Positions 1 to 64,000 of a stretch of DNA of 64,000 bases are shown piece by piece; the first letter of the stretch is position 1, and each line of letters begins with the position of its first letter. Both the position numbers and the translations under genes were made by a program. The stretch is from Candidatus Latescibacterota bacterium (GTDB lineage Bacteria; Latescibacterota; UBA2968; GCA-2709665), in NCBI GenBank assembly GCA_965237675.1, contig OZ250150.1, positions 2,080,001-2,144,000 of the forward strand, given 5' to 3'. The notes under the pieces are model-generated. The model did no database searches. It was given only the letters and a program-made list of their open reading frames with translations, and was not told the origin of the DNA.

Positions 1-708
1 CGCGGAATAGAGCAAAGCCGGATTTACCACGATCCGGAAGAAGCTGTACCGATAGATGTAATAGCCCAGAATATACGCCGGCAGGATCGGGGAAAGGAAC
101 AGCGCCAGGTCCAGCCCCGGGCCAACGATGCCGAGTCTGATTCCCCCGATCGGATATGCGAAACCGGCCAGGGCGGATATGGCGACGAGAGCCAGGGCCG
201 TCAGCCGGTAGAACGACCTCTGTACCTCGGTGACCAATTGCCTTGCAAACCCCCGGCACAGCCAGGCCGAATACAACAGCGCCACAATGGTGTACAGGCT
301 GAACCCCACGCGTTTCAGCGGGGTCTCCCACATACCGATAAGAAATACGATCAACCCGGGGACAAGAGCGAATGGGACGAGGTTCCGGCGCAACCCGGCC
401 GGGACCCGCGTCTTAAGTTCATTCGCGGAAACCAGCACCGTTGCCAGCAGCGCCGACGGCAAAAAGCACAACCCGAAACGCGCGACATGGGCGGCATAGC
501 CTGCCGCGGGTGCGCCTGGCGTCGCCTGTTCAATCAGAAGCTTCAGCGCGTCGCCCGTATACCACAAAGCCCCCGCCGAGATCAACACCAGCAACGGAAC
601 CGGCGTCCCCTTGCGCTTCATGGCGGACACAAAAATGCCCCAGAGCAGCCCCGCGGCGACCGCCGCCCCGACCAGCCAGATCGTGTCATATAGCGAAAGA
701 TGAATCAT
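1..708 (-). CDS. Multi-pass membrane protein, likely the N-terminal 7TM sensor region of a signalling protein (runs off window start)
   Basis: Manual translation from ATG at 708: MIHLSLYDTIWLVGAAVAAGLLWGIFVS...LGYYIYRYSFFRIVVNPALLYSA, open to position 1 with about 7 hydrophobic segments. The end resembles HisKA_7TM-type '..Y.IYRY..F' motifs. Not in the ORF track because it has no stop in the window. Confidence 0.7.
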   Translation of the reverse strand, partial: MIHLSLYDTIWLVGAAVAAGLLWGIFVSAMKRKGTPVPLLVLISAGALWYTGDALKLLIEQATPGAPAAGYAAHVARFGLCFLPSALLATVLVSANELKTRVPAGLRRNLVPFALVPGLIVFLIGMWETPLKRVGFSLYTIVALLYSAWLCRGFARQLVTEVQRSFYRLTALALVAISALAGFAYPIGGIRLGIVGPGLDLALFLSPILPAYILGYYIYRYSFFRIVVNPALLYSA

Positions 709-782
709 TTCGGATTTACCTGTAACCTGCCGGAGGAAGGGGAAAACCAAGATAATGTGAATGTTGGGTTGCGCTTTGGGCG

Positions 783-805
783 CGCGAACTAACAGTTCGC
801 GTTAC
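783..805 (-). repeat. REP-like palindrome (GTAA + 8-bp stem)
   Basis: Minus strand reads GTAA-CGCGAACT-GTT-AGTTCGCG: tetranucleotide foot plus perfect hairpin, the GTAG-family REP architecture. Confidence 0.45.
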
Positions 806-836
806 GATCGTACACCGGGTTCAAGTTATGCAACGT

Positions 837-861
837 GGGCAACCACAAGGGTTGCCCCTAC
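837..861 (-). repeat. GTAG-family REP palindrome
   Basis: Minus strand reads GTAG-GGGCAACC-CTTGT-GGTTGCCC: GTAG foot followed by a perfect 8-bp stem. Confidence 0.65.
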
Positions 862-1041
862 ATAAACATAGTACCAGGCGATGACGTCGATCGATTGGCT
901 CTTTGCTGTTCACTGATCTTCCAATATGAAAATTAGCGAAAACAGGACGGGATTTCAACTCAAACTGCGGGTAGACCCCGCGAGTGGTTCACCCGGCCAC
1001 CCTCGCCGAAGGGGGCGTCGGGCTGGGGGGTGCACTGTAGA

Positions 1042-1501
1042 TCAACTCCCGGTGGAACAATACTGGCGGACCCCTAGATTCCAGACGCGAAGGGCGATGA
1101 GCAGGAATACCACGCCCGCCGCGGGCGACAGCCACTGGATCAAGATTGTGGATCCGAGGGGGTCCGTTCGCCCCATAATGGCCCCCACTGCGAGTGCGAC
1201 TGTGGGGGCAGACCAGGCGACCTCCAGCGCGTACTGCGCCCAGAGCAGAACGGCGAGGGCCTGGAGGAACCGGCCGATTCGCAGGAGGTGGAGTTCTTGG
1301 CCCATCAGCTGCAGCGCGGTGCTGCGGGGGCGCAGCAGGAGGCGGTCGAAATCCCCGGACCTGACGATGGTTCCGAAGCTGTCGAAGCCCCGGGCAATGG
1401 TGTTGGCGACGAGCCATGCCCTGGATTTCGCCCCACAAGCCGGGCCGCCGTTCGGCGATGCGGAAGGATATTATCAGATTTTCAACGATGATGTGGGACA
1501 T
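1042..1501 (-). pseudogene. Collapsed ABC exporter remnant: ATPase N-terminus joined out of frame to pieces of an ABC-2-family (DUF990-like) permease
   Basis: RBS AAGGAG then ATG at 1501 gives MSHIIVENLIISFRIAERRPGLWG (ABC ATPase start). A frame change gives IARGFDSFGTIVRSGDFDRLLLRPRSTALQL...WNLGVRQYCSTGS*, typical permease motifs, but much shorter than a full permease. Confidence 0.7.
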
Positions 1502-1790
1502 TTTCAGTCTCCTTTGCAGGGGTTGTGTATCGATCTGCGGGGCGGGCGCCGATACCACCGAATCGCCGAACGGACGGCCAAGGCGCAGTCCGCATCGTGG
1601 ATAGCGTCTAAACGCCACGCAGAAAAACACTTGCGCGCCTGACGAACGCCAATTATAATGGTTATGAGTCGGATCCTCGCAGACATGTCGAATGGGCCAA
1701 CAGGAATCCGTGCCGTTCTGAAAATCGCCTTGGCCGGCATTTGGAAGAGAAGTGAAAGACGTGGCAGGCCCTTCGGTAAAGGAATGGACG

Positions 1791-2798
1791 ATGAACCACC
1801 ACGCGTACATAACCGTTTCCAGCGACGACAGGATTCTGAAATACCGGATGGATCCGGATACGGGCAATCTCGTGTTCGAAAGCAGCATCGACGCTATCGG
1901 CGCACCGGGCCCGCTTGCCGTCGACCCCCAACAAAGATATCTTTATCTGAGCAGGCGCGGCGCGCGTGAAATCTCGACGTATTCCCTCGATTCCAGCACA
2001 GGCGGTCTGTCCTTCGTCGGCGCTGTATCCGTGGAGGCCGACGCGTGTTATCTGAGCATGGACCGAACCGGACGCTTTCTGCTATCGGCCTCGTACGGCG
2101 GCGGGCTGGCAACCGTACACGCCGTCGCAGAAGACGGAATGCCGGGCGATTCTCCCATCCAGACGGTGAAGACCCTGCCCAAAGCCCACTGTATTCTCAC
2201 CGACCCGTCGAATCGTCTGGTCCTTTTGCCTCATGTCGGAGAATCCAACACCATTATTGGATTTCGTTTCGACGAAAACACGGGCACGCTCCGGGAGGTT
2301 TCCCGCACGTCGCACGAACCCGATGTGGGTCCACGCCACCTTGTATTTCACCCAAGCCTGGAAAAGGTCTACGTGTCGAACGAACAGGGCAGCAGCGTAT
2401 CGGCCCTTGCTTACGACACCTCGTCTGGCGTCCTGAGACACGTGCAGACCCTGTCCACCCTGCCTGAGTGTTTCCGCGGTGAAAACACCTGCGCCCAGAT
2501 TCACATGCACCCCTCGGGACGGTTTCTCTATGTTTCCAACAGGGGCCACGACAGCATCGCTTGTTTTGCGGTTGACCAGGTCGGCCACCTCACGGACACC
2601 GGCAATCAACCCACGGAACCCGTTCCCAGGGCTTTCGGGATCGATCCCACGGGCAGCTTTCTATACGCCGGCGGTCAGGCGTCCGGCAAGCTGGCATCAT
2701 ACCGGATTGACGTCCAGACAGGACGCCTGCATCCACTAAAGGCCTATGTCGTCGGCGAACAATCCATGTGGGTGCTGATTCTGGCGCTTCAGCAATGA
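1791..2798 (+). CDS. pgl: 6-phosphogluconolactonase / lactonase-family 7-bladed beta-propeller
   Basis: Motifs GPRHLVFHP, AQIHMHPSGRFLYVSNRGHDSIACF, PRAFGIDPTG. Start placed at ATG 1791 after AAGGA. Confidence 0.85.
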   Translation: MNHHAYITVSSDDRILKYRMDPDTGNLVFESSIDAIGAPGPLAVDPQQRYLYLSRRGAREISTYSLDSSTGGLSFVGAVSVEADACYLSMDRTGRFLLSASYGGGLATVHAVAEDGMPGDSPIQTVKTLPKAHCILTDPSNRLVLLPHVGESNTIIGFRFDENTGTLREVSRTSHEPDVGPRHLVFHPSLEKVYVSNEQGSSVSALAYDTSSGVLRHVQTLSTLPECFRGENTCAQIHMHPSGRFLYVSNRGHDSIACFAVDQVGHLTDTGNQPTEPVPRAFGIDPTGSFLYAGGQASGKLASYRIDVQTGRLHPLKAYVVGEQSMWVLILALQQ

Positions 2799-2985
2799 TA
2801 AACGACGCCAGCGGCAATTCGTCTTCCAGGTACGTGTGGACGGTCTCCGTTCCAAGAGATCTGTGCAGAGACATTTTAAAAACGGAGGATACGACCCGCG
2901 GCACACTGAGAACCGCCGTCCGGTTCGTTAATTCGAGAAACAGGTCTAAATGCCTTATTTCCCATCAATAACCTCATTTAATGTA

Positions 2986-3014
2986 TTGACAAACTCCATC
3001 TTGTGCCGTAATAT
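2986..3014 (+). promoter_or_regulatory. Sigma70-type promoter for the SPOR-mltD-mreD-mrdA-rodA run
   Basis: TTGACA (2986-2991), 17 nt, TAATAT (3009-3014) in an AT-rich gap. Confidence 0.65.
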
Positions 3015-3044
3015 ATGGTATAGTTCAATATTCAAGACAACAAG

Positions 3045-3827
3045 ATGTTGGGACGGCTGACCGTGTTTCGTTCAATCTCACAAACATACCCATGTCTTTT
3101 CTGGGGAGGGCTGCTGGTGTCGCTGGTGGCATGCGCGAGCCCCAGCCGTAGAATTGCCCCCCCTGTAACAACCGCCGAAGAGGAATTCGATCCGCAAAGC
3201 CTCAACGACGACGACTTCGCGCTGAAACCGACGGCAGAGGCAGAAACAGCCCCGCTCGATCAGACTCCCGCGGCAGCGCCTTCCGTCCTTCATACCGACG
3301 GATTTCGCGTGCAGATCGCGGTGGTATCGAGTCTTGACCGGGCAGAGACCCTTAAGAACGAAGCAGGAATGAAATTCGACGTTCCGGTTCATATCTACCG
3401 CGACCCGGACACAGGCCTGCATAAAATCCAGGTGGGAAACTGCCGGTCAGCCGCGGAGGTCGAATCCCTGCGTCACGAGGCGAAGAGCCTGGGGTACCCC
3501 GAAGCCTTCATTGTACGCGCCAAAATCGAAATCCCCCGCGGCGCGGTTCACGAACCGGATGCAATCGTCGGTTTCCGCGTGCAGATCTTTGCAGCATCGA
3601 ATCGGGCGGCCGCTGAAAGCGAGTTGGCCAACGTCCGGGATACCCTCGGCCAGGACGACGTTTACATAGAATCCGAGCCGCCGTACTTCAAGGTCCGAAT
3701 CGGCAACTTCCGAACGCGGGAAGCCGCTGAAGGGCTCATAGAAAGGCTTAAGTCATACGGTTACGATACTCCCTTTGTGGTCCGGACACGCATCGATACA
3801 TCCACGGAACAAACAACCGGCAACTGA
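3045..3827 (+). CDS. Lipoprotein with two SPOR domains
   Basis: Lipobox LVAC; two repeats GFRVQI...KIQVGN and GFRVQIFA...YFKVRIGNFRTREAAE...GYDTPFVV. Confidence 0.85.
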   Translation: MLGRLTVFRSISQTYPCLFWGGLLVSLVACASPSRRIAPPVTTAEEEFDPQSLNDDDFALKPTAEAETAPLDQTPAAAPSVLHTDGFRVQIAVVSSLDRAETLKNEAGMKFDVPVHIYRDPDTGLHKIQVGNCRSAAEVESLRHEAKSLGYPEAFIVRAKIEIPRGAVHEPDAIVGFRVQIFAASNRAAAESELANVRDTLGQDDVYIESEPPYFKVRIGNFRTREAAEGLIERLKSYGYDTPFVVRTRIDTSTEQTTGN

Positions 3828-3967
3828 ACGCATACAGGGTTAACAGCGAGCGGTCACATCGCCTTGACCGCCGCAATCATAGGCCTGCTTTGCGCGCTCG
3901 GTCCGGCACACGTTCATCAATATTTCCGATGGCCGGATTTCTGGATCGTCTTTTTGATAGTGCCCGG

Positions 3968-5824
3968 ATGAGAGTTTCCCCGTTGTCCCTGCGCGTCGCG
4001 TTTTACAGCCTTCTCCTGCTGTTTCTGCTCCAGGGATGTTCGACCACGAAACAGGTCGCGACATTTCCGGATGTGGAAGCGCCGACCCTTTCCAGGGAGA
4101 CGTCGGAGGCTACCGAGGATTCCACGGCGGGCAAGTCGGACCACACGCCGCCGGACGATCAGGTCCTACGGAACATAGAGGAACTAAAGACGGCCCGCTT
4201 CGACAACGGGGCGTTATCCGTGGATCGCGTTTGCATTTTGCTCACGGATTCCACCGTAACCAACTCCCTGCCGCCGGGGCGTCACCTCGAATTGCTTCGC
4301 ACGACCCTCAAGCGCTATCGGGAAATGCTTCCGCCATCCGCGCTCGTACGGCCAAACACCGTTCTGGCCCGGCTGCTCGACGCCATTCCCGATAGTCTCC
4401 TTTCACGCTTGCGCGACGACGTTCATTACAGGGAACTCTATGTCCGCAAACTGGCAGGTTCCGCCGATGTTCCGGTCGACTACAATTCCAAGGTCATCAA
4501 GACAATCCGTTATTTCCAGACCACTGCCCGGAAAGTATTCAGAGTCTGGCTGTCCCGTTCGCCTCTTTATGTCCCAATGATCCGCACGGCGCTTCGCGAA
4601 GCGGGTCTGCCGGAGGATCTGGTTTACAAGGCCATGATCGAAAGCGGCTTCAATCCGAGAGCCTATTCGCGGGCAAGGGCCGCCGGAATCTGGCAGTTCG
4701 TGAGAGGCACGGCGCTGCTTTACGGTCTTAAAAACAGCAGTTGGATCGATGAACGCCGTGACCCCGAAAAATCGACACGTGCGGCAATCCAGCATATCCG
4801 CCACCTGTACGGGTTGTTCCGCGACTGGCGTCTCGTAATTGCCGCGTATAACTGTGGGCAGGGTCGTCTCCAACGCATTATCAAGCGTTCAGGTACAAAC
4901 GATTTCTGGAAGCTCAGGGGTCTGCCCAGGGAAACCCGTCGACATGTGCCGCGATTTATGGCGGCCCTGATAATCTCCAAGGATCCGGAGTGGTTCGGTT
5001 TTCGTGACGTGGTCTATCAAGTGCCGAAAAAATTCGACGTTGTGCAAATATCGGAATGCGTCGACCTTCGGGTGGCCGCCGAATGCGCGGGCACGACCTA
5101 CGAACGCATGCGAAGCCTCAATCCCGAACTTCGCCTGGGTTACACCCCGCCGCACGTGCGCGGGCCCTATTCCTTGAGAATTCCGGCCGGTACTGCCGAT
5201 AGGTTCAAAGTCAACTATGCCCGAGTTCCCGCCGAGAGGAAAGGCCGGATGGTTGAATATCTGGTGCGCCCCGGCGATACGCCTTCCGGCATTGCAAGGC
5301 AGATTGGTGTTTCCACCCGCGTCGTTCTCGAGGCGAACAACATATTGAATCCCAGGCGGGTACGCGCCGGCAGACGGCTGAAAATCCCGATCCGTCCGAA
5401 TGCCAAACCCGAACGGGCCGGAAGAACGGCAACGCGCGTTGCGGTGGCGCCCGATCCGGACACGAACCGGAAAATCACGTACCGGGTAAGAAAAGGGGAC
5501 ACCCTGTGGGGAATCGGACGCCGGCATGGAGTCACGCCGAATCAGATCCGAGTGTGGAACAAGCTCAAGAAGCATATAACGCCCGGCGACCAACTGATGA
5601 TCTGGAAGCCGCAGTCTCCCCAGGTTGCCCTGGCTGATCGTTCTGACCTGCGTCGCGGTGACTTCTATGTCGTGCGGCAGGGGGATACACTCTGGGACAT
5701 TGCCCGCAGTTTTCGCATCCGTGTCAACGACCTCAAGAAATGGAACCGAATCCGGAGACCGGGCCGCCTGCGGGTGGGCGCCAGGCTTCTGATACGCCCA
5801 TCCGGTTTTCAGGTGGCCGACTGA
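3968..5824 (+). CDS. mltD: Membrane-bound lytic murein transglycosylase D-like (SLT + 3 LysM)
   Basis: Lipobox LQGC; SLT motifs MIESGFNPRAYSRARAAGIWQF, AAYNCGQG, LPRETRRHV; three LysM repeats (YLVRPGDT, YRVRKGDTLW, YVVRQGDTLW). Confidence 0.9.
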   Translation: MRVSPLSLRVAFYSLLLLFLLQGCSTTKQVATFPDVEAPTLSRETSEATEDSTAGKSDHTPPDDQVLRNIEELKTARFDNGALSVDRVCILLTDSTVTNSLPPGRHLELLRTTLKRYREMLPPSALVRPNTVLARLLDAIPDSLLSRLRDDVHYRELYVRKLAGSADVPVDYNSKVIKTIRYFQTTARKVFRVWLSRSPLYVPMIRTALREAGLPEDLVYKAMIESGFNPRAYSRARAAGIWQFVRGTALLYGLKNSSWIDERRDPEKSTRAAIQHIRHLYGLFRDWRLVIAAYNCGQGRLQRIIKRSGTNDFWKLRGLPRETRRHVPRFMAALIISKDPEWFGFRDVVYQVPKKFDVVQISECVDLRVAAECAGTTYERMRSLNPELRLGYTPPHVRGPYSLRIPAGTADRFKVNYARVPAERKGRMVEYLVRPGDTPSGIARQIGVSTRVVLEANNILNPRRVRAGRRLKIPIRPNAKPERAGRTATRVAVAPDPDTNRKITYRVRKGDTLWGIGRRHGVTPNQIRVWNKLKKHITPGDQLMIWKPQSPQVALADRSDLRRGDFYVVRQGDTLWDIARSFRIRVNDLKKWNRIRRPGRLRVGARLLIRPSGFQVAD

Positions 5825-5869
5825 GTCAACACGCAAGAATAGGGGGAGCATGCGCCCCAACTGTCGCTC

Positions 5870-6379
5870 ATGAAGATCGTTCGAGACCTTCTGCTCATTG
5901 CCCTAGCGCTGCTTGTTCAGACCTCCTGGGCACATGCGGTCCGAATTCTGGGTATTGGCCCCGACATTGTCATCATTGTTCTGGTTTACCTGGGGATACG
6001 CGGCGGGCGGATTGAAGGCACCCTGTACGGATTCGTATCCGGCTTCTTGCTGGATGTCTACAACCCCGAGACGATGGGTGTCAACGCGCTTGCAAACAGC
6101 GTGGTTGGTTTCTGTGTGGGGCATTTCCGGGCGCGCGTCAGTGCCGAAGATTTCCGCGTGCAGGCGCCTTTGCTGTCCCTTGCGGTCCTGATGCACGATC
6201 TGATCTATTTCTTATTCGCTAACGTTCTCTCGAATCCGGACGCGATTTTCGGGTTGATCGTCCGGTTTGGGTTCGGAACGGCATTTTATACCGCAGTCGT
6301 TGGAGTCGGAATTTCGTTGGTATTGTCCATTCGCTTCAACAAGGGAATTTACCTGGATGCGCGACGACTTTATGGATAA
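5870..6379 (+). CDS. mreD: Rod shape-determining protein MreD
   Basis: Hydrophobic 169 aa with PDIVII, GFVSGFLLD, MGVNALA motifs; directly upstream of PBP2. Confidence 0.88.
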   Translation: MKIVRDLLLIALALLVQTSWAHAVRILGIGPDIVIIVLVYLGIRGGRIEGTLYGFVSGFLLDVYNPETMGVNALANSVVGFCVGHFRARVSAEDFRVQAPLLSLAVLMHDLIYFLFANVLSNPDAIFGLIVRFGFGTAFYTAVVGVGISLVLSIRFNKGIYLDARRLYG

Positions 6380-8249
6380 TGGCTGTCGCAAGGCCCGGGC
6401 GCGATGGATGATGTCGGTGGTGATCGGTCTGTTCGCCGTTCTTTTCGTCGGGTTGTTTCGGTTGCAGATTGCAGACACTGAACACTACCGCATCCAATCC
6501 AAGAAAAATACGATGCAGGTCGTGCCAGTCGAAGCCAGACGAGGTCTTATACGGGATCGCAACGGCGTCATCCTCGTAGACAATCGCCCCTCCTACACCA
6601 TCTCCGTGCTGCCGCAGCGACTGCGTCGAAATACCGAACCGACAGTTCGCGGGCACGTGGTCAACCGCCTCAGTCAGGTTGCAGGTCTGCCGGTACAACG
6701 CATCAACCAAATGCTCGCGAACCGAAACCGTTTCTTCCATGAGCCGATAAGACTCAAAAGGGACGTTGGATTCAACGTCGTGTCTGTCGTGGAAGAAGAA
6801 CGCCACGATCTGCCAGGCGTGGAAATACAGGTTGAAGCCCGGAGAGGATATCTGAGCTTCAACGGCGGCTTCCCACTGGCGCCTCATATCGTCGGTTATG
6901 TCGGGCTGATCGACGCGGAGACATATAAACGGAAGCGAGAGTTGGGGTACCGTCTGGACGACCAGATTGGGAAACGGGGCGTTGAGCGCCTGTGCGAGGC
7001 GGTTCTGAGGGGTCGGGAAGGCATGAATTTCATTGAGGTCAATGCCTTCGGCAGGGAGGTCGGCAGTTTTCCCGGAAAGACAGTCCTGCCCATACCGGGC
7101 AACGACATCCTGCTGACCCTGGACTGGCGGTTGCAGCAGGCGGCGGAGCTTGCGTTTTCCGATTCGTTGAGAGGCAGCCTGGTGGCGATGGATCCGAACA
7201 ACGGGGAGATCCTCGCCATGGTCAGCAAACCCCGGTTTCATCCGCAGTCCATCCGCAACGTACGCGAATGGCGTACCCTGCAGGGCGACACGTCAATTCC
7301 CCTTCTGAACCGAAGCATACATGGCGAATATCCGCCTGCCTCGGTGTTCAAAATGATCCCGGCGATTGCCGGTCTTGAAATGGGCCTGATCGATTCGGAA
7401 ACGGCGCGTTACCGGCCCTGCCGAGGCAGACTGAAGTTCGGCGACAGGTTTTTCCGTTGCCACAAGGCCGCAGGGTGTGGACGGTTGTCGCTGCGAGGGG
7501 CGCTTATCCGGTCTTGCGACGTCTATTTTTACCAGTTGGGGCGCAAGGTGGGCATTGCCAACTGGAATCGTTACACCAGGATGCTCGGATTCGGTCAACC
7601 CACGGGCATCGACATCGCTGCCGGTGGCGACGGCGAGGGGGCCGGCCTGGTGACTGACCGTTCGTACTACAAGGAACGCTTCGGACACTGGGCGGAGGGG
7701 TACATGCTGAACCTGACAATCGGACAGGGCGAAACCTCCGTGACCCCGGTCCAGATTGCGCGGTACATCAGCGCTCTGGCCGTCGGCACACTCCCCAGAC
7801 CCCATATCCTGAAGAGCACGCCGCCTGAGTCCACGCCGGTTCAGATTTCCGCCCAGACCCTGAAGACAATACGAAGCATTATGCTCGATGTTGTCGAGGA
7901 TCCGTACGGTACCGGAAAACGCGCCCGTGTGAAAGGCGTACGTGTGGCTGGCAAAACCGGTACCGCGCAAAACCCTCACGGCGAAGACCACGCCTGGTTC
8001 ACCGCCCTTGCTCCGGCGCATCGTCCTGAAATCGTGGTCGCGGTTGTGGTGGAGAACGCAGGCCATGGCGGGGCGGTGGCCGCCCCGATCGCCGGTCGGT
8101 TTCTGGAAACATATTTCGACCTGGCGCGCCCGGAACAGAAAGCGGACATCATCGTAGCCGCGCACGTCGACACCGAACCATCTCCGGATGCGGACGCTTC
8201 CAAACCCGCGCCAGCGGACAACGCGCCGCCCGTCGTTGTCTTGCGTTAA
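6372..8249 (+). CDS. mrdA: Penicillin-binding protein 2
   Basis: ARRGLIRDRNG, YPPASVFK (SxxK), SCDVYFYQLG, AGKTGTAQ, DHAWF; between mreD and rodA. Confidence 0.95.
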   Translation: MDNGCRKARARWMMSVVIGLFAVLFVGLFRLQIADTEHYRIQSKKNTMQVVPVEARRGLIRDRNGVILVDNRPSYTISVLPQRLRRNTEPTVRGHVVNRLSQVAGLPVQRINQMLANRNRFFHEPIRLKRDVGFNVVSVVEEERHDLPGVEIQVEARRGYLSFNGGFPLAPHIVGYVGLIDAETYKRKRELGYRLDDQIGKRGVERLCEAVLRGREGMNFIEVNAFGREVGSFPGKTVLPIPGNDILLTLDWRLQQAAELAFSDSLRGSLVAMDPNNGEILAMVSKPRFHPQSIRNVREWRTLQGDTSIPLLNRSIHGEYPPASVFKMIPAIAGLEMGLIDSETARYRPCRGRLKFGDRFFRCHKAAGCGRLSLRGALIRSCDVYFYQLGRKVGIANWNRYTRMLGFGQPTGIDIAAGGDGEGAGLVTDRSYYKERFGHWAEGYMLNLTIGQGETSVTPVQIARYISALAVGTLPRPHILKSTPPESTPVQISAQTLKTIRSIMLDVVEDPYGTGKRARVKGVRVAGKTGTAQNPHGEDHAWFTALAPAHRPEIVVAVVVENAGHGGAVAAPIAGRFLETYFDLARPEQKADIIVAAHVDTEPSPDADASKPAPADNAPPVVVLR

Positions 8250-8312
8250 TACGCTCCGCAACAGACGAACTCAATTCCGTAAGACCCATTCACGTTTCAC
8301 AGGAATCTCCAC

Positions 8313-9533
8313 GTGGTTCTTTCCCGTTTCGTAAAATACGAACTCGACCTGCCGCTGCTGCTTTCGGTTGTTCTTGCCACACTGCTCGGAATTGGCGCAA
8401 TTTACAGCGCCACGTACAACTGGGAGCAGGGCGCTGCCGGCGGGGTCTACGAAAAGCAGATCGTCTGGAGCGTGCTTGCGATCGGGGCCCTTCTGCTTAC
8501 TCTGTTCGTCCCACCCAAATATTTCTATGCCTTCGCCTACATCCTATATGGCGTCTCGATCTTACTGCTCGTGCTTGTTCTGTTGATCGGCGAAAGACGT
8601 TGGTTCGATCTGGGCCCCTTTCATATGCAGCCTTCGGAATTGGCCAAAATCGCAACCGTTCTGGCTCTGGCTAGATACCTCGCCGTGCGCAACCTGGATC
8701 TGGACCGGCCCCGCTCTCTGATTACGGCGTTTCTTCTGGTATTGCTTCCAGCGGTTCTGGTTTTTAAGCAGCCCGACCTGGGCACCGCGCTGGTATTCGG
8801 TTCCGTACTCCTGCCCATGTTCTACTGGGCGGGCATGAGACCCATTGTTCTGTTTTTCTTGATTTCGCCCATTTTGAGCTTGATCTGCGCTTTCCACTAT
8901 TTGGCTTTGGTAATCCTGATTCTGACGATTGCGGGCGTTGTTTTTCTCGTCCGGCCAGGACGATTGATAACAACCGCCATCGTCGTGGTCAATCTCGCCG
9001 TTGCGGTCGGCGCTCCTTATCTTTGGGAAAATAAACTGCACGACTATCAACGCCGGCGCATACTGACCTTTCTGAATCCCGACATGGACAGACTCGGCGC
9101 GGGCTATCAGGTCATGCAATCCAAGGTGGCAATTGGTTCCGGCGGCCTCAACGGAAAAGGATTCCTGCAGGGTACACAGACAAAACTCTCCTTCCTTCCC
9201 GAACAACACACCGATTTTGTGTTTTCGGTTATCGGTGAGGAGTTCGGCTTCGCAGGCGCGATCCTTGTACTCGCCATGTTTTTCCTGATCATATGGCGGG
9301 CCATCCATATTGCCAGTCTTGTCAAGAGTCGTTTTTCCAGTCTGGTTGCCATCGGCCTGGCTGCCATGCTCATCTTTCACGTCTTTGTCAATATAGGCAT
9401 GACCGTCGGCCTCGTCCCGGTTACCGGCCTGCCACTACCGTATATCAGCTACGGCGGATCGCAACTTGTGGTCAGTCTGGTACTCGCGGGCCTGTTGCTC
9501 AACATCTATGCTTGCCGGCACGAATATTACTAG
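8313..9533 (+). CDS. rodA: Rod shape-determining protein RodA (SEDS)
   Basis: QPSELAK, QPDLGTA, GAGYQVMQSKVAIGSGG, LPEQHTDFVFSVIGEEFG, PVTGLPLPYISYGGS. Confidence 0.95.
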   Translation: MVLSRFVKYELDLPLLLSVVLATLLGIGAIYSATYNWEQGAAGGVYEKQIVWSVLAIGALLLTLFVPPKYFYAFAYILYGVSILLLVLVLLIGERRWFDLGPFHMQPSELAKIATVLALARYLAVRNLDLDRPRSLITAFLLVLLPAVLVFKQPDLGTALVFGSVLLPMFYWAGMRPIVLFFLISPILSLICAFHYLALVILILTIAGVVFLVRPGRLITTAIVVVNLAVAVGAPYLWENKLHDYQRRRILTFLNPDMDRLGAGYQVMQSKVAIGSGGLNGKGFLQGTQTKLSFLPEQHTDFVFSVIGEEFGFAGAILVLAMFFLIIWRAIHIASLVKSRFSSLVAIGLAAMLIFHVFVNIGMTVGLVPVTGLPLPYISYGGSQLVVSLVLAGLLLNIYACRHEYY

Positions 9534-9561
9534 AAGACGCACAATTGCGGTGTTATTCATG

Positions 9562-9597
9562 CACAAAAGGCGACCTTGCGGTCGCCTTTTGTGTTTT
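9562..9597. terminator. Bidirectional intrinsic terminator between rodA and dnaE
   Basis: Perfect inverted repeat CACAAAAGGCGACC-TTGC-GGTCGCCTTTTGTG followed by TTTT, between convergent genes. Confidence 0.8.
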
Positions 9598-9682
9598 CCT
9601 CCACACGCCGGTATGCGCGTCGAAATAATGAATCGGTTGTCCGATACGCCGGCCGGTAACCGGACCGCCGGATTCCACGCTC

Positions 9683-12600
9683 TCAAGATTTCTGGGATAC
9701 CCAGGCGCGCCGTTCCCCCACAAACGCGCCGATTTCCGAGATCAACGCCTCAGAGGGCGCCACGGTAAGCGCCCGGGAACGAATCACCTCCGTTTTTCCG
9801 TCGCCCAGTTCAAGGTGCAAATAGAGTGTACACCCGCCACGATGACCTTCCAGCAACGACTTCAGGTGTCCCAGCGGCTCCGCATCCAGCATCTCCGCGG
9901 GAAGCTTTACGTTCAACGCGTCCGCAAGTGTCTCCCTCGCGTGCTCCATCGACAGGACCTGCTCCACCCGCAACGACTGTCGTCCATTGCGTCCGGAGAG
10001 CCTGCCCTGGATCACCACCATCGCATCGGCCACAAACATAGCTTTGACTTTCTCGTACGCATCCGGGAACACGACCAGATCCACGGCGCCATCCAGATCC
10101 TCGATGGTGCCGAACGCCATCGACCGACCGTTTCGGTCGGTATGCGACCTTGTTTCGGAAATCAGCCCACCAAGTTTGACTTCCGCGCCATCCGGCAACG
10201 TACCCACATCCTGCGACGAACGAATGCCGAGCCCGACCAGATCCGTCTGGTACCTGTCCAACGGATGCCCGGAGAGATAAAATCCGAGCATGTCCTTTTC
10301 GTGTGACAGCCTTTCACGTTCCGTCCACTCCGGCTGCTCGGGAAGCACATGGTTGTTGATAACCGCCGTCTGGTCCGCAAGGGCTACCGTGTCAAAAAGC
10401 GAAATCTGACGTCGCTGCCGGGCAGCCTGAGCGGATTGACCCGCGTCTAGAGCCCGGTCGAGGCCCTGGAGATGCTGCGCCCGATGTCCAGTCAGACAAT
10501 CCATGGCTCCGGCGCAGATCAGGCTCTCGATGGCCCGGCGGTTTACCGCGCGCAAATCCACGCGTTCGCAGAAATTGAAGAGGGATTTATAGGGTCCGGC
10601 TGCCTCCCTCGCGGCGACAATGGCCTCGACGGCGCCGCGCCCCACGTTTCGTACCGCCGCCATTCCCATCAGAAGGCACTTTTCCGAAGCCACGAAATCC
10701 ACATAGGAGGTATTCACATCGGGGGGCAGAACCTCCAGTTTCATTCGCCGGCATTCTTCGATTGCGACCACCATCCGCTCAATATTGCCAATCTCGCCGT
10801 TCAGACTGGCCGCCATATATTCCTGAGGGTAATTCGCTTTGAGGTAGCCGTTTCGGTACGCAACGACCGCGTATGCCGCCGCGTGCGCCTTGGGAAACGC
10901 GTATCCTGCGAACACTTCAATATTAGCGAAAATCTTCTGGGCCAGTTTCGGATCCACCCCATGCGTTTCGCACCCGCCTATAAACGCGTCTTTCTGCCGC
11001 GCCATCTCGTCGGGTTTCTTTTTGCCCATCGCATCCCGAAGGATATCGGCCTGGCCGAGTGTGAACCCGGCCAGGACTTGCACACTCTGCATCACCTGCT
11101 CCTGGTACACCATGATGCCGTATGTATCCTTCAGAATGGGCTCCAGCTTCGGATGGTCGTAGACCACCTCTTCCTGCCCGTGTTTGCGTGCGACGAAGTT
11201 CGGGATATGTTGCATCGGCCCCGGGCGGTAGAGCGCGTTCATGGCGATGATGTCCTCAATACAGTCCGGCTTCAACTGCACAAGGTATTCCCGCATCCCC
11301 GGGCTTTCAAACTGAAACACCCCCACGGTATCTCCACGCCCGAACAGATCCAGCGTTTTTCTGTCGTCTTCCGGGATCTTCGTCAGGTCGAACGCCGGCT
11401 CGTTCTTCCTGATCAGATCCACCGTCTCGTCGGCAAGTGAAAGCTCTTTGAGGCCCAGGATGTCCATTTTCAGAAGTCCGATATCCTGGCAGGTCGGGCC
11501 ATCGAACTGAGTGGTCACCTTGCCGTCTTTCGGGGCTTTGTAAAGCGGTACGAAATTCGTCAAATCGTCCGGTGCGATAATCACCGCTGCGGCATGCACC
11601 GACGCGTGCCGCGCCAGCCCCTCCAGGGCCCGGGCATGCCGGATCAACTGCGCCTCGGGGCCGCCGCCGTCGGCCATCTGTCGCAGTTCGGGCACCTGTT
11701 TTATTGCCTTGTCAAGCGTCATCTTCAAATCGTTGGGCACCAGCTTGGCAATCCGGTCGACCTCGCCGTACGACATGTCATGCACGCGGCCAACGTCCCG
11801 GATCACCGCCTTTGCCTTCATTGTACCGAACGTGATAATCTGACAGACATTGTTCTCGCCGTACTTCTCGGTCACGTATTTAATCACCTGGTCGCGTTTT
11901 TTGTCGGAAAAATCGATATCGATGTCCGGCAGGCTCACACGCTCCGGGTTCAGAAATCGCTCGAACAGAAGATTGTACTTCATCGGATCCAGGTCGGTTA
12001 TCCGTAACGAATACGCCGCCAGGCTTCCTGCGCAGGAACCCCGCCCCGGACCTACCGAAATTCCGTGCTCCTTTGCGTAGTTGACGTAATCCCAAACGAT
12101 CAGGAAGTATCCGGAAAATCCCATTCTTACGATCAGGTCCAGTTCGAATTCGAGGCGATTCCGGAACTCCTGCGGCACGGTACCGAACCGTCTTTCCAGA
12201 CCCTGTCGGGCCAGATGTTTGAGGTAGTTGTCGGCCGACTCAAACCCCTCGGGTAACGGAAACTCCGGCGCGAGATAGTTTCCGAAATCGAGTTCTATAT
12301 TGCTTTTTTCCGCAATCTCCAGCGTCCGCTCCACCGCGTGGGGTATATCCGAAAACAGCGTCTGCATCTCGTCCGCGGACTTGAAGTAGACGTCGGTCGG
12401 ATAACACATCCTGCCGGGATCGTTGAGGGTCTTGCCGGTCTGTAACGCCACGAGAACGGCGTGGGCCTCGTGATCGTCAGCTCCTAGAAAATGGGAGTCG
12501 TTCGTCGCCACGAGCGGCACATCCATTTCCCGGTGAATTCGAATCAGGCCGTCGTTGATTCTGGGCTCTCTATCGATGCCATGCCGCTGTATCTCCAGGT

Positions 12601-13117
12601 AATAGTCGTCGCCGAAGATGTCGAGATATTCTTCCACCGCGGACATCGCGGCGGGTACGCCTTCGCGTTCGATCAGATGAGGCACCTCGCCGCTCAGGCA
12701 TCCCGACAGGCAGATCAGGCCGTCCGAGTGTTCCCGCAACAGTTCCTTATCGATTCTGGGATGGTAGTAAAACCCTTCCAAGTAGCCGGCCGAGACCAAC
12801 TTTACCAGGTTGTAATACCCACGGGTATTCTTTGCCAGCAGCACCAGATGGTTCGAACCGCTGGGGACGCCCCGGGCCGGTTTTTTCTCCAACCTGCTCC
12901 CAATCGCGCAATAGACCTCGCATCCGATAATGGGCTTGACGTTTACCTCTTTCATGGCCCGATAAAAATCCATGGCGCCAAAGAGATTGCCGTGGTCGGT
13001 AATGGCCACCGCGGGCATTCCCCATTCGGCGGCTCTTGTAGCCAGACAATCGATCTTGCAGGCGCCGTCCAGCAGACTGTACATGCTGTGGCTATGGAGA
13101 TGCACGAATTCGGCCAT
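9683..13117 (-). CDS. dnaE: DNA polymerase III alpha subunit
   Basis: FVHLHSHSMYSLLDGA PHP start, VGPGRGS, FERFLNPERVSLPDIDIDF, LLKMDILGL, C-terminal OB fold; no intein-sized insert. Confidence 0.98.
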   Translation of the reverse strand: MAEFVHLHSHSMYSLLDGACKIDCLATRAAEWGMPAVAITDHGNLFGAMDFYRAMKEVNVKPIIGCEVYCAIGSRLEKKPARGVPSGSNHLVLLAKNTRGYYNLVKLVSAGYLEGFYYHPRIDKELLREHSDGLICLSGCLSGEVPHLIEREGVPAAMSAVEEYLDIFGDDYYLEIQRHGIDREPRINDGLIRIHREMDVPLVATNDSHFLGADDHEAHAVLVALQTGKTLNDPGRMCYPTDVYFKSADEMQTLFSDIPHAVERTLEIAEKSNIELDFGNYLAPEFPLPEGFESADNYLKHLARQGLERRFGTVPQEFRNRLEFELDLIVRMGFSGYFLIVWDYVNYAKEHGISVGPGRGSCAGSLAAYSLRITDLDPMKYNLLFERFLNPERVSLPDIDIDFSDKKRDQVIKYVTEKYGENNVCQIITFGTMKAKAVIRDVGRVHDMSYGEVDRIAKLVPNDLKMTLDKAIKQVPELRQMADGGGPEAQLIRHARALEGLARHASVHAAAVIIAPDDLTNFVPLYKAPKDGKVTTQFDGPTCQDIGLLKMDILGLKELSLADETVDLIRKNEPAFDLTKIPEDDRKTLDLFGRGDTVGVFQFESPGMREYLVQLKPDCIEDIIAMNALYRPGPMQHIPNFVARKHGQEEVVYDHPKLEPILKDTYGIMVYQEQVMQSVQVLAGFTLGQADILRDAMGKKKPDEMARQKDAFIGGCETHGVDPKLAQKIFANIEVFAGYAFPKAHAAAYAVVAYRNGYLKANYPQEYMAASLNGEIGNIERMVVAIEECRRMKLEVLPPDVNTSYVDFVASEKCLLMGMAAVRNVGRGAVEAIVAAREAAGPYKSLFNFCERVDLRAVNRRAIESLICAGAMDCLTGHRAQHLQGLDRALDAGQSAQAARQRRQISLFDTVALADQTAVINNHVLPEQPEWTERERLSHEKDMLGFYLSGHPLDRYQTDLVGLGIRSSQDVGTLPDGAEVKLGGLISETRSHTDRNGRSMAFGTIEDLDGAVDLVVFPDAYEKVKAMFVADAMVVIQGRLSGRNGRQSLRVEQVLSMEHARETLADALNVKLPAEMLDAEPLGHLKSLLEGHRGGCTLYLHLELGDGKTEVIRSRALTVAPSEALISEIGAFVGERRAWVSQKS

Positions 13118-13270
13118 GGCGAGGCGCTCCGGATGCACAGGTTAGACAGGTTTCGTTCAGGAGAGAACAGCGTTGCTGGGGGAAAGCGGAGAACATTTAA
13201 GGGGGAGGGGGACACTCGATACCCGCGGGCGCCAGTGACGCGGCGGGTACGAATATTCCGAAGTGGTATA

Positions 13271-13299
13271 ATCTTACTTACGGTCCGGCCAAAAGTCAA
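13271..13299 (-). promoter_or_regulatory. Sigma70-type promoter for dnaE
   Basis: Minus strand TTGACT (13299-13294), 17 nt, TAAGAT (13276-13271). Confidence 0.55.
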
Positions 13300-13591
13300 G
13301 AGGGAGATTGACAGGTGGACTGGCCTATGACTCGCGGGTCAACTGCCTGGCGGAATCCCGGCCTGACAACGCTATCCGCGCCGGCCCTGGTGTCCGGCGC
13401 GAGAGGGCGGGCCTCATCCCGCGTCGAAGCATTGACGCGGGCGACGGGTTGCCCTCGCTTCGACGCGCGTGGCACGGCGCTACCGCTCCACAAGGGCGTT
13501 TCCCATTGAACTTTCCGCGCCTTTGCGTTATCTTAACTCATGTCCGGGCAGGGTCGTGACGACTACCGCTCCGGATTCAGGAATCCTCCCA

Positions 13592-14872
13592 ATGGCCAAA
13601 ATCCTGGAAATTAACCCGCTCTGCCACCCAGTCGACGCAGACGTCTCCATACCGGGCTCCAAGTCCTACACAAACCGGGCGTTGCTGATTGCGGCGCTGG
13701 CCGACGGCCGCACCCGGCTTACCGGGGCCCTTGAGAGCGACGACACCCGGTATATGGCCGGGGCGCTCGCCACCCTCGGCGTCGATATACAGGTGGAGAG
13801 CGAAAACACATTCAGCATCGCAGGCGCGGGTGGCCGGATTCCCGTTTCGAGCGCAACACTCTTCGTGGGAAACTCAGGTACCACCTCCCGGTTCCTCACC
13901 GCCTATCTCGGCCTGGGCAGCGGCGCATACACGCTGGACGGCGTCCCCCGAATGAGAGAACGGCCAATCCAGGATCTGATCGACAGCCTTCGTCCTCTTG
14001 GGGTTCGCGCCCGCAGCCTGGCGGGCAACGGCTGTCCTCCGGTTGTCGTCGACGCGTCCGGCCTTGAGGGCGGGCGCACGCACGTTCCGGGAGACCGAAG
14101 CAGCCAGTATCTCACGGCTCTCCTCCTGGTTGCGCCCTATGCGCGAAAGGACGTCGAGATCCGCGTTACCGGCGCCCTGGTATCCAGGCCCTACATCGAC
14201 ATGACCGTTCGCATCATGCGCGACTTCGGCGTCAACGTCGCCGTAGAAGACCGTAACGTCTTCCTGGTGAAAGCAGGGCAACGTTACACGCCTGCCGAAT
14301 ACGCCATCGAACCGGACGCCTCCAACGCCTCGTATTTTTTCGCAGCAGCGGCGCTGACCGGCGGTCGGATCAAGGTCCGCGACCTCTCCCCATATTCCGC
14401 GCAGGGTGACGTTCGTTTCGTGGATATTCTGGGACGTATGGGCTGTGGTGTGAGCAAACGCCCGGACGGTATCGAAGTCCAGGGTCCCAAACGGTTATCG
14501 GGCATCGATATCGACATGAACGCCACGCCGGACGTGGTTCAGACCCTCTGTGCACTCGCCCCGTTCGCCTCGGAGCCGGTCACCATGCGAAATATCGCCA
14601 ATCTGCGCATCAAGGAGACCGACCGCATCGCCGCTGTCGTGTCTGAACTGACCAAACTGGGGGTACGCGTTGACGCACGGCCCGACGCACTGACTGTTCA
14701 TCCCGCTTCGTGCATCCGCCCGGCCGAACTCGATACGTACGACGATCACCGCATGGCCATGAGCCTGGCGTTGATCGGCCTGAAAGCGCCGGGTATCGCC
14801 ATACGGGATCCGGCCTGCGTCAATAAAACCTTTCCCTCGTACTTCAAGTGCCTCGACGCGTTTCGGAGATAG
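13592..14872 (+). CDS. aroA: 3-phosphoshikimate 1-carboxyvinyltransferase (EPSP synthase)
   Basis: IPGSKSYTNRALL, GNSGTTSRF, RMRERPI, SSQYLTALL, LRIKETDRI, DDHRMAM, CVNKTFP. Confidence 0.97.
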   Translation: MAKILEINPLCHPVDADVSIPGSKSYTNRALLIAALADGRTRLTGALESDDTRYMAGALATLGVDIQVESENTFSIAGAGGRIPVSSATLFVGNSGTTSRFLTAYLGLGSGAYTLDGVPRMRERPIQDLIDSLRPLGVRARSLAGNGCPPVVVDASGLEGGRTHVPGDRSSQYLTALLLVAPYARKDVEIRVTGALVSRPYIDMTVRIMRDFGVNVAVEDRNVFLVKAGQRYTPAEYAIEPDASNASYFFAAAALTGGRIKVRDLSPYSAQGDVRFVDILGRMGCGVSKRPDGIEVQGPKRLSGIDIDMNATPDVVQTLCALAPFASEPVTMRNIANLRIKETDRIAAVVSELTKLGVRVDARPDALTVHPASCIRPAELDTYDDHRMAMSLALIGLKAPGIAIRDPACVNKTFPSYFKCLDAFRR

Positions 14873-14899
14873 ATCCTTCACGACGCTCGCATCGCGCCT

Positions 14900-15769
14900 T
14901 TATCGCCGCCCCCGTCTAACGCGGCTCCCTGCTTTCTTCCCGCCGCTACGCCGCGCGCGCTTCCGTTCCATTATCCTCTTCTTCACGGCCTGAAAACGCC
15001 CCGAGTCCTTCCGCAATCCGTTCTTGGGTGGCAATTCCTCTATCTGGGCACGGACGTTGTTGACCCGCTCCCGGCTGGGGGGATGGGTGGAGAACAGGAA
15101 CTCCAGCCGTCCGGGCTCTTTCTTCTGCATCGCCATCAGCTTTTCAAAAAAGGTGGCCGTTCCCTCCGGATCGATCCCCGCCGCGTATGTTGCTTCCACG
15201 GCAAACCGGTCTGCCTCCCGCTCGGCATCCCGACCGTAACTCAACTGTTTCATCCCGATGAAGAGGGCGGCGATCTGCTTCCCTGCCCGACGGCGCGAGG
15301 AAGCGTCCTTTCCGCCCAGCGCCATCTCGAGAACAAAGGCGGCGCCAAGCTGTCTGCTGATTGCCTCCGCGCCGTGTTTGCCATCTACGTGCCCGATTTC
15401 ATGACCGATGACCGCTGCCAGTTCCGACTCGTTCTCCGCCGTTGTAATCAGACCACGGTTCACGTACAGCCAGCCGCCGGGCAACGCGAATGCGTTCACC
15501 TCATCGGTATCCACCACTTTGAAGTAATAGGTCAGATCCGAACGCCGCGAGTGCCGTGCGAGGGTCCGGCCCAGGCTGTTGATGTACGCCGCCACGGCCG
15601 GGTCGTTGTAGAGTCTGAGTTCCCGTTCAACTTGAAGCGCCGCCTCCCGGCCCATCTCGACTTCCTGCTCCGTACTCAATATATTGAACTGGCTCACCGC
15701 CGCGCAGGACACCACCGATCCCAGAAGGCAAGCGGCTACCCACCATCGCAAGCGTGAAATTCTCGACAT
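14900..15769 (-). CDS. M48-family zinc metallopeptidase lipoprotein
   Basis: Lipobox VVSC; VNAFALPGG, ELAAVIGHEIGH (HExxH), EREADR, STHPPSRER. Confidence 0.92.
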   Translation of the reverse strand: MSRISRLRWWVAACLLGSVVSCAAVSQFNILSTEQEVEMGREAALQVERELRLYNDPAVAAYINSLGRTLARHSRRSDLTYYFKVVDTDEVNAFALPGGWLYVNRGLITTAENESELAAVIGHEIGHVDGKHGAEAISRQLGAAFVLEMALGGKDASSRRRAGKQIAALFIGMKQLSYGRDAEREADRFAVEATYAAGIDPEGTATFFEKLMAMQKKEPGRLEFLFSTHPPSRERVNNVRAQIEELPPKNGLRKDSGRFQAVKKRIMERKRARRSGGKKAGSRVRRGRR

Positions 15770-15935
15770 CGGCCGCTTCTCTCCTCCTTGAGGCAGGGCC
15801 CGGCCGGTTGCCAGGTTTCCTGTCATGAACGCCATCGCCAAGCCACCGCCGGTGCGGCGCCGGCATTCGCGCCCGAACCGCTGTTACTTTTGAATGACGG
15901 CGGTCAACCGGACGGGACACCTGAGCAGTTGCCCG

Positions 15936-16841
15936 TCACCTATCGATATGTATCTGCAACGTCCCCCGGCCTCCGTCCACGGTTGCCCTGAGTCCGATGG
16001 GCAGCACGCGCCGTCCGGGACCGTGTCCATAAGGGAGGCCACAGAAAACAGGAGTGGTAACAGTACGGGAAAAATTCCGAAGAACGTCGTCCACCGTGCC
16101 CTCCTCCTCCCGTTCGGGCTCGCAACCCTGGAACTGTCCGAACACCACACCGGCAGCCCGGTCGAATACGCCCGCCATTCGAAGCTGGACCAGCATCCGG
16201 TCCACCCGGTAAGGGGCCTCGTTCACGTCCTCCAGAAAAATCAGTGCATCTCTGGTATCCGGCAGATATCCAGTACCCGCCAGCGAGGCGACCACGGACA
16301 GACAACCTCCCAGAAGACGCCCTTCGGCAAGTTCTCCACGAAGTGAATAGAGGTCGGCAATGGCCTCGAAACGCCCGGCAGTGATCGCACGCCACAACGA
16401 CGCTTCCGTGGCTTCCGGCATGCCCGCCTCCGTCACGTCTCCACAAAGCGTCACGCCCGAGTAACTCACCAACCCCGTCCGGGCGTAAATTCCGAGTTGC
16501 AGGGCGGTCGTATCGCTAAAGCCGACCAGGGCTTTCGGGTCTCTCCGAATGGCGCTATAATCCAGAAGTCCCAGAACCCGGGAAGAACCATATCCACCCC
16601 GGGTCGCAAAGATCGCCCGGACCTCGCGGTCGGCGAACATTGCGTTCAAGTCCGCCGCCCGGACAGGGTCGTCGCCAGCCAGGTACCGATCCCGGTCGTA
16701 CACCGCCGGTCCGACCCGCACCCCGTATCCCAGACCCCGCAGGTACGCCAGACCCGGACACAAACGTTCCCTTTCAAAGGATCCCGAAGGCGATACCACT
16801 CCGATCAGATCGCCCCGTCTAATATATGGTGGAATCACCAA
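15936..16841 (-). CDS. ldcA: LD-carboxypeptidase (peptidase S66)
   Basis: ATRGGYGS, GFSDTTALQ, FLEDVNEAPYRVDRML, PYGHG catalytic triad motifs. Confidence 0.9.
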   Translation of the reverse strand: MVIPPYIRRGDLIGVVSPSGSFERERLCPGLAYLRGLGYGVRVGPAVYDRDRYLAGDDPVRAADLNAMFADREVRAIFATRGGYGSSRVLGLLDYSAIRRDPKALVGFSDTTALQLGIYARTGLVSYSGVTLCGDVTEAGMPEATEASLWRAITAGRFEAIADLYSLRGELAEGRLLGGCLSVVASLAGTGYLPDTRDALIFLEDVNEAPYRVDRMLVQLRMAGVFDRAAGVVFGQFQGCEPEREEEGTVDDVLRNFSRTVTTPVFCGLPYGHGPGRRVLPIGLRATVDGGRGTLQIHIDR

Positions 16842-16925
16842 GAAACCCGTCCCCGTTTCCAGACGGCAAAATGACCCGCCACCGTCGCCCGGACGAAGTC
16901 ACCTGCAGACAACGTTCCCCGAAGA

Positions 16926-18293
16926 TCATGACGCGAACGCATTCAATATACCCGTGGCGAAATCAGTCAGCGTGTCGTCACGCGCTCCCATAATCACCAC
17001 CCGGTCGCCAGGCCGCGCCTCTTCCGAAAACCAGCGCGCAATCGCTTCTCTCTCATGGAAAAACGCCGCGTAAACGCCCCGGCCGGAAATCGCTTCGATC
17101 AAATCTCTGGAGGAGATATCCCGCACCGCCGTCCCGCCGGCATAATAGATTTCCGGCATCGCAAGCAGGTCCCGCCCTTCAAGCCCCGTCGCAAACGCGG
17201 CGATCAGCCCGTCCTTGAGAAACCGGGTGGGCGCGAATCCCGTTGGCTGAAACATCACCAGCAGCCGACCGGGTTGTTCTTTGAGTGTGGAGAGAGACGC
17301 CGCAATCTTGTCCGGATTATGTGCGAAGTCATCGATCACCGTCACGCCGCCGAGCGTCCCCAGTACCTGCAGGCGTCGCCGGATCCCGGCAAAATCCGCC
17401 AGCGCATCCGCCGTTTGAATGATCGGGACGTCCAGCGCCGAACAGGCGGCCACGGCCGCGGCGGCATTCGAAACGTTGTGCCTGCCCGGCACTTTCAGCC
17501 GAAACCCGACCCCATTGACTTCAAACGCCACACCAGCCGCCAGTGGTTGGATCTTCTCGGCGCAGACCTGAGCCCGGTTATTTTCGACGCCAAAACCGAC
17601 GCCCTCCACGCGGAGGGACACGGATGACTCGCAGTCCAGGTTGATTACCGCCGCCCTCCGTGCTTTTTGCGCAAATTCCCGGAACATCCCGCACAGAACG
17701 TCGAGCGGCTTGTGGTCCTCCGAAATATTGGTCAACACCGAAATCGAGGGCTTATACAAAACGATGGTTCCGTCGCTCTCGTCTGCCTCGATCACGGGGA
17801 GGTCCGGGTCGCCGCACATCGCGTTGCTCGAATCCGACGGCGCCGTCGGATTCAGGAGCGCACCTCCGAGAATAACGGTAGGGTTCCGGCCCGTACGCTT
17901 CAGGATATGACCGATCATGCCCGCTACCGTCGTCTTTCCGCTTGTGCCGCCAACGGCGACGCCCTCCGCCCGGTTGAACAGCTCCGCCAGAACCTCCGCG
18001 CGCTTCCGAACCGGAATCTTCCGACGCAACGCGGCGCGCACGTCGGGAATGTCTTTCTCCACCGCTGCGGACACCACCAGTTCGTCCACGGTGTCGTCCA
18101 CACCCGAACCATCCTGGGGGAACAACGTGATGCGCCGCGACCGGAGTTGATCGAAAAGCCCGCGGTTCTGTCCGTTGTCCCAACTGCGGTCGGAACCGCG
18201 CACCGCATGGCCGTGATGCCGCAACACCTGCGCGAGCGCGCTCATCCCGCTCCCGCCGATCCCGCAGAAAAAAACCGTCCTGGCGGCCGCCAC
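16926..18293 (-). CDS. MurC/Mpl-like UDP-MurNAc amino-acid or peptide ligase
   Basis: GIGGSGMSALA, GGTSGKTTV, IEADESDGT, GRHNVSNA, IDDFAHNP. Adjacency to ldcA suggests peptidoglycan recycling; MurC versus Mpl not resolved. Confidence 0.85.
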   Translation of the reverse strand: MAAARTVFFCGIGGSGMSALAQVLRHHGHAVRGSDRSWDNGQNRGLFDQLRSRRITLFPQDGSGVDDTVDELVVSAAVEKDIPDVRAALRRKIPVRKRAEVLAELFNRAEGVAVGGTSGKTTVAGMIGHILKRTGRNPTVILGGALLNPTAPSDSSNAMCGDPDLPVIEADESDGTIVLYKPSISVLTNISEDHKPLDVLCGMFREFAQKARRAAVINLDCESSVSLRVEGVGFGVENNRAQVCAEKIQPLAAGVAFEVNGVGFRLKVPGRHNVSNAAAAVAACSALDVPIIQTADALADFAGIRRRLQVLGTLGGVTVIDDFAHNPDKIAASLSTLKEQPGRLLVMFQPTGFAPTRFLKDGLIAAFATGLEGRDLLAMPEIYYAGGTAVRDISSRDLIEAISGRGVYAAFFHEREAIARWFSEEARPGDRVVIMGARDDTLTDFATGILNAFAS

Positions 18294-18619
18294 ATCCTCT
18301 CCTTTCTCCGTTCATCCGATGCGCACAGGCGAATCTGATTCCATACTACAGACCAATACCCGGTTTGTCAAGCATACAAGAAAATCGACGGAAATCGGAG
18401 ACCCGGGCATCAACCATCTTCGTTCAGCAACGAGCGGGGTCCCGGTAATTCGCCCGCCGCGCGGAAAAAGTCGAGCGTCTCGTACCGGGGCAAGCGCCGC
18501 GAAGCAGCACCGAATCCACTTCCCGGCTCAATTTCACACAGCGTAATATAGCCATACACCGCAAGACGGAAGATAGCCCTTGCGCCCGTCCATGTATGCG
18601 GTTCGCCGGGCTTCTTTCA

Positions 18620-18648
18620 TTGACACACTGCTCCGTGTACAGTATATT
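18620..18648 (+). promoter_or_regulatory. Sigma70-type promoter for the DUF4432 gene
   Basis: TTGACA (18620-18625), 17 nt, TATATT (18643-18648). Confidence 0.6.
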
Positions 18649-18710
18649 CACACCTCTGATTCGGCGGCGTATGCCACATTACAACCTCCTATTATACAAG
18701 GAGTTCCTAC

Positions 18711-19913
18711 ATGGGCGACATGTTTCGATACGTGCTCACCGACGTGGAACGAGCGCTCTGGGCCGAATCCTGGTGTGTGGATGAGGAAACCCTGTCCCTC
18801 GGGACCGGATGTGCGTGGAGCGTTAAAAAAACGACCCTCAATGGCGGCCTCCAGGCGGGCATCGACATCATTGAAGTGGACAACGGCGCCTTCTCCTTCT
18901 CCATTGTACCGACTCGCGGCATGGGGATCTGGAAGGGCGTCTACGGGGATATCCCGATCGGCTGGGAATCGCCGGTCCGCGACCTGGTTCATCCCGCGTA
19001 TGTAGACGCCAATGACAGGGGCGGGCTCGGCTGGCTGAAGGGCTTTAACGAATGGATCGTTCGCTGCGGTCTGGAGAGCAATGGCGCGCCGACGACCGAT
19101 GTGGTGATCGACAACAACGGCAATGAGGCCACGGTTTTCCTCCCGCTTCATGGAAAGATCGCGAATATTCCCGCGCGGCAGGTCGAAGTCCGTATCGACC
19201 TCGCGCCACCACATCGCATCACCGTGATGGGAGTTGTCGACGAAACCATGATGTTCGGCCCGGCGCTGCGGTTGACCACCTTTATCTCCACCGAACCCGG
19301 CGCCAACAGTTTCAACATTTCGGATCGGGTTAGCAACCTCAATCAAAAGCCCGCCGAAATGCAGCTTCTATACCACTGCAACTATGGCTCTCCTTTTCTG
19401 GAAGGTGGAAGCACTCTGGTTGCGCCCTTCAAATCCGTTTCACCGAGAGATACCCGCGCGCAGGAGGGTGCGGACGCCCATAACAGGTTCGGGGCGCCGG
19501 AACCGGGTTTTGTGGAACAGGTCTATTTTTACGAACTGGCAGGAAAGAGGGGCAGCGGGCAGACCGCGGTCCTGCTCAGGAACGCTAAGGGAGACCTGGG
19601 GTCCAGCTTGCACTGTTCGCTCAACCAGTTGCCCTGTTTTACGCTATGGAAAAACACGGCGGCAACCGAAGACGGATACGTCACCGGCCTGGAACCCGCT
19701 ACCAGCTACCCCAACCCCAAGCCGTTCGAGCGCAAACAGGGCCGTGTGACCAGGCTCGACGCCGGCGAGACCCGCCGAATGGACCTTACGGTTGCCGTCC
19801 ACGACAGCAGAAAAAAGGTGCGGAACGTGGAACGGTCTATCAAGCGGATCCAAAAGAACGTAAAATCCAGAGTTTCCCGGACGCCCATCAAGAGGCTTTC
19901 CGGGGCAGGTTAG
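18711..19913 (+). CDS. Aldose 1-epimerase-family protein (DUF4432-like)
   Basis: PTRGMGIW, GWESPV, GLGWLKGFNEWIVRCGL, LHGKIANIPA, LLYHCNYG, GYVTGLEPATSYPN; RBS AAGGAG. Confidence 0.85.
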   Translation: MGDMFRYVLTDVERALWAESWCVDEETLSLGTGCAWSVKKTTLNGGLQAGIDIIEVDNGAFSFSIVPTRGMGIWKGVYGDIPIGWESPVRDLVHPAYVDANDRGGLGWLKGFNEWIVRCGLESNGAPTTDVVIDNNGNEATVFLPLHGKIANIPARQVEVRIDLAPPHRITVMGVVDETMMFGPALRLTTFISTEPGANSFNISDRVSNLNQKPAEMQLLYHCNYGSPFLEGGSTLVAPFKSVSPRDTRAQEGADAHNRFGAPEPGFVEQVYFYELAGKRGSGQTAVLLRNAKGDLGSSLHCSLNQLPCFTLWKNTAATEDGYVTGLEPATSYPNPKPFERKQGRVTRLDAGETRRMDLTVAVHDSRKKVRNVERSIKRIQKNVKSRVSRTPIKRLSGAG

Positions 19914-20021
19914 GGGGTCTCACGCAATCCGAGCGCGAGCATTGGCCACGTTTCCTCATTTGCAATCGGAGCCGAGGGTCTCTGCCGATCGTCCCGTGGA
20001 AACAACGAAAGGATATCATTC

Positions 20022-23018
20022 GTGAACGCCACATCGACCTTCCAGGAGCTCATTCTCCGCCTCGAACGATTCTGGGCGGATAACGGGTGTATCATCTGGC
20101 AGCCGCTCAGCGAAAAGGTGGGTGCCGGTACGCTGAACCCGGGCACCGCGCTTCGCGTGCTGGGACCGGAGCCCTGGAACGTGGCCTACGTTGAACCCAG
20201 CTTCCGTCCCGACGACGGCCGATTCGGCGAAAATCCGAACCGGATGCAAATGCACACGCAGTACCAGGTTGTTCTCAAACCCGAGCCTGGCAACCCCCAG
20301 GAGCTCTACCTGGACAGCCTGGAAGCGTTAGGTCTGAATCGCAGACAACACGACATCCGTTTTGTGGAAGACAACTGGGAATCCCCCGCGCTGGGCGCGT
20401 GGGGCCTGGGGTGGGAGGTCTGGCTCGATGGCCTGGAAATCACTCAGTTCACTTACTTCCAGCAGGCTGGTGGTCTACCGCTCGACCCTGTGCCGGTAGA
20501 AATCACTTACGGCATGGAACGTATTGCCATGTACGTTCAGGATGTGCGCGAAGTCTGGCAGCTTCGCTGGAATGAGAACGTCACCTACGGCGACATTCTC
20601 AGACAGCAGGAAGTGGAGTATTGCAATTACGAGTTCTACTACGCAAACGTCCAGCGCCTGCGGGCCATGTTCGATCTTTTCCTCGAGGAAGCCAGAGCCG
20701 CCATAGACCGTGGCCTCGTAATACCCGCCCATGACTATGTGTTGCGGTGCTCTCACACCTTCAACCTGCTGGACACCCGTGGGGCGGTCGGTGTTACCGA
20801 ACGTGCGAGGTACTTCGCACAAATACGCGATCTCGCCAGGCAGGTTGCCGAAGGTTTTGCCGGACAGCGCGAAGCATCCGGTCACCCCCTGATCAAGAAA
20901 ACCGCAGACGCGGCTGCTCCGAAACCGGTACGGGATTTTGAACCTTGCGAACACGCCGACCTTCTTGTGGAAATCGGCTCCGAAGAACTCCCGTCCCACG
21001 ACGTCCGGTCCGGCATCGAACAACTCGAGGGGCGCCTCCCCCAGCTTCTTCAGGAGCAGAGGCTTGAATATGACGGCGTCGAAATAACGGGGACCCCCAG
21101 ACGGCTTGTCGCGAGCGTCAGGAACCTCGCGGGCCGGCAGCCAGACCGGATGCGCGAAGTGCGCGGCCCGGCTGTCAGGGCCGCTTACGACGACGATGGA
21201 AAACCCACTCGCGCCCTTGAAGGATTCAGTCGCGGACAGGGCATCACTCCTGGTTCCGTGGAACACCGGAAAGACGACAAGGGCGTTGAATACGTTTACG
21301 CCCGGCGCCATGAACCCGGACTCGAAACACAGGAAATTCTGACGAAACTTCTTCCCGACCTGATTGCGGGCCTGAACTTCACTAAAACGATGCGCTGGGA
21401 CTCCGACGGTTTCGTCTATCCTCGACCTCTCCGATGGATTGTCGCACTCTTCGGAGACCAGATTGTCCCGTTTCCAATCGCCCGGATCCGGAGCGGGGAT
21501 ACCAGCCGGGGATCGAGGCCCGAGGGTGCTCCGCCAGTCCAGCTGAAATCCGCCAACGACTACCACCGGCAAATGGAGGAACACGGTCTGGTCGTCAACC
21601 GGGACCGGCGGAAGGACGCCATCTGGAATCAGGTTCTCGAACAGGCGCGGGCGGTGGGCGGTACCGTAAAGGAAGATCCGGACCTGCTCGACGAAGTTAC
21701 CGATCTGGTCGAAGCGCCCTTTGCGCTGCGCGGCGGGTTCGACGAAGCCCATCTTGAACTTCCGCAGGAGGTCCTGGTCACGGTACTCAAGAAATACCAG
21801 CGCTACTTCCCTATAGTACACCCGCAAACAGGCCGGCTGCTGCCCTATTTCGTGGCCGTATCCAACGGCCGGTCGGCCGATTCCGGCACGGTTATTCGAG
21901 GAAACGAGAGTGTCGTCCGCGCCCGGTTTACAGACGCCGCCTTCTTCTACAGGGAAGATGGCCGGAAGCCCCTGGAAGGCTACCTGCCGCGGTTGGATAC
22001 ACTCACCTACCAGGACGAACTGGGCTCCGTTAGGGACAAAAGCGAGCGAATCGAGCGACTGCTCACCGTCGTCGCCCGGGATCTGGGTCTGTCGGAAGGC
22101 GATACGAACACAGCGAAGAGGGCGGCCCGGCTCTGTAAAGCCGACCTGGCCACCGGTATGGTCGTCGAGATGACGTCCCTCCAGGGTGTGATGGGCCGTT
22201 ACTACGCCTTGTTGTCCAACGAAACGGACGCGGTGGCCGTTGCCATCCAGGAACACTATTTTCCCCGGTTTCCTGGCGACACCCTCCCAGCGAGTAATTC
22301 CGGTTTTGCGGTCTCGGTAGCCGACCGGCTGGACAGCCTGGCAGGCCTATTCTGCGTCGGAATCAAACCCCGGTCCACCGCCGATCCCTACGGGCTCCGC
22401 CGGGACGCGCTGGGTCTGTTGGCCCTGCTTATCGGGAAGGGCCGTCCGTTCTCCCTTAAGAAAGGCCTGGACGCCGCGGCAACGGGGCTACCTATCCGAA
22501 TCGATCCCAGTCGATTGAAGGACGCCTATGCGTTTATCCTGCGCCGCCTGGGTGTGCAACTGAAAGAAGAAGGTTTTCGTCACGACGTGGTTGAGGCCGC
22601 CCTTGCCGGCGGATGCGATGACCCCTTTCGGCTCCGGACCATTGTGGAAGGCCTTAATCATATGGTTGGTTCGGATAACTGGATGGAAACCCTCCATGCC
22701 TACGCGCGTTGCAATCGTATCGTCCGGGATCTGAGCGAGAGCCATTCAATGAATCCTGAGGCAGATCCAACCCCTGCCTCGCGGAGCCTACATCAGATGT
22801 GGGGTGAAGCCCGCCGCAGGATGGATCATTCGGAAGACAGAATCGATACCCTGGATAACGTGCTGGCCGACCTGTGCGGCCCGATTAACAGCTTTTTCGA
22901 AGACGTCCTGGTGATGGATGAAGATCCCGTGCTCCGCCGCGCCCGGCTGGCTCTCGTTCAGCGTATTGCCTCTCTTACGGACGGCATTGCGGACCTGAGC
23001 CGGCTTGAAGGGTTTTAG
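20022..23018 (+). CDS. glyQS: Glycine-tRNA ligase, fused alpha and beta subunits
   Basis: Alpha motifs ([46 protein letters not shown]) continue in frame into beta motifs ([40 protein letters not shown]). Confidence 0.95.
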
Positions 23019-23178
23019 CAGTCCGTTGATAAAGTCGCTCTGCAGGCGAGGCCGAGTCATTGTGGCCGAGGATAAGGCGCGCGACCGCGTCGAATCGGGG
23101 GATTCGGGGAGGGAGTGCAACGCAGTAATTCGGCCACAAGGGCCGGCCGCAGCCCGGATGGACTTTTTCAACGGGCTG
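23019..23178. mobile_element. 160-bp MITE, copy 1
   Basis: Terminal inverted repeats CAGTCCGTTGATAAAGTC and GACTTTTTCAACGGGCTG (16/18 complementary); TTAG on both sides (23015-23018, 23179-23182); near-identical copy at 60069-60228. Confidence 0.9.
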
Positions 23179-23341
23179 TTAGGGCGGGAACACGCCTTGC
23201 ACACGCTCGGTTGAATTCCACCGGGTGTTCTTCCACCTCGCCCCGAACCCGGACGAGGCGGTCGTGTTGCGACATCCAGCCGCAAGGACGCCGGCGCCTA
23301 CCAACTCTATAGCTTCTTCACGCAGCTTCTTCACGGTTCCC

Positions 23342-23923
23342 ATGCGTATCATCACCGGGAAACTCAAAGGTCGGATCATTCCCTTTGATGTCAGGAAACA
23401 CGGCAACGCCCGCGTCACGCCGGAAAGGATCAAAGAGTCCGCGTTCACGATTCTGGGCGCCGGGCTGCCCCATCTTCACTTTCTCGACCTCTTTTCCTGT
23501 TCGGGCCAGATCGGCCTCGAGGCGTACAGCCGGGGTGCCCGGGTGCTTTTGAACGAACCGAATCGTCTCAGGCGCCGGTTTATTTCCAGGCTGCTGAAGG
23601 ACTGGGGCGTGGAAAAACACATCCGTCTTCTGGATCAGCCTGCTGAGAGCCTCCTGCCAACTCTCGAAACGGAACAACGGTTTTTTGACGTAATCTACGT
23701 GGATCCGCCGTACCGACGACAACTGGACGACGTTCCGTTCGCACTTGCCATACTCGCCCGCCTGAGCAGAACGAACCTCGTTGCTACGTCGGGCCATATC
23801 CTCATTCAACATTCCGCCGACCTGGAGTTGCCTGCCGCCATCCGGCGCCTTTCGTTGTGCAGGCGAAAGACCTATGGCGGCACCTCATTATCCATCTACC
23901 GGAAGGTGGGCCGAGGCGAGTAA
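23342..23923 (+). CDS. rsmD: 16S rRNA (guanine966-N2)-methyltransferase RsmD-like
   Basis: MRIITGKLKGR, RIKESAF, LDLFSCSGQIGLEAYSRGA, DVIYVDPPY, KTYGGTSLSIY. Confidence 0.88.
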   Translation: MRIITGKLKGRIIPFDVRKHGNARVTPERIKESAFTILGAGLPHLHFLDLFSCSGQIGLEAYSRGARVLLNEPNRLRRRFISRLLKDWGVEKHIRLLDQPAESLLPTLETEQRFFDVIYVDPPYRRQLDDVPFALAILARLSRTNLVATSGHILIQHSADLELPAAIRRLSLCRRKTYGGTSLSIYRKVGRGE

Positions 23924-24009
23924 GCCCCTGACAGCAATATCCATTTGCTTTCGTACGCTGTTACGTGTATTTTTTCCATTCAACCCCTATTCGGAAAGGA
24001 GCCGATCAG

Positions 24010-24288
24010 ATGGATACCATGCACGCGTCCATCGAATTCCGTCCCCGCGGGCGAACGCTTGCCATGGGCGGGATCCCCTGGCTGCCGAGGATTACGGACA
24101 AAGCGCGGGCTATGCTGCGGAACAACATCGGCGACTATATCTACCCGTGACCCGCCGACCAGAAGTTCCTGGAGGAACTCGGCATGCCGGCAGAAGAATT
24201 CACGCAAATTGTGTCCGAATGCAACCTGGACGCTGAAGTCATCGAGCGTGTCCGACCCTATTACGAAAAGTCCCGAAAGGGAGAATGA
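24010..24288 (+). CDS. DUF5069-like small protein, probable selenoprotein (in-frame TGA at 24148-24150, codon 47 of 92)
   Basis: RBS AAGGAG; MDTMHASIEFRPRGRTLAMGGIPWLPRITDKARAMLRNNIGDYIYP-TGA-PADQKFLEELGMPAEEFTQIVSECNLDAEVIERVRPYYEKSRKGE*. Both sides of the TGA fit the recalled DUF5069 pattern (L.R..DKARA...GEY.Y.CP.D..FL..LG....F). Confidence 0.75.
24154..24183 (+). promoter_or_regulatory. Candidate bacterial SECIS element
   Basis: GCCG (24154-57)/CGGC (24180-83) lower stem, bulge, AGTTCC (24164-69)/GGAACT (24174-79) upper stem, loop TGGA starting 20 nt after the TGA with G at loop position 2. Confidence 0.6.
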
Positions 24289-24296
24289 AAATACAG

Positions 24297-24324
24297 AAGC
24301 CGCCACGCGTTGCGTGGCGGCTTT
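24297..24324 (+). terminator. Intrinsic terminator after the DUF5069-like gene
   Basis: AAGCCGCCACGC-GTT-GCGTGGCGGCTT perfect 12-bp stem then T, 8 nt after the read-through stop. Confidence 0.75.
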
Positions 24325-24525
24325 GCTCGTTTATCACCTCAGGTTGTTTTCATCTCCCACCATACGATTCACGTCCCATCAAATTCGGCCTCCCGCCAGC
24401 CTCCCTTCAGGTCCAGTCAAACAGAACCAGGGATTCGATCTCCTCTGTATCAGACGACAAACATCGCATTTCATCCGCGCGGTCCTTCATCTGGCCGCTC
24501 GCAAAGATCCACCTGCCGTCTGGTC

Positions 24526-25461
24526 CTACCGTTCCCCGCCCTCCGGCAGGGCTTGGCGGGCCAGCGCCCGGACCTCGCCGGACCCCATCCGAAGCAACCC
24601 GTCGATCCCTATCACGTCGGCCGCAAAGAGCTGCGGACATTCCTGGGCAGCCAGATCGTATGCTTCCTGCACATTGTAATTCACACCCCTGTAGCGGTAG
24701 AGGTGGCCCAGGCTCTCCAATTGTCCGTTTCGTCTCAATGAATTCGTTACACCCATCTTGAAATAATACAACTGCCGGTCTCTCTTGTCCCCCCACGTCA
24801 ATGTATCCGGCTCGGGAACATGCGCCATCGACCTGTCCAGTTCTGCCTGAAAGGCTTCGATCTGGCCATCGACCATCTCCAGCAGCCCTCGAAGGACCTC
24901 ACTGCGGGCGGCTTCGGATTCGTCTTGAAGCATATCCTGGAGCGCCAGAGCGGCCTTGCCGTAAAATGCGTAACGATCTCGTCTTCCCTCTCCGAACAGG
25001 TCCATTTCAATGGCTTCGGCTCTCCGGGCCAGTGCCTCCAGATCCAGGTGGTCATCACCCACACCCGCGTAGTCGTCATCCGCGCGTGCGACCTGTAGTC
25101 CCACCAGCAACGCCCGCTCGACAAGATGCATCATGTCATCCGCAGGATCATAAACCCTCAAATTCCGTGACTTTCCTGCATCGGTTCGTTTCACATCCAC
25201 GCCGTGCGCAAACCCCCGTCTGACCAGTTCCTGCTCCGCCTCTATACCCAACCTTGACAATAGTTCGTGTAGTACCCCGCCCAGTATCGGGTGGCTTCCG
25301 GCCGGCAGGTATTCCTCCCGGTCTTCGATCACCATATCCGCCACCTCCGCCGCCAACGCTTCGTCTCCCTCGGAATTTCCGTTGCTTTTGAAACCCCTTC
25401 CACGCCTCAGACCGAAAGCAACCACGAGGACCAAAAGGACAACCAGAACGGTAGTAACCAT
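24526..25461 (-). CDS. Hypothetical membrane-anchored, acidic helical protein
   Basis: 311 aa ORF with N-terminal TM helix, RBS GAGGGAG, 36 nt downstream of the ABC permease; no family recognised. Confidence 0.7.
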   Translation of the reverse strand: MVTTVLVVLLVLVVAFGLRRGRGFKSNGNSEGDEALAAEVADMVIEDREEYLPAGSHPILGGVLHELLSRLGIEAEQELVRRGFAHGVDVKRTDAGKSRNLRVYDPADDMMHLVERALLVGLQVARADDDYAGVGDDHLDLEALARRAEAIEMDLFGEGRRDRYAFYGKAALALQDMLQDESEAARSEVLRGLLEMVDGQIEAFQAELDRSMAHVPEPDTLTWGDKRDRQLYYFKMGVTNSLRRNGQLESLGHLYRYRGVNYNVQEAYDLAAQECPQLFAADVIGIDGLLRMGSGEVRALARQALPEGGER

Positions 25462-25497
25462 CTCCGGTATACTCCCTCTTCGAAAAAATCACGCATT

Positions 25498-27201
25498 TTA
25501 CGCTCGGAACAACTCCCCCATGCGCCGGCCCAGGAACCGTCCCGCCAGAAAGAGGCTGAGCATAAGAAGCAGCATTCCGAGCATGCCCATGGCGCTGGCG
25601 ATATAGGGACCGTCCGCAATCCTGCCCATCAGTGCGTAGATCGCCTTGGTGATGGGGTAATATTGTGCCTTCAACGCCAGTATGAGGCTATCGCTGACCT
25701 CCAGCATCGCGAACGAAAAACAGAGAATGGCACCTGCGACCAGATTGGCCAGAATGAGCGGAAAGGTAATCTGCAAGGTCGTTCGAACGGGTGAAGCGCC
25801 CATATTTCGGGCGGCCTCCTCAAGGGTGACACTCGTTTGCTGGAATCCCGCGTATGCGGACCTGACCATATAGGGCAGCCGCCTTACCGCGTATGCTATG
25901 ACAAGCAGTGGCACGGGATTGTGTCTTGCATCAAGAAAAGTGCCCGAATATCCCGCCAGATATCCGAAGGCCAGCACCGGGCCGGGCAGGGCCAGCGGCA
26001 ACATGGCAACGGCATCCAGCGCGCCCTTAAACGGAATCCGCGTTCGGGCCAGCAGATAGGCAATGGCTATGCCGAGTCCCACGTCGCATATCGTGCTCAA
26101 CGTACTCAACATCAGACTCATGGTAACGCTGGGGCCAGCGATTGGATGTCGATACACAAGCGGGTAATACTTGCCTGTGATTTCCTGGGGCCAGATCGAC
26201 ATGAACCAGCGCTCGGAAATCGAGGTCAGAAAAACGCTCATGTGGGGGATCAGCGCGATGGCCGTCAAAGAAATCATAATCGTGTAGATGAGCGCGGTCA
26301 TCCTGGACGAAGCGCGGCGCGTTGCGGAACCCACGTGTCCCCGCGCCACCATTTCGTACCGTTTATTGCCCAGCAACAGTTTGGATATGTAGAAAAAAAA
26401 CACGGTAAGCATGAGCAAGAAAACCACGAGCGCGTACGCCATGGGGTTTTCGTTGATGTCCGAAATCGCGTTGAAAATCTCGACCATAACGACCTGCCGA
26501 TAGTTGAAAATCAGCGGTGTCCCCAGGTCTGTAAACGCCCAGATAAAAACGATAACTGCGCCGGCAAAATAACCCGGTAACATCAGCGGAAAGGTTACGG
26601 TTCGAAACAGCCGGAAACCGCGGGCGCCCATATTGCGGGCAGCTTCTTCGAGGCTGGGGTCGATATTGGCCAGCGCCGCCGCCACATTCAGGAACATGAT
26701 GGGATAGAGGTGTAACACCTGCAGTATGACCACACCGACAAAGCCGCTGCCGAACCAATCGATCGGTTGATCGATGACACCCAGTTTGAGCAAGAACAGG
26801 TTGATGGATCCGAATCGGGCGAACATCTGCTTCATGCCAATGGCGCCAACGAAGGGCGGAAGCACCATCGGCACCAGAATCAAACCGTGCAGGATGTTTT
26901 TCCCCCTGAAGTCGTACCTCACCAGCAAGATAGCGATAGGTAAACTCAACAGCGTCGTTGCGATCGTACTCAACATCCCGAGACGGAAGCTATTCAGGAT
27001 CATCTCCCTATAGACCGGATTGGTTGCCATCAGCTCAAAAAAAACGAGCGAGAACCCTCCGTTCACCCAGAGTGCTCTCACAAACGCGTACCAGAGCGGA
27101 TAGAAAAGAAAACAGACAAAAAAGGCAGCCAGCCCCGCCAAAAAGAGGATCTGAGCCCAATTCAAGCCGTATCGATCAAGCAGCGGTGTTTTCACCTTCA
27201 T
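25498..27201 (-). CDS. ABC importer permease, FbpB/ThiP-like (two BPD_transp_1 domains)
   Basis: PMVLPPFVGAIG; two EAA motifs (LEEAARNMGA twice); MLPLALPG, AYAVRRLPY. Confidence 0.92.
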   Translation of the reverse strand: MKVKTPLLDRYGLNWAQILFLAGLAAFFVCFLFYPLWYAFVRALWVNGGFSLVFFELMATNPVYREMILNSFRLGMLSTIATTLLSLPIAILLVRYDFRGKNILHGLILVPMVLPPFVGAIGMKQMFARFGSINLFLLKLGVIDQPIDWFGSGFVGVVILQVLHLYPIMFLNVAAALANIDPSLEEAARNMGARGFRLFRTVTFPLMLPGYFAGAVIVFIWAFTDLGTPLIFNYRQVVMVEIFNAISDINENPMAYALVVFLLMLTVFFFYISKLLLGNKRYEMVARGHVGSATRRASSRMTALIYTIMISLTAIALIPHMSVFLTSISERWFMSIWPQEITGKYYPLVYRHPIAGPSVTMSLMLSTLSTICDVGLGIAIAYLLARTRIPFKGALDAVAMLPLALPGPVLAFGYLAGYSGTFLDARHNPVPLLVIAYAVRRLPYMVRSAYAGFQQTSVTLEEAARNMGASPVRTTLQITFPLILANLVAGAILCFSFAMLEVSDSLILALKAQYYPITKAIYALMGRIADGPYIASAMGMLGMLLLMLSLFLAGRFLGRRMGELFRA

Positions 27202-28267
27202 CCTTCAGTATGGAAATCGCGTCCTGAGCGAACCGAATGCACACCGGATCGCCAGGGAATGCTTTCTGAATCACGGGATGCCCCTCCACGAGCTTCACCC
27301 GCACCCCATCGACAAGGTCGACAACATACTGTTCCATTTCGCCCAGATAGATTGCGTTCCGTACCGTTCCCGACAGGACCTGATCCGACTCGTCCGGCTG
27401 TCCGTCGAGAAACTCCATCGCTTCGGGCCGAATGGCGCACAACACGCGGTCGCCGTTCCGAATGCCCTCGTAGCCCGGCCGGCCACACAGAACCCCCACC
27501 GCGGTCTTTACCTCGATTTTATCGCCCAGACCGACGACCGTTCCCGAAAGCAAGTTGATTTCACCGATGAAATCAGCGACAAATCGGTTGGAAGGCCTGG
27601 AATATAACGTCCGTGGAGCGCCCAACTGTACCACTTTCCCCTCCTGCATCACGGCGACACGGTTGGCCATCGCAAGCGCCTCTTTCTGGTCGTGCGTGAC
27701 GTAGATCATGGTGATGCCGAGGTCTTGGTGGAGCGCCTGAATCTGTTCGCGCATCTCCAGGCGCAGACGGGCGTCAAGATTGGAAAGCGGTTCGTCCAGC
27801 AGCACCACGTCGGGCTCGATCACCAGGGCCCGCGCCAGCGCGATCCGCTGCTGCTGCCCACCCGACAACTGGTTGGGCGACCGATCCCTGTAATCCTCCA
27901 TTCGCACCATTTGCAACGCCCGCCGGATCCGTTCCTCGCGCATTCGGGGCGCGACGTTCCGCACGGAAAGGCCATATTCCACGTTCTGCCAGACCGTCAT
28001 GTGCGGCCATAGGGCGTAATTCTGGAAGACCATTCCGGTGTTCCGCTTTTCGGGCGGCACGTCGGTAACCTCCCGATCGTCGAAAAACACACGGCCACTA
28101 TCCGGTCTGTAGAATCCGGCGATCACTCTCAACAACGTGGTCTTTCCGCATCCGGAAGGTCCCAACAGAAAGAAAAACTCACCCCTTTCGATTTCCAGAT
28201 TGACGTTTTCCACGGCGACTACACCGCCAAACCGCTTTGAAACATCCCGCAGTCGAACACGCACCAT
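27176..28267 (-). CDS. ABC importer ATP-binding subunit, FbpC/PotA-like with TOBE domain
   Basis: [40 protein letters not shown]; overlaps permease start. Confidence 0.93.
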
Positions 28268-28344
28268 AAATTTCCCTCGAATCCAGGTATACCGGAGTCC
28301 CTCCATTAAAGGACGGTCACCACCTGGTCCGTAACGCGTCCTTT

Positions 28345-29910
28345 TCAGGAACCGGAGGATCGGCGACGGAACCCGAACCAATACATGACAGATGCGCCGG
28401 AAATGATCAGCAAAACAAGAATCCGCGGTGAAATACTAATGAGGTCGAGGGCTGCCAGAAGTACGACGACCCCCAATACCGAGGGTATGAGATACCGGCG
28501 AACCGTTCGAGGCGAGGGCCTTCCCAGGTAGAGTACCACGGCGCCCGCCAGACCCAATGGAAAAAACAAGGTCAGCCAGTCCATTAGCCGCGTCTGAGAC
28601 GCCGGTTCGCCGTCGCCGTATTTGGCGCGCGCGAATTGCGTCCAGGACGCCAGGGTCTTGTTGCGCAACTCCGAATCCCGCCACCGGGCACCCAGTTGGC
28701 CACACGCTTCCTCAGTGACGGGCACAGCCGAAAGCCGGCGGACATTCTCGGGCGTAATCCCGTTCCCGATTGCCTGTTTCCAGGCGTCTTGAAGTTGCTG
28801 GTGAGAATCGATCACCATCACGCCGATCAGGTCGTTCAACACGCGCCACCGGGCAGAAGCCTTTTCCGAGTCATAGACGAGATCCGAGGTCCACTCAAAC
28901 GGGTTCAGGGTCACGGCAGCTTCTTCCCTATACCGCCGATACAGGTCGGGCAATACCGTAAAACGATTCAACGCAGTTTCCACGGGACCGCCCGAAACGC
29001 CTCTTTTCAGAAACCAGAGTTTTTGGCCCGCATCCGACATGACGAATTCCACGAATCTCCGCGCCGCGTGCATGTTGGGTGCGCCTTTAAGGATGGCTAC
29101 CCCGTCCGGATTGACGATGGTCAGATTGTCGGGCATCGTGAATCCGATGTATTCTTCTCCTACCCGGCTGACCTGGGCCCAGGCATAAAAGTCGATGGAC
29201 AGACCGTAGGCTACGTCACCCGCGGCAACATCCTTGGGCGCCTGGGAGCCCCCGGAAGCGAAGTTGCGTACATTGGCCCCCAGTGTCGTGATGACGTCCC
29301 AACCCCTATCCCAACCGTATGCCTGCAGCATCAACTCGTAGGCCATATGCACACTGCCGCTGCTTCTGGGATCCCCCGACCCCACCCAGGAAAAAAGCCT
29401 CGGATCTCCCAGGTCGGCCCAGGTTTGCGGAACCGGCAAATTCACGAGCTTCAGGACGGCCCGGTTGTACACAATACCGAAACCTGCCAGGGTGGCGCCG
29501 TACCACCGGCAATCGGGATCGTATAGTGGCACGCCGCCAATCTTCTGAGGTAGACGATCCAGCAGGTTGTCGGGCAGGCGATGAGGCGAGCAGAGGCCCA
29601 TATCGGCAATTTCCATGAATGGATCGATGCCGCCGCCAAAGAAAATGTCGATCCCGATGCCTCCGGGCGCACGACTGAACTCCGATTTGATATACCTCAG
29701 AATCGAGCTGGTGCCGCCTCCCACGTCGAGCCATTCCAATGCGATTTCCCGGCCGGTCAGCCTGAAATAGTGGGATTTGAAGGCCGCTTCAAACTCATTT
29801 TGTACCCCGTCGGGATGCGGCGATATCAACACCAGTCGATCCATCGCGGCCGGAGTCGAGACCGACATGTGGGTACAAAAGCAAACAAAGAGTAGAATTC
29901 GGGTCTTCAC
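28345..29910 (-). CDS. ABC substrate-binding protein (Fe3+/polyamine-like cluster) with C-terminal transmembrane extension
   Basis: LVLISPH, DIFFGGG, FGIVYN, GDPRSSGS, SIDFYA, NPDGVAILKGAPN; hydrophobic C-terminal ~75 aa. Start placed at GTG 29910 (uncertain). Confidence 0.85.
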   Translation of the reverse strand: MKTRILLFVCFCTHMSVSTPAAMDRLVLISPHPDGVQNEFEAAFKSHYFRLTGREIALEWLDVGGGTSSILRYIKSEFSRAPGGIGIDIFFGGGIDPFMEIADMGLCSPHRLPDNLLDRLPQKIGGVPLYDPDCRWYGATLAGFGIVYNRAVLKLVNLPVPQTWADLGDPRLFSWVGSGDPRSSGSVHMAYELMLQAYGWDRGWDVITTLGANVRNFASGGSQAPKDVAAGDVAYGLSIDFYAWAQVSRVGEEYIGFTMPDNLTIVNPDGVAILKGAPNMHAARRFVEFVMSDAGQKLWFLKRGVSGGPVETALNRFTVLPDLYRRYREEAAVTLNPFEWTSDLVYDSEKASARWRVLNDLIGVMVIDSHQQLQDAWKQAIGNGITPENVRRLSAVPVTEEACGQLGARWRDSELRNKTLASWTQFARAKYGDGEPASQTRLMDWLTLFFPLGLAGAVVLYLGRPSPRTVRRYLIPSVLGVVVLLAALDLISISPRILVLLIISGASVMYWFGFRRRSSGS

Positions 29911-29967
29911 GGGCGGTCCACTCGTCTCGATGCAGGTGATTCTCTCGTCCCTCCAACTCCGGGCGGA

Positions 29968-29997
29968 ATGGTACCGAAGCCCCCCATCCATGTCAAT
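29968..29997 (-). promoter_or_regulatory. Sigma70-type promoter for the ABC importer operon
   Basis: Minus strand TTGACA, 17 nt (TGGATGGGGGGCTTCGG), TACCAT. Confidence 0.6.
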
Positions 29998-30089
29998 TTC
30001 TTTTTCGGGCCTCCCGCCTTTACGCCGGGCAAAAAAAAATCTCAATCCCCAGGACTGAGACGCGTGCAAACGGCAGTGAGACAAGCGAT

Positions 30090-31280
30090 TCAGGGGCCGA
30101 TATCCTCCACGCTTCCGATCCTGTTCCTGGCGGGATCGGTAAACCAGATCCGGCCGCGCCGATCTACCGTCAGGCCTCCGACGCCTGAAATCGAAAACGG
30201 CAGTTCGAGAATCCGAATGTTGCCAGACTCAGGATCGAATCGCGCGACAAATCTGGACTGATCACTCGCATACCAGATGCGTCCGTTCAGATCCACAGAC
30301 AGCGAAGATGGATCGGGCCCATCTTCAGGCAATATATAGCTCACGAAATTCCCGGTCGCCTGGAGATCCCACATATGCAGTTGATAGGAATTGGCGGAAA
30401 ACCAGATTTGTCCCGCGGCGTCTAATACGAATTGTCTTATCGTCAAGTCCTGGACGGGTAACGCAATCTCCACGATTTCGTTCGTTTCCGGATTCATCCG
30501 GCCGAATTTCCCGGCGGCTCGTTCCACAAATACCAGCACGCCGTCACTATCGACCAGAATCTCGTCCAGACCTGCCGAGGGGGTGAACAGAGGATACTCA
30601 TCGAACGTACCGCGATCGGGATCGAAACGGCCGATTTGGTTACCGGATTCCTGCGTGAACCAGAGAATCCCCTTTCGGTCGATAACCAGACCACTCGGTC
30701 GGCTTCCCGGCGTGGGCACGGAATATATCCGGATCTCTTCGGAAATCGGATCGAGGCGGCCGATGGCGTTCGCATCGATATCCGTAAACCAGACAATCCC
30801 GCGGCCGTCAACAACAAGCCTGGCTGGCCGGCCCCCTGGCGTCGGCAACGGATATTCAACAAATGTCTCGGTTGCCGGGTCAAAGCGGCCGATCTGGTTT
30901 GCGCCCACCTGTGCGAACCAGACGCGATCCAGCGGGTCCACCACGATTTCGTGAGGCTGACTCCCCAGCGTTGGCACCTCATAGACATCCACGGAACCTA
31001 CCGCGAGTTCGTCATCGACATAAGAATGCATGACTGTATGTTGGGCTCTGTCGTAAAGGCGCGCGAAGATCAGGAAATCCTGCAGATCAACGGAGCCGTC
31101 GTCGTTGAGGTCAAACCGTGCGTCTCCCGTCCCGAATGCCCGTGCCAGGACAATAAAATCCCGGATGTCGATCACGTCGTTTTCGTCGAAATCGATGTCG
31201 GAAATGGTCTGCGCCCCGGCGGTCGATACCAGCATACCGACCGAGAACATCCAGACCAGAATTTTCAGACGGATACTCAC
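30090..31280 (-). CDS. Secreted protein: dockerin/EF-hand-like pair plus Vgb (virginiamycin B lyase)-like beta-propeller
   Basis: Signal peptide ..AGA/Q; DFDENDVIDIRDF and DLNDDGSVDLQDF; repeated P..I.VD..G.VWFT....N.IGRFDP.T..F.EY.LPT blades. Confidence 0.85.
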   Translation of the reverse strand: MSIRLKILVWMFSVGMLVSTAGAQTISDIDFDENDVIDIRDFIVLARAFGTGDARFDLNDDGSVDLQDFLIFARLYDRAQHTVMHSYVDDELAVGSVDVYEVPTLGSQPHEIVVDPLDRVWFAQVGANQIGRFDPATETFVEYPLPTPGGRPARLVVDGRGIVWFTDIDANAIGRLDPISEEIRIYSVPTPGSRPSGLVIDRKGILWFTQESGNQIGRFDPDRGTFDEYPLFTPSAGLDEILVDSDGVLVFVERAAGKFGRMNPETNEIVEIALPVQDLTIRQFVLDAAGQIWFSANSYQLHMWDLQATGNFVSYILPEDGPDPSSLSVDLNGRIWYASDQSRFVARFDPESGNIRILELPFSISGVGGLTVDRRGRIWFTDPARNRIGSVEDIGP

Positions 31281-31332
31281 CTGTCACTCACACTCGAAAA
31301 CCGCACGATTCGTGGAAGAAACGACTCCGGAG

Positions 31333-32814
31333 TCAATTGAGCCGGTCTTTCGTGCGCGCAATTTCAAAGATACCTCTGGCGGCTTCCAGGCACACGCCCG
31401 GGTCCGCGTTCTTAAGGTACGACCGAAGCGTCTCCAACAGTTTCGAATCGCGCGACTGTGCCAATCCTCTCAAAGCCGCTGCTTGAAGGATCGCTTCGTT
31501 GCTCTGCGCAAGGACTTCCTTCAGCGCTTTGGGCGCCTCGCTGAGCGTCATCTGTCCAAGCGCTTCAACAATGGACTCTCTCATGTCCAGTGACACGTCC
31601 TGTTGAAACGCCCACATCAGAACTTCGACCGACTCAACGTTGTTGAGATTACCCAGAGCCCGCACAACGGACCGCCGGACGGAAAATTCCTTACTTTTCG
31701 ACAACGCATTTTTCAGGGCCGGTATCCGTCTTGCATCACCGATGATTCCCAGAATCTCCGCGGAACGCCGTTGAAACGGTGGGTACACACTTTGTAAATC
31801 GACTTCCAGTTCCTCTGAAATCTCGTGCCCGTAGCCGAGCTTTGCAAGGGACCACGCCGCGCTGAGCCGGAACGGTTGATTCGCGGGGCCGTAAAAGGCG
31901 GACCGCAGGAGGTCCACCGCCGTTGAATCCTGGATCCACCCCAATCCCTCCACGGCCAGCAACCGGTCCAATGCCTCTCCCTCCTCCAATAACCGTTCCT
32001 GGAGATAGACGCCAATCTTCCTTGCTGACAGTCCACCCAGCGCCTCGAAGCAGCGGATACGCAGGGAGGGTTGCCATGTGCTCTGTTTCGCCACCGTCTC
32101 CAGGTGGGCAATCGCTTCTGGCGTCCCGAACGTCTCCAGCGCCTCCACCATGACGAGCGACGTGGAGAGGTGCTCTGTTTCCAGCAATGTATCGGCGACG
32201 ACGGGCAAGCTTTGCAGGTCTGCCAGCCGGGCAAGCGCCAATGCAGCGGCGGACCGCACAACCGGTTCCGGATCTTCTTCAAAAGCCCGTCGCAGCGCCG
32301 GGACGGTTGCCCCGTTTCCCGGTTGGCCGAGGGCGGCGGCGGCGTTGGACCGGACCATGCCCATTTCGCCATTCCGGAGCGTTTCCGCCAGCCATGCACT
32401 CATCGTCCCCGGAGTCAGACGTTCAAGCGCCGCCGCGGCCTCCACTTTCACGAAGGCGCTGACCGTTTTTTCGAATAGTCCCTCGAGCGCGCCAACTGCA
32501 TCCGGACCGTTCAGTTTACCCAGCGCGTCAACTGCACGAAGGACCACGATTTCATCGGGATGGTCCAGCAGACGGAGAAATGCCGTTTGCGCATCCACGC
32601 CCTCCAACCCGCCCAGGACTGTTACAGCCTCCGCGACCACGGCACCTTCAAGCTCCCTGTCGTGAACAAGATCGAGCAACGCGGTCAGCGCGTCTTTTTC
32701 GGCCCGCTGCACATCCTGTCGACCGACGCCGCAACTCCACGTCACGACGCAGAGCAGAAGCATCCACACACATCGCCAACCCGGACACGGCGTCCCGCCC
32801 ATTCGTGTACACAT
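31333..32814 (-). CDS. HEAT-repeat (PBS lyase-like) lipoprotein
   Basis: Lipobox TWSC; many repeats such as VRSNAAAALG, VVRSAAALALARL, VRRSVVRALGNL. Confidence 0.85.
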   Translation of the reverse strand: MCTRMGGTPCPGWRCVWMLLLCVVTWSCGVGRQDVQRAEKDALTALLDLVHDRELEGAVVAEAVTVLGGLEGVDAQTAFLRLLDHPDEIVVLRAVDALGKLNGPDAVGALEGLFEKTVSAFVKVEAAAALERLTPGTMSAWLAETLRNGEMGMVRSNAAAALGQPGNGATVPALRRAFEEDPEPVVRSAAALALARLADLQSLPVVADTLLETEHLSTSLVMVEALETFGTPEAIAHLETVAKQSTWQPSLRIRCFEALGGLSARKIGVYLQERLLEEGEALDRLLAVEGLGWIQDSTAVDLLRSAFYGPANQPFRLSAAWSLAKLGYGHEISEELEVDLQSVYPPFQRRSAEILGIIGDARRIPALKNALSKSKEFSVRRSVVRALGNLNNVESVEVLMWAFQQDVSLDMRESIVEALGQMTLSEAPKALKEVLAQSNEAILQAAALRGLAQSRDSKLLETLRSYLKNADPGVCLEAARGIFEIARTKDRLN

Positions 32815-32816
32815 AC

Positions 32817-34193
32817 CTATTCAACTCCCACCGCACAGCGAAACCCGACATCGGACCGTTTTTCGTCGGGTCTCGCCCAGCCCGCACCGGTACATTTCGC
32901 CCGTTTTTCGTCGTCCAGCCAGGACCCGCCGTATATGGCCCGGAGTTCTCTATTGTTCCCATACCATCCATCCACCCACTCCCACACATTGCCGACCATA
33001 TCCCGAACGCCATAGAGGTTTGGCGCTCCTTTTGCCACTTCCACGGCCCCCGCGTCCCAGCCCAGACCCGTCCGTCCCCTGGAGGGATCGTACCGCAAAC
33101 CGTAGGAATAGATATTACCCGCCTCACCCACGCAGGCCGCAACCCATTCTTCTGAGGTCGGCAACCTCTTCCCGCGAGAGACGCAGAAAGCCTGCGCCTG
33201 TTCGTGCGTTATCCCGGTGGCCGGCATCCTTGTGGCGTCGGAAAACTCATCCGGCCTGTAGGTCGGGTCGAACGCCCGGAACGCCTCGACGCTGACTTCG
33301 TGAGGATCGATATAGAACGTCTGGAAAGCGGAGGTCTCAATTTTCAGCATGCCCTCGACCTTTTTCGCAAAAGTCGCCGCGATCCGGGCCGCCTCGGCCA
33401 CCCGAGCCTGTTCTTCGGCAAGCTCGGCCACCCGAGCCGTTCTTGCCTTGGCTTCAACTTTGGCGATCCGGGCCGCCTCGGCGGCTTTGAGCGCGGCCTT
33501 GCGGCGGGCGGTTTCTGTGCGGACGCGTGCATGAATTCTGCGACGCGCCTCTGCTTTGGCCGCGGCCAGGCGCGCCCGGTCGGCGTCCGTCAGCGATCGG
33601 GCACACCGAAACCCGTAATTTAACGACTTCAAGTCGACTTTCGCCCGCCTCGCGGATCCGCACCGCGTCAACCTGGGACTATCCGTCCAGGAACCGCCGT
33701 ACACCTTCTGCATCTCGTCTTCGGCGTCGCCGTCGTCCACCCATTCCCACACATTTCCGGACATATCGTACAGCCCCGCCTTGCTCTTTTCGTAGGTCAT
33801 CACCGCCTTGGGACCGTCGGTCCAGTTCCTGCGGCCCACTCGCGCGTGGTTGGGATCGTAGTTGTTTCCATAGGCGTAAGCCGACCCCTCCAGGCCGCCA
33901 CAGGCCGCGACCCATTCTTCGGAAGTAGGCAGCCGTTTACCCTGTGCTTCGCAGAACGCTTTCGCCTGTGTGAACGTGATTGCGGTGGCAGGCATTTTGG
34001 CATCGTCGAAATAGGTGTACGCCGGATGATAGTCCGGATCGAATGCCTTCATTTGTTCCACCGTCACCTCATGTCTGCTCATGTAAAACCGTTCCTGGCC
34101 GGCCTGCACCAAAGCCATTTCGTCTCCCTGCGACTGGGCAGGAATCGCCGCCGGAATGAATCCAACGAAAATGGTGATCGCCAGACGCAGCAC
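32817..34193 (-). CDS. Secreted protein with two FGE-sulfatase (SUMF1/EgtB/PvdO-like) domains joined by an Ala-rich helical linker
   Basis: Two sets of HEV[TS]VE, GKRLPTSEEWVAAC, DM[SV]GNVWEWVD, YGGSW, GFRCA motifs; signal peptide. Confidence 0.9.
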   Translation of the reverse strand: MLRLAITIFVGFIPAAIPAQSQGDEMALVQAGQERFYMSRHEVTVEQMKAFDPDYHPAYTYFDDAKMPATAITFTQAKAFCEAQGKRLPTSEEWVAACGGLEGSAYAYGNNYDPNHARVGRRNWTDGPKAVMTYEKSKAGLYDMSGNVWEWVDDGDAEDEMQKVYGGSWTDSPRLTRCGSARRAKVDLKSLNYGFRCARSLTDADRARLAAAKAEARRRIHARVRTETARRKAALKAAEAARIAKVEAKARTARVAELAEEQARVAEAARIAATFAKKVEGMLKIETSAFQTFYIDPHEVSVEAFRAFDPTYRPDEFSDATRMPATGITHEQAQAFCVSRGKRLPTSEEWVAACVGEAGNIYSYGLRYDPSRGRTGLGWDAGAVEVAKGAPNLYGVRDMVGNVWEWVDGWYGNNRELRAIYGGSWLDDEKRAKCTGAGWARPDEKRSDVGFRCAVGVE

Positions 34194-34194
34194 C

Positions 34195-35190
34195 TCAAAA
34201 CTCCCCGAGCAATTCCTGACATTCGTCGCCTTCGCCCAGAATCAGGCTGATATCCCACTCGTATTGACCGTTTGCCGGTACCACGCCGCAGGCTTTAAGT
34301 CCCCACGCGGTATCCAGGCGGTCGACCTGCGACGTAGAGGGCTCCAGCGCCACGTGGTGGAGGTTGTACCATCCGCCCTCGTTTATCCACAAGCCAAGAT
34401 GGGGGAACTTTTTGGCCGGAAACAGAAAACCGACAAATTCCCCATTCGGGTAGACCAGCGCGCAACGGCCCTGTTTCAGATCCACGGAAAAAAGCTTCTC
34501 GGCCTCTTTGGTACGGCTGGAGCGAACCGAGGATCGGTTATAGGCCTTGTCCAGCGTCAGATCCGTGACTTTGGGCCAGGCATGGCGTGTCATTGGCGGC
34601 CCCAGGCGGTCTTCGGTGCTCATGTACGAAACCACATCCGTTCCGGGTGGTATCAGGATGCGGGCGCGGGTTTCCGCTTTGAACAGGGGGTGGAACGCAT
34701 AGACAAACGGCATTTCATACGGGCTTTCATTTTCAACTGTGTAGGAGAATCGGATATACGGTTTCTTGCCGCGCGCCAGTGTCTCGAAGCGGATATCACG
34801 TTTAAACACATATGGAAGTCGCACGCCTCTCACCCACATCTGCAGGCGTCCCTGCTTGACCTCGTACTGCCATGGAAGCGTCCAGACCTCTCCATGGTCC
34901 GGAACCAGAACACCTTCCCATGGAAATACAGGATACGGACAGGCTTCGACGGTGGGAAAACACTCGTCGGCCCCATCGCGTTCATAATTCTCGAAACGAT
35001 CCGCATAGGTCCGGCTCCTGTACGGTATATTTGTTCGCGAAAGAAACTCGCGTCCGGTCGTTTTATTGACGAGAGAGGTAATCTTCCCACCCAGTTCAGG
35101 AACGACCACCAGAGAGAAAAAATCTGTCTCCAACCTTAGTCCCGAGATGTCCGGCGTCAGTTGCACCTCTTTCAGCTTGAGTTTATTCAT
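34195..35190 (-). CDS. Galactose mutarotase-like protein
   Basis: VPELGGKITSL, DECFPT, PDHGEVW, YAFHPLF, LGLWIN, VALEP. Confidence 0.75.
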   Translation of the reverse strand: MNKLKLKEVQLTPDISGLRLETDFFSLVVVPELGGKITSLVNKTTGREFLSRTNIPYRSRTYADRFENYERDGADECFPTVEACPYPVFPWEGVLVPDHGEVWTLPWQYEVKQGRLQMWVRGVRLPYVFKRDIRFETLARGKKPYIRFSYTVENESPYEMPFVYAFHPLFKAETRARILIPPGTDVVSYMSTEDRLGPPMTRHAWPKVTDLTLDKAYNRSSVRSSRTKEAEKLFSVDLKQGRCALVYPNGEFVGFLFPAKKFPHLGLWINEGGWYNLHHVALEPSTSQVDRLDTAWGLKACGVVPANGQYEWDISLILGEGDECQELLGEF

Positions 35191-35294
35191 GTATTCCCAT
35201 CCTTTTTTCGGAATAAGGACCTGACGGCCGGACGCCTCTCCCACGATTCAATGATTCCGACGCATCGCGCCGCATTACCGTTCCACGAATTCTT

Positions 35295-36260
35295 CTACGG
35301 ACGCCGATCGGGAATTCTCTGTCGAATCATCGGGCCGATTTGTGCGACACCCAGAAGATCGAAATACTCTCGATCGTCGTCTCTGGGGCGAAATCGTACG
35401 TACTCCAGCATTCGCGCCAGTACGCTGTTCTGTCTGGCAACCTCTTCCAGAATGGGAATATTGAGCCGTCCCATCACGTTTTTCATTCGCACCCTTCCCC
35501 TATTGATCCAGCGGGCGTCGTAAGTGATATCGAGCGACCCTTCCGCCGTGCGAATAATTGGAACCGAATGCTCGGCCAGCTTCAAGTCTCGCAGTGACGT
35601 TTTGTAAACCGCAATCTTGTAGGCATTGGGACTTCGATGCTCGTCGTAACCGTCCGGAAAAAGCGGTTCCTCGACCACCATTTCTCCAAGGTTGGCGTAC
35701 AGTTCTTCGGTGCCCAGCGCCGTTGCTTCCAGCCTGTAGATCGACTCTTTGCTCTCGACGTGGAAAAATTCTGTCTGGAGATTCAGATGCATCCCCGCGA
35801 AAGGCGACGACCAGCTAAAGCCGTCGTAATTGCCTATCCTGTGGTTTCTCTTTATGTAGTAATGCGCCACACAGAGGGCGTCCACGTCCTGCGCCCGGTC
35901 GATCACCTCCCCCAAACGCAATCCGTCCCACCCACCCTGGTGTTTTACCTCGTAACCCCTGTGTTGAAGCGCCGCGCGGATTGCTTCGTATAGCCGGAGT
36001 TCGTACCTGCGCGGCATCCGAAATGGATCCCCCTCCAACTGCCGGCTGTATCCCAGCAAAACCCTGCCGGCGTACCGAAGTCCGATATCCGGGTCCCTGT
36101 CCGACGCCAGGACGATGAGTCCGATCCGTTTCGGGCGATAACGTGCAAAGGCCTCAGCCGCCGAATTCGTCCCTTTGGCGAAAGTCTCTTTTTTTATTTC
36201 GCCGCCCTCGGATGGGGCCGACCCGATACACAACAACCCGCACAACAGCAGAAAGCGCAT
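35295..36260 (-). CDS. Hypothetical secreted protein
   Basis: 321 aa ORF with signal peptide (MRFLLLCGLLCIG..), 15 nt after the upstream gene; no family recognised. Confidence 0.7.
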   Translation of the reverse strand: MRFLLLCGLLCIGSAPSEGGEIKKETFAKGTNSAAEAFARYRPKRIGLIVLASDRDPDIGLRYAGRVLLGYSRQLEGDPFRMPRRYELRLYEAIRAALQHRGYEVKHQGGWDGLRLGEVIDRAQDVDALCVAHYYIKRNHRIGNYDGFSWSSPFAGMHLNLQTEFFHVESKESIYRLEATALGTEELYANLGEMVVEEPLFPDGYDEHRSPNAYKIAVYKTSLRDLKLAEHSVPIIRTAEGSLDITYDARWINRGRVRMKNVMGRLNIPILEEVARQNSVLARMLEYVRFRPRDDDREYFDLLGVAQIGPMIRQRIPDRRP

Positions 36261-36275
36261 GCACGCCTCACTGTT

Positions 36276-37592
36276 TCACTCGTTCCGTTTCAACCCGTCG
36301 AGCAATTCCAGCGTCGCCGATTTGATCATTCGTTCACAGGCCGGCGTAATCATCAACGTACCGTAATACCGGTACGCCTGGTCCACTTCGTACCCGCCCT
36401 CGGGAAATGCCTCTGCCGTTGGCACATATCCGATACACCCGTTGGCATATCCGAGCGTAAACGTCTTCTCGAACGGCGACGTCCGATCCATTTCCAGCTG
36501 ATAATCCACGAACATTTCGCCAGGGTAAGCCACCAGCGCCGCCTCGCCGATCCGCATCGCCTGTATCTCGAACGCCACTGACCCGTGTGGGAGGTTCCGC
36601 GCGGCCTGGAGATAATCTTCCGCCCAGCCGATCTGCCCTCGGTACTGACGAATCAGATACTCGGTCGAATCGGGGTTCCGCTCTTCGCGCATCACCCGCT
36701 CTTTCTGCTCCTCCAGCGCGCGTTCCGCCTCATCCACCGAAGGGATTCTCGTGGGCAGATCTATCACCCTGAGCACAGCCGCCAGACATCGTCCCGCCAG
36801 AGGTGCCGCGCGCCGGGCAGCCGTTACCGCCGCGCCGCCCAGCAATTCACCGTGCCGTCTGGTTGTACGCAGCGTGCCGTCCATGGGTGTACAGTTGATG
36901 TCGCCGCAACAACCCTGCGCAAACATCGGCAATGCGCCGTTCAACTCACGCCGGATGGACCGTGCTGCATATCCGGGAAATTCCGCGCTGAACCCCAGGC
37001 CCCGCAGGTTGACGGGGTGGGCCGCCGTCATATAAAAAAGCCCCAGCGTGGAACCGGTACGGCGGTCAATGCGCAATACGTCCACCCAGGGAGCTTCAGG
37101 CCCATCCGGATTGTGTCCGATCGTCATCCGTCCGTTCCGACGGGCGCGCCGATTGTGGGCAATCCTCACCGGCTCGCGGCCTACCTGAAGCGAAACGGCC
37201 TCCAGCCGGTCTGCCGCCATTCGGACTGCGCCGGCGACCTTCCGGCACAGCACGTCCTCGTACGCTTCGTCCCGCTGACCCATGCTGCGAAACGGCATCA
37301 CCGTGGGCCCGGAATGAGAGTGCGATCCGTTCAACAACAGGCAGCCGCCCGGTATGCCTGACGCTCGTTCAACCAGGCCCCGAATCCGTTCCACGAGGTC
37401 GGGCGCGAATCCGATGAGATCCGACGTTACAATACCCAGCCGCGTCTTCCCGTCGTCCAGTACCAGCGCACGTGCGAACAGATCGTCGTAAACCGTTTCG
37501 GCCGGCCCCTTCCGGTTACCGAATCCACACAGCGAAACGCCGATCGGCGGCGTAATATTGACCTCGGCAACGCCGGCCTTCAGTTCACCCAT
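36276..37592 (-). CDS. Neutral/alkaline ceramidase-like amidohydrolase
   Basis: GVAEVNITPP, DDLFARALVL, SHSHSGP, AAHP, SAEFPG, QGCCGDIN, PGEMFV, GYVPT..FPEGGYE. Confidence 0.82.
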   Translation of the reverse strand: MGELKAGVAEVNITPPIGVSLCGFGNRKGPAETVYDDLFARALVLDDGKTRLGIVTSDLIGFAPDLVERIRGLVERASGIPGGCLLLNGSHSHSGPTVMPFRSMGQRDEAYEDVLCRKVAGAVRMAADRLEAVSLQVGREPVRIAHNRRARRNGRMTIGHNPDGPEAPWVDVLRIDRRTGSTLGLFYMTAAHPVNLRGLGFSAEFPGYAARSIRRELNGALPMFAQGCCGDINCTPMDGTLRTTRRHGELLGGAAVTAARRAAPLAGRCLAAVLRVIDLPTRIPSVDEAERALEEQKERVMREERNPDSTEYLIRQYRGQIGWAEDYLQAARNLPHGSVAFEIQAMRIGEAALVAYPGEMFVDYQLEMDRTSPFEKTFTLGYANGCIGYVPTAEAFPEGGYEVDQAYRYYGTLMITPACERMIKSATLELLDGLKRNE

Positions 37593-37661
37593 CACCGAAC
37601 CCTTCCAACCCGATGGACGAGGCAGGTCGCCCGTTCCGTGGCGTTCTGCCTTCTTCACGAT

Positions 37662-38693
37662 CTAAAACTGTCCGTTCCGTGCTTCGTATTTTGTGGGCTT
37701 GCCCAGCGTCGGGCCGTCGCGCATTACCCAGGCGGCCACCCATTCCATCATTTCCTCGGACGAGACCCGGGGCGGTCCCATGCATTCGAACAACGTCTGT
37801 GCATTGCCCAACAGGGCCGTCTCACTCTCTTTACCCTCGAGAATCGGAGTTCGCCCCATCAAGGCGCCGAACTTCACCGCCACGTCCCGCACCTCCAGCA
37901 GGTCGGGACCGGTAAGGTTGAGCACTCGCGCGGGGCTCTCACAGAGTGGAAAACTACGCGCAAGGTAAGCGTTTGCATCGCCTTGCCAGATCTGGTTTAC
38001 ATATCCCATCGTCAGATCGATTGGTCGCCCGGTCCACACCCGCTGGGCGATGTCCAGAAAAACGCCATAGCGCAACTCTGTTGCGTAGAATAGGCGAATA
38101 ATCGCGAGGGGGGTACCGTTCCGCTCCGCGTAGTATGCCGCCAGGCGTTCGCCCCCCAGCCGGGACTGCGCATATTCCCCCACCGGGCCCAATGGCGAAG
38201 ACTCCACCGAGCCGCCGGAATCGGGAGATACAAACCGGTAGACGTTTCCGGAAGAGACATAAACGATGCGGGACTCCGGAAATCGCTGCATCACCTTACC
38301 GGGAAGCAGCGCGTTCATCGCCCACGTCAGCGCTTCATTCCCGGTTGAACCGAATTTGTGCCCCGCCAGCAGGATGATGTGGCCCACTTCCGGCAGGCTG
38401 CGCAGCGCATCGTCGTCGATCAGGTTGCACCGTGCGGTCCGTATCCCCCTGGCTTCAAGGTATTCCCGATCCGCCGGATTTGAAAAGCGCGAGACCCCGA
38501 TGACGCCTCTGGCGCCGGAACGCACCAGGAGTTCGCCCAGGGTCAACCCCATTTTGCCGGCAATGCCCAGTATCATTACGTCGCCGTCGATTCTGGAAAC
38601 CGCGTCCGTCACCTCGGGGACCGGTTCGGTCATCCGGTCGATCAGCGCTGCTTCGGTCTCGATAGGATCAACGGTAGACTCCGACATCTTCAT
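37662..38693 (-). CDS. NAD-dependent epimerase/dehydratase family protein
   Basis: ILGIAGKMG, AGHKFG, SSGNVY, GEYAQSRLGGER, NQIWQGDAN. Confidence 0.85.
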   Translation of the reverse strand: MKMSESTVDPIETEAALIDRMTEPVPEVTDAVSRIDGDVMILGIAGKMGLTLGELLVRSGARGVIGVSRFSNPADREYLEARGIRTARCNLIDDDALRSLPEVGHIILLAGHKFGSTGNEALTWAMNALLPGKVMQRFPESRIVYVSSGNVYRFVSPDSGGSVESSPLGPVGEYAQSRLGGERLAAYYAERNGTPLAIIRLFYATELRYGVFLDIAQRVWTGRPIDLTMGYVNQIWQGDANAYLARSFPLCESPARVLNLTGPDLLEVRDVAVKFGALMGRTPILEGKESETALLGNAQTLFECMGPPRVSSEEMMEWVAAWVMRDGPTLGKPTKYEARNGQF

Positions 38694-39118
38694 CGCCGCT
38701 CCCTTATTAAGTGGACCCCCGAACGCACCTCGTCGAACCCGTCGATCGGCCATCGGGGACGAACACGGCAGATTGACGCCGCGGCGTCGGCGGACGGGAG
38801 CCGCAACACCACTGCCTGCGATGTCAAATCCTTTACTTCGTCGGCCGTAAATCCATAAGCAGATATTTTAAATGAGCGTACTCTGTTATTAAGTTGACTA
38901 AATTCCAATACGCTAGACTACAATATAGAGTGTAAGCCCTTCGTGCACAACCGAAAGTTCGAGTGCACGGTCATCCTCGGGCCAAAAGGGTTGACTTTCC
39001 GCCTCTGGACACCTACGTTAAAAGCCTGCCAGGTCTAATTCGCCATCCGCGGATAACGCATTTTTCGGTCCGGGTCGAGCGAATGATCGCACTCTATCAC
39101 GGGTACAGTATTTCAACC

Positions 39119-40882
39119 ATGAACTTTCTCGCCCAATTCTATCGCATTCTGGAGGGTAAACGGCTTCTCATCGCCCTCACAATTGCCTGCGGGCTCCTAT
39201 TTGCCGCCGCCAACCTTCTGCCGCCTTTGCTTATCCGGGAACTCATCCGCTGGCTGACGGAAGACGCCGCCGCAGCAGATCTGCTTCGGGTCAGCCTGCT
39301 TCTCGCAGGGATCTACCTTTTTCGGGGCGCCGCCAGATACGGTTACGGTTTCTTTTCCCATATTGCCGCCTATCGCGTGATGCATGACCTGATGGTGAGG
39401 ATATATCGACACCTTCAGAACATGCCCCATCGCTTTTACAACAAGCAGCGAACCGGCAACCTCATCTCTCGTTCAATCAACGATGTTGAAGCCCTGGAAG
39501 ACTTCGTTGCTCACGGGATCCCGGAGACCGCGCTGGCCGCGATCATACCCGTTTCAATGATCGTCGTGCTGTTCACACTGAACCCCGAACTCGCTTTCAT
39601 CACGCTGATTCCCATCCCGCTGACAGCCCTGCTGGTCTACCGTTACGTCTCCAAAGTCCGCGCCCTCTGGCGCGCCGTGCGGACGCATCTGGCCGACCTG
39701 ATTGGCCTTGTCCAGGACAGCTTCTCGGGCATCCCCGTGATCAAGTCCTTCGCGCAGGAACACCGGCGTGCCCGACTTATAGAAGCCCAGAGTCTGAAGT
39801 TCAGAGACAGCAGCGTGACGGCCAACCGCATCTCCCTGCTACCCGCCGGCATCATCGAGGCCGCGGGCGGTATCGGCATCGTCCTGGTTATCTGGAGTGG
39901 CGGCGCAATGGCGCTGGAAGGCGTGATTTCCGTTGCGGACCTCTTTGTTTTCATCGTCTACATGGGGCACATTTATCAACCTTTTCTTCAACTCGCCTCG
40001 TTTAACGACATCCTGCAGAAAGCCGCCGCCAGCACCGAGCGTGTCTTCCAACTCCTCGCCGTCGAATCCGAAATCATTGACGCCCCGGACGCCCGTACGC
40101 CGCAAACCATGACATGGAACATCCGGTTTCAGAATGTCACATTCGGATACGATCCGGAAAATCCCGTGCTTCACGAGGTCGATTTCCACGTCGACGCCGG
40201 GGAAATTATCGCCCTCGTGGGCCCCACGGGCGCCGGCAAAACCACCGTTGCCAATCTGATCCCACGCTTTTACGACCCACAGAGCGGCGGGGTTTTCATT
40301 GGCGGGCATGACATCCGTACCCTTCCGCTTGCTTACCTGCGCTCGCAGATCGCTACGGTGTTCCAGGATGTCTTTCTCTTCCACGCTACCGTGCGCGAGA
40401 ACCTGGTCTTCGGCCGTCCCGACGCTACGGACCAGGAGGTCCGGGCTGCGGCCCGGGCGGCCAACGCGGAAGACTTCATCCTGGATCTCCCTGAATGCTA
40501 CGACACGCTCGTCGGTGAACGCGGAGTCCGGCTTTCCGGCGGTCAGAAGCAGCGGCTCTCCATCGCCCGCGCCGTGCTCAAAGGTGCCCCCATCCTGATC
40601 CTGGACGAAGCCACCTCATCGGTGGATGCCGAAACCGAGATCCTCATTCAGGAAGCCATTGCCCGTCTTACCCGCCATCGCACCACGATCGTGATCGCCC
40701 ACCGGCTTTCCACCGTGCGCAATGCCGACAAAATTCTCGCTTACAACGGCGGCCGTGTTATCGAATCCGGGACCCACGAGAACCTGATGGCCCAAGAGGG
40801 TCTCTATGCCCGAATGGTGCGGACACAGGAGATTACCCGTGGCTGGCGTATACCCCAGGCCCGGGAAAACGCCGCCGATTAG
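39119..40882 (+). CDS. ABC exporter, fused permease/ATPase (MsbA/MdlB-like)
   Basis: Six-TM N-terminal domain; GPTGAGKTT, LSGGQKQR, LILDEATS, IAHRLST. Confidence 0.93.
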   Translation: MNFLAQFYRILEGKRLLIALTIACGLLFAAANLLPPLLIRELIRWLTEDAAAADLLRVSLLLAGIYLFRGAARYGYGFFSHIAAYRVMHDLMVRIYRHLQNMPHRFYNKQRTGNLISRSINDVEALEDFVAHGIPETALAAIIPVSMIVVLFTLNPELAFITLIPIPLTALLVYRYVSKVRALWRAVRTHLADLIGLVQDSFSGIPVIKSFAQEHRRARLIEAQSLKFRDSSVTANRISLLPAGIIEAAGGIGIVLVIWSGGAMALEGVISVADLFVFIVYMGHIYQPFLQLASFNDILQKAAASTERVFQLLAVESEIIDAPDARTPQTMTWNIRFQNVTFGYDPENPVLHEVDFHVDAGEIIALVGPTGAGKTTVANLIPRFYDPQSGGVFIGGHDIRTLPLAYLRSQIATVFQDVFLFHATVRENLVFGRPDATDQEVRAAARAANAEDFILDLPECYDTLVGERGVRLSGGQKQRLSIARAVLKGAPILILDEATSSVDAETEILIQEAIARLTRHRTTIVIAHRLSTVRNADKILAYNGGRVIESGTHENLMAQEGLYARMVRTQEITRGWRIPQARENAAD

Positions 40883-40954
40883 CAAAACGGGACGACCTGG
40901 AGGATCGCCCCGTTTTCGGGCTGCGGCCGGCCGTGGTTGACCATCGGTTCGCGA

Positions 40955-41953
40955 TCATTTCTCCCACACCGTCACGTCCACGTATGCCGTTCCTGCTCTG
41001 TCGCGGGCGACCCGTTGCCTATGAGTGACGGCGGGCCGGAATCCTGCCTGCGAAAGCGCCGTCGCCTTCGGTCCGAACCCCGCGTCGCAATAGGCCAGGT
41101 ACCGGTCCGCGACCGGAAGCGACAACGCGCCCAACAGTTCGATCGAACGGTCCCAGAAATTCGGATGGCAATACACATCCACCACGCAGCTTCCTGGCCA
41201 TAGCCGGTCGAACGACCACATCGCCAGCCCCGCCACCGCCGTCGTCTCACGTTGCCGCAACACCTTCACGCGCGCCGGTCTGCCTTCGGCCTGTCGAGCC
41301 ACCGCGTCCCGGATGACCGGCAACAGGGGGCTTTCGGTAGACTGCCGTCCGAATATCCGCATGCCGGCACATCGCGTCACACCGGGAAAATCACCCGAAA
41401 ACAGCGCTGTCGACGCAGGCCAGTCCGGCCAGTCCAGGTTCGCCACGACTGCCCGTCCTTTCGAGAAATATTCCGCCTCGAACGCTCCTTTTGAAGTCGA
41501 ATAGTAATCCATATAGCCGCTGCGCGGCTCCAATCCTTCAAATCCGTGCGACCGATATATGTGATAAGGATGCGAATCATAACCTGTCCCGAGGTACAGC
41601 GCCCGCCCGCCCCGCCTTCTGAAATGATCCATCATAACGCGCATCAGTTCCATCGCGGCCCGCTGCCGACGGTCCTCCGGTTTCGTATACACGTGCCCGA
41701 AAATTCCCACCCCCCGCATCTCGACCGTGGTCATATTGGCGAATGGAATCCCGTCCCGATGCAGAATATAAAAGTACGCCTCGACGCCCAGCCTTTCCCG
41801 TAGCACCATGGTGTTTCCCCATCGCCAGATCTCTGATTTGTGCTCAAGCAACGTCTCAATTCGTCCTGCCCAATCCCGGTCAGGTCCTATCACAAACCCC
41901 ACTTCGACCGTTTCGCCCGACTTCAGTCTGATTGTGTCAATGGGTTCGTACAT
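40955..41953 (-). CDS. GNAT-family acetyltransferase-like protein
   Basis: GHVYTKPEDRRQRAA (motif A-like), ALYLGT, IYRSHGF. Confidence 0.7.
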   Translation of the reverse strand: MYEPIDTIRLKSGETVEVGFVIGPDRDWAGRIETLLEHKSEIWRWGNTMVLRERLGVEAYFYILHRDGIPFANMTTVEMRGVGIFGHVYTKPEDRRQRAAMELMRVMMDHFRRRGGRALYLGTGYDSHPYHIYRSHGFEGLEPRSGYMDYYSTSKGAFEAEYFSKGRAVVANLDWPDWPASTALFSGDFPGVTRCAGMRIFGRQSTESPLLPVIRDAVARQAEGRPARVKVLRQRETTAVAGLAMWSFDRLWPGSCVVDVYCHPNFWDRSIELLGALSLPVADRYLAYCDAGFGPKATALSQAGFRPAVTHRQRVARDRAGTAYVDVTVWEK

Positions 41954-42078
41954 ACCATTCCTCGCCTCTCGTGTCCTGTCCGTGAAATATGTCACCATTC
42001 TTCCCTGTCTGCGTGCGTGAGGCAGCACGCACAGGCAGGCGCGGGTTCATCCCGTCTCGCTGCGTTGCGTCATTCGGA

Positions 42079-43593
42079 TTATTTCCCCCAGTCCGGTAAC
42101 CCCGTCGACTCAATTCCCAGAGCCGAACCGCCCAGCGCGTATATGGCGCCGACGACGATCGCGACCCCCGTAAGATTCAATATCAACCCCACGCGGACCA
42201 TGTCCGTCATTCGCACCCGATCCGTCCCGAACACGATCGCATTCGGCGGCGTTGCCACCGGCAGCATGAACGCAAACGAACAGGAGAGTGTCCCCGGAAT
42301 CATCAACAGAAGCGGATCCACCTGAATCGCGACACCCAGCGCCGCCAGGATGGGGAGGAACATCTCGGCAGTGGCGGTATTCGACGTCAACTCGGTCAAG
42401 AACGTAATCATCAGGCAGAGGATGGCCACCAGCAACATGGGATGGAGCGCACTGAGCCCCGCCAGGCGATGCCCGAACCACATTGACAAGCCCGAGTCCT
42501 TGAACCCGGTAGCCAGCGCGAAGCCTCCTCCAAATAGCAGCACGATGTGCCACGGCAGTTTCGACACCGTCTTCCGGTCCAGGATCTTTTCCGCGGAATC
42601 GCTCCGCGCGGGAATAAGAAAAAGCAGAAGCGCCATTCCCATTGCGACGGTCCCGTCATTCAGAAACGAACCACTGGGAAACAGCCCCGACCACCCCGGG
42701 ATTACCGCGTCGCCGATCCGGATCTCATTCCGGAACAGCCAGAGAAGCGCCAGCAGCACAAAGTCGGCCAGGACCACAGCTTCCTCGTAAGAGAGCGGTC
42801 CCAGCGCTCTGTATTGATCCCGTAGAACACTTTGATCGAACGTCTTCGCATGCCGGCCGCCGGCATGCAGGTAACTCAACAGCAGCCACGCCACAATCAG
42901 GAACAGCACGGAAATTGGAAATGCAAAAACAAACCAGCCTGCAAACGAGATCTCCGGCGCATCGGGGAACTGAATATTCAGAATCCGGGCGAACGAGAGA
43001 TTCGGCGGCGTGCCCACCAGTGTTGCCACGCCACCGATGGATGCGCTGTATGCCACACCGAGAAACAGACCGGTGGCAAACCGTCCCCGCGCCTCGCCCT
43101 CCTCCAGCTTCAACACCACCGCCAGCACGATCGGCACCATCATCATTGTGGTCGCCGTATTGGAGATCCACATCGATAAAAACGCAGTAGACACCATGAA
43201 TCCCAGCAGAATACGCCTTGGGCGAACACCGCACCAGAGCAACACGCGCAATGCGATCCGCCGATGCAGATTCCAACGCTGCATGGCCAGGGCAACCATA
43301 AATCCGCCGATGAACAGAAAGATAACGTGGTTGAAATAGATGGGGGCGACCTTCTTGCCGTCCATGATCCCCAGCAATGGAAACAACACGACCGGGAGCA
43401 GCGCCGTCGCCGCGAGCGGCACTGCTTCCGTCATCCACCACACGGCCATAAGCAAGGCCACCGCCGCCGTCCGGGTCACGGCCGGCCGTCCTGGCTCCAG
43501 ATCAAAGAATACAAGCAACGCGAACGCCAGAACGGGTCCCGCGATCAGTCCGATTCTTTGTATCCTCGCGCCGGATGTTTTCTTCATATGCAT
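42079..43593 (-). CDS. SLC13/DASS sodium:dicarboxylate or sulfate symporter
   Basis: WWMTEAVPL, LSMWISNTAT, GTPPN, TELTSNTATA, AFMLPVATPPNAIVFG. Confidence 0.93.
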   Translation of the reverse strand: MHMKKTSGARIQRIGLIAGPVLAFALLVFFDLEPGRPAVTRTAAVALLMAVWWMTEAVPLAATALLPVVLFPLLGIMDGKKVAPIYFNHVIFLFIGGFMVALAMQRWNLHRRIALRVLLWCGVRPRRILLGFMVSTAFLSMWISNTATTMMMVPIVLAVVLKLEEGEARGRFATGLFLGVAYSASIGGVATLVGTPPNLSFARILNIQFPDAPEISFAGWFVFAFPISVLFLIVAWLLLSYLHAGGRHAKTFDQSVLRDQYRALGPLSYEEAVVLADFVLLALLWLFRNEIRIGDAVIPGWSGLFPSGSFLNDGTVAMGMALLLFLIPARSDSAEKILDRKTVSKLPWHIVLLFGGGFALATGFKDSGLSMWFGHRLAGLSALHPMLLVAILCLMITFLTELTSNTATAEMFLPILAALGVAIQVDPLLLMIPGTLSCSFAFMLPVATPPNAIVFGTDRVRMTDMVRVGLILNLTGVAIVVGAIYALGGSALGIESTGLPDWGK

Positions 43594-43673
43594 CTCCGCA
43601 CCTCCGATTGTCTGCGATTCGCCAACCACTTAAGATATGCCCGCCCCGCTTGCGAAAAAGCGTAAAATGCCCA

Positions 43674-43702
43674 TTGACAACCTGCCAGCCATATCCTACA
43701 TT
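43674..43702 (+). promoter_or_regulatory. Sigma70-type promoter for tandem Gfo/Idh/MocA genes
   Basis: TTGACA (43674-43679), 17 nt, TACATT (43697-43702). Confidence 0.6.
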
Positions 43703-43795
43703 TCCTCCTGCTCGAATTCTCTTTTTTTGCGGTCCTGCCTCGGGGTCAAACAACCCGGAGCGTCAGCCGGGGTTTCGCGAACACGGAGGCGATGA

Positions 43796-44869
43796 ATGAA
43801 AAACGGGAAATTCGGTTTCGGCATCATTGGCTGCGGCGTGATCGCGCCGACCCACCGCATGGCCATTGACGCCTGCGACGAGGCCGAACTGGTGGCGGTC
43901 TGCGACACCGACGAAAGTCAGATCCGGTCATTTCTTGCCGGCGTTAATGGCGGCGAAACGAACATTCGTGCGTATTCAGACCATAGAGAACTGGTTCAGG
44001 ACGGAAAGGTCAACATCGTCAGCGTCTGCACGCCCTCCGGCGTGCACCATGAAGGCGTGACTGCGGCGGCAAGGGCCGGCAAGCACGCCCTGTGCGAGAA
44101 GCCCCTCGAGATCGACGCCGGTCGCATGACCGAAATGACAGCGGCATGTCGCGAAGCGGGGGTGAAACTCGGCTGCGTGTTCCAAAGCCGCACCAGTCCG
44201 GACATGATCAGAGCCCGCAAAGCCATTCAGGACGGCCTGCTGGGTCAAATGGTTCTGGCCGACGCCTATCTCAAAGACTACCGCTCCCAGGCCTATTACC
44301 GGAGCGCCGGATGGCGCGGCACCTGGGCGCTGGACGGCGGCGGCGCCCTCATGAACCAGGGCGTACACGGCGTGGACCTTCTCCTATGGCTCATGGGCAG
44401 CCTTGTCGACTCCGTGTTCGCGCGCGCCGAACATAAGGTGCGCGACATCGAAGTGGAAGACACGGCGGTGGCCAATCTGAAATTCAAGAACGGCGCGTTC
44501 GGTGCGCTCATCGGCACCACCTCGTGCAACCCCGGCGAAGCTCGTCGCATCGAGTTGCACGGAAAACGGGGTACCATCACCGTAAGCGGCAGTTCGATCT
44601 CCCGCTGGGCGAACACCCTCGAAGAAGACGGACGCGCCGAAGACAGCGAACCACCGAGAGAAATCGAAATCCAGGGCGCGGTGGCCGATCCCAAAGCCAT
44701 TGGCAGCGCCGGCCACGTATTCCTCGTGAATGACCTCATCCGGGCTATCCAGGAAGACCGCGACCCTTACGTGACCGGCGAATCCGCCCGAGGCGCCATA
44801 GACCTCATTCTGGCGATCTACGAATCCGCCCGATCGGGCAGGGAAGTCGAGGTCCGGCACGACGGCTGA
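43796..44869 (+). CDS. Gfo/Idh/MocA-family oxidoreductase
   Basis: GIIGCGVI, CTPSGVH, CEKP, WRGTWALDGGGALMNQGVHGVD. Confidence 0.92.
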   Translation: MKNGKFGFGIIGCGVIAPTHRMAIDACDEAELVAVCDTDESQIRSFLAGVNGGETNIRAYSDHRELVQDGKVNIVSVCTPSGVHHEGVTAAARAGKHALCEKPLEIDAGRMTEMTAACREAGVKLGCVFQSRTSPDMIRARKAIQDGLLGQMVLADAYLKDYRSQAYYRSAGWRGTWALDGGGALMNQGVHGVDLLLWLMGSLVDSVFARAEHKVRDIEVEDTAVANLKFKNGAFGALIGTTSCNPGEARRIELHGKRGTITVSGSSISRWANTLEEDGRAEDSEPPREIEIQGAVADPKAIGSAGHVFLVNDLIRAIQEDRDPYVTGESARGAIDLILAIYESARSGREVEVRHDG

Positions 44870-44930
44870 ACCCATCCGATCCAGGCGCGGTCTGCCGCGC
44901 TCCAACCCCCGAAAAGGAACCAGGCACCCA

Positions 44931-45989
44931 ATGGCCAAAAACAATAAACTCGGATGGGGCATTATTGGCGCCGGTATGATCGCGGGTCATTTCCGGTCTG
45001 GAATCGAAGCCTGCCCCGACGCGGAACTGGTTGCCGTCTGCAATTACAACGAAGATAAGGGAAGGAAATTCGCGGCCGAGTCCGGCGGCATCAAATATTA
45101 CAAGAACTATCAGGACCTGGTCTCGGATCCGGACGTGCACATCGCCGGTATCTGCACCCCTTCCGGCATGCACGCTGACAACGTGATTGCGGCTGCTCGG
45201 GCCGGCGTGCATTCCCTAAGTGAGAAACCGCTGGATGTCACGCGGGAGAAAATGGACCTGATGATCGATGCATGCCGCGATGCCGGCGTCAAACTCGGCT
45301 GCATTTTCCAGAGCCGGACCAGTGATGAGGCCATCAAAGCGCGGAACGCCATCAAGAACGGCGATCTGGGGAAAGTGGTGCTGGCAGACGCCCTGATGAA
45401 GAACTACCGCCCCCAAGCGTACTATAACAGCGCCGGCTGGCGCGGCACGTGGAAGGACGACGGCGGCGGCGCGCTGATGAACCAGGGCGTGCACGGCGTG
45501 GACCTCCTGCTGTGGCTGATCGACGACGACGTCGAGTCCGTGTTCGCGCGCGCAGAACACAAGGTGCGCGACATCGAAGTGGAAGACACCGCCGTCGCCA
45601 CGATCAAATACAAGAGCGGAGCTTTCGGAACGCTCATCGGCACCACGTCCTGCAACCCCGGCGAGGCGTCTCGGATTGAACTTCACGGTGAATCCGGGAC
45701 CATCACCATGAGCGGCACCCAGATCACCCGCTGGGCCACCACCACCGAGGAAGACGGACGCGCCGTCGACGCATTTCCCCCACGGCAAATCGCTGCGGCC
45801 GGAAACGTGGGCGCCGCCAGCGCCGTCGCGCCCGGCCACGGCTGGCTCGTGAACGACATCACCCGCGCCGTATTGGAAGACCGCGACCCCTATATCCCGG
45901 GCGAGTCCGCCCGGAAGTCCGTGGACCTGATCCTGGCCATCTACGAATCCGCCCGGATCGGGCGGGAGATCGTAATGGATGCGTGGTAG
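44931..45989 (+). CDS. Gfo/Idh/MocA-family oxidoreductase, tandem paralog
   Basis: GIIGAGMI, CTPSGMH, SEKP, WRGTWKDDGGGALMNQGVHGVD; long identical stretches shared with the preceding gene. Confidence 0.92.
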   Translation: MAKNNKLGWGIIGAGMIAGHFRSGIEACPDAELVAVCNYNEDKGRKFAAESGGIKYYKNYQDLVSDPDVHIAGICTPSGMHADNVIAAARAGVHSLSEKPLDVTREKMDLMIDACRDAGVKLGCIFQSRTSDEAIKARNAIKNGDLGKVVLADALMKNYRPQAYYNSAGWRGTWKDDGGGALMNQGVHGVDLLLWLIDDDVESVFARAEHKVRDIEVEDTAVATIKYKSGAFGTLIGTTSCNPGEASRIELHGESGTITMSGTQITRWATTTEEDGRAVDAFPPRQIAAAGNVGAASAVAPGHGWLVNDITRAVLEDRDPYIPGESARKSVDLILAIYESARIGREIVMDAW

Positions 45990-46063
45990 GCCGCACGGGT
46001 TGGGAACGACGGGGACCCGGCCCGACGGTATCCGGTCGGGCGCCGAAATTGTTACGGAAGTCT

Positions 46064-46110
46064 AAAAAGAAACAGCCGGTTGCGATACCAGGGACCGGCT
46101 GTTCCTTTTG
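46064..46110. terminator. Bidirectional terminator between convergent oxidoreductase genes
   Basis: A-run, AACAGCCGGT, loop, ACCGGCTGTT, then CCTTTT. Confidence 0.65.
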
Positions 46111-46132
46111 TTGTGCCTGATGTCCGGCGTCT

Positions 46133-47206
46133 TCAAGCGCCGCAATCTTCCACGGTCACGACCCTTCCCCTTTCCGCGGAGGCATAAATTGCTTCCACCA
46201 CCTCCACGGCCCTCAGCCCGTCCATTCCCGTGATTCCGGGAGGTTTCCCTTCCAGAATGGCCTCGACTGTCTCACTCAGATACACCCGGCCGGAAGCACC
46301 GCCGTAACCGTCCGCCGCCTGAGACGCGATCCGAAGCGTCGTCTCGGGCCCACCCGCGAAATCGGGATGGTCGCTCACCACAAAGATTTCGTCCGCGGTT
46401 CCTCCCCAGGCCGGACTCCACGACGCCGTACCCAGTGTGCCCCGAAGGCCAATGAAAAGATCCCTGCCGGCGGGATAGGCTTTCGGTACGGAATAACTGA
46501 TATCCAGGGTCGCTGTCGCCCCGTTCCTGAATTTGACGATTCCGAAACTATTGTCCTCGATATCCAGGTGATGTTGCAGGTGGCTCACCATGCCGGTCGC
46601 CTGCCGGACCTCGTCCTTCAAGAACCACCGAAACAGATCGATCCAGTGCGTTCCCAAATTGTGCATCGGGCCGCCGCCCGCAATCGCCTTGCGATTCAGC
46701 CAGGGTGAAATCCCGTTTTCCAGGTAACGCCGGGGTGAGCCCGCCGCACATCGCCCCTCCAGCGCGATGATCTGACCCAGCATGCCCCGATCGACGAGTT
46801 CCTTGATCTTCCGGGCGGCCGGATGCGCGCGCCAGCAGTAGGGTGAAGACAGCGCCACCCCCGCCGCTCCCGCCGCCGCGATCATCCGCCGGATACCCGC
46901 CGACGTATTCGCCATCGGCTTCTCGACAATGACGTGCTTGCCTGCCGCCGCCGACTGTTCCACCGCCTCCGGGCACTGCGAATGGGGCAGCAGGATCACC
47001 ACCAGGCCAATGTCTTCCCGCGCCAGGAGCGCGTTGTAATCCTCGTATCCGTCAATCCCGGTCTGTCCGCACACCTGTTTCAGATAGTCCGGATCCGCCT
47101 CCGCAACGGCCCGCACCTCCGTCTGGACGATGGCCTCAAAATGCGGCAGATAATCCAGGGAATGAAGATGATGGAATCCGATGATCCCAACCCCGAGCCT
47201 CTTCAT
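46133..47206 (-). CDS. Gfo/Idh/MocA-family oxidoreductase
   Basis: GVGIIGFHHLHS, GKHVIVEKPMA, GGGPMHNLGTHWIDL. Confidence 0.9.
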   Translation of the reverse strand: MKRLGVGIIGFHHLHSLDYLPHFEAIVQTEVRAVAEADPDYLKQVCGQTGIDGYEDYNALLAREDIGLVVILLPHSQCPEAVEQSAAAGKHVIVEKPMANTSAGIRRMIAAAGAAGVALSSPYCWRAHPAARKIKELVDRGMLGQIIALEGRCAAGSPRRYLENGISPWLNRKAIAGGGPMHNLGTHWIDLFRWFLKDEVRQATGMVSHLQHHLDIEDNSFGIVKFRNGATATLDISYSVPKAYPAGRDLFIGLRGTLGTASWSPAWGGTADEIFVVSDHPDFAGGPETTLRIASQAADGYGGASGRVYLSETVEAILEGKPPGITGMDGLRAVEVVEAIYASAERGRVVTVEDCGA

Positions 47207-47269
47207 CGAATTGCATTCTCCGTTTCGGCCGGACACGTCTTTCTGGCCGCGTGGTCCGGCAATGTGCGT

Positions 47270-48514
47270 TTATCCACACCAATCCACAATCGCCCGCGCG
47301 AGTACCTCGGCCCCGGCAGCCAGGCTCTGCACGGGGATCTGCTCCTGGCTGGAGTGGGCTACGCCCAGCGTTCCCGCGCCAATCACCACCGCGGGGACAC
47401 CGATCAGATTCGAATAGAACCACGCATCGCACGAGGCCGGCATCGCGGCGATCTCCGTGGCCTGTCCGCTTGCCCGGCAGGCCCGTTGCAGCGTCCCCAC
47501 GATCGGATGGTCCGGAGACACTTCGTTGCAATCGTGCCGGTACATGAATTCGATATCGAAATGGTCCGGAAGCCAGTCTCCTCCCTCCGTTCTCAGCGCC
47601 TCCTCCATCTCGCGCATCACCTCTTCTTTGGTCCGGGTCGGAAGGAATCCCAGAACCCCCTTGAATGTCGCCTTTCTGGGCGCCATCGCCGGCCAATCAC
47701 CCGCCTCCAGCGTTCCGAACGTAATTGGCATCGGGTTCTCGTACGCATCGTAGAGCGGGTGTCCTTTGGATTCCGCCAGCAACCTCCCGTGATACCCCTC
47801 CAGAATCTCAATTGCCCGCATGGCCTCCTTCAGCGCGCTCACGGTGCGCCCCGCCTGCCCGCTGTGGCCCGCCCTACCGTAGACGTTTACCGTGAACCAT
47901 ACTGCGCCGCGGATCGAAGGAAGGATCTTCAATTCGGACGGCTCCAGAACAAGGGCCGCATCGGCCCGATCCTCGCCGCGTACGAACGCCAGCGTTCCGT
48001 TGCCGCCGCACTCCTCCTCTATCACCAGGTGCCCGATCAGATCCCCTTTCAGTTCAATCCCCATCTCCCTCAGGGCGGCAAGCGCCAGGTAAAACATGGC
48101 CGCCTGTCCCTTACAATCGCACGCCCCGCGGCCGAACACGATCCCGTCTTCCCGGCGCCCCTCGAACGGCTGATCCTGGTCCGAGGAAGCCGGCACAACG
48201 TCCAGGTGGGTATTCACAATCAACGACCGTCCGCCGCCATTGCCATTCCTGACCACCCTCAAATTCGGCCGGCCGGCATAGCTGAAATCCGGTAGTTTGA
48301 AGGAATAATCGGGATCCTCCTGAATCCCGTCCGCAACCGGCACCAGTTCGCGCTCGTCCACCACCCCTGCCATTCGCTCGTGCAACATGCGCATCGCCGG
48401 TCCTTCGTCCCCGCGCACGGACGGGATGCGGATCAGATCGCGGAGCAGCCCGACCGCATCTTCCTTATGAGTCTCGATTGCCGCTTTCAATAACCGATCA
48501 TCCAACAAGCGCAC
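47270..48514 (-). CDS. M20 ArgE/DapE-family deacylase
   Basis: NTHLDVVP, GRGACDCKG, VIEEECGGNG, GRAGHSG, AHSSQE. Confidence 0.9.
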   Translation of the reverse strand: MRLLDDRLLKAAIETHKEDAVGLLRDLIRIPSVRGDEGPAMRMLHERMAGVVDERELVPVADGIQEDPDYSFKLPDFSYAGRPNLRVVRNGNGGGRSLIVNTHLDVVPASSDQDQPFEGRREDGIVFGRGACDCKGQAAMFYLALAALREMGIELKGDLIGHLVIEEECGGNGTLAFVRGEDRADAALVLEPSELKILPSIRGAVWFTVNVYGRAGHSGQAGRTVSALKEAMRAIEILEGYHGRLLAESKGHPLYDAYENPMPITFGTLEAGDWPAMAPRKATFKGVLGFLPTRTKEEVMREMEEALRTEGGDWLPDHFDIEFMYRHDCNEVSPDHPIVGTLQRACRASGQATEIAAMPASCDAWFYSNLIGVPAVVIGAGTLGVAHSSQEQIPVQSLAAGAEVLARAIVDWCG

Positions 48515-48608
48515 TCCCCGGACCCGGCGCGCCAACATGCCTTTTCCGGGTCCTTCATTGCCGGACCGTCAGGTAGACCGCCCCGGTCGTGGATTCACAG
48601 CTGCCCGA

Positions 48609-49946
48609 TTAAGCGCAAAGTTCCTCCAACGCGCGGTCGAGGATGTCGATGCCCGTCCCCGCCTCCTCCTCCCCAATCAACAGCGGAGGCGCGACCCGGA
48701 CGACATTCCCGTATAACCCGACCTTACCGAGCAGAAGACCGTACTCCCCAGCCCTCAGCAGCAGATCCGACGTCAGTTCCGGCGCGGGTGTCTTGTCCTC
48801 GCGGTCCAGAACGAACTCGAGGCCGATCACCAGACCCTGCCCCCGCACGTCGCCCAGAACCTCATATTTGGCCTGTAGCGCCTGAAACCGCGCCATCATA
48901 TAGTCGCCCACTCTTTGAGCGTTCTCCGGCAGTCTCTCGTCTTCCATCACGTCCAGTACCGTGTGAGATGCAGCGCTGGCCAGCGGATTGCCCCCACAGG
49001 TGCTGGACATCTCACCGACCCCCATGCACTCGAAAATCCGGCTCTCGCCGGCCAACGCGGAAGCGGGCATCCCACTGCCGATACCCTTGCCGAGGCAGAC
49101 CATATTCGGTTGCAGGTCCTCCCACTCCAGCGCGAACAACTTTCCCGTGCGTCCGAACGACGATTGCACCTCGTCCAGAATGAAGACCATCCCCCGGTCC
49201 CGGGCCCATTTCTCCAGTCCTTTAAGCCAACCGGCAGGCGGAAAAATGAAACCCGCGCCCCCCTGGTAGGGCTCGGTGATCACCGAGCCGACGTCGCCCG
49301 TGGACGTGGAATCGATAATCCGATCCAGGTTTTCGAGACATCGCTGTGCGCATTCCTCTTCGGTTTCGCTATCGTAAAAATCCCGATAAAAGTAGGGAAA
49401 CGGCGCCAGAATTCCGCCGGGTAACTGCGGGCCGAACCCGCGCTTTGTCTTCATACTCCCGGCCACGCTCATCGGGCCGTACGTGCGCCCATGAAATCCC
49501 CCATAGAATGACAATACCTCGTGCTTGCCCGTGAACCGCTTGGCAATGCGGATGGCCGCTTCCGTCGCCTCGGCCCCCGTCGTCAGCAAGAACGTCTGAT
49601 CGATATTTTCAGGCAGCAGATCGGTCAGGCGTTGTGACAGCGTCACCCGTTCCGGCGTCGGGAACGAATAACAATTCATCAGCCGTCCGGCCTGTTTCCG
49701 GATGCTTTCGACGTGGCGGGGGTGGGAATGTCCCAAATTGGTCACCAGCACTCCGGAGGTGAAGTCCAGAAACCGGTTGCCGTCCACATCCCATACCCAC
49801 ACGCCCTCGCCATGGTCCCACACCACCGGCACCTGATCGGCCATGCACGGCGGCTCGTATTGACTGGAAACCGCCAGCAACTCCGCAGACCTGGGTCCCG
49901 GAATCTTCCGTCTCTCCAGCGTGATTGCGTTCGCCACCTGTGCCAT
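48609..49946 (-). CDS. Class-III PLP aminotransferase (GabT/ArgD-like)
   Basis: WDVDGNRFLDF, TGAEATEAA, GGFHGRT, DEVQSSFGRTG, LGKGIGSG, GGNPLA. Confidence 0.93.
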   Translation of the reverse strand: MAQVANAITLERRKIPGPRSAELLAVSSQYEPPCMADQVPVVWDHGEGVWVWDVDGNRFLDFTSGVLVTNLGHSHPRHVESIRKQAGRLMNCYSFPTPERVTLSQRLTDLLPENIDQTFLLTTGAEATEAAIRIAKRFTGKHEVLSFYGGFHGRTYGPMSVAGSMKTKRGFGPQLPGGILAPFPYFYRDFYDSETEEECAQRCLENLDRIIDSTSTGDVGSVITEPYQGGAGFIFPPAGWLKGLEKWARDRGMVFILDEVQSSFGRTGKLFALEWEDLQPNMVCLGKGIGSGMPASALAGESRIFECMGVGEMSSTCGGNPLASAASHTVLDVMEDERLPENAQRVGDYMMARFQALQAKYEVLGDVRGQGLVIGLEFVLDREDKTPAPELTSDLLLRAGEYGLLLGKVGLYGNVVRVAPPLLIGEEEAGTGIDILDRALEELCA

Positions 49947-49981
49947 CTCAGATCCCCCGGCAGGTTGATTCGCGCATTCGC

Positions 49982-50971
49982 CTACACCAGTTCCTTGTTG
50001 ATCAGGAACCGCGGCGGCCGCCCCTCGATAAAACGCACAAAATCCTCCATTACCTTCTCCCGCATGCTCCAGTTCGCCTCTTCGGAATACCACGCCAGAT
50101 GCGGCGCAAGGAGGGCATTCTCCAGATTGAACAGATCCATGTCCGGATCGGGCGGCTCCTGCTCGTACACGTCGATGGCGGCACCGGCGATCCAACCCTC
50201 CTTCAGCGCCCTGCCCAGCGCATCCGCGTCCACCAGACCGCCCCGCGCCGTATTCACCAGATACGCGAGGGATTTCATCGCCCTGAGTTCCTTTTCGCCG
50301 ATGAGATGATACGTCTCTTCGTGGAGCGATGCGTGAATCGTGATCATATCCGCTTCTTTCAGCAGCGTGTCCAGATCCACCACCTGCACGCCCAGTTCCT
50401 TCTGCCGCTCTTCTGAAAGGTACGGATCGCAGACCAGGACATTCACTTCAAAACCGGCCAGTTTCCGCAACGTCAGGCTGCCGATGCGGCCACATCCGAT
50501 AATGCCCACGGTCTTCCCCTTCACGGAATACACGGGGTACACCTCGGCGAAATCCCAGATCCCGTTGCGGCTCGACGCCTCGAGAATCTTCCGGCCCACA
50601 TTCAGCTTCCGCCAGCCGGACAGCATCAACGTAATGGCGTGTTCCGCCACCTCATCCGAACAATAGTCCGGCTCGTAGGCGACCCGGATGCCCTTTGCCG
50701 TCGCCGCCGCCACGTCCACGTTGTCGTATCCGACGCCGTGCCGCAGAATCAGCTTGCACCTGTCCAGCTGATCGATAACGCCGGAGGTCATCTTCACCAT
50801 ATTCACCAGTATCATATCCGCGTCGCCGATCTTGGCGACCAGTTCGTCCTCCGACGTGAACTTGAGCTGATGATATTCAAACGTGACATGCCCGTATTTT
50901 TCGAGCTCCTCCTCTTCCCATTTCAGGTCGGGTTCGATATAATCCGTCACCACAATCTTGACCGGCTCCAT
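49982..50971 (-). CDS. D-isomer-specific 2-hydroxyacid dehydrogenase (CtBP/SerA-like)
   Basis: RHGVGYDNVD, GIIGCGRIG, VNTARGGLVD, DVYEQEP, PHLAWYS. Confidence 0.93.
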   Translation of the reverse strand: MEPVKIVVTDYIEPDLKWEEEELEKYGHVTFEYHQLKFTSEDELVAKIGDADMILVNMVKMTSGVIDQLDRCKLILRHGVGYDNVDVAAATAKGIRVAYEPDYCSDEVAEHAITLMLSGWRKLNVGRKILEASSRNGIWDFAEVYPVYSVKGKTVGIIGCGRIGSLTLRKLAGFEVNVLVCDPYLSEERQKELGVQVVDLDTLLKEADMITIHASLHEETYHLIGEKELRAMKSLAYLVNTARGGLVDADALGRALKEGWIAGAAIDVYEQEPPDPDMDLFNLENALLAPHLAWYSEEANWSMREKVMEDFVRFIEGRPPRFLINKELV

Positions 50972-51001
50972 AGAACGCTCCTCAAAATAGAAAATCCGGG
51001 T

Positions 51002-52045
51002 TCAACCGTTGAATGGCAGCGCCACGGGGTTGCCCGTCCTCGCCGATTCATAAATCGCCAGGATGATTTCGATGGCCCGCTTCGACTCCGGGCCATCGAT
51101 CTTCGGCTCGCCGCCACCATTCAGAATGCGCACCATCTCCGCGATCTGCGCCATGTGTCCTTCCGTGCCGAACGTCCTGGAATCCGATGCCGCCTTTGCC
51201 ACGTCGGTCGTGTCCGCCGTCGTCTCTTCCACGCCCTCGCCTTCGATATCCCACCTGGTAACCTGGTCCGCTTCCACCACAACCGTACCCCGGTCTCCGG
51301 AGAATTCCATCCGTGCCGGCAATCCGGGATACGCGGCTGAAGACGCTTCAATTACCCCCAGCGCCCCGCTCTCGTATTCCAGTGTGGCTACCACCGTATC
51401 TTCCACTTCGATATCGTGGATCAACGTGCCCATCCTGGCGTAGACGCGCTTTACCGGTCCCATAATCCACTGGAGCAGATCCACCGTGTGGCTGCCCTGC
51501 GTCATCAGTGCCCCACCGCCCTCCATCATCCAGTTGCCCCGCCAATCGTCCGCATCGTAATAGGCCTGGGGCCGGAACCACTTGATATAGGCATCGCCCA
51601 GCACCATCCTGCCGAGAACGCCCGAGCGAACCGCCGCCCGCACCCTGTTGACCGCCTCCCCGTACCGCAACTGGAAAACCCCCATCAGCTTCACCCCCGC
51701 GTTACCGGCCGCCTGAATGATGCGATCCATTTTCTGAATGGACACATCCAGCGGTTTCTCCACGATCAGATGCTTGCCCGCCGCCGCCGCATCCGTCACA
51801 ATGGGAATGCGGACGCCACTTGGGGTGCAGATGCAAACCACATCCACCCCAGGATGGCGGAGAATGGTTTCGTGATCCGTAAACCAGGGCACGCCGTGTG
51901 CCTCTCCTGTCGTCCGCGCGCGCGTTTCGCTTCGGCTGTATACCGCTACCAGTTCTGCGCCTTCGGTATCCTGCACCGCGCCGATGTGATAATCCGCCAC
52001 CACGCCGCACCCGATCATTGCGAAACCGATGGTCCGACCGCCCAT
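51002..52045 (-). CDS. Gfo/Idh/MocA-family oxidoreductase
   Basis: MIGCGVVA, CTPSG, VEKPLD, WRGNWMMEGGGALMTQGSHTVD. Confidence 0.92.
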   Translation of the reverse strand: MGGRTIGFAMIGCGVVADYHIGAVQDTEGAELVAVYSRSETRARTTGEAHGVPWFTDHETILRHPGVDVVCICTPSGVRIPIVTDAAAAGKHLIVEKPLDVSIQKMDRIIQAAGNAGVKLMGVFQLRYGEAVNRVRAAVRSGVLGRMVLGDAYIKWFRPQAYYDADDWRGNWMMEGGGALMTQGSHTVDLLQWIMGPVKRVYARMGTLIHDIEVEDTVVATLEYESGALGVIEASSAAYPGLPARMEFSGDRGTVVVEADQVTRWDIEGEGVEETTADTTDVAKAASDSRTFGTEGHMAQIAEMVRILNGGGEPKIDGPESKRAIEIILAIYESARTGNPVALPFNG

Positions 52046-52275
52046 AAACGAATCCTCCGGAGTTGTAGCCTCAATTGAATGGAAATGTCCACACCAACGG
52101 TGAGAACGCCAATGCGAGCCGGCACCGCCAATGCTTCCAGACCTTGCAGGAGGGCCGTGGACGTTGTACCTTGTTCGGGCCTTCCGCCCCCGGCCCTCAA
52201 TGGGCGCCTCTTCGGCTGTTGATGTCCTGAATTCGCGTTGCGCGAGACGCCTTCACCTACGGAGACCATGTCCAT

Positions 52276-53103
52276 ATGGAATGCGCACATCCCGAACTCC
52301 TGGCCGGCCAAGTCGCGTGGGTCACTGCTTCCGCGCGGGGCCTGGGCCGGGCGATTGCGGAACGTCTGGCGCGTTGCGGCGCTTCGGTGGTTGTCCACGG
52401 ACGATCTGACGAAACGGCGGCAGAGTTCAACGAAGCCCCGTCCACGACTCATGTCGCCGGGGAAATCGCGAAAACAGGCAGCCCGGTCATCACCGTATTC
52501 GCCGACGTCTCGGAACCCGCACAGGTCAAAGCCGCGGTTGAACAGATCGAAAGCGAACTCGGACCGATCGACATTCTGGTCAACAACGCCGGAGGCGACA
52601 TTGCCGCGGCAGGCGGAAAGCCGAAGCCCAACGACACTTTGGGTATCCCCCTGGAAGATATCGAAGCCGTGTTCCGCAGGAACTTCGCCACAACCCTGCA
52701 TTGCTGCCGTACCGTCGTTCCGGGCATGGTCCAACGGAGAGAAGGCAGTATTGTCAATATAGGTTCCGTGGACAGCTTCACCGGCGAGCCCGGTGGAGGC
52801 CCCATTTACGCCACGGCCAAAGCCGCCCAAACCCACTATACCCGCTGCCTGGCTGCCCAACTCCGGGAACACAACATCACTGTGAACATGGTTGCGCCCG
52901 GCAATTCCCCCAGCGGTCGATTCGTTGCCACGGGTCAGGCCGACCCGGAACTTATGAACGCAATGAACCGGCCCACGCTGATCCGCTACGCCCATCCGGA
53001 CGAAATCGCGCGGGCCGTACAGTTCTTCGTTTCGCCGCTGGCAAGCTTCGTGAGCGGCCAGATCCTCCGTGTTGACGGGGGAGCCCAGCTTTCGCCGGCG
53101 TAA
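52276..53103 (+). CDS. Short-chain dehydrogenase/reductase
   Basis: VTASARGLG, LVNNAGG, NIGS, YATAK (YxxxK), VSGQILRVDGG. Confidence 0.93.
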   Translation: MECAHPELLAGQVAWVTASARGLGRAIAERLARCGASVVVHGRSDETAAEFNEAPSTTHVAGEIAKTGSPVITVFADVSEPAQVKAAVEQIESELGPIDILVNNAGGDIAAAGGKPKPNDTLGIPLEDIEAVFRRNFATTLHCCRTVVPGMVQRREGSIVNIGSVDSFTGEPGGGPIYATAKAAQTHYTRCLAAQLREHNITVNMVAPGNSPSGRFVATGQADPELMNAMNRPTLIRYAHPDEIARAVQFFVSPLASFVSGQILRVDGGAQLSPA

Positions 53104-53136
53104 TACCCTATCGGACAAGATAGCGGCAAAGTGCCC

Positions 53137-53733
53137 TCAGCGCCTGTCCAGTTCCGCCCGATATTCCTCTGGCGTATCCATATCCCGCAACACCCCCTCA
53201 TCCTCGACGTCAACCTCCAACGTATCGTCCGCGTGCCCGCGCATTACGGGTTTCAGCCCCGTCTCTCCCGAAAGAGATCGGATTTCCGAATAATAACGAC
53301 CCAGATCCACCAGAGCCGGATGCCCTCGTTTGCCTCCGCAAACGGGAACGACGATCCCTTTATTGCTGTTTTGGTACGCCGCGGCCACCCTCCGAACCAC
53401 CCGCGAATCGATCTGCGGCTGATCGCCCAGGGCGATCAACGCGGCGTCGGCCGACTTCACCAAGGTGGAGAGACCGCACAGGATACTTGAAAACATCCCC
53501 CTTCGGTAATCCGGATTGACGCGAAACATCACCGGCCGCTCCGCCAGACTCTCGCGCACGGTATCTGCATGGTGGCCAAGGACCACCAGGATCCCATCCA
53601 GATCGGCCGCCAGCAACGTATCGACCACGGTTTGAAGCACCGTCTTCCCGCCGAACGGCAGCAACTGTTTAGGAGACCCCATGCGAGTCGACATCCCGGC
53701 AGCCGGCACAAGCGCACAAATGCGTTTTTTCAT
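53137..53733 (-). CDS. MocA/YgfJ-like nucleotidyltransferase (molybdenum cofactor cytidylyltransferase family)
   Basis: AAGMSTRMGSPKQLL, GMFSSI, LGDQP, RGHP, DMDTPEEY. Confidence 0.88.
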   Translation of the reverse strand: MKKRICALVPAAGMSTRMGSPKQLLPFGGKTVLQTVVDTLLAADLDGILVVLGHHADTVRESLAERPVMFRVNPDYRRGMFSSILCGLSTLVKSADAALIALGDQPQIDSRVVRRVAAAYQNSNKGIVVPVCGGKRGHPALVDLGRYYSEIRSLSGETGLKPVMRGHADDTLEVDVEDEGVLRDMDTPEEYRAELDRR

Positions 53734-53988
53734 TTGGATCTCAAGTATAACAAAAAAAAACGCCGGAGACCACAAAATCTGAACGGCAACCGGACAAGGC
53801 AAGCGACGGAGGCCGCTCTGCATTTAAAAACAAACACTTAATCGTCGCCGTCCAGGGCATTTCACCAACAGACGGGCCATGACGAAACGGCGGTCGAGGC
53901 CCGTATGCGGACAATTCGAATTTATCATTCTTGTTTTTAATAAATGAATAAATAACAGATAATTATACGCCTCAAACTACGCTTTATC

Positions 53989-54037
53989 TTGACTTTTTTT
54001 TATTAAATAGTACATTACATTTCTTTGAAATGTAATG
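53989..54037 (+). promoter_or_regulatory. Promoter with overlapping 11-3-11 palindromic operator candidate
   Basis: TTGACT (53989-94), 16 nt, TACATT (54011-16); perfect inverted repeat CATTACATTTC-TTT-GAAATGTAATG (54013-54037). Confidence 0.6.
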
Positions 54038-54083
54038 AGGGTCGAATCCCGCACATCCGCAGCTTCCGGAGAAGCTATCCCAG

Positions 54084-54329
54084 GTGCTCTGTGATACGTG
54101 TGAAAAGCGTCCCGCCACACGGGCCTCCACCCGGGTTTTCAATGGCGCGAAACAGGTCACTTATCGTTGCGAGGTCTGTGACGCGTTAGCGGAAGCCGGG
54201 TCGAATCCTCCACTCGAGCGCCCCTGCGAGCGTTGCCGGCAAGAAGAGGGTCGGATCAAACTCACACGCCTCACGGAACGTTATCGAACCGTAACGTATC
54301 TCTGTGAGACTTGCGCGACCCGTACCTAA
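54084..54329 (+). CDS. Small protein with two McsA-N-terminal-like zinc-ribbon modules (4 CxxC)
   Basis: CDTCEKRPAT...VFNG....YRCEVC and CERC...IKLTR.....YLCETCA; GTG start after GGAG. Confidence 0.75.
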   Translation: MLCDTCEKRPATRASTRVFNGAKQVTYRCEVCDALAEAGSNPPLERPCERCRQEEGRIKLTRLTERYRTVTYLCETCATRT

Positions 54330-54523
54330 CCGCCCGGTTCCGGGCTGGCGAACATCCTCGAGGAATCGGGCGTCGGCGCCGGCGTGCATCTCCTGTATCC
54401 CCGGCCTCCGAACCGGATGTCGACACGTTATCCGCGGCGGGTGTACCATCACGAAACCCCGCCAACCCGCGTGCGCGAGCAGCCCTCAGCCGCCACACCC
54501 ATTTGCAACCGGTTAGCCGCAAG

Positions 54524-57500
54524 ATGGATACCCGCACATTCCTGAATCCTCCGGCTCCATATCGGATTCTGCCTTCCTGGTCCTGGAACAGCACCATCGA
54601 GGACGGCGAGATCGTGCGCCAGATCCGGGAGATGAGCGAAAAAGGCCTGGGTGGTTTCTGTCTCTCCGCGGGGCCGGGGCTTCGCATTCCGTACCTCTCC
54701 AAGATCTGGTTCGATCGTGTTCGGCTGGCGGTGGAAACCGCCCGGGAGTGCGGCCTTCAGGTCTGGCTGCAGGGAGAATACCCCCATCCCCACAGCATCA
54801 GCGGCGGCCAGGTTTCACTGGGTTACCCGCAGTATCGCGCCCAGCACCTCACCTTCGATGAAATCACCGTACAGGGCGGTCAGCAGGTCGACATGGAACT
54901 ACCGTGGGGCACGGTATTGCGGGCGCTCGCCGTTCCGCTCAAACGGGACCGGTGCCTCTGGGAGAGTGTGACCGATGTCGGGGATTATATCGGCGCCAAT
55001 CAGCGCCATGAGATATACCACGAACACACGGACGATGGGACATACCACAACAAACAATTTCTCGCCCGCCACCTTGCGCATCGCCTGTTCTGGAAGGCGC
55101 CGCCCGGACGCTGGAGAGTGCTGGTCTTCATACAGCGAGAATCCGATGCGGCGGAACCTCATGGAATCCATTTCGATCCCTTCAACGCGGAAGCCGTCGC
55201 CTGTTTTCTTGAGACAACCCACGGACGGTACGCCAAAGTGCTCGCAGACAGTTTTGGCGGTGTGATCCAGGGCATTTTAACCACCGATACGCTTTCCACA
55301 CCCGGCAGATGGCCCTGGTCTCCGACATTGCCCGGGGTATTTCACGAGCGCAACCAGTACGACCTGCTTAACTGCCTCCCTGCGCTGATGACCTATTTCG
55401 GTCCGAATACGGCCCGGATTCGGACCGATTACTTCCAGACACTGAGCGAGATGCTCCGAGACAACTTCCATAAAGTCTTCGAGACGTGGTGCGCAAAGCA
55501 TAAACTGCGGCACGCAGCGGATGTCACTGTCTTCAGGAACGCTCACAGGCGAAATGTCCACATCCCCGGCACGAGCGGAGGCGGTGAAAAGGTCGGCCGG
55601 TTCAGAGACCGGGACGCGCATGCCGCCGATTATCGCCGCAACCCCAGATTCTCAGTGTCCGTCCACGACGGGGGCCGCGTTTTCAACACCTGTTTCCAGG
55701 ATACCGGCTGGTCTCTCACACTTCAGGATATGAAATGGACGATCGACCGGATGGGCGCCCTCGGCGCCAACCTGTTTCACGCGCGGGGATTGGCCTACAC
55801 GCTCGACGGGTTGCGCAAGCACCACAAACCGCCCTCGATTTTTCACCAGAATCCCTACTGGAAACATTTCCGGCTTCTGGCGGACTACGCCGGCCGTCTC
55901 TCATACGTCCTCAGCCAGGGACGACGAAGGGCCAACCTGGCCCTGCTCGATCCAGTGACGAGCCTCTGGGCGCACCTGGGCAGCCCCGGCCTCGGATGGA
56001 AATATATCGGTTACGATGAGGATGAAGCCAAGTTTACCCAGCGCCTCGCTTCGGATTGGGCGTACCTGATAGAAACCCTTTGCCAGATGCAGCGCGATTT
56101 CGACTCGCTGGATCCGGAAACGTTGGCCGAGGCGCGGATCGTCGGTGACAGGATCCATATTGACGGAGCCAGATACGACGTGCTCATCCTGCCGCCCATC
56201 GCGAACCTGGAACGAGACGCATTTGAACGCATCCGGCAGTTCATCAACGCCGGCGGCAAAGTCATCTGTCTCGGCCTGCTGCCGATCGAAGACATTCAGG
56301 AGGGTCCATCGGTTGTCGAGGCATTCTCCCGGCTCACCGATATGGACCCCGGCAGAATGAAACGCGACTATGCAGGCCACGAACTGGGCGTACATCTCAT
56401 CCAGCGGGGAGACCTCTACTTCATCCGTACGGGTGGTTCCGTCGAGGAAAACCGTGGTGCGCGCATGCTGGCCGATCTGCTCCACCGTATCCTTCCTCCT
56501 GACGTGATCGTTGAAACCGACAAGAAGAACGGTTCGGCAATCCTGTCGCAGCGGAGAGAAACGCCGAAAGAAGACCTGTTTTTCTTCGCGAATACCGATC
56601 CAAACGCCTTCACATCCCGGATCACCATAAGGGTTCCGGCAAACCGCCGCAAAGTGGAACGGTGGGACCTGGAAACCGGCAGGCGGACCCCATTGAAGGC
56701 GGAACGGGAAGGCGATCGGATCACGCTCAATCTCGACTTCGGACGCCTGCAATCCCACCTTATCGTTGCATCGGAAGACAAACCCCAGGCGCTGGCGGAG
56801 TCGGAACCGGCGGCAGCCTTGCGTCCAGACTCGAACGGTCCGTGGAAGGTCGATCCCGAAGAGGACAACTGCCTGCGCATGGACAGGTTCCAGATGCAGC
56901 TCGATCCGCAGAACAAGGGGATCGAGCAGGGCTGGCACAATCTCGGTTACAGGGACAGCCGCTGGACACCGGTTACCCCCAAACCGATGGTAGAACAGAT
57001 TCGAGATCTGTCTTCTCTCTCCAGCCTGCCCTTCACGTTCAACAGCGATGCGCCGGGCCAGGCTCCGGGTCCTGGCATCGATTTTCCTCTTGTCTGCTGG
57101 TTCAGAACGGCATTCTCCGCGGATTTCGTGCCTTCAAAGCTCTCCCTGGTGATGGACCGCAGCGCCATTCTTGGCAACTACCAGATTTTCCTGAACGGTG
57201 TCCGGCTGCCGGGAAAAGCCTTCCGGCCCACTTTCCGGTACGACCATAACAACGTCACCTGCGCCGTTGTGCGCCGCGTCTCGACCGGCAAGAATGTCCT
57301 CGCCGTCCGAGTAGAACTCGACCACCTCAACCAGGGCCTCGTAGATGCATTATACGTCTTCGGGAAATTCGGTGTCAGACGTTGGCTCAATCAATATCTC
57401 CGAATCGTCCCACCGGTCGACCGGGGTATACCGGGTGAGTTGGACGACCAGAAAATGCCATTTTATGCTGGCACGGTTGTGTATACGAAGGATATGACGT

Positions 57501-57763
57501 TTGCCGAGCCTCCCGAGACGGAACAGTTTGTTTTTTCGCTCGAAGAGGAACTCAGGGACCTTTCCAATATTGTCGAGGTCGTCATCAACGGCCGTTCGCT
57601 GGGCACGAGGGCCTGGGCGCCCTATAAGTGGACGGGCCAGACCGAGTGGCTGAAATCCGGCAAGAATCGTGTCGTCGTGAGGATGACCAACACGCTTTCC
57701 CGCCTGCTCACCGGCTCTGAATTCGACGCCCAGACCCATTCCATGAAGCCGGTAAGGCTGTAG
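54524..57763 (+). CDS. GH106 (alpha-L-rhamnosidase)-like large glycoside hydrolase-fold protein
   Basis: PSWSWN, GLGGF, YLSKIWFD, GWSLTLQDMKW, PPSIFHQNPYW, ADYAGRLS, PFYAGTVVY, RAWAPY, VRMTNTL. Confidence 0.8.
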   Translation: MDTRTFLNPPAPYRILPSWSWNSTIEDGEIVRQIREMSEKGLGGFCLSAGPGLRIPYLSKIWFDRVRLAVETARECGLQVWLQGEYPHPHSISGGQVSLGYPQYRAQHLTFDEITVQGGQQVDMELPWGTVLRALAVPLKRDRCLWESVTDVGDYIGANQRHEIYHEHTDDGTYHNKQFLARHLAHRLFWKAPPGRWRVLVFIQRESDAAEPHGIHFDPFNAEAVACFLETTHGRYAKVLADSFGGVIQGILTTDTLSTPGRWPWSPTLPGVFHERNQYDLLNCLPALMTYFGPNTARIRTDYFQTLSEMLRDNFHKVFETWCAKHKLRHAADVTVFRNAHRRNVHIPGTSGGGEKVGRFRDRDAHAADYRRNPRFSVSVHDGGRVFNTCFQDTGWSLTLQDMKWTIDRMGALGANLFHARGLAYTLDGLRKHHKPPSIFHQNPYWKHFRLLADYAGRLSYVLSQGRRRANLALLDPVTSLWAHLGSPGLGWKYIGYDEDEAKFTQRLASDWAYLIETLCQMQRDFDSLDPETLAEARIVGDRIHIDGARYDVLILPPIANLERDAFERIRQFINAGGKVICLGLLPIEDIQEGPSVVEAFSRLTDMDPGRMKRDYAGHELGVHLIQRGDLYFIRTGGSVEENRGARMLADLLHRILPPDVIVETDKKNGSAILSQRRETPKEDLFFFANTDPNAFTSRITIRVPANRRKVERWDLETGRRTPLKAEREGDRITLNLDFGRLQSHLIVASEDKPQALAESEPAAALRPDSNGPWKVDPEEDNCLRMDRFQMQLDPQNKGIEQGWHNLGYRDSRWTPVTPKPMVEQIRDLSSLSSLPFTFNSDAPGQAPGPGIDFPLVCWFRTAFSADFVPSKLSLVMDRSAILGNYQIFLNGVRLPGKAFRPTFRYDHNNVTCAVVRRVSTGKNVLAVRVELDHLNQGLVDALYVFGKFGVRRWLNQYLRIVPPVDRGIPGELDDQKMPFYAGTVVYTKDMTFAEPPETEQFVFSLEEELRDLSNIVEVVINGRSLGTRAWAPYKWTGQTEWLKSGKNRVVVRMTNTLSRLLTGSEFDAQTHSMKPVRL

Positions 57764-57865
57764 GAAATCCGAAAGCAAACGGCGCGGCTCCGAAACGGGG
57801 AAATCGGGCGCGTCATCGGTATTCACCTGCCCCATAGAAAACTCGTAACGCGCCGGAAGAAGAAA

Positions 57866-57894
57866 AAAAGCGGCCCCATGTCGAGGTCGCTTTT
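57866..57894 (+). terminator. Possible intrinsic terminator after the GH106-like gene
   Basis: AAAAGCGGCC, loop, GGTCGCTTTT (one G-U pair). Confidence 0.45.
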
Positions 57895-57963
57895 GTGTTG
57901 AGTCCACAAGCGCGAATTTACGCGAAAAACTGACGAAAGATAGGAGTTGACCCCGATAGCCGG

Positions 57964-58164
57964 ATGGTGCATGTGTTAGGGCGGCGTTTCGTCGGTTCCG
58001 TCGCCGTGGAGGATTTCGACGATGCGATTGAGGAACTGCATCGCAAAGGCGTGGCGGTTGAGTGGGGTCCGCACGAGCTTGCAACCTGCCACGTGGCCAT
58101 GATCGCCGATCCCGGCGGAAACCCGATCTTCATTCACAGGCGAAAGGACGGGAGTTGGGGATAG
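57964..58164 (+). pseudogene. C-terminal fragment of a VOC/glyoxalase-family protein
   Basis: AVEDFDDAIEELHRKGV...CHVAMIADPGGNPIFIHRRK is one half of a VOC fold; N-terminal half and a clear RBS are missing. Confidence 0.6.
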
Positions 58165-58207
58165 TCGGCGCTAGCGCGACACCGTCATTGACGGATTTCC
58201 CTGACGG

Positions 58208-58364
58208 TGGAAGTAGCGCATTCGGTTCTCCGTTCAGGAATTGAGGTTTGGAATGTCAGAGTGCGACTACGGTCTTGCCTGGTACCATGGTGCTCAGCAA
58301 GAGCTGACAGAACTTCGCCTAGGAAGTTCGATCACTCAGAACCGAATTCTGGCGTAAGCGTTTT
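58208..58364 (+). pseudogene. Decayed partial duplicate of the 59396 gene and its leader
   Basis: ATG 58253: MSECDYGLAWYHGAQQELTELRLGSSITQNRILA* versus MRKCDYSLTWYHGSQQKLTELRAGSSITQNRNLAKAF; AAA>TAA stop; upstream 45 nt also similar. Confidence 0.8.
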
Positions 58365-58559
58365 GCAATCGAAACTCCGCACCGAACCAGGAGTCAACAA
58401 GACGCCACGGAGAAAAGCCGGGTCACTGGCCTCAGACGAAACCGCTGAATCGCCCTGTGACAAACTCCCACATCATACTATCACGTCCGTGACGGGCCTC
58501 GGCGCTTGTGCGCCTGGTTCAACCGCTGCGTGGGTCGGGCACGCGGAACGTCATCTGAA

Positions 58560-59252
58560 ATGAGCCATGCGATGAAAAAGCAAAGTATTTTAGAAGAGCA
58601 GATCTCCTATTATCGCGCCCGCGCCCCTGAATATGATGAGTGGTTCCTGCGAAAGGGACGCTACGACGTTGGCGCAGATGATAATCGACGATGGCATGCC
58701 GAAACCAAAAAGCTCAGGAGTGCGCTGCACCAGGCCCGACCGTGCGGAAGAATACTCGAACTGGCGTGTGGAACGGGATGGTGGACCAGGGAGTTGGTCG
58801 TGCACTGTCAAGAATTAACCGCTGTAGACAGTTCGCCAGAGGCCATTGCACTGAATCAAAGCAAAGTCAATGATGATCGTGTCGAGTATATTGAGACCAA
58901 CATGTTCCACTGGAAGTCAGAATCTCTCTATGATTTCGTGTTCTTCGGATTCTGGCTTTCGCATGTACCGGATTCACATATGGAGCGTTTTTGGAGATTG
59001 ATCGAGAGGTCTCTACGGCCCGGGGGAAAACTGTTTTTTGTGGACAACCTGATTCCCTCAACACCGGACAGCGCGCCACCTGCCGAGGATAATATAACGC
59101 GGCGGCGGCTTAACGATGGTCGAGCATTCAACATCGTCAAGGTATTCTACGATCCCGACGAGTTGGCGCGCGCGATCCGGAACCGTGGCTGGAAGGGCGA
59201 TGTTTGCACGACTGGCGACTTTTTCCTCTACGGGAGATTCGAACGTGTTTAG
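58560..59252 (+). CDS. Class I SAM-dependent methyltransferase
   Basis: YYRARAPEYDEW, ILELACGTGWWT, AVDSSPE, FFGFWLSHVP, LRPGG. Confidence 0.9.
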   Translation: MSHAMKKQSILEEQISYYRARAPEYDEWFLRKGRYDVGADDNRRWHAETKKLRSALHQARPCGRILELACGTGWWTRELVVHCQELTAVDSSPEAIALNQSKVNDDRVEYIETNMFHWKSESLYDFVFFGFWLSHVPDSHMERFWRLIERSLRPGGKLFFVDNLIPSTPDSAPPAEDNITRRRLNDGRAFNIVKVFYDPDELARAIRNRGWKGDVCTTGDFFLYGRFERV

Positions 59253-59395
59253 CCAGAGGCCCTCGAGCGAGACTTGTCGAGCAGGAGTTTGCAACTCTCA
59301 CGAATCCTTGCATACCCTACTTTCCGTGTTACCGATCGAAACCCTGGGAAAGGAAGTCGCATTTTCGGTTCTCTGTCAGGAATTCGAGGTCGGAT

Positions 59396-59815
59396 ATGCG
59401 AAAGTGTGACTACAGCCTTACGTGGTACCATGGCTCTCAGCAAAAGCTGACGGAACTTCGCGCCGGAAGTTCGATCACGCAGAACCGAAATCTGGCGAAA
59501 GCGTTTTCCCACAGGCCCTCGCTTGTCAGTAGGTCTTACCCGGACGAGTCCCTGTCCGACGATTGTAACGTGAAACACAATAGCGTCACGCCGGGTTATC
59601 TCTATACTGTTTCCGAGGAGATCGGTCCGGAGGATATCGATCCGCATCCCCACCCGGCGAATGCCGATCGCTGGGAGTGGTTGACCAGACGGGAACTGAC
59701 GCTGGAATTCATCCAAGAAACGATCGTGACGGATCGAGAGCGTCTGACAGACGAAGAAATCGCACAACTCAGGCAGAAACAGGAGCAACGGGGCGAGGAG
59801 ACGTTTGCGGAGTGA
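59396..59815 (+). CDS. Hypothetical protein, possible ADP-ribosyltransferase fold
   Basis: RBS GAGG; WYHGS...SITQNRNLAKAF...GYLYTV...WEWLTRRELTL; the paralogous remnant upstream supports coding status. Confidence 0.65.
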   Translation: MRKCDYSLTWYHGSQQKLTELRAGSSITQNRNLAKAFSHRPSLVSRSYPDESLSDDCNVKHNSVTPGYLYTVSEEIGPEDIDPHPHPANADRWEWLTRRELTLEFIQETIVTDRERLTDEEIAQLRQKQEQRGEETFAE

Positions 59816-60068
59816 CGGGAACGATTGCCGCGATCTATTTCTGGTTCCCGCACACTTGCATTTTGAAATGGCGGTATATATATTTCGAGAGCATGCAGGA
59901 CAACCGGCCGCACCGTCGCTCTGAGCACTGCCTCAAACCTGTTCAGTGGTCCCAGCGGGACAGGTTCCATGTGCGGGTCACGCCTACTTCACTTGCAGTG
60001 GAGTTCGGGCGCGTAGCGCCCACTTTCCCGTTACCGAGAGATGAAACGGCGATCCATTCAGGTCTTAG

Positions 60069-60228
60069 CAGTCCGTTGATAAAGTCGCTCTGCAGGCGAG
60101 GCCGAGTCATTGTGGCCGAAGACAAGGCGCGCGACCGCGTCGAATCGGGGGATTCGGGGAGGGAGTGCAACGCAGTAATTCGGCCACAAGGGCCGGACGC
60201 AGCCCGGATGGACTTTTTCAACGGGCTG
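60069..60228. mobile_element. 160-bp MITE, copy 2
   Basis: Same TIRs and flanking TTAG (60065-68, 60229-32) as copy 1; three substitutions seen by eye. Confidence 0.9.
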
Positions 60229-60307
60229 TTAGGCGGACCCACTCTTTATAGGCATGCAGTATCTTGCGACAAGAGAAGATGCCTTTCTCAAGAATGGAGA
60301 ATTCGCG

Positions 60308-60565
60308 ATGGCTGATGTAGAACGGAATAGGTTAGAATTGGGAAAGATCGTCTCGCGTGATCCTGAAATCCACAGCGGAGACCTTGTATTTGCCGGCACG
60401 AGGGTTCCGGTAGACTGTCTGGTGGGTTATATTAAAGGGGGGCACTCCATCGAAGAGTTCCTCCTGGACTATCCCACGGTCGAGCGCTGGCAGATAGAGC
60501 GGTTTCTCGACCTTGCAGCCGAGGGTCTGGAGCACTTGAGAGCACAGGATGCGAGTGCTTCGTGA
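60308..60565 (+). CDS. DUF433-family antitoxin
   Basis: IVSRDPEIHSGDLVFAGTRVPV...GHSIEEFLLDYPTV; RBS GGAG. Confidence 0.9.
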   Translation: MADVERNRLELGKIVSRDPEIHSGDLVFAGTRVPVDCLVGYIKGGHSIEEFLLDYPTVERWQIERFLDLAAEGLEHLRAQDASAS

Positions 60566-60875
60566 CGAGGATGTTCCGATCAGACTCAGACTCTACTTCC
60601 AATCAGAAGTAGAGGTCGAAACGGTGGCGTATCGTGGATGGAAGGGTCTTAAAAACGGCGCATTACTGCGTGCCGCCCAACGACATTTCGATGTTCTTGT
60701 TACGATGGACAATAACCTTCCTGATCAACAATCTCTTCAACAATTCGACCTGGGCGTGGCTGTCTTGCGTGCATCGAGCAATACGCTTGAGGGTTTGGTA
60801 GCAATGGTATCAGAAATCGAAAGAGTGCTACCTGAGATCCGGCCTGGACAAGCTTTGCGGATCTATCCCAAATAG
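60549..60875 (+). CDS. DUF5615 / Mut7-C-like PIN-domain toxin
   Basis: MRVLRDEDVP, GWKGLKNGALLRAA, FDVLVTMDNNL; overlaps the DUF433 gene. Confidence 0.87.
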   Translation: MRVLRDEDVPIRLRLYFQSEVEVETVAYRGWKGLKNGALLRAAQRHFDVLVTMDNNLPDQQSLQQFDLGVAVLRASSNTLEGLVAMVSEIERVLPEIRPGQALRIYPK

Positions 60876-61223
60876 ACTGCGGCCTCCATATCATTGACAA
60901 GGCCAGCACCTCATCGCCACAGGCTGCCACGACGCAGAAGTACGACCTCCCGGATCACCCTCCGCACGCAACAACGTCAACAACCCGGATCCCCGCCGGC
61001 AATTTTACACTCGTCGTCGAGGAACAACACAAAATCGCGGCATGACGATATCGAAGCGCTGTCTCCCTTGAGGATCCGACGCCAGCCCGGATAATATCCG
61101 TGCCGTTTCACGGGAATTTCGAGGTCGGGAACTATATCAACAGTCCCACGCGGTGGACTCCTCAGGCTCTCGGTCCAATAGCAGACGATATCACTCCAAA
61201 CTAATTCTGGAGGTACGCAACTC

Positions 61224-61631
61224 ATGACCCCCTGGAAGATCAATCTGGACGACGTGCCTGAAGATCATCAGACGTGGACCTGGAAGACCGGAAGCTACGA
61301 ACGCTTTCGCCGCCATGTATCCGTCGCCCTGGGAAACACCCCGGAAACACCCCATCCGTTCGACGTGGAACTGACGCGTCTGCCGCCGGGGGCGCGGCCA
61401 TGTCCGGTGCATTCGCATGCCCGCACATGGGAATTCTTCATTGTCGTGTCCGGCCGCGCCGTGGTCGATCGTGAAGGAGATTCCACCGAAGCCGTCGCCG
61501 GAGACTGCTTCATGCAACCGGCGGGCACCCGGCACCGGATCCGAAATGCCAGCCGATCCGAAGATCTGGTCTTCTACGTTATCGCCAACGAGCACGGCGA
61601 GCCCGATCCGGGCCGGAAATATCGGGTCTGA
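61224..61631 (+). CDS. Cupin-domain protein
   Basis: RLPPGARPCPVHSHARTWEFFIVVSG...AGDCF..PAGTRHRIRN; RBS GGAGG. Confidence 0.9.
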   Translation: MTPWKINLDDVPEDHQTWTWKTGSYERFRRHVSVALGNTPETPHPFDVELTRLPPGARPCPVHSHARTWEFFIVVSGRAVVDREGDSTEAVAGDCFMQPAGTRHRIRNASRSEDLVFYVIANEHGEPDPGRKYRV

Positions 61632-61809
61632 TCAGCACGGTATAAAGCTCGATCTGCCCGCTGTCGTCTATCGACGCGAACGCCCCCTCCCCCCGCGTTC
61701 CGCGTCTGCGCCGCCTGAACGGGACGGTTAGCGCCCGCACCGGAATCGCGGAATCGTCTCTCCCGCCCTCGTCAGATATTGATTCCTGGAATCCGCTTGG
61801 GGACTCAAA

Positions 61810-62697
61810 TTGGGGTTTTCGATCTCTCCCGGTGAGGTCTTCGGGCTGATGTGCTCGGTCGTCTGGGCGCTGAACAGCCTGATGGTCCGCACGCAGTCAC
61901 AGGCGATCCCTCCGGCGATGATGAACGGCATCCGGTGCGCTGTGGCCACCGTATTTTTCTGGGCCATGCTCCCGTTCGGTCCGCCGCTTTCCAGCTACGC
62001 CTACGTCACTGGAACGGAGTGGGCGCTCCTCGTGGGGGGGCTGGTGATCGGGATGGCCATCGGCGAGACGATGTACCTGGCGGCAATCAAGGAGATCGGC
62101 GTGTCGCGCGCGATGGCGATGTCCGGGACCTTCCCGCTCGCCACGTTTTTCTTCGAGTGGGTCCTGCTTCAGAATCCGTTCAGCCGGAGATTCTTCCTCG
62201 GGATCTGTCTCGTGGCCGTGGGGGTGATCTTTCTTTCAAGCCGGGCCCGGCAGCCCTCCGGTGAGCGGCCCGTTCGGCTCGCGCTGGGCACATCCCTGGC
62301 GCTGTTCGCCTGCCTGCTGTGGGGCCTGAGCACGGTGATGCTCAAACCGGCGATCGCGCACATGACGTCCGTTCAGGCCAACAGTGTCCGCGTGCCGATC
62401 ACGGCCGCGTTGCTCTTCCTGGCCCGGGCCTGGACCGGCCCGGTGATGCGCATCCGGGATATCGACCGGCGGGCGCTGTCTATTGTGGCCGCCAGCGGGA
62501 TCGTCGGCGTGGGCGCCGGATCCATGCTGTACTTGATGGCGATCAGCCGGATCGGACCCGCCAAGATGGCCACCCTGGCGTCTGTCTCCCCCGTTCTGGG
62601 GCTGGTGATGGCGGTCATCTTTCTGAAGGAGAAGTTGACCCTGCGGCTGGTGACGGGTGTGATATTCTGTGTGACGGGCGTGTGGATGGTCCTTTGA
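61810..62697 (+). CDS. DMT/EamA-family transporter
   Basis: Ten hydrophobic segments in two repeats; AIKEIGVSRA, AISRIGPAK, FLKEKLT. Confidence 0.9.
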   Translation: MGFSISPGEVFGLMCSVVWALNSLMVRTQSQAIPPAMMNGIRCAVATVFFWAMLPFGPPLSSYAYVTGTEWALLVGGLVIGMAIGETMYLAAIKEIGVSRAMAMSGTFPLATFFFEWVLLQNPFSRRFFLGICLVAVGVIFLSSRARQPSGERPVRLALGTSLALFACLLWGLSTVMLKPAIAHMTSVQANSVRVPITAALLFLARAWTGPVMRIRDIDRRALSIVAASGIVGVGAGSMLYLMAISRIGPAKMATLASVSPVLGLVMAVIFLKEKLTLRLVTGVIFCVTGVWMVL

Positions 62698-62812
62698 CGC
62701 AAGGGCCCTCTCGAGACTACACACACTTGTGTGTGTATATAGCGCCGTCCGGGCTCCGTTGGCGCTGACGGCAGATCGGCGGAGATGGACCGAGAAGACG
62801 CGAGGCGGGTTT

Positions 62813-63532
62813 ATGATTCGCGAAATGATGGACGTTCTGTTCACCAGGGAACTGCTGGTTGCCCACCCGGATGAATGGGGTATTGCCGAGTATTGCGACC
62901 ATCCCGTTTCGATAGGCTATGCGACCACGATTACGCCGGATACGATAAAGACGGCAGTCGATCGGGACGTGGATGTCATTGTCACGCACCACGATGCCTG
63001 GGAGTTCATGTTCGAGCAGAGGGAGGAGGTCCGAGCTCTGCTACGCAAAAACGGCCTGACGCACATCTGGGCGCACCTCCCGCTCGACCTGGCGGATTTC
63101 GGAACCTCGGCAATGCTGCTATCGGAGATCGGTTGTACCCCTGTGGCCACGCTGGCTGAAAACGCGGGAAGGGTGGGCGAACTATCCGAACCCGCCAGCC
63201 TGGCCACGGTGCGCTCAAACCTCACGTCTCTGCTGTCCGAGGAGCCCTGTAGAGTGCATGATGCGAACCGGTCCGTGCGCAGGGTAGGCACGGTAACGGG
63301 TGCGGGAATCTATACCACCTTTCTGCGAGATGCGTTGCATTTCGGGATCGACCTGTACGTCACAGGGGAGACGAATCTCTATCTGCTGGAGTACGCCAAA
63401 TTTAAAAACGTCAACGTGCTGGTGTATTCGCACAACTATTCGGAGCTACCGGGTGTAAACGCCTTCGCAAGACGAATTGCCGGGGCGTTGAATCTCGAGT
63501 TGAAGGGCCATCTGGGGGATTCTCATTTTTGA
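62813..63532 (+). CDS. Nif3-like dinuclear metal-centre protein
   Basis: VIVTHHD, AHLPLD, VTGAG, YVTGE, SHNYSE. Confidence 0.85.
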   Translation: MIREMMDVLFTRELLVAHPDEWGIAEYCDHPVSIGYATTITPDTIKTAVDRDVDVIVTHHDAWEFMFEQREEVRALLRKNGLTHIWAHLPLDLADFGTSAMLLSEIGCTPVATLAENAGRVGELSEPASLATVRSNLTSLLSEEPCRVHDANRSVRRVGTVTGAGIYTTFLRDALHFGIDLYVTGETNLYLLEYAKFKNVNVLVYSHNYSELPGVNAFARRIAGALNLELKGHLGDSHF

Positions 63533-63567
63533 GGACGGTTTGTACAGAACAAAGCCGCCGTCCAGAT

Positions 63568-64000
63568 ATGGTGTTTCGAATGGCAGAGGTCACGCGAAGT
63601 CACATCCATACCGTCAAAGACGCAGAGCTTTTCGACCATTCCCTGGCTGAAGAGGTTGATTGGGAGTCCTTCTAGGCGAAGAGAAAGCGGACTCCGCCTT
63701 TTCTGAGGAATGTCCCGGACGAGAATCTGGTCAGATACTTAGAACAGGGGCGCCTCAGTTCCGGTAACGCTATCGATCTGGGTTGCGGGATCGGTCGGAA
63801 CGCGGTCTATCTGGCAAAGGCGGGTTGCCGGGTGGACGCCATCGATTTATCGCGGACTGCGATCGGTAGAGGACGTCTTTTTGCAGAGGAAGCGCGGGTT
63901 GACGTCAAATTCATCGTCGGGTCGGTCTTTGATATACCGCTGCTCGAGAACCATTACGACATTGCTTGCGATTCCGGCCTATTCCATCATTTGCCGCCAC
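63568..64000 (+). pseudogene. Class I SAM methyltransferase interrupted by in-frame TAG (63673-63675); runs off window end
   Basis: ...EVDWESF*AKRKRTPPFLRNVPDENLVRYLEQG...AIDLGCGIGRNAVYLAKAGCRVDAIDLS...DSGLFHHLPP; reading frame intact on both sides of the TAG. Confidence 0.75.

What the first reader, a model, noticed from the sequence alone, without database searches (positions are those of the whole stretch)
24010..24324. Hidden selenoprotein candidate: DUF5069-like protein with UGA at the conserved Cys, plus SECIS-like hairpin
Seen: the ORF track stops at TGA 24148-24150, but the frame stays open for 45 more codons (GDYIYP-U-PADQKFLEELGMPAEEF...). A strong terminator lies 8 nt after the second stop, not the first. 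A bulged hairpin with a TGGA loop begins its loop 20 nt after the UGA. Established: bacterial SECIS elements lie just 3' of the UGA with a G early in the apical loop. Recalled, not searched: DUF5069 proteins carry Y.Y.CP.D..FL at this position. Inference: this is a Sec-containing 92-aa member, implying a reactive thiol/selenol role for a family of unknown function. I do not know it as a classical selenoprotein family, but I cannot check whether it has been reported.
Basis: partly seen in the sequence, partly recalled or inferred. Interest (0 to 1): 0.88.

Follow-up and report, generated by a model that had tools for sequence, protein, structure and literature searches.

The report
Uncatalogued selenoprotein in DUF5069 family
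A small gene that standard annotation cuts short at a UGA codon almost certainly encodes a 92-residue selenocysteine protein of the unknown-function family DUF5069, which points to a reactive cysteine/selenocysteine site in that family.

Summary
ATG 24010 opens a frame with TGA at 24148-24150 that runs 45 more codons to TGA 24286-24288, followed by a terminator. The read-through 92-aa protein hits Pfam DUF5069 (51.1 bits against a cut-off of 27). The UGA aligns to the Cys of GDYIYP-C-PAD in full-length homologues and in PDB 3omd.

The same in-frame TGA occurs in 50 of 61 related genomes and 59 of 80 loci from named MAGs, mostly Latescibacterota with some labelled Poribacteria. The other 21 loci have TGC or TGT. 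Downstream codons are under purifying selection (dN/dS 0.185).

A hairpin AGUUCC-UGGA-GGAACU lies 19 nt after the UGA. It is present in 59 of 59 TGA forms, in no Cys form, and shows a G-C/C-G swap. It meets the published bacterial SECIS criteria.

The genome has selA, selB, tRNA-Sec and a Sec-containing selD. DUF5069 is absent from the 2026 catalogue of 119 prokaryotic selenoprotein families.

The biochemical function is inferred only. Most likely it is a single-selenol redox site on a non-thioredoxin fold.

The parts
23996..24001 (+). Shine-Dalgarno-like AAGGAG, 8 nt before the start codon
   Evidence: Read directly from the sequence. Orthologues start at the same Met (MD...).
24010..24288 (+). 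Full coding sequence of the 92-aa DUF5069-family selenoprotein, including the final stop TGA 24286-24288
   Evidence: Translation with TGA=U. Pfam PF16798 at 51.1 bits, E 2e-13. In the 30 fetched loci of relatives, the 28 TGA forms carry the TGA at codon 47 and all 30 end in a true stop at codon 91-95. dN/dS is 0.089 upstream and 0.185 downstream of the TGA.
24148..24150 (+). Sec codon UGA (codon 47), at the family's Cys position in GDYIYP-C-PAD
   Evidence: Aligned to Cys in homologues and in 3omd. The codon is TGA in 59, TGC in 15 and TGT in 6 of 80 loci. It is unchanged in contigs of 4 runs.
24164..24179 (+). Core SECIS hairpin: 6-bp stem AGUUCC/GGAACU with apical loop UGGA (24170-24173), 19 nt after the UGA. 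It lies inside codons K-F-L-E-E-L.
   Evidence: RNAalifold consensus over 56 distinct sequences. Pair counts show GC:44 and CG:12 at one pair with none broken. Present in 59 of 59 TGA forms and 0 of 21 Cys forms. Meets the bSECIS criteria quoted.
24154..24183 (+). Extended stem-loop in this genome: a lower stem GCCGA/UCGGC around the core hairpin. The lower stem is not conserved outside close relatives.
   Evidence: MFE structure of -12.3 kcal/mol. In alignment A2 the lower-stem columns vary without keeping pairs (by eye).
24296..24324 (+). Intrinsic terminator-like hairpin after the true stop
   Evidence: Terminator scan: 13 pairs, 9 G-C, T-rich tail.
23336..23923 (+). Upstream gene of the RsmD-type methyltransferase family PF03602, probably co-transcribed. 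The neighbour is conserved across most Latescibacterota loci.
   Evidence: Pfam at 112.6 bits. Found upstream in 39 of the 45 loci L056-L100 by tblastn (adjacent in 38, about 2.6 kb away in L082), and in none of L101-L135. No sigma-70-like promoter was found in 23600-24700.

Best explanation
This is a genuine selenoprotein gene. The mRNA encodes a 92-residue single-domain DUF5069 protein whose codon 47 (UGA) is decoded as selenocysteine.

Decoding mechanism (inferred from established bacterial Sec decoding). When the ribosome reaches the UGA, SelB carrying Sec-tRNA(Sec) binds the hairpin AGUUCC-UGGA-GGAACU 19 nt downstream, inside the coding region, and inserts Sec. Translation then continues to the real stop at 24286-24288. 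Because the hairpin lies in codons K/R-F-L-E-E-L/V, it also fixes the peptide FLEE and its synonymous sites in all Sec forms.

Protein. The model has a beta-hairpin plus four helices, which is the 3omd fold and not a thioredoxin fold. Sec47 sits at the N-terminal cap of helix 2 after the invariant G-x-Y-x-Y-P loop.

Function (inferred, about 50%). The protein is a single-selenol (1-Cys-type) redox protein. Its selenol attacks an oxidised substrate or partner and is regenerated by an external thiol or flavoprotein system. No resolving Cys is conserved.

Evolution. Sec plus SECIS looks ancestral to this short subfamily, with repeated Sec-to-Cys replacements followed by decay of the hairpin.

Confidence. 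The 0.92 below is for 'real Sec-decoded gene with a coding-region SECIS'. The redox function is far less certain.
For: Shown by tool results:

1. The read-through product is a DUF5069 member. It models confidently (pLDDT 87.9) onto the only related solved structure, 3omd (TM 0.77).
2. The UGA aligns with Cys in 39 full-length database homologues. Four database gene calls stop exactly at ...YP, as do 11 representatives in the 1.8-billion-protein library.
3. One in-frame TGA lies inside the orthologue in 50 of 61 related genomes spanning four family-level groups. In the 30 fetched loci it is at codon 47 in 28 and is TGC in 2. In 80 loci from named MAGs it is TGA in 59 and TGC or TGT in 21. These sets overlap in genomes.
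4. The sequence downstream of the UGA evolves as protein. dN/dS is 0.185. Entropy is 1.21 at third codon positions against 0.40 at second positions. The true stop is always at codon 91-95, with mixed stop codons.
5. The hairpin tracks the UGA. The loop is UGGA in 59 of 59 TGA forms, and all six pairs form in 56 of 59 (five pairs in the other 3). No Cys form has both features, and mean hairpin energy is -5.8 against +1.8 kcal/mol. One pair is G-C in 44 and C-G in 12 distinct sequences with none broken. Shuffles reach the observed value in 0 of 500, and slid registers pair in 60% of cells or fewer against 92%. The two Cys forms nested in the TGA clade each carry a different synonymous change inside the hairpin.
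6. The hairpin meets every criterion of the bacterial SECIS model as quoted in the review's Fig. 2 legend. The loop is 4 nt (3-9 allowed), the upper stem 6 bp (4-16), G is at loop position 2 followed by G, spacing is 19 nt (16-37), and MFE is -12.3 (<= -7.5).
7. The genome has selA (561 bits), selB (358 bits) and tRNA-Sec (73 bits) clustered together, and selD with its own in-frame TGA. That selD UGA is followed by a similar hairpin, AGUCC-GGUC-GGACU, 17 nt downstream.
8. selA is found in 49 of the 50 TGA-bearing genomes. The miss is 80% complete.
9. The TGA is unchanged in contigs of 4 runs from 3 studies.

For the redox reading, all inference:

- Sec/Cys pairs in the known families are mostly redox sites (review text).
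- Sec47 precedes helix 48-57.
- In two loci labelled Poribacteria (L120, whose neighbour was scanned; L122 by ORF size only) a glutaredoxin-thioredoxin reductase fusion lies directly upstream.
- In loci L115, L128 and L130, whose neighbours were scanned, an FNR-type NAD-binding reductase follows within 5-24 nt. L132 and L135 have a same-size ORF at the same spacing that was not scanned.
Against: - No direct evidence of selenium incorporation exists. No RNA or proteome data could be laid.
- The hairpin's stability in this single sequence is not exceptional against shuffles (z 0.05 and -0.70).
- The hairpin's conservation is confounded with conservation of the peptide FLEE, and the compared genomes are relatives. 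The 59-versus-21 contrast and the 12 compensatory cells may therefore reflect few independent events.
- Against the redox function:
  - There is no CxxU or UxxC motif.
  - The second Cys (C71) is not conserved among Sec forms.
  - The fold matches no known oxidoreductase.
  - 59 of 172 DUF5069 domain stretches lack Cys at this column; 11 of those are gene calls cut at the TGA. Two of the three repeats of this genome's own 431-aa paralogue also lack it.
  - Gene neighbours vary between clades: rsmD-type methyltransferase, pheA, GT2, FNR-like, and an unknown 340-aa ORF.
Confidence: 0.92

Rival explanations
1. The UGA is an ordinary stop. The gene is a truncated 46-residue product or a pseudogene, and the downstream frame is a decaying remnant of a Cys-type ancestor.
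For: Table 11 gene calling ends at 24150. Public gene callers made the same truncated calls (P0033, P0036, P0040, P0043, unnamed or 'hypothetical protein').
Against: The TGA and the open downstream frame persist in 50 of 61 genomes at down to 43% protein identity. Downstream dN/dS is 0.185, with third-position variation three times that of second positions. The stop is always at codon 91-95. The terminator follows the second stop, not the first. A remnant would accumulate frameshifts and stops, and none was seen in the 28 TGA forms among the 30 loci examined.
Confidence: 0.02
2. The UGA is read through, but not as selenocysteine. This would be hairpin-stimulated near-cognate read-through (Trp, Cys or Arg) or a local recoding unrelated to SelB.
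For: Comparative data alone cannot tell which residue is inserted. Downstream structures can stimulate stop-codon read-through in general (established knowledge).
Against: The position is Cys in every non-TGA orthologue (21 of 21), which is the classical Sec/Cys signature. The hairpin fits the SelB-type bSECIS model in loop, G position and spacing. It resembles the selD SECIS of the same genome. The full Sec machinery is present. The one close relative group where selA was not found (g14: G055, G059) has no TGA form; G059's orthologue has no in-frame stop. UGA also serves as this gene's own terminator, so there is no code reassignment.
Confidence: 0.04
3. Two separate small genes: a 46-residue N-terminal peptide and a C-terminal peptide restarting at ATG 24184 (the 34-aa ORF), acting as a split DUF5069.
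For: An ATG-initiated 34-aa ORF exists at 24184-24288 in the same frame.
Against: Met58 is not conserved. It is M in only 3 of 30 orthologues and L, I or V elsewhere. Residues 48-57 (PADQKFLEEL), between the UGA and that ATG, are among the best conserved and align to the Cys-type proteins. No ribosome-binding site precedes the ATG; the region there is the hairpin.
Confidence: 0.01
4. A functional rival that still accepts Sec insertion: residue 47 is a metal or metalloid ligand, or a selenium/sulfur carrier site, rather than a catalytic redox nucleophile.
For: The catalogue of known families includes several metal-binding selenoproteins. There is a single Sec without a partner Cys. Conserved Tyr, Asp and Arg residues surround it.
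Against: No second conserved soft ligand (Cys or His) is present in the 92-aa domain, so a mononuclear site would need oligomerisation. There are no metal-transport or resistance genes next to it in any clade examined.
Confidence: 0.15

Closest known systems
Pfam DUF5069 (PF16798) and its only solved member, PDB 3omd (uncharacterised protein of Leptospirillum rubarum)
   Same: Sequence membership is above the curated cut-off. It has the same fold (TM 0.77, rmsd 1.6 over 78 columns). It has the same motif, with Cys in 3omd (EYTYNCPLDQ) where this protein has Sec.
   Different: This protein is a short form, 92 aa covering profile positions 4-74 of 133. It carries Sec instead of Cys and has a SECIS in its coding region. 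No function is known for the family, so membership gives no mechanism.
Computationally defined bacterial selenoprotein families with Sec/Cys pairs in domains of unknown function (for example the DUF523, DUF1858, DUF166 and DUF3179 selenoproteins listed in Table 1 of PMC13188914)
   Same: The evidence is of the same kind: an in-frame UGA aligned to Cys, Cys-homologues elsewhere, TGA-homologues in other Sec-using organisms, and a bSECIS that fits the consensus model.
   Different: It is a different protein family. PF16798 is not among the 119 families or subfamilies of that table. The protein hits no NCBIfam model, including the NF04xxxx selenoprotein models. The motif is YP-U-P/G-A-D rather than CxxU or UxxC.
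Bacterial SECIS elements, meaning the SelB-binding stem-loop just 3' of the UGA as described by the consensus model quoted in PMC13188914, and the selD SECIS of this same genome
   Same: It lies in the coding region, has a small apical loop with GG, a 5-6-bp upper stem closed by C-G, and spacing of 17-19 nt.
   Different: The loop sequence is UGGA rather than the GGUC of this genome's selD. The conserved part is only the 16-nt core, and the lower stem is lineage-specific. SelB binding was not tested.

Membership tests
Bacterial selenoprotein gene (Sec-decoded UGA) | In-frame UGA aligned to Cys in homologues | tested here: met
   Cys in the 39 full-length homologues of alignment A1. TGC or TGT in 21 of 80 loci against TGA in 59. 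Cys in 3omd.
Bacterial selenoprotein gene (Sec-decoded UGA) | Protein-level conservation continues in frame past the UGA to a later stop | tested here: met
   Downstream dN/dS is 0.185. Entropy is 1.21 at codon position 3 against 0.40 at position 2. The stop is at codon 91-95 in 30 of 30 loci.
Bacterial selenoprotein gene (Sec-decoded UGA) | The UGA recurs in orthologues of other Sec-using organisms | tested here: met
   50 of 61 related genomes. 49 of those 50 have selA over the cut-off.
Bacterial selenoprotein gene (Sec-decoded UGA) | bSECIS stem-loop: 3-9-nt loop, 4-16-bp upper stem, G in the first two loop positions, 16-37 nt from the UGA, MFE <= -7.5 kcal/mol (criteria as quoted in PMC13188914 Fig. 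2 legend) | tested here: met
   4-nt loop UGGA, 6 bp, G at loop position 2, 19 nt spacing, MFE -12.3 kcal/mol. bSECISearch itself was not available.
Bacterial selenoprotein gene (Sec-decoded UGA) | selA, selB, selC (tRNA-Sec) and selD in the genome | tested here: met
   561, 358, 73 and 363 bits, all over their curated cut-offs.
Bacterial selenoprotein gene (Sec-decoded UGA) | Selenium actually incorporated at the position (75Se labelling or MS) | not testable with these tools
   No proteomic data were available, and no RNA holder was listed.
DUF5069 (PF16798) | Score over Pfam's gathering threshold | tested here: met
   51.1 bits against 27, E 2e-13. Only profile positions 4-74 of 133 are covered, so this is a short form.
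DUF5069 (PF16798) | Fold of the family's solved member 3omd | tested here: met
   AF2 model at pLDDT 87.9. Foldseek hit to 3omd_A at E 1.9e-4, TMq 0.77. No other match has E < 1.
Thioredoxin-fold / CxxC-type thiol-disulfide oxidoreductases (the commonest kind of selenoprotein) | Thioredoxin fold and a CxxU, UxxC or TxxU motif | tested here: not met
   The motif is YP-U-PAD, and the nearest Cys is at residue 71 and is not conserved. The fold is helical and matches no Trx-fold chain. It may work as a redox protein, but it is not a member of this group.
Any of the catalogued prokaryotic selenoprotein families | Match to a listed family's domain model | tested here: not met
   No NCBIfam hit at E <= 1. 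The only Pfam hit is PF16798, which is not in Table 1 of PMC13188914. Entries defined by cd or PTHR identifiers could not be scanned.

The most novel reading that the evidence does not exclude
The short DUF5069 proteins form a selenoprotein family that is not catalogued in the accessible literature and is systematically mis-annotated (truncated). Sec appears to be the ancestral and still dominant state across Latescibacterota, and it occurs in MAGs labelled Poribacteria, Gemmatimonadota and Planctomycetota. The family would use a single selenol at a helix N-cap on a non-thioredoxin fold. That would give DUF5069, which has had a crystal structure (3omd, released 2010) but no function, its first mechanistic handle. 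It would also add a 16-nt minimal coding-region SECIS (UUCC-UGGA-GGAA) that dictates the peptide FLEE.
Probability: 0.65. Interest if true: 0.65.

Novelty: new member of a known kind. Interest (0 to 1): 0.6.

Why it matters
- A Sec/Cys pair is one of the few purely genomic signals that pinpoints a chemically reactive residue. Here it marks Cys/Sec47 in YP-C/U-P as the working residue of the Cys-type DUF5069 domains, a family with a solved structure and no known function.
- It adds a family to the prokaryotic selenoproteome, for which 119 families or subfamilies were catalogued in 2026. It also shows that a candidate phylum known only from MAGs keeps it as Sec almost throughout.
- It exposes a systematic annotation error. 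The gene is called as a 45-90-residue fragment ending at ...YP in several public sources. Homology-based resources built on known families would miss it.
- The very small, strictly conserved SECIS core, with its natural Sec-to-Cys revertants, offers a clean system for studying SelB recognition in an uncultured lineage.

Tried and rejected
- Single-sequence thermodynamics as evidence for the SECIS was rejected. The z-scores of 0.05 and -0.70 are not exceptional.
- A conserved lower stem was considered. The GCCG/CGGC pairing seen in this genome is not kept in more distant TGA forms (alignment A2). Only the 6-bp core is claimed. A seventh pair (columns 16-33) is unpaired in 28 of 56 sequences.
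- Rfam scan of 23900-24400 gave only a chance-level sRNA match (13 bits against a gathering score of 45) and no SECIS family.
- Cys71 as a resolving cysteine was considered. It is present in this genus but absent in several Sec-form clades (VSSSDLD, VASSPTD), so a Sec-Cys selenenylsulfide cycle within the monomer is not general.
- Gene context as a guide to function was inconclusive.
  - Latescibacterota loci have the rsmD-type neighbour, which is housekeeping.
  - Poribacteria-labelled loci have pheA downstream, plus a Grx-TrxR fusion upstream in L120 (scanned) and probably L122 (same ORF size, not scanned).
  - Another clade has an unknown 336-351-aa ORF upstream, with no Pfam or NCBIfam hit, and GT2 or an FNR-like reductase downstream.
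  - Source.
The natural Cys homologue P0003 gave no usable hit.
- Expression: no RNA holder was listed. Only DNA-type contigs could be laid.
- The Sec/Cys tree has 89 columns, used the quick method, and kept the SECIS-encoded columns. It needs 7 changes on the free tree but only 2 are forced by well-supported branches. It is too weak to fix the number or direction of conversions. 'Sec ancestral' rests on the shared hairpin, not on the tree.
- Literature:
  - 'DUF5069' and 'PF16798' are each in 0 papers of the searchable library.
  - 'selenoprotein' plus 'Latescibacter' is in 3 papers; the 2 listed look unrelated by title and abstract start, and the third was not shown.
  - Supplementary tables were closed, including Table S2 of BSepDB and Table S2 of deep-Sep, and they could list this family.
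Full report
**1. The observation**

The plus strand has AAGGAG at 23996-24001 and ATG at 24010. TGA at 24148-24150 is codon 47. The frame then stays open for 45 more codons to TGA 24286-24288. Under table 11 the ORF list ends at 24150.

A terminator-like hairpin with 13 pairs, 9 of them G-C, and a T-rich tail lies at 24296-24324, starting 8 nt after the second stop. A hairpin AGUUCC-UGGA-GGAACU occupies 24164-24179, with 19 nt between the UGA and the loop.

Taken alone, the hairpin is not statistically remarkable. Its z-score against dinucleotide shuffles is 0.05 for 63 nt and -0.70 for 43 nt. Its weight comes from the comparisons below.

The TGA is not an assembly slip. Contigs of four public runs from three studies cover 24148-24150 without a difference; one of these may be the window's own source. 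The nearest variant is a synonymous G>C at 24147.

**2. What the read-through protein is**

Read with Sec at codon 47, the 92-aa product matches Pfam DUF5069 (PF16798) at 51.1 bits against a cut-off of 27, over residues 12-82 and profile positions 4-74 of 133. It matches no NCBIfam model.

A search of 5.8 billion proteins returned 43 relatives. Thirty-nine are full-length proteins, mostly of about 90 aa, with GDYIYP-C-PAD. Four are fragments that end exactly at ...YP, which means other gene callers stopped at the same TGA. Their sources name them 'hypothetical protein' or give no name.

The only related solved structure is 3omd, an uncharacterised Leptospirillum protein. It has Cys at the aligned position (EYTYNCPLDQ).

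An AlphaFold model built on the alignment is confident (pLDDT 87.9). It shows a beta-hairpin and four helices, with residue 47 immediately before helix 48-57. In the PDB it resembles only 3omd (E 1.9e-4, TM 0.77), and everything else has E > 1. The fold is therefore not thioredoxin-like.

**3. Comparative test of the UGA**

Sixty relatives plus the window's own genome were searched.
- In 50 of these 61 genomes the orthologue contains exactly one in-frame TGA. They span four family-level groups and go down to 43% identity.
- Three orthologues have no in-frame stop (G022, G034, G059).
- The remaining genomes gave only paralogue-level or fragment matches.

In the 30 loci fetched, the TGA is at codon 47 in 28 and the codon is TGC in 2. 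All 30 end in a true stop at codon 91-95, with a mix of TAA, TAG and TGA.

A scan of one genome per GTDB species returned 80 loci. This set overlaps the first in genomes. The record titles are mostly 'Candidatus Latescibacterota'. Some are labelled Gemmatimonadota, several Poribacteria, one Handelsmanbacteria and one Planctomycetota. The aligned codon is TGA in 59, TGC in 15 and TGT in 6.

Downstream of the UGA the sequence evolves as a protein.
- Median dN/dS is 0.185, against 0.089 upstream.
- Entropy is 1.21 at third codon positions against 0.40 at second positions.
- The other two frames contain stops in 16 and 26 of 30 sequences.

Met58, the only possible internal restart, is M in 3 of 30 orthologues. 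This rules out the pseudogene, plain-stop and split-gene readings.

**4. The SECIS**

I aligned 56 distinct TGA forms over the UGA and the following 51 nt. RNAalifold finds one consensus helix: columns 17-22 paired with columns 27-32, and loop UGGA.

The pair counts are as follows.

| Measure | Result |
|---|---|
| Pair 18-31 | G-C in 44, C-G in 12, never broken |
| Pair 17-32 | A-U 37, G-U 14, G-C 3, unpaired 2 |
| Cells paired | 92% |
| Cells paired in registers slid by 1-3 nt | 60% or fewer |
| Shuffles reaching the observed value | 0 of 500 |

The shuffle control does not correct for relatedness. The compensatory cells probably trace to one or a few events.

The contrast with the Cys forms is sharper.
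- All 59 TGA forms have the UGGA loop. Fifty-six have all six pairs and three have five.
- Of the 21 Cys forms, one has six pairs (with loop UACA) and four have the UGGA loop with a defective stem. None has both.
- Mean hairpin energy is -5.8 against +1.8 kcal/mol.

Synonymous sites of F-L-E-E are frozen in the Sec forms. Cys forms that encode the same residues use other codons, for example TTC CTC GAG GAG in L103. The two Cys forms nested in the TGA clade each carry a different synonymous change inside the hairpin. That pattern fits constraint being released once the UGA is gone.

The hairpin meets all criteria of the bacterial SECIS model as quoted in the 2026 review: loop length, stem length, G in the first two loop positions, 16-37 nt spacing, and MFE <= -7.5 (section read; for the -12.3 kcal/mol). 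The same genome's selD has a comparable element after its own UGA: AGUCC-GGUC-GGACU, 17 nt downstream.

**5. Machinery**

The genome is 5.6 Mb in 3 contigs and 99.9% complete. It has selA (561 bits), selB (358 bits) and tRNA-Sec (73 bits) side by side at C1:4984023-4987542. It also has selD (363 bits) with one in-frame TGA.

selA is over its cut-off in 57 of the 61 genomes, and in 49 of the 50 with the TGA form. The miss, G018, is 80% complete. The two genomes of genus g14 lack a selA match. One of them has no orthologue and the other has an orthologue without an in-frame stop. Two genomes, G022 and G034, have both selA and the Cys form.

**6. How it most likely works**

The decoding step is inferred from established bacterial Sec decoding. 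SelB carrying GTP and Sec-tRNA(Sec) docks on the UGGA hairpin while the ribosome sits on the UGA, and it inserts Sec47. Translation then ends at 24286-24288. The evidence above supports every genomic prerequisite. Selenium incorporation itself is not shown.

The protein function is inferred. A Sec/Cys pair at a helix N-cap, after the invariant G-x-Y-x-Y-P loop, points to a nucleophilic selenol or thiol. No second Cys is conserved: C71 is absent in several Sec clades. I therefore favour a 1-Cys-type redox cycle with an external reductant, at about 50%.

Weak contextual support comes from flavoprotein reductases next to the gene in two unrelated clades. A Grx-TrxR fusion lies upstream in L120; L122 has a same-size ORF there that was not scanned. 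An FNR-type reductase lies directly downstream in L115, L128 and L130; L132 and L135 have a same-size ORF at the same spacing, also not scanned. A metal or chalcogen-carrier role is the main functional rival, at about 15%.

The Cys is not universal in DUF5069. I examined 172 domain stretches from 151 proteins: the query, the 150 best representatives of a 1.8-billion-protein search.
- 113 have Cys.
- 27 have Ser, in a GxxSG context.
- 11 are calls truncated at ...Y[IV]YP.

This genome's 431-aa paralogue has three repeats, and only the middle one has Cys. Any mechanism therefore applies to the Cys-type domains only.

**7. Evolution**

A tree of the 80 orthologues has 89 columns, used the quick method, and kept the SECIS-encoded columns. 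It needs 7 Sec/Cys changes on the free tree, but only 2 are forced by well-supported branches.

All Sec groups share the same hairpin core. Sec with its SECIS is therefore more plausibly ancestral to this short subfamily, with repeated one-nucleotide Sec-to-Cys replacements. This is inference.

**8. Comparison with what is known, and novelty**

As a kind of thing, this is a standard bacterial selenoprotein gene with a coding-region SECIS. As a family, it appears uncatalogued.
- Table 1 of the 2026 review lists 119 prokaryotic selenoprotein families and subfamilies with their domain identifiers. I read it in full, and neither DUF5069 nor PF16798 is there.
- Both terms occur in 0 papers of the searchable library.
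- The deep-Sep paper (passages seen) and the BSepDB paper (passages seen) do not mention the family in their main text. BSepDB holds 111 families and is built by homology to known ones.
- Their supplementary tables could not be opened and might bear on this.

The protein hits none of NCBI's selenoprotein family models, and public gene calls truncate it. I therefore rate it a new member of a known kind.

**9. Verdict**

| Claim | Assessment |
|---|---|
| Observation | Confirmed |
| Real Sec-decoded gene with a SECIS | Confidence about 0.92 |
| Selenoprotein family is new to the literature | Confidence about 0.65 |
| Redox function | About 0.5, untested |
| Interest | 0.6 |

This is a solid and widely conserved addition to the bacterial selenoproteome. 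It gives DUF5069 its first mechanistic clue. It is not a new kind of mechanism.

Noticed in passing
G000:C1:309559-310482 (locus L014; outside the window): selD of this genome is itself a selenoprotein (...LARTCG-U-AAKV...). Its UGA is followed 17 nt later by the hairpin AGUCC-GGUC-GGACU.
   Followed up: partly
G000:C1:4984023-4987542 (loci L001, L007, L018; outside the window): selA, selB and tRNA-Sec lie side by side on the minus strand as one cluster.
   Followed up: no
L136:975-2270 (-) = about G000:C1:1076274-1077569: A 431-aa paralogue is made of three DUF5069 repeats. Only the middle repeat has the Cys motif (YIYNCPID); the outer two have Y-G-[DE]-D-S-G-L-D instead. Relatives have similar proteins with two or three repeats of 290-480 aa.
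   Followed up: partly
window 20022-23018 (+): Glycyl-tRNA synthetase alpha and beta subunits are fused in one 998-aa ORF, directly upstream of the RsmD-type methyltransferase and the selenoprotein gene.
   Followed up: no
window 24526-25461 (-): A 311-aa ORF converges on the same terminator. It has no Pfam hit and only a chance-level NCBIfam hit. It is conserved next to the gene at 75-81% identity in the 12 closest loci (L056-L067) and at about 53% in L070 and L071.
   Followed up: no
L109, L112, L115, L117, L119 (Cys forms) and L121, L125-L130, L135 (Sec forms), about 1000 nt upstream of the DUF5069 gene: A 336-351-aa ORF ends within about 10-40 nt of the DUF5069 start in both Cys and Sec forms of one clade. 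The members that were scanned have no Pfam hit, and the three also scanned against NCBIfam have no hit there either. It is a conserved gene pair of unknown meaning.
   Followed up: partly
window 24161-24181 and the same columns of alignment A2: The SECIS fixes the peptide. Of 59 Sec forms, 57 read F-L-E-E. The 21 Cys forms vary: 4 read FLEE and the others FLQK, FLRE, WLQK, FLER, FLDE, FLAE and so on. This is an RNA element dictating protein sequence.
   Followed up: partly
window 24127-24178: In two runs, short contigs of other organisms match only this 52-nt stretch, which holds the Y-x-Y-P codons, the TGA and the hairpin, with 4 differences. This shows how conserved the core is at nucleotide level (records 2 and 6).
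   Followed up: no
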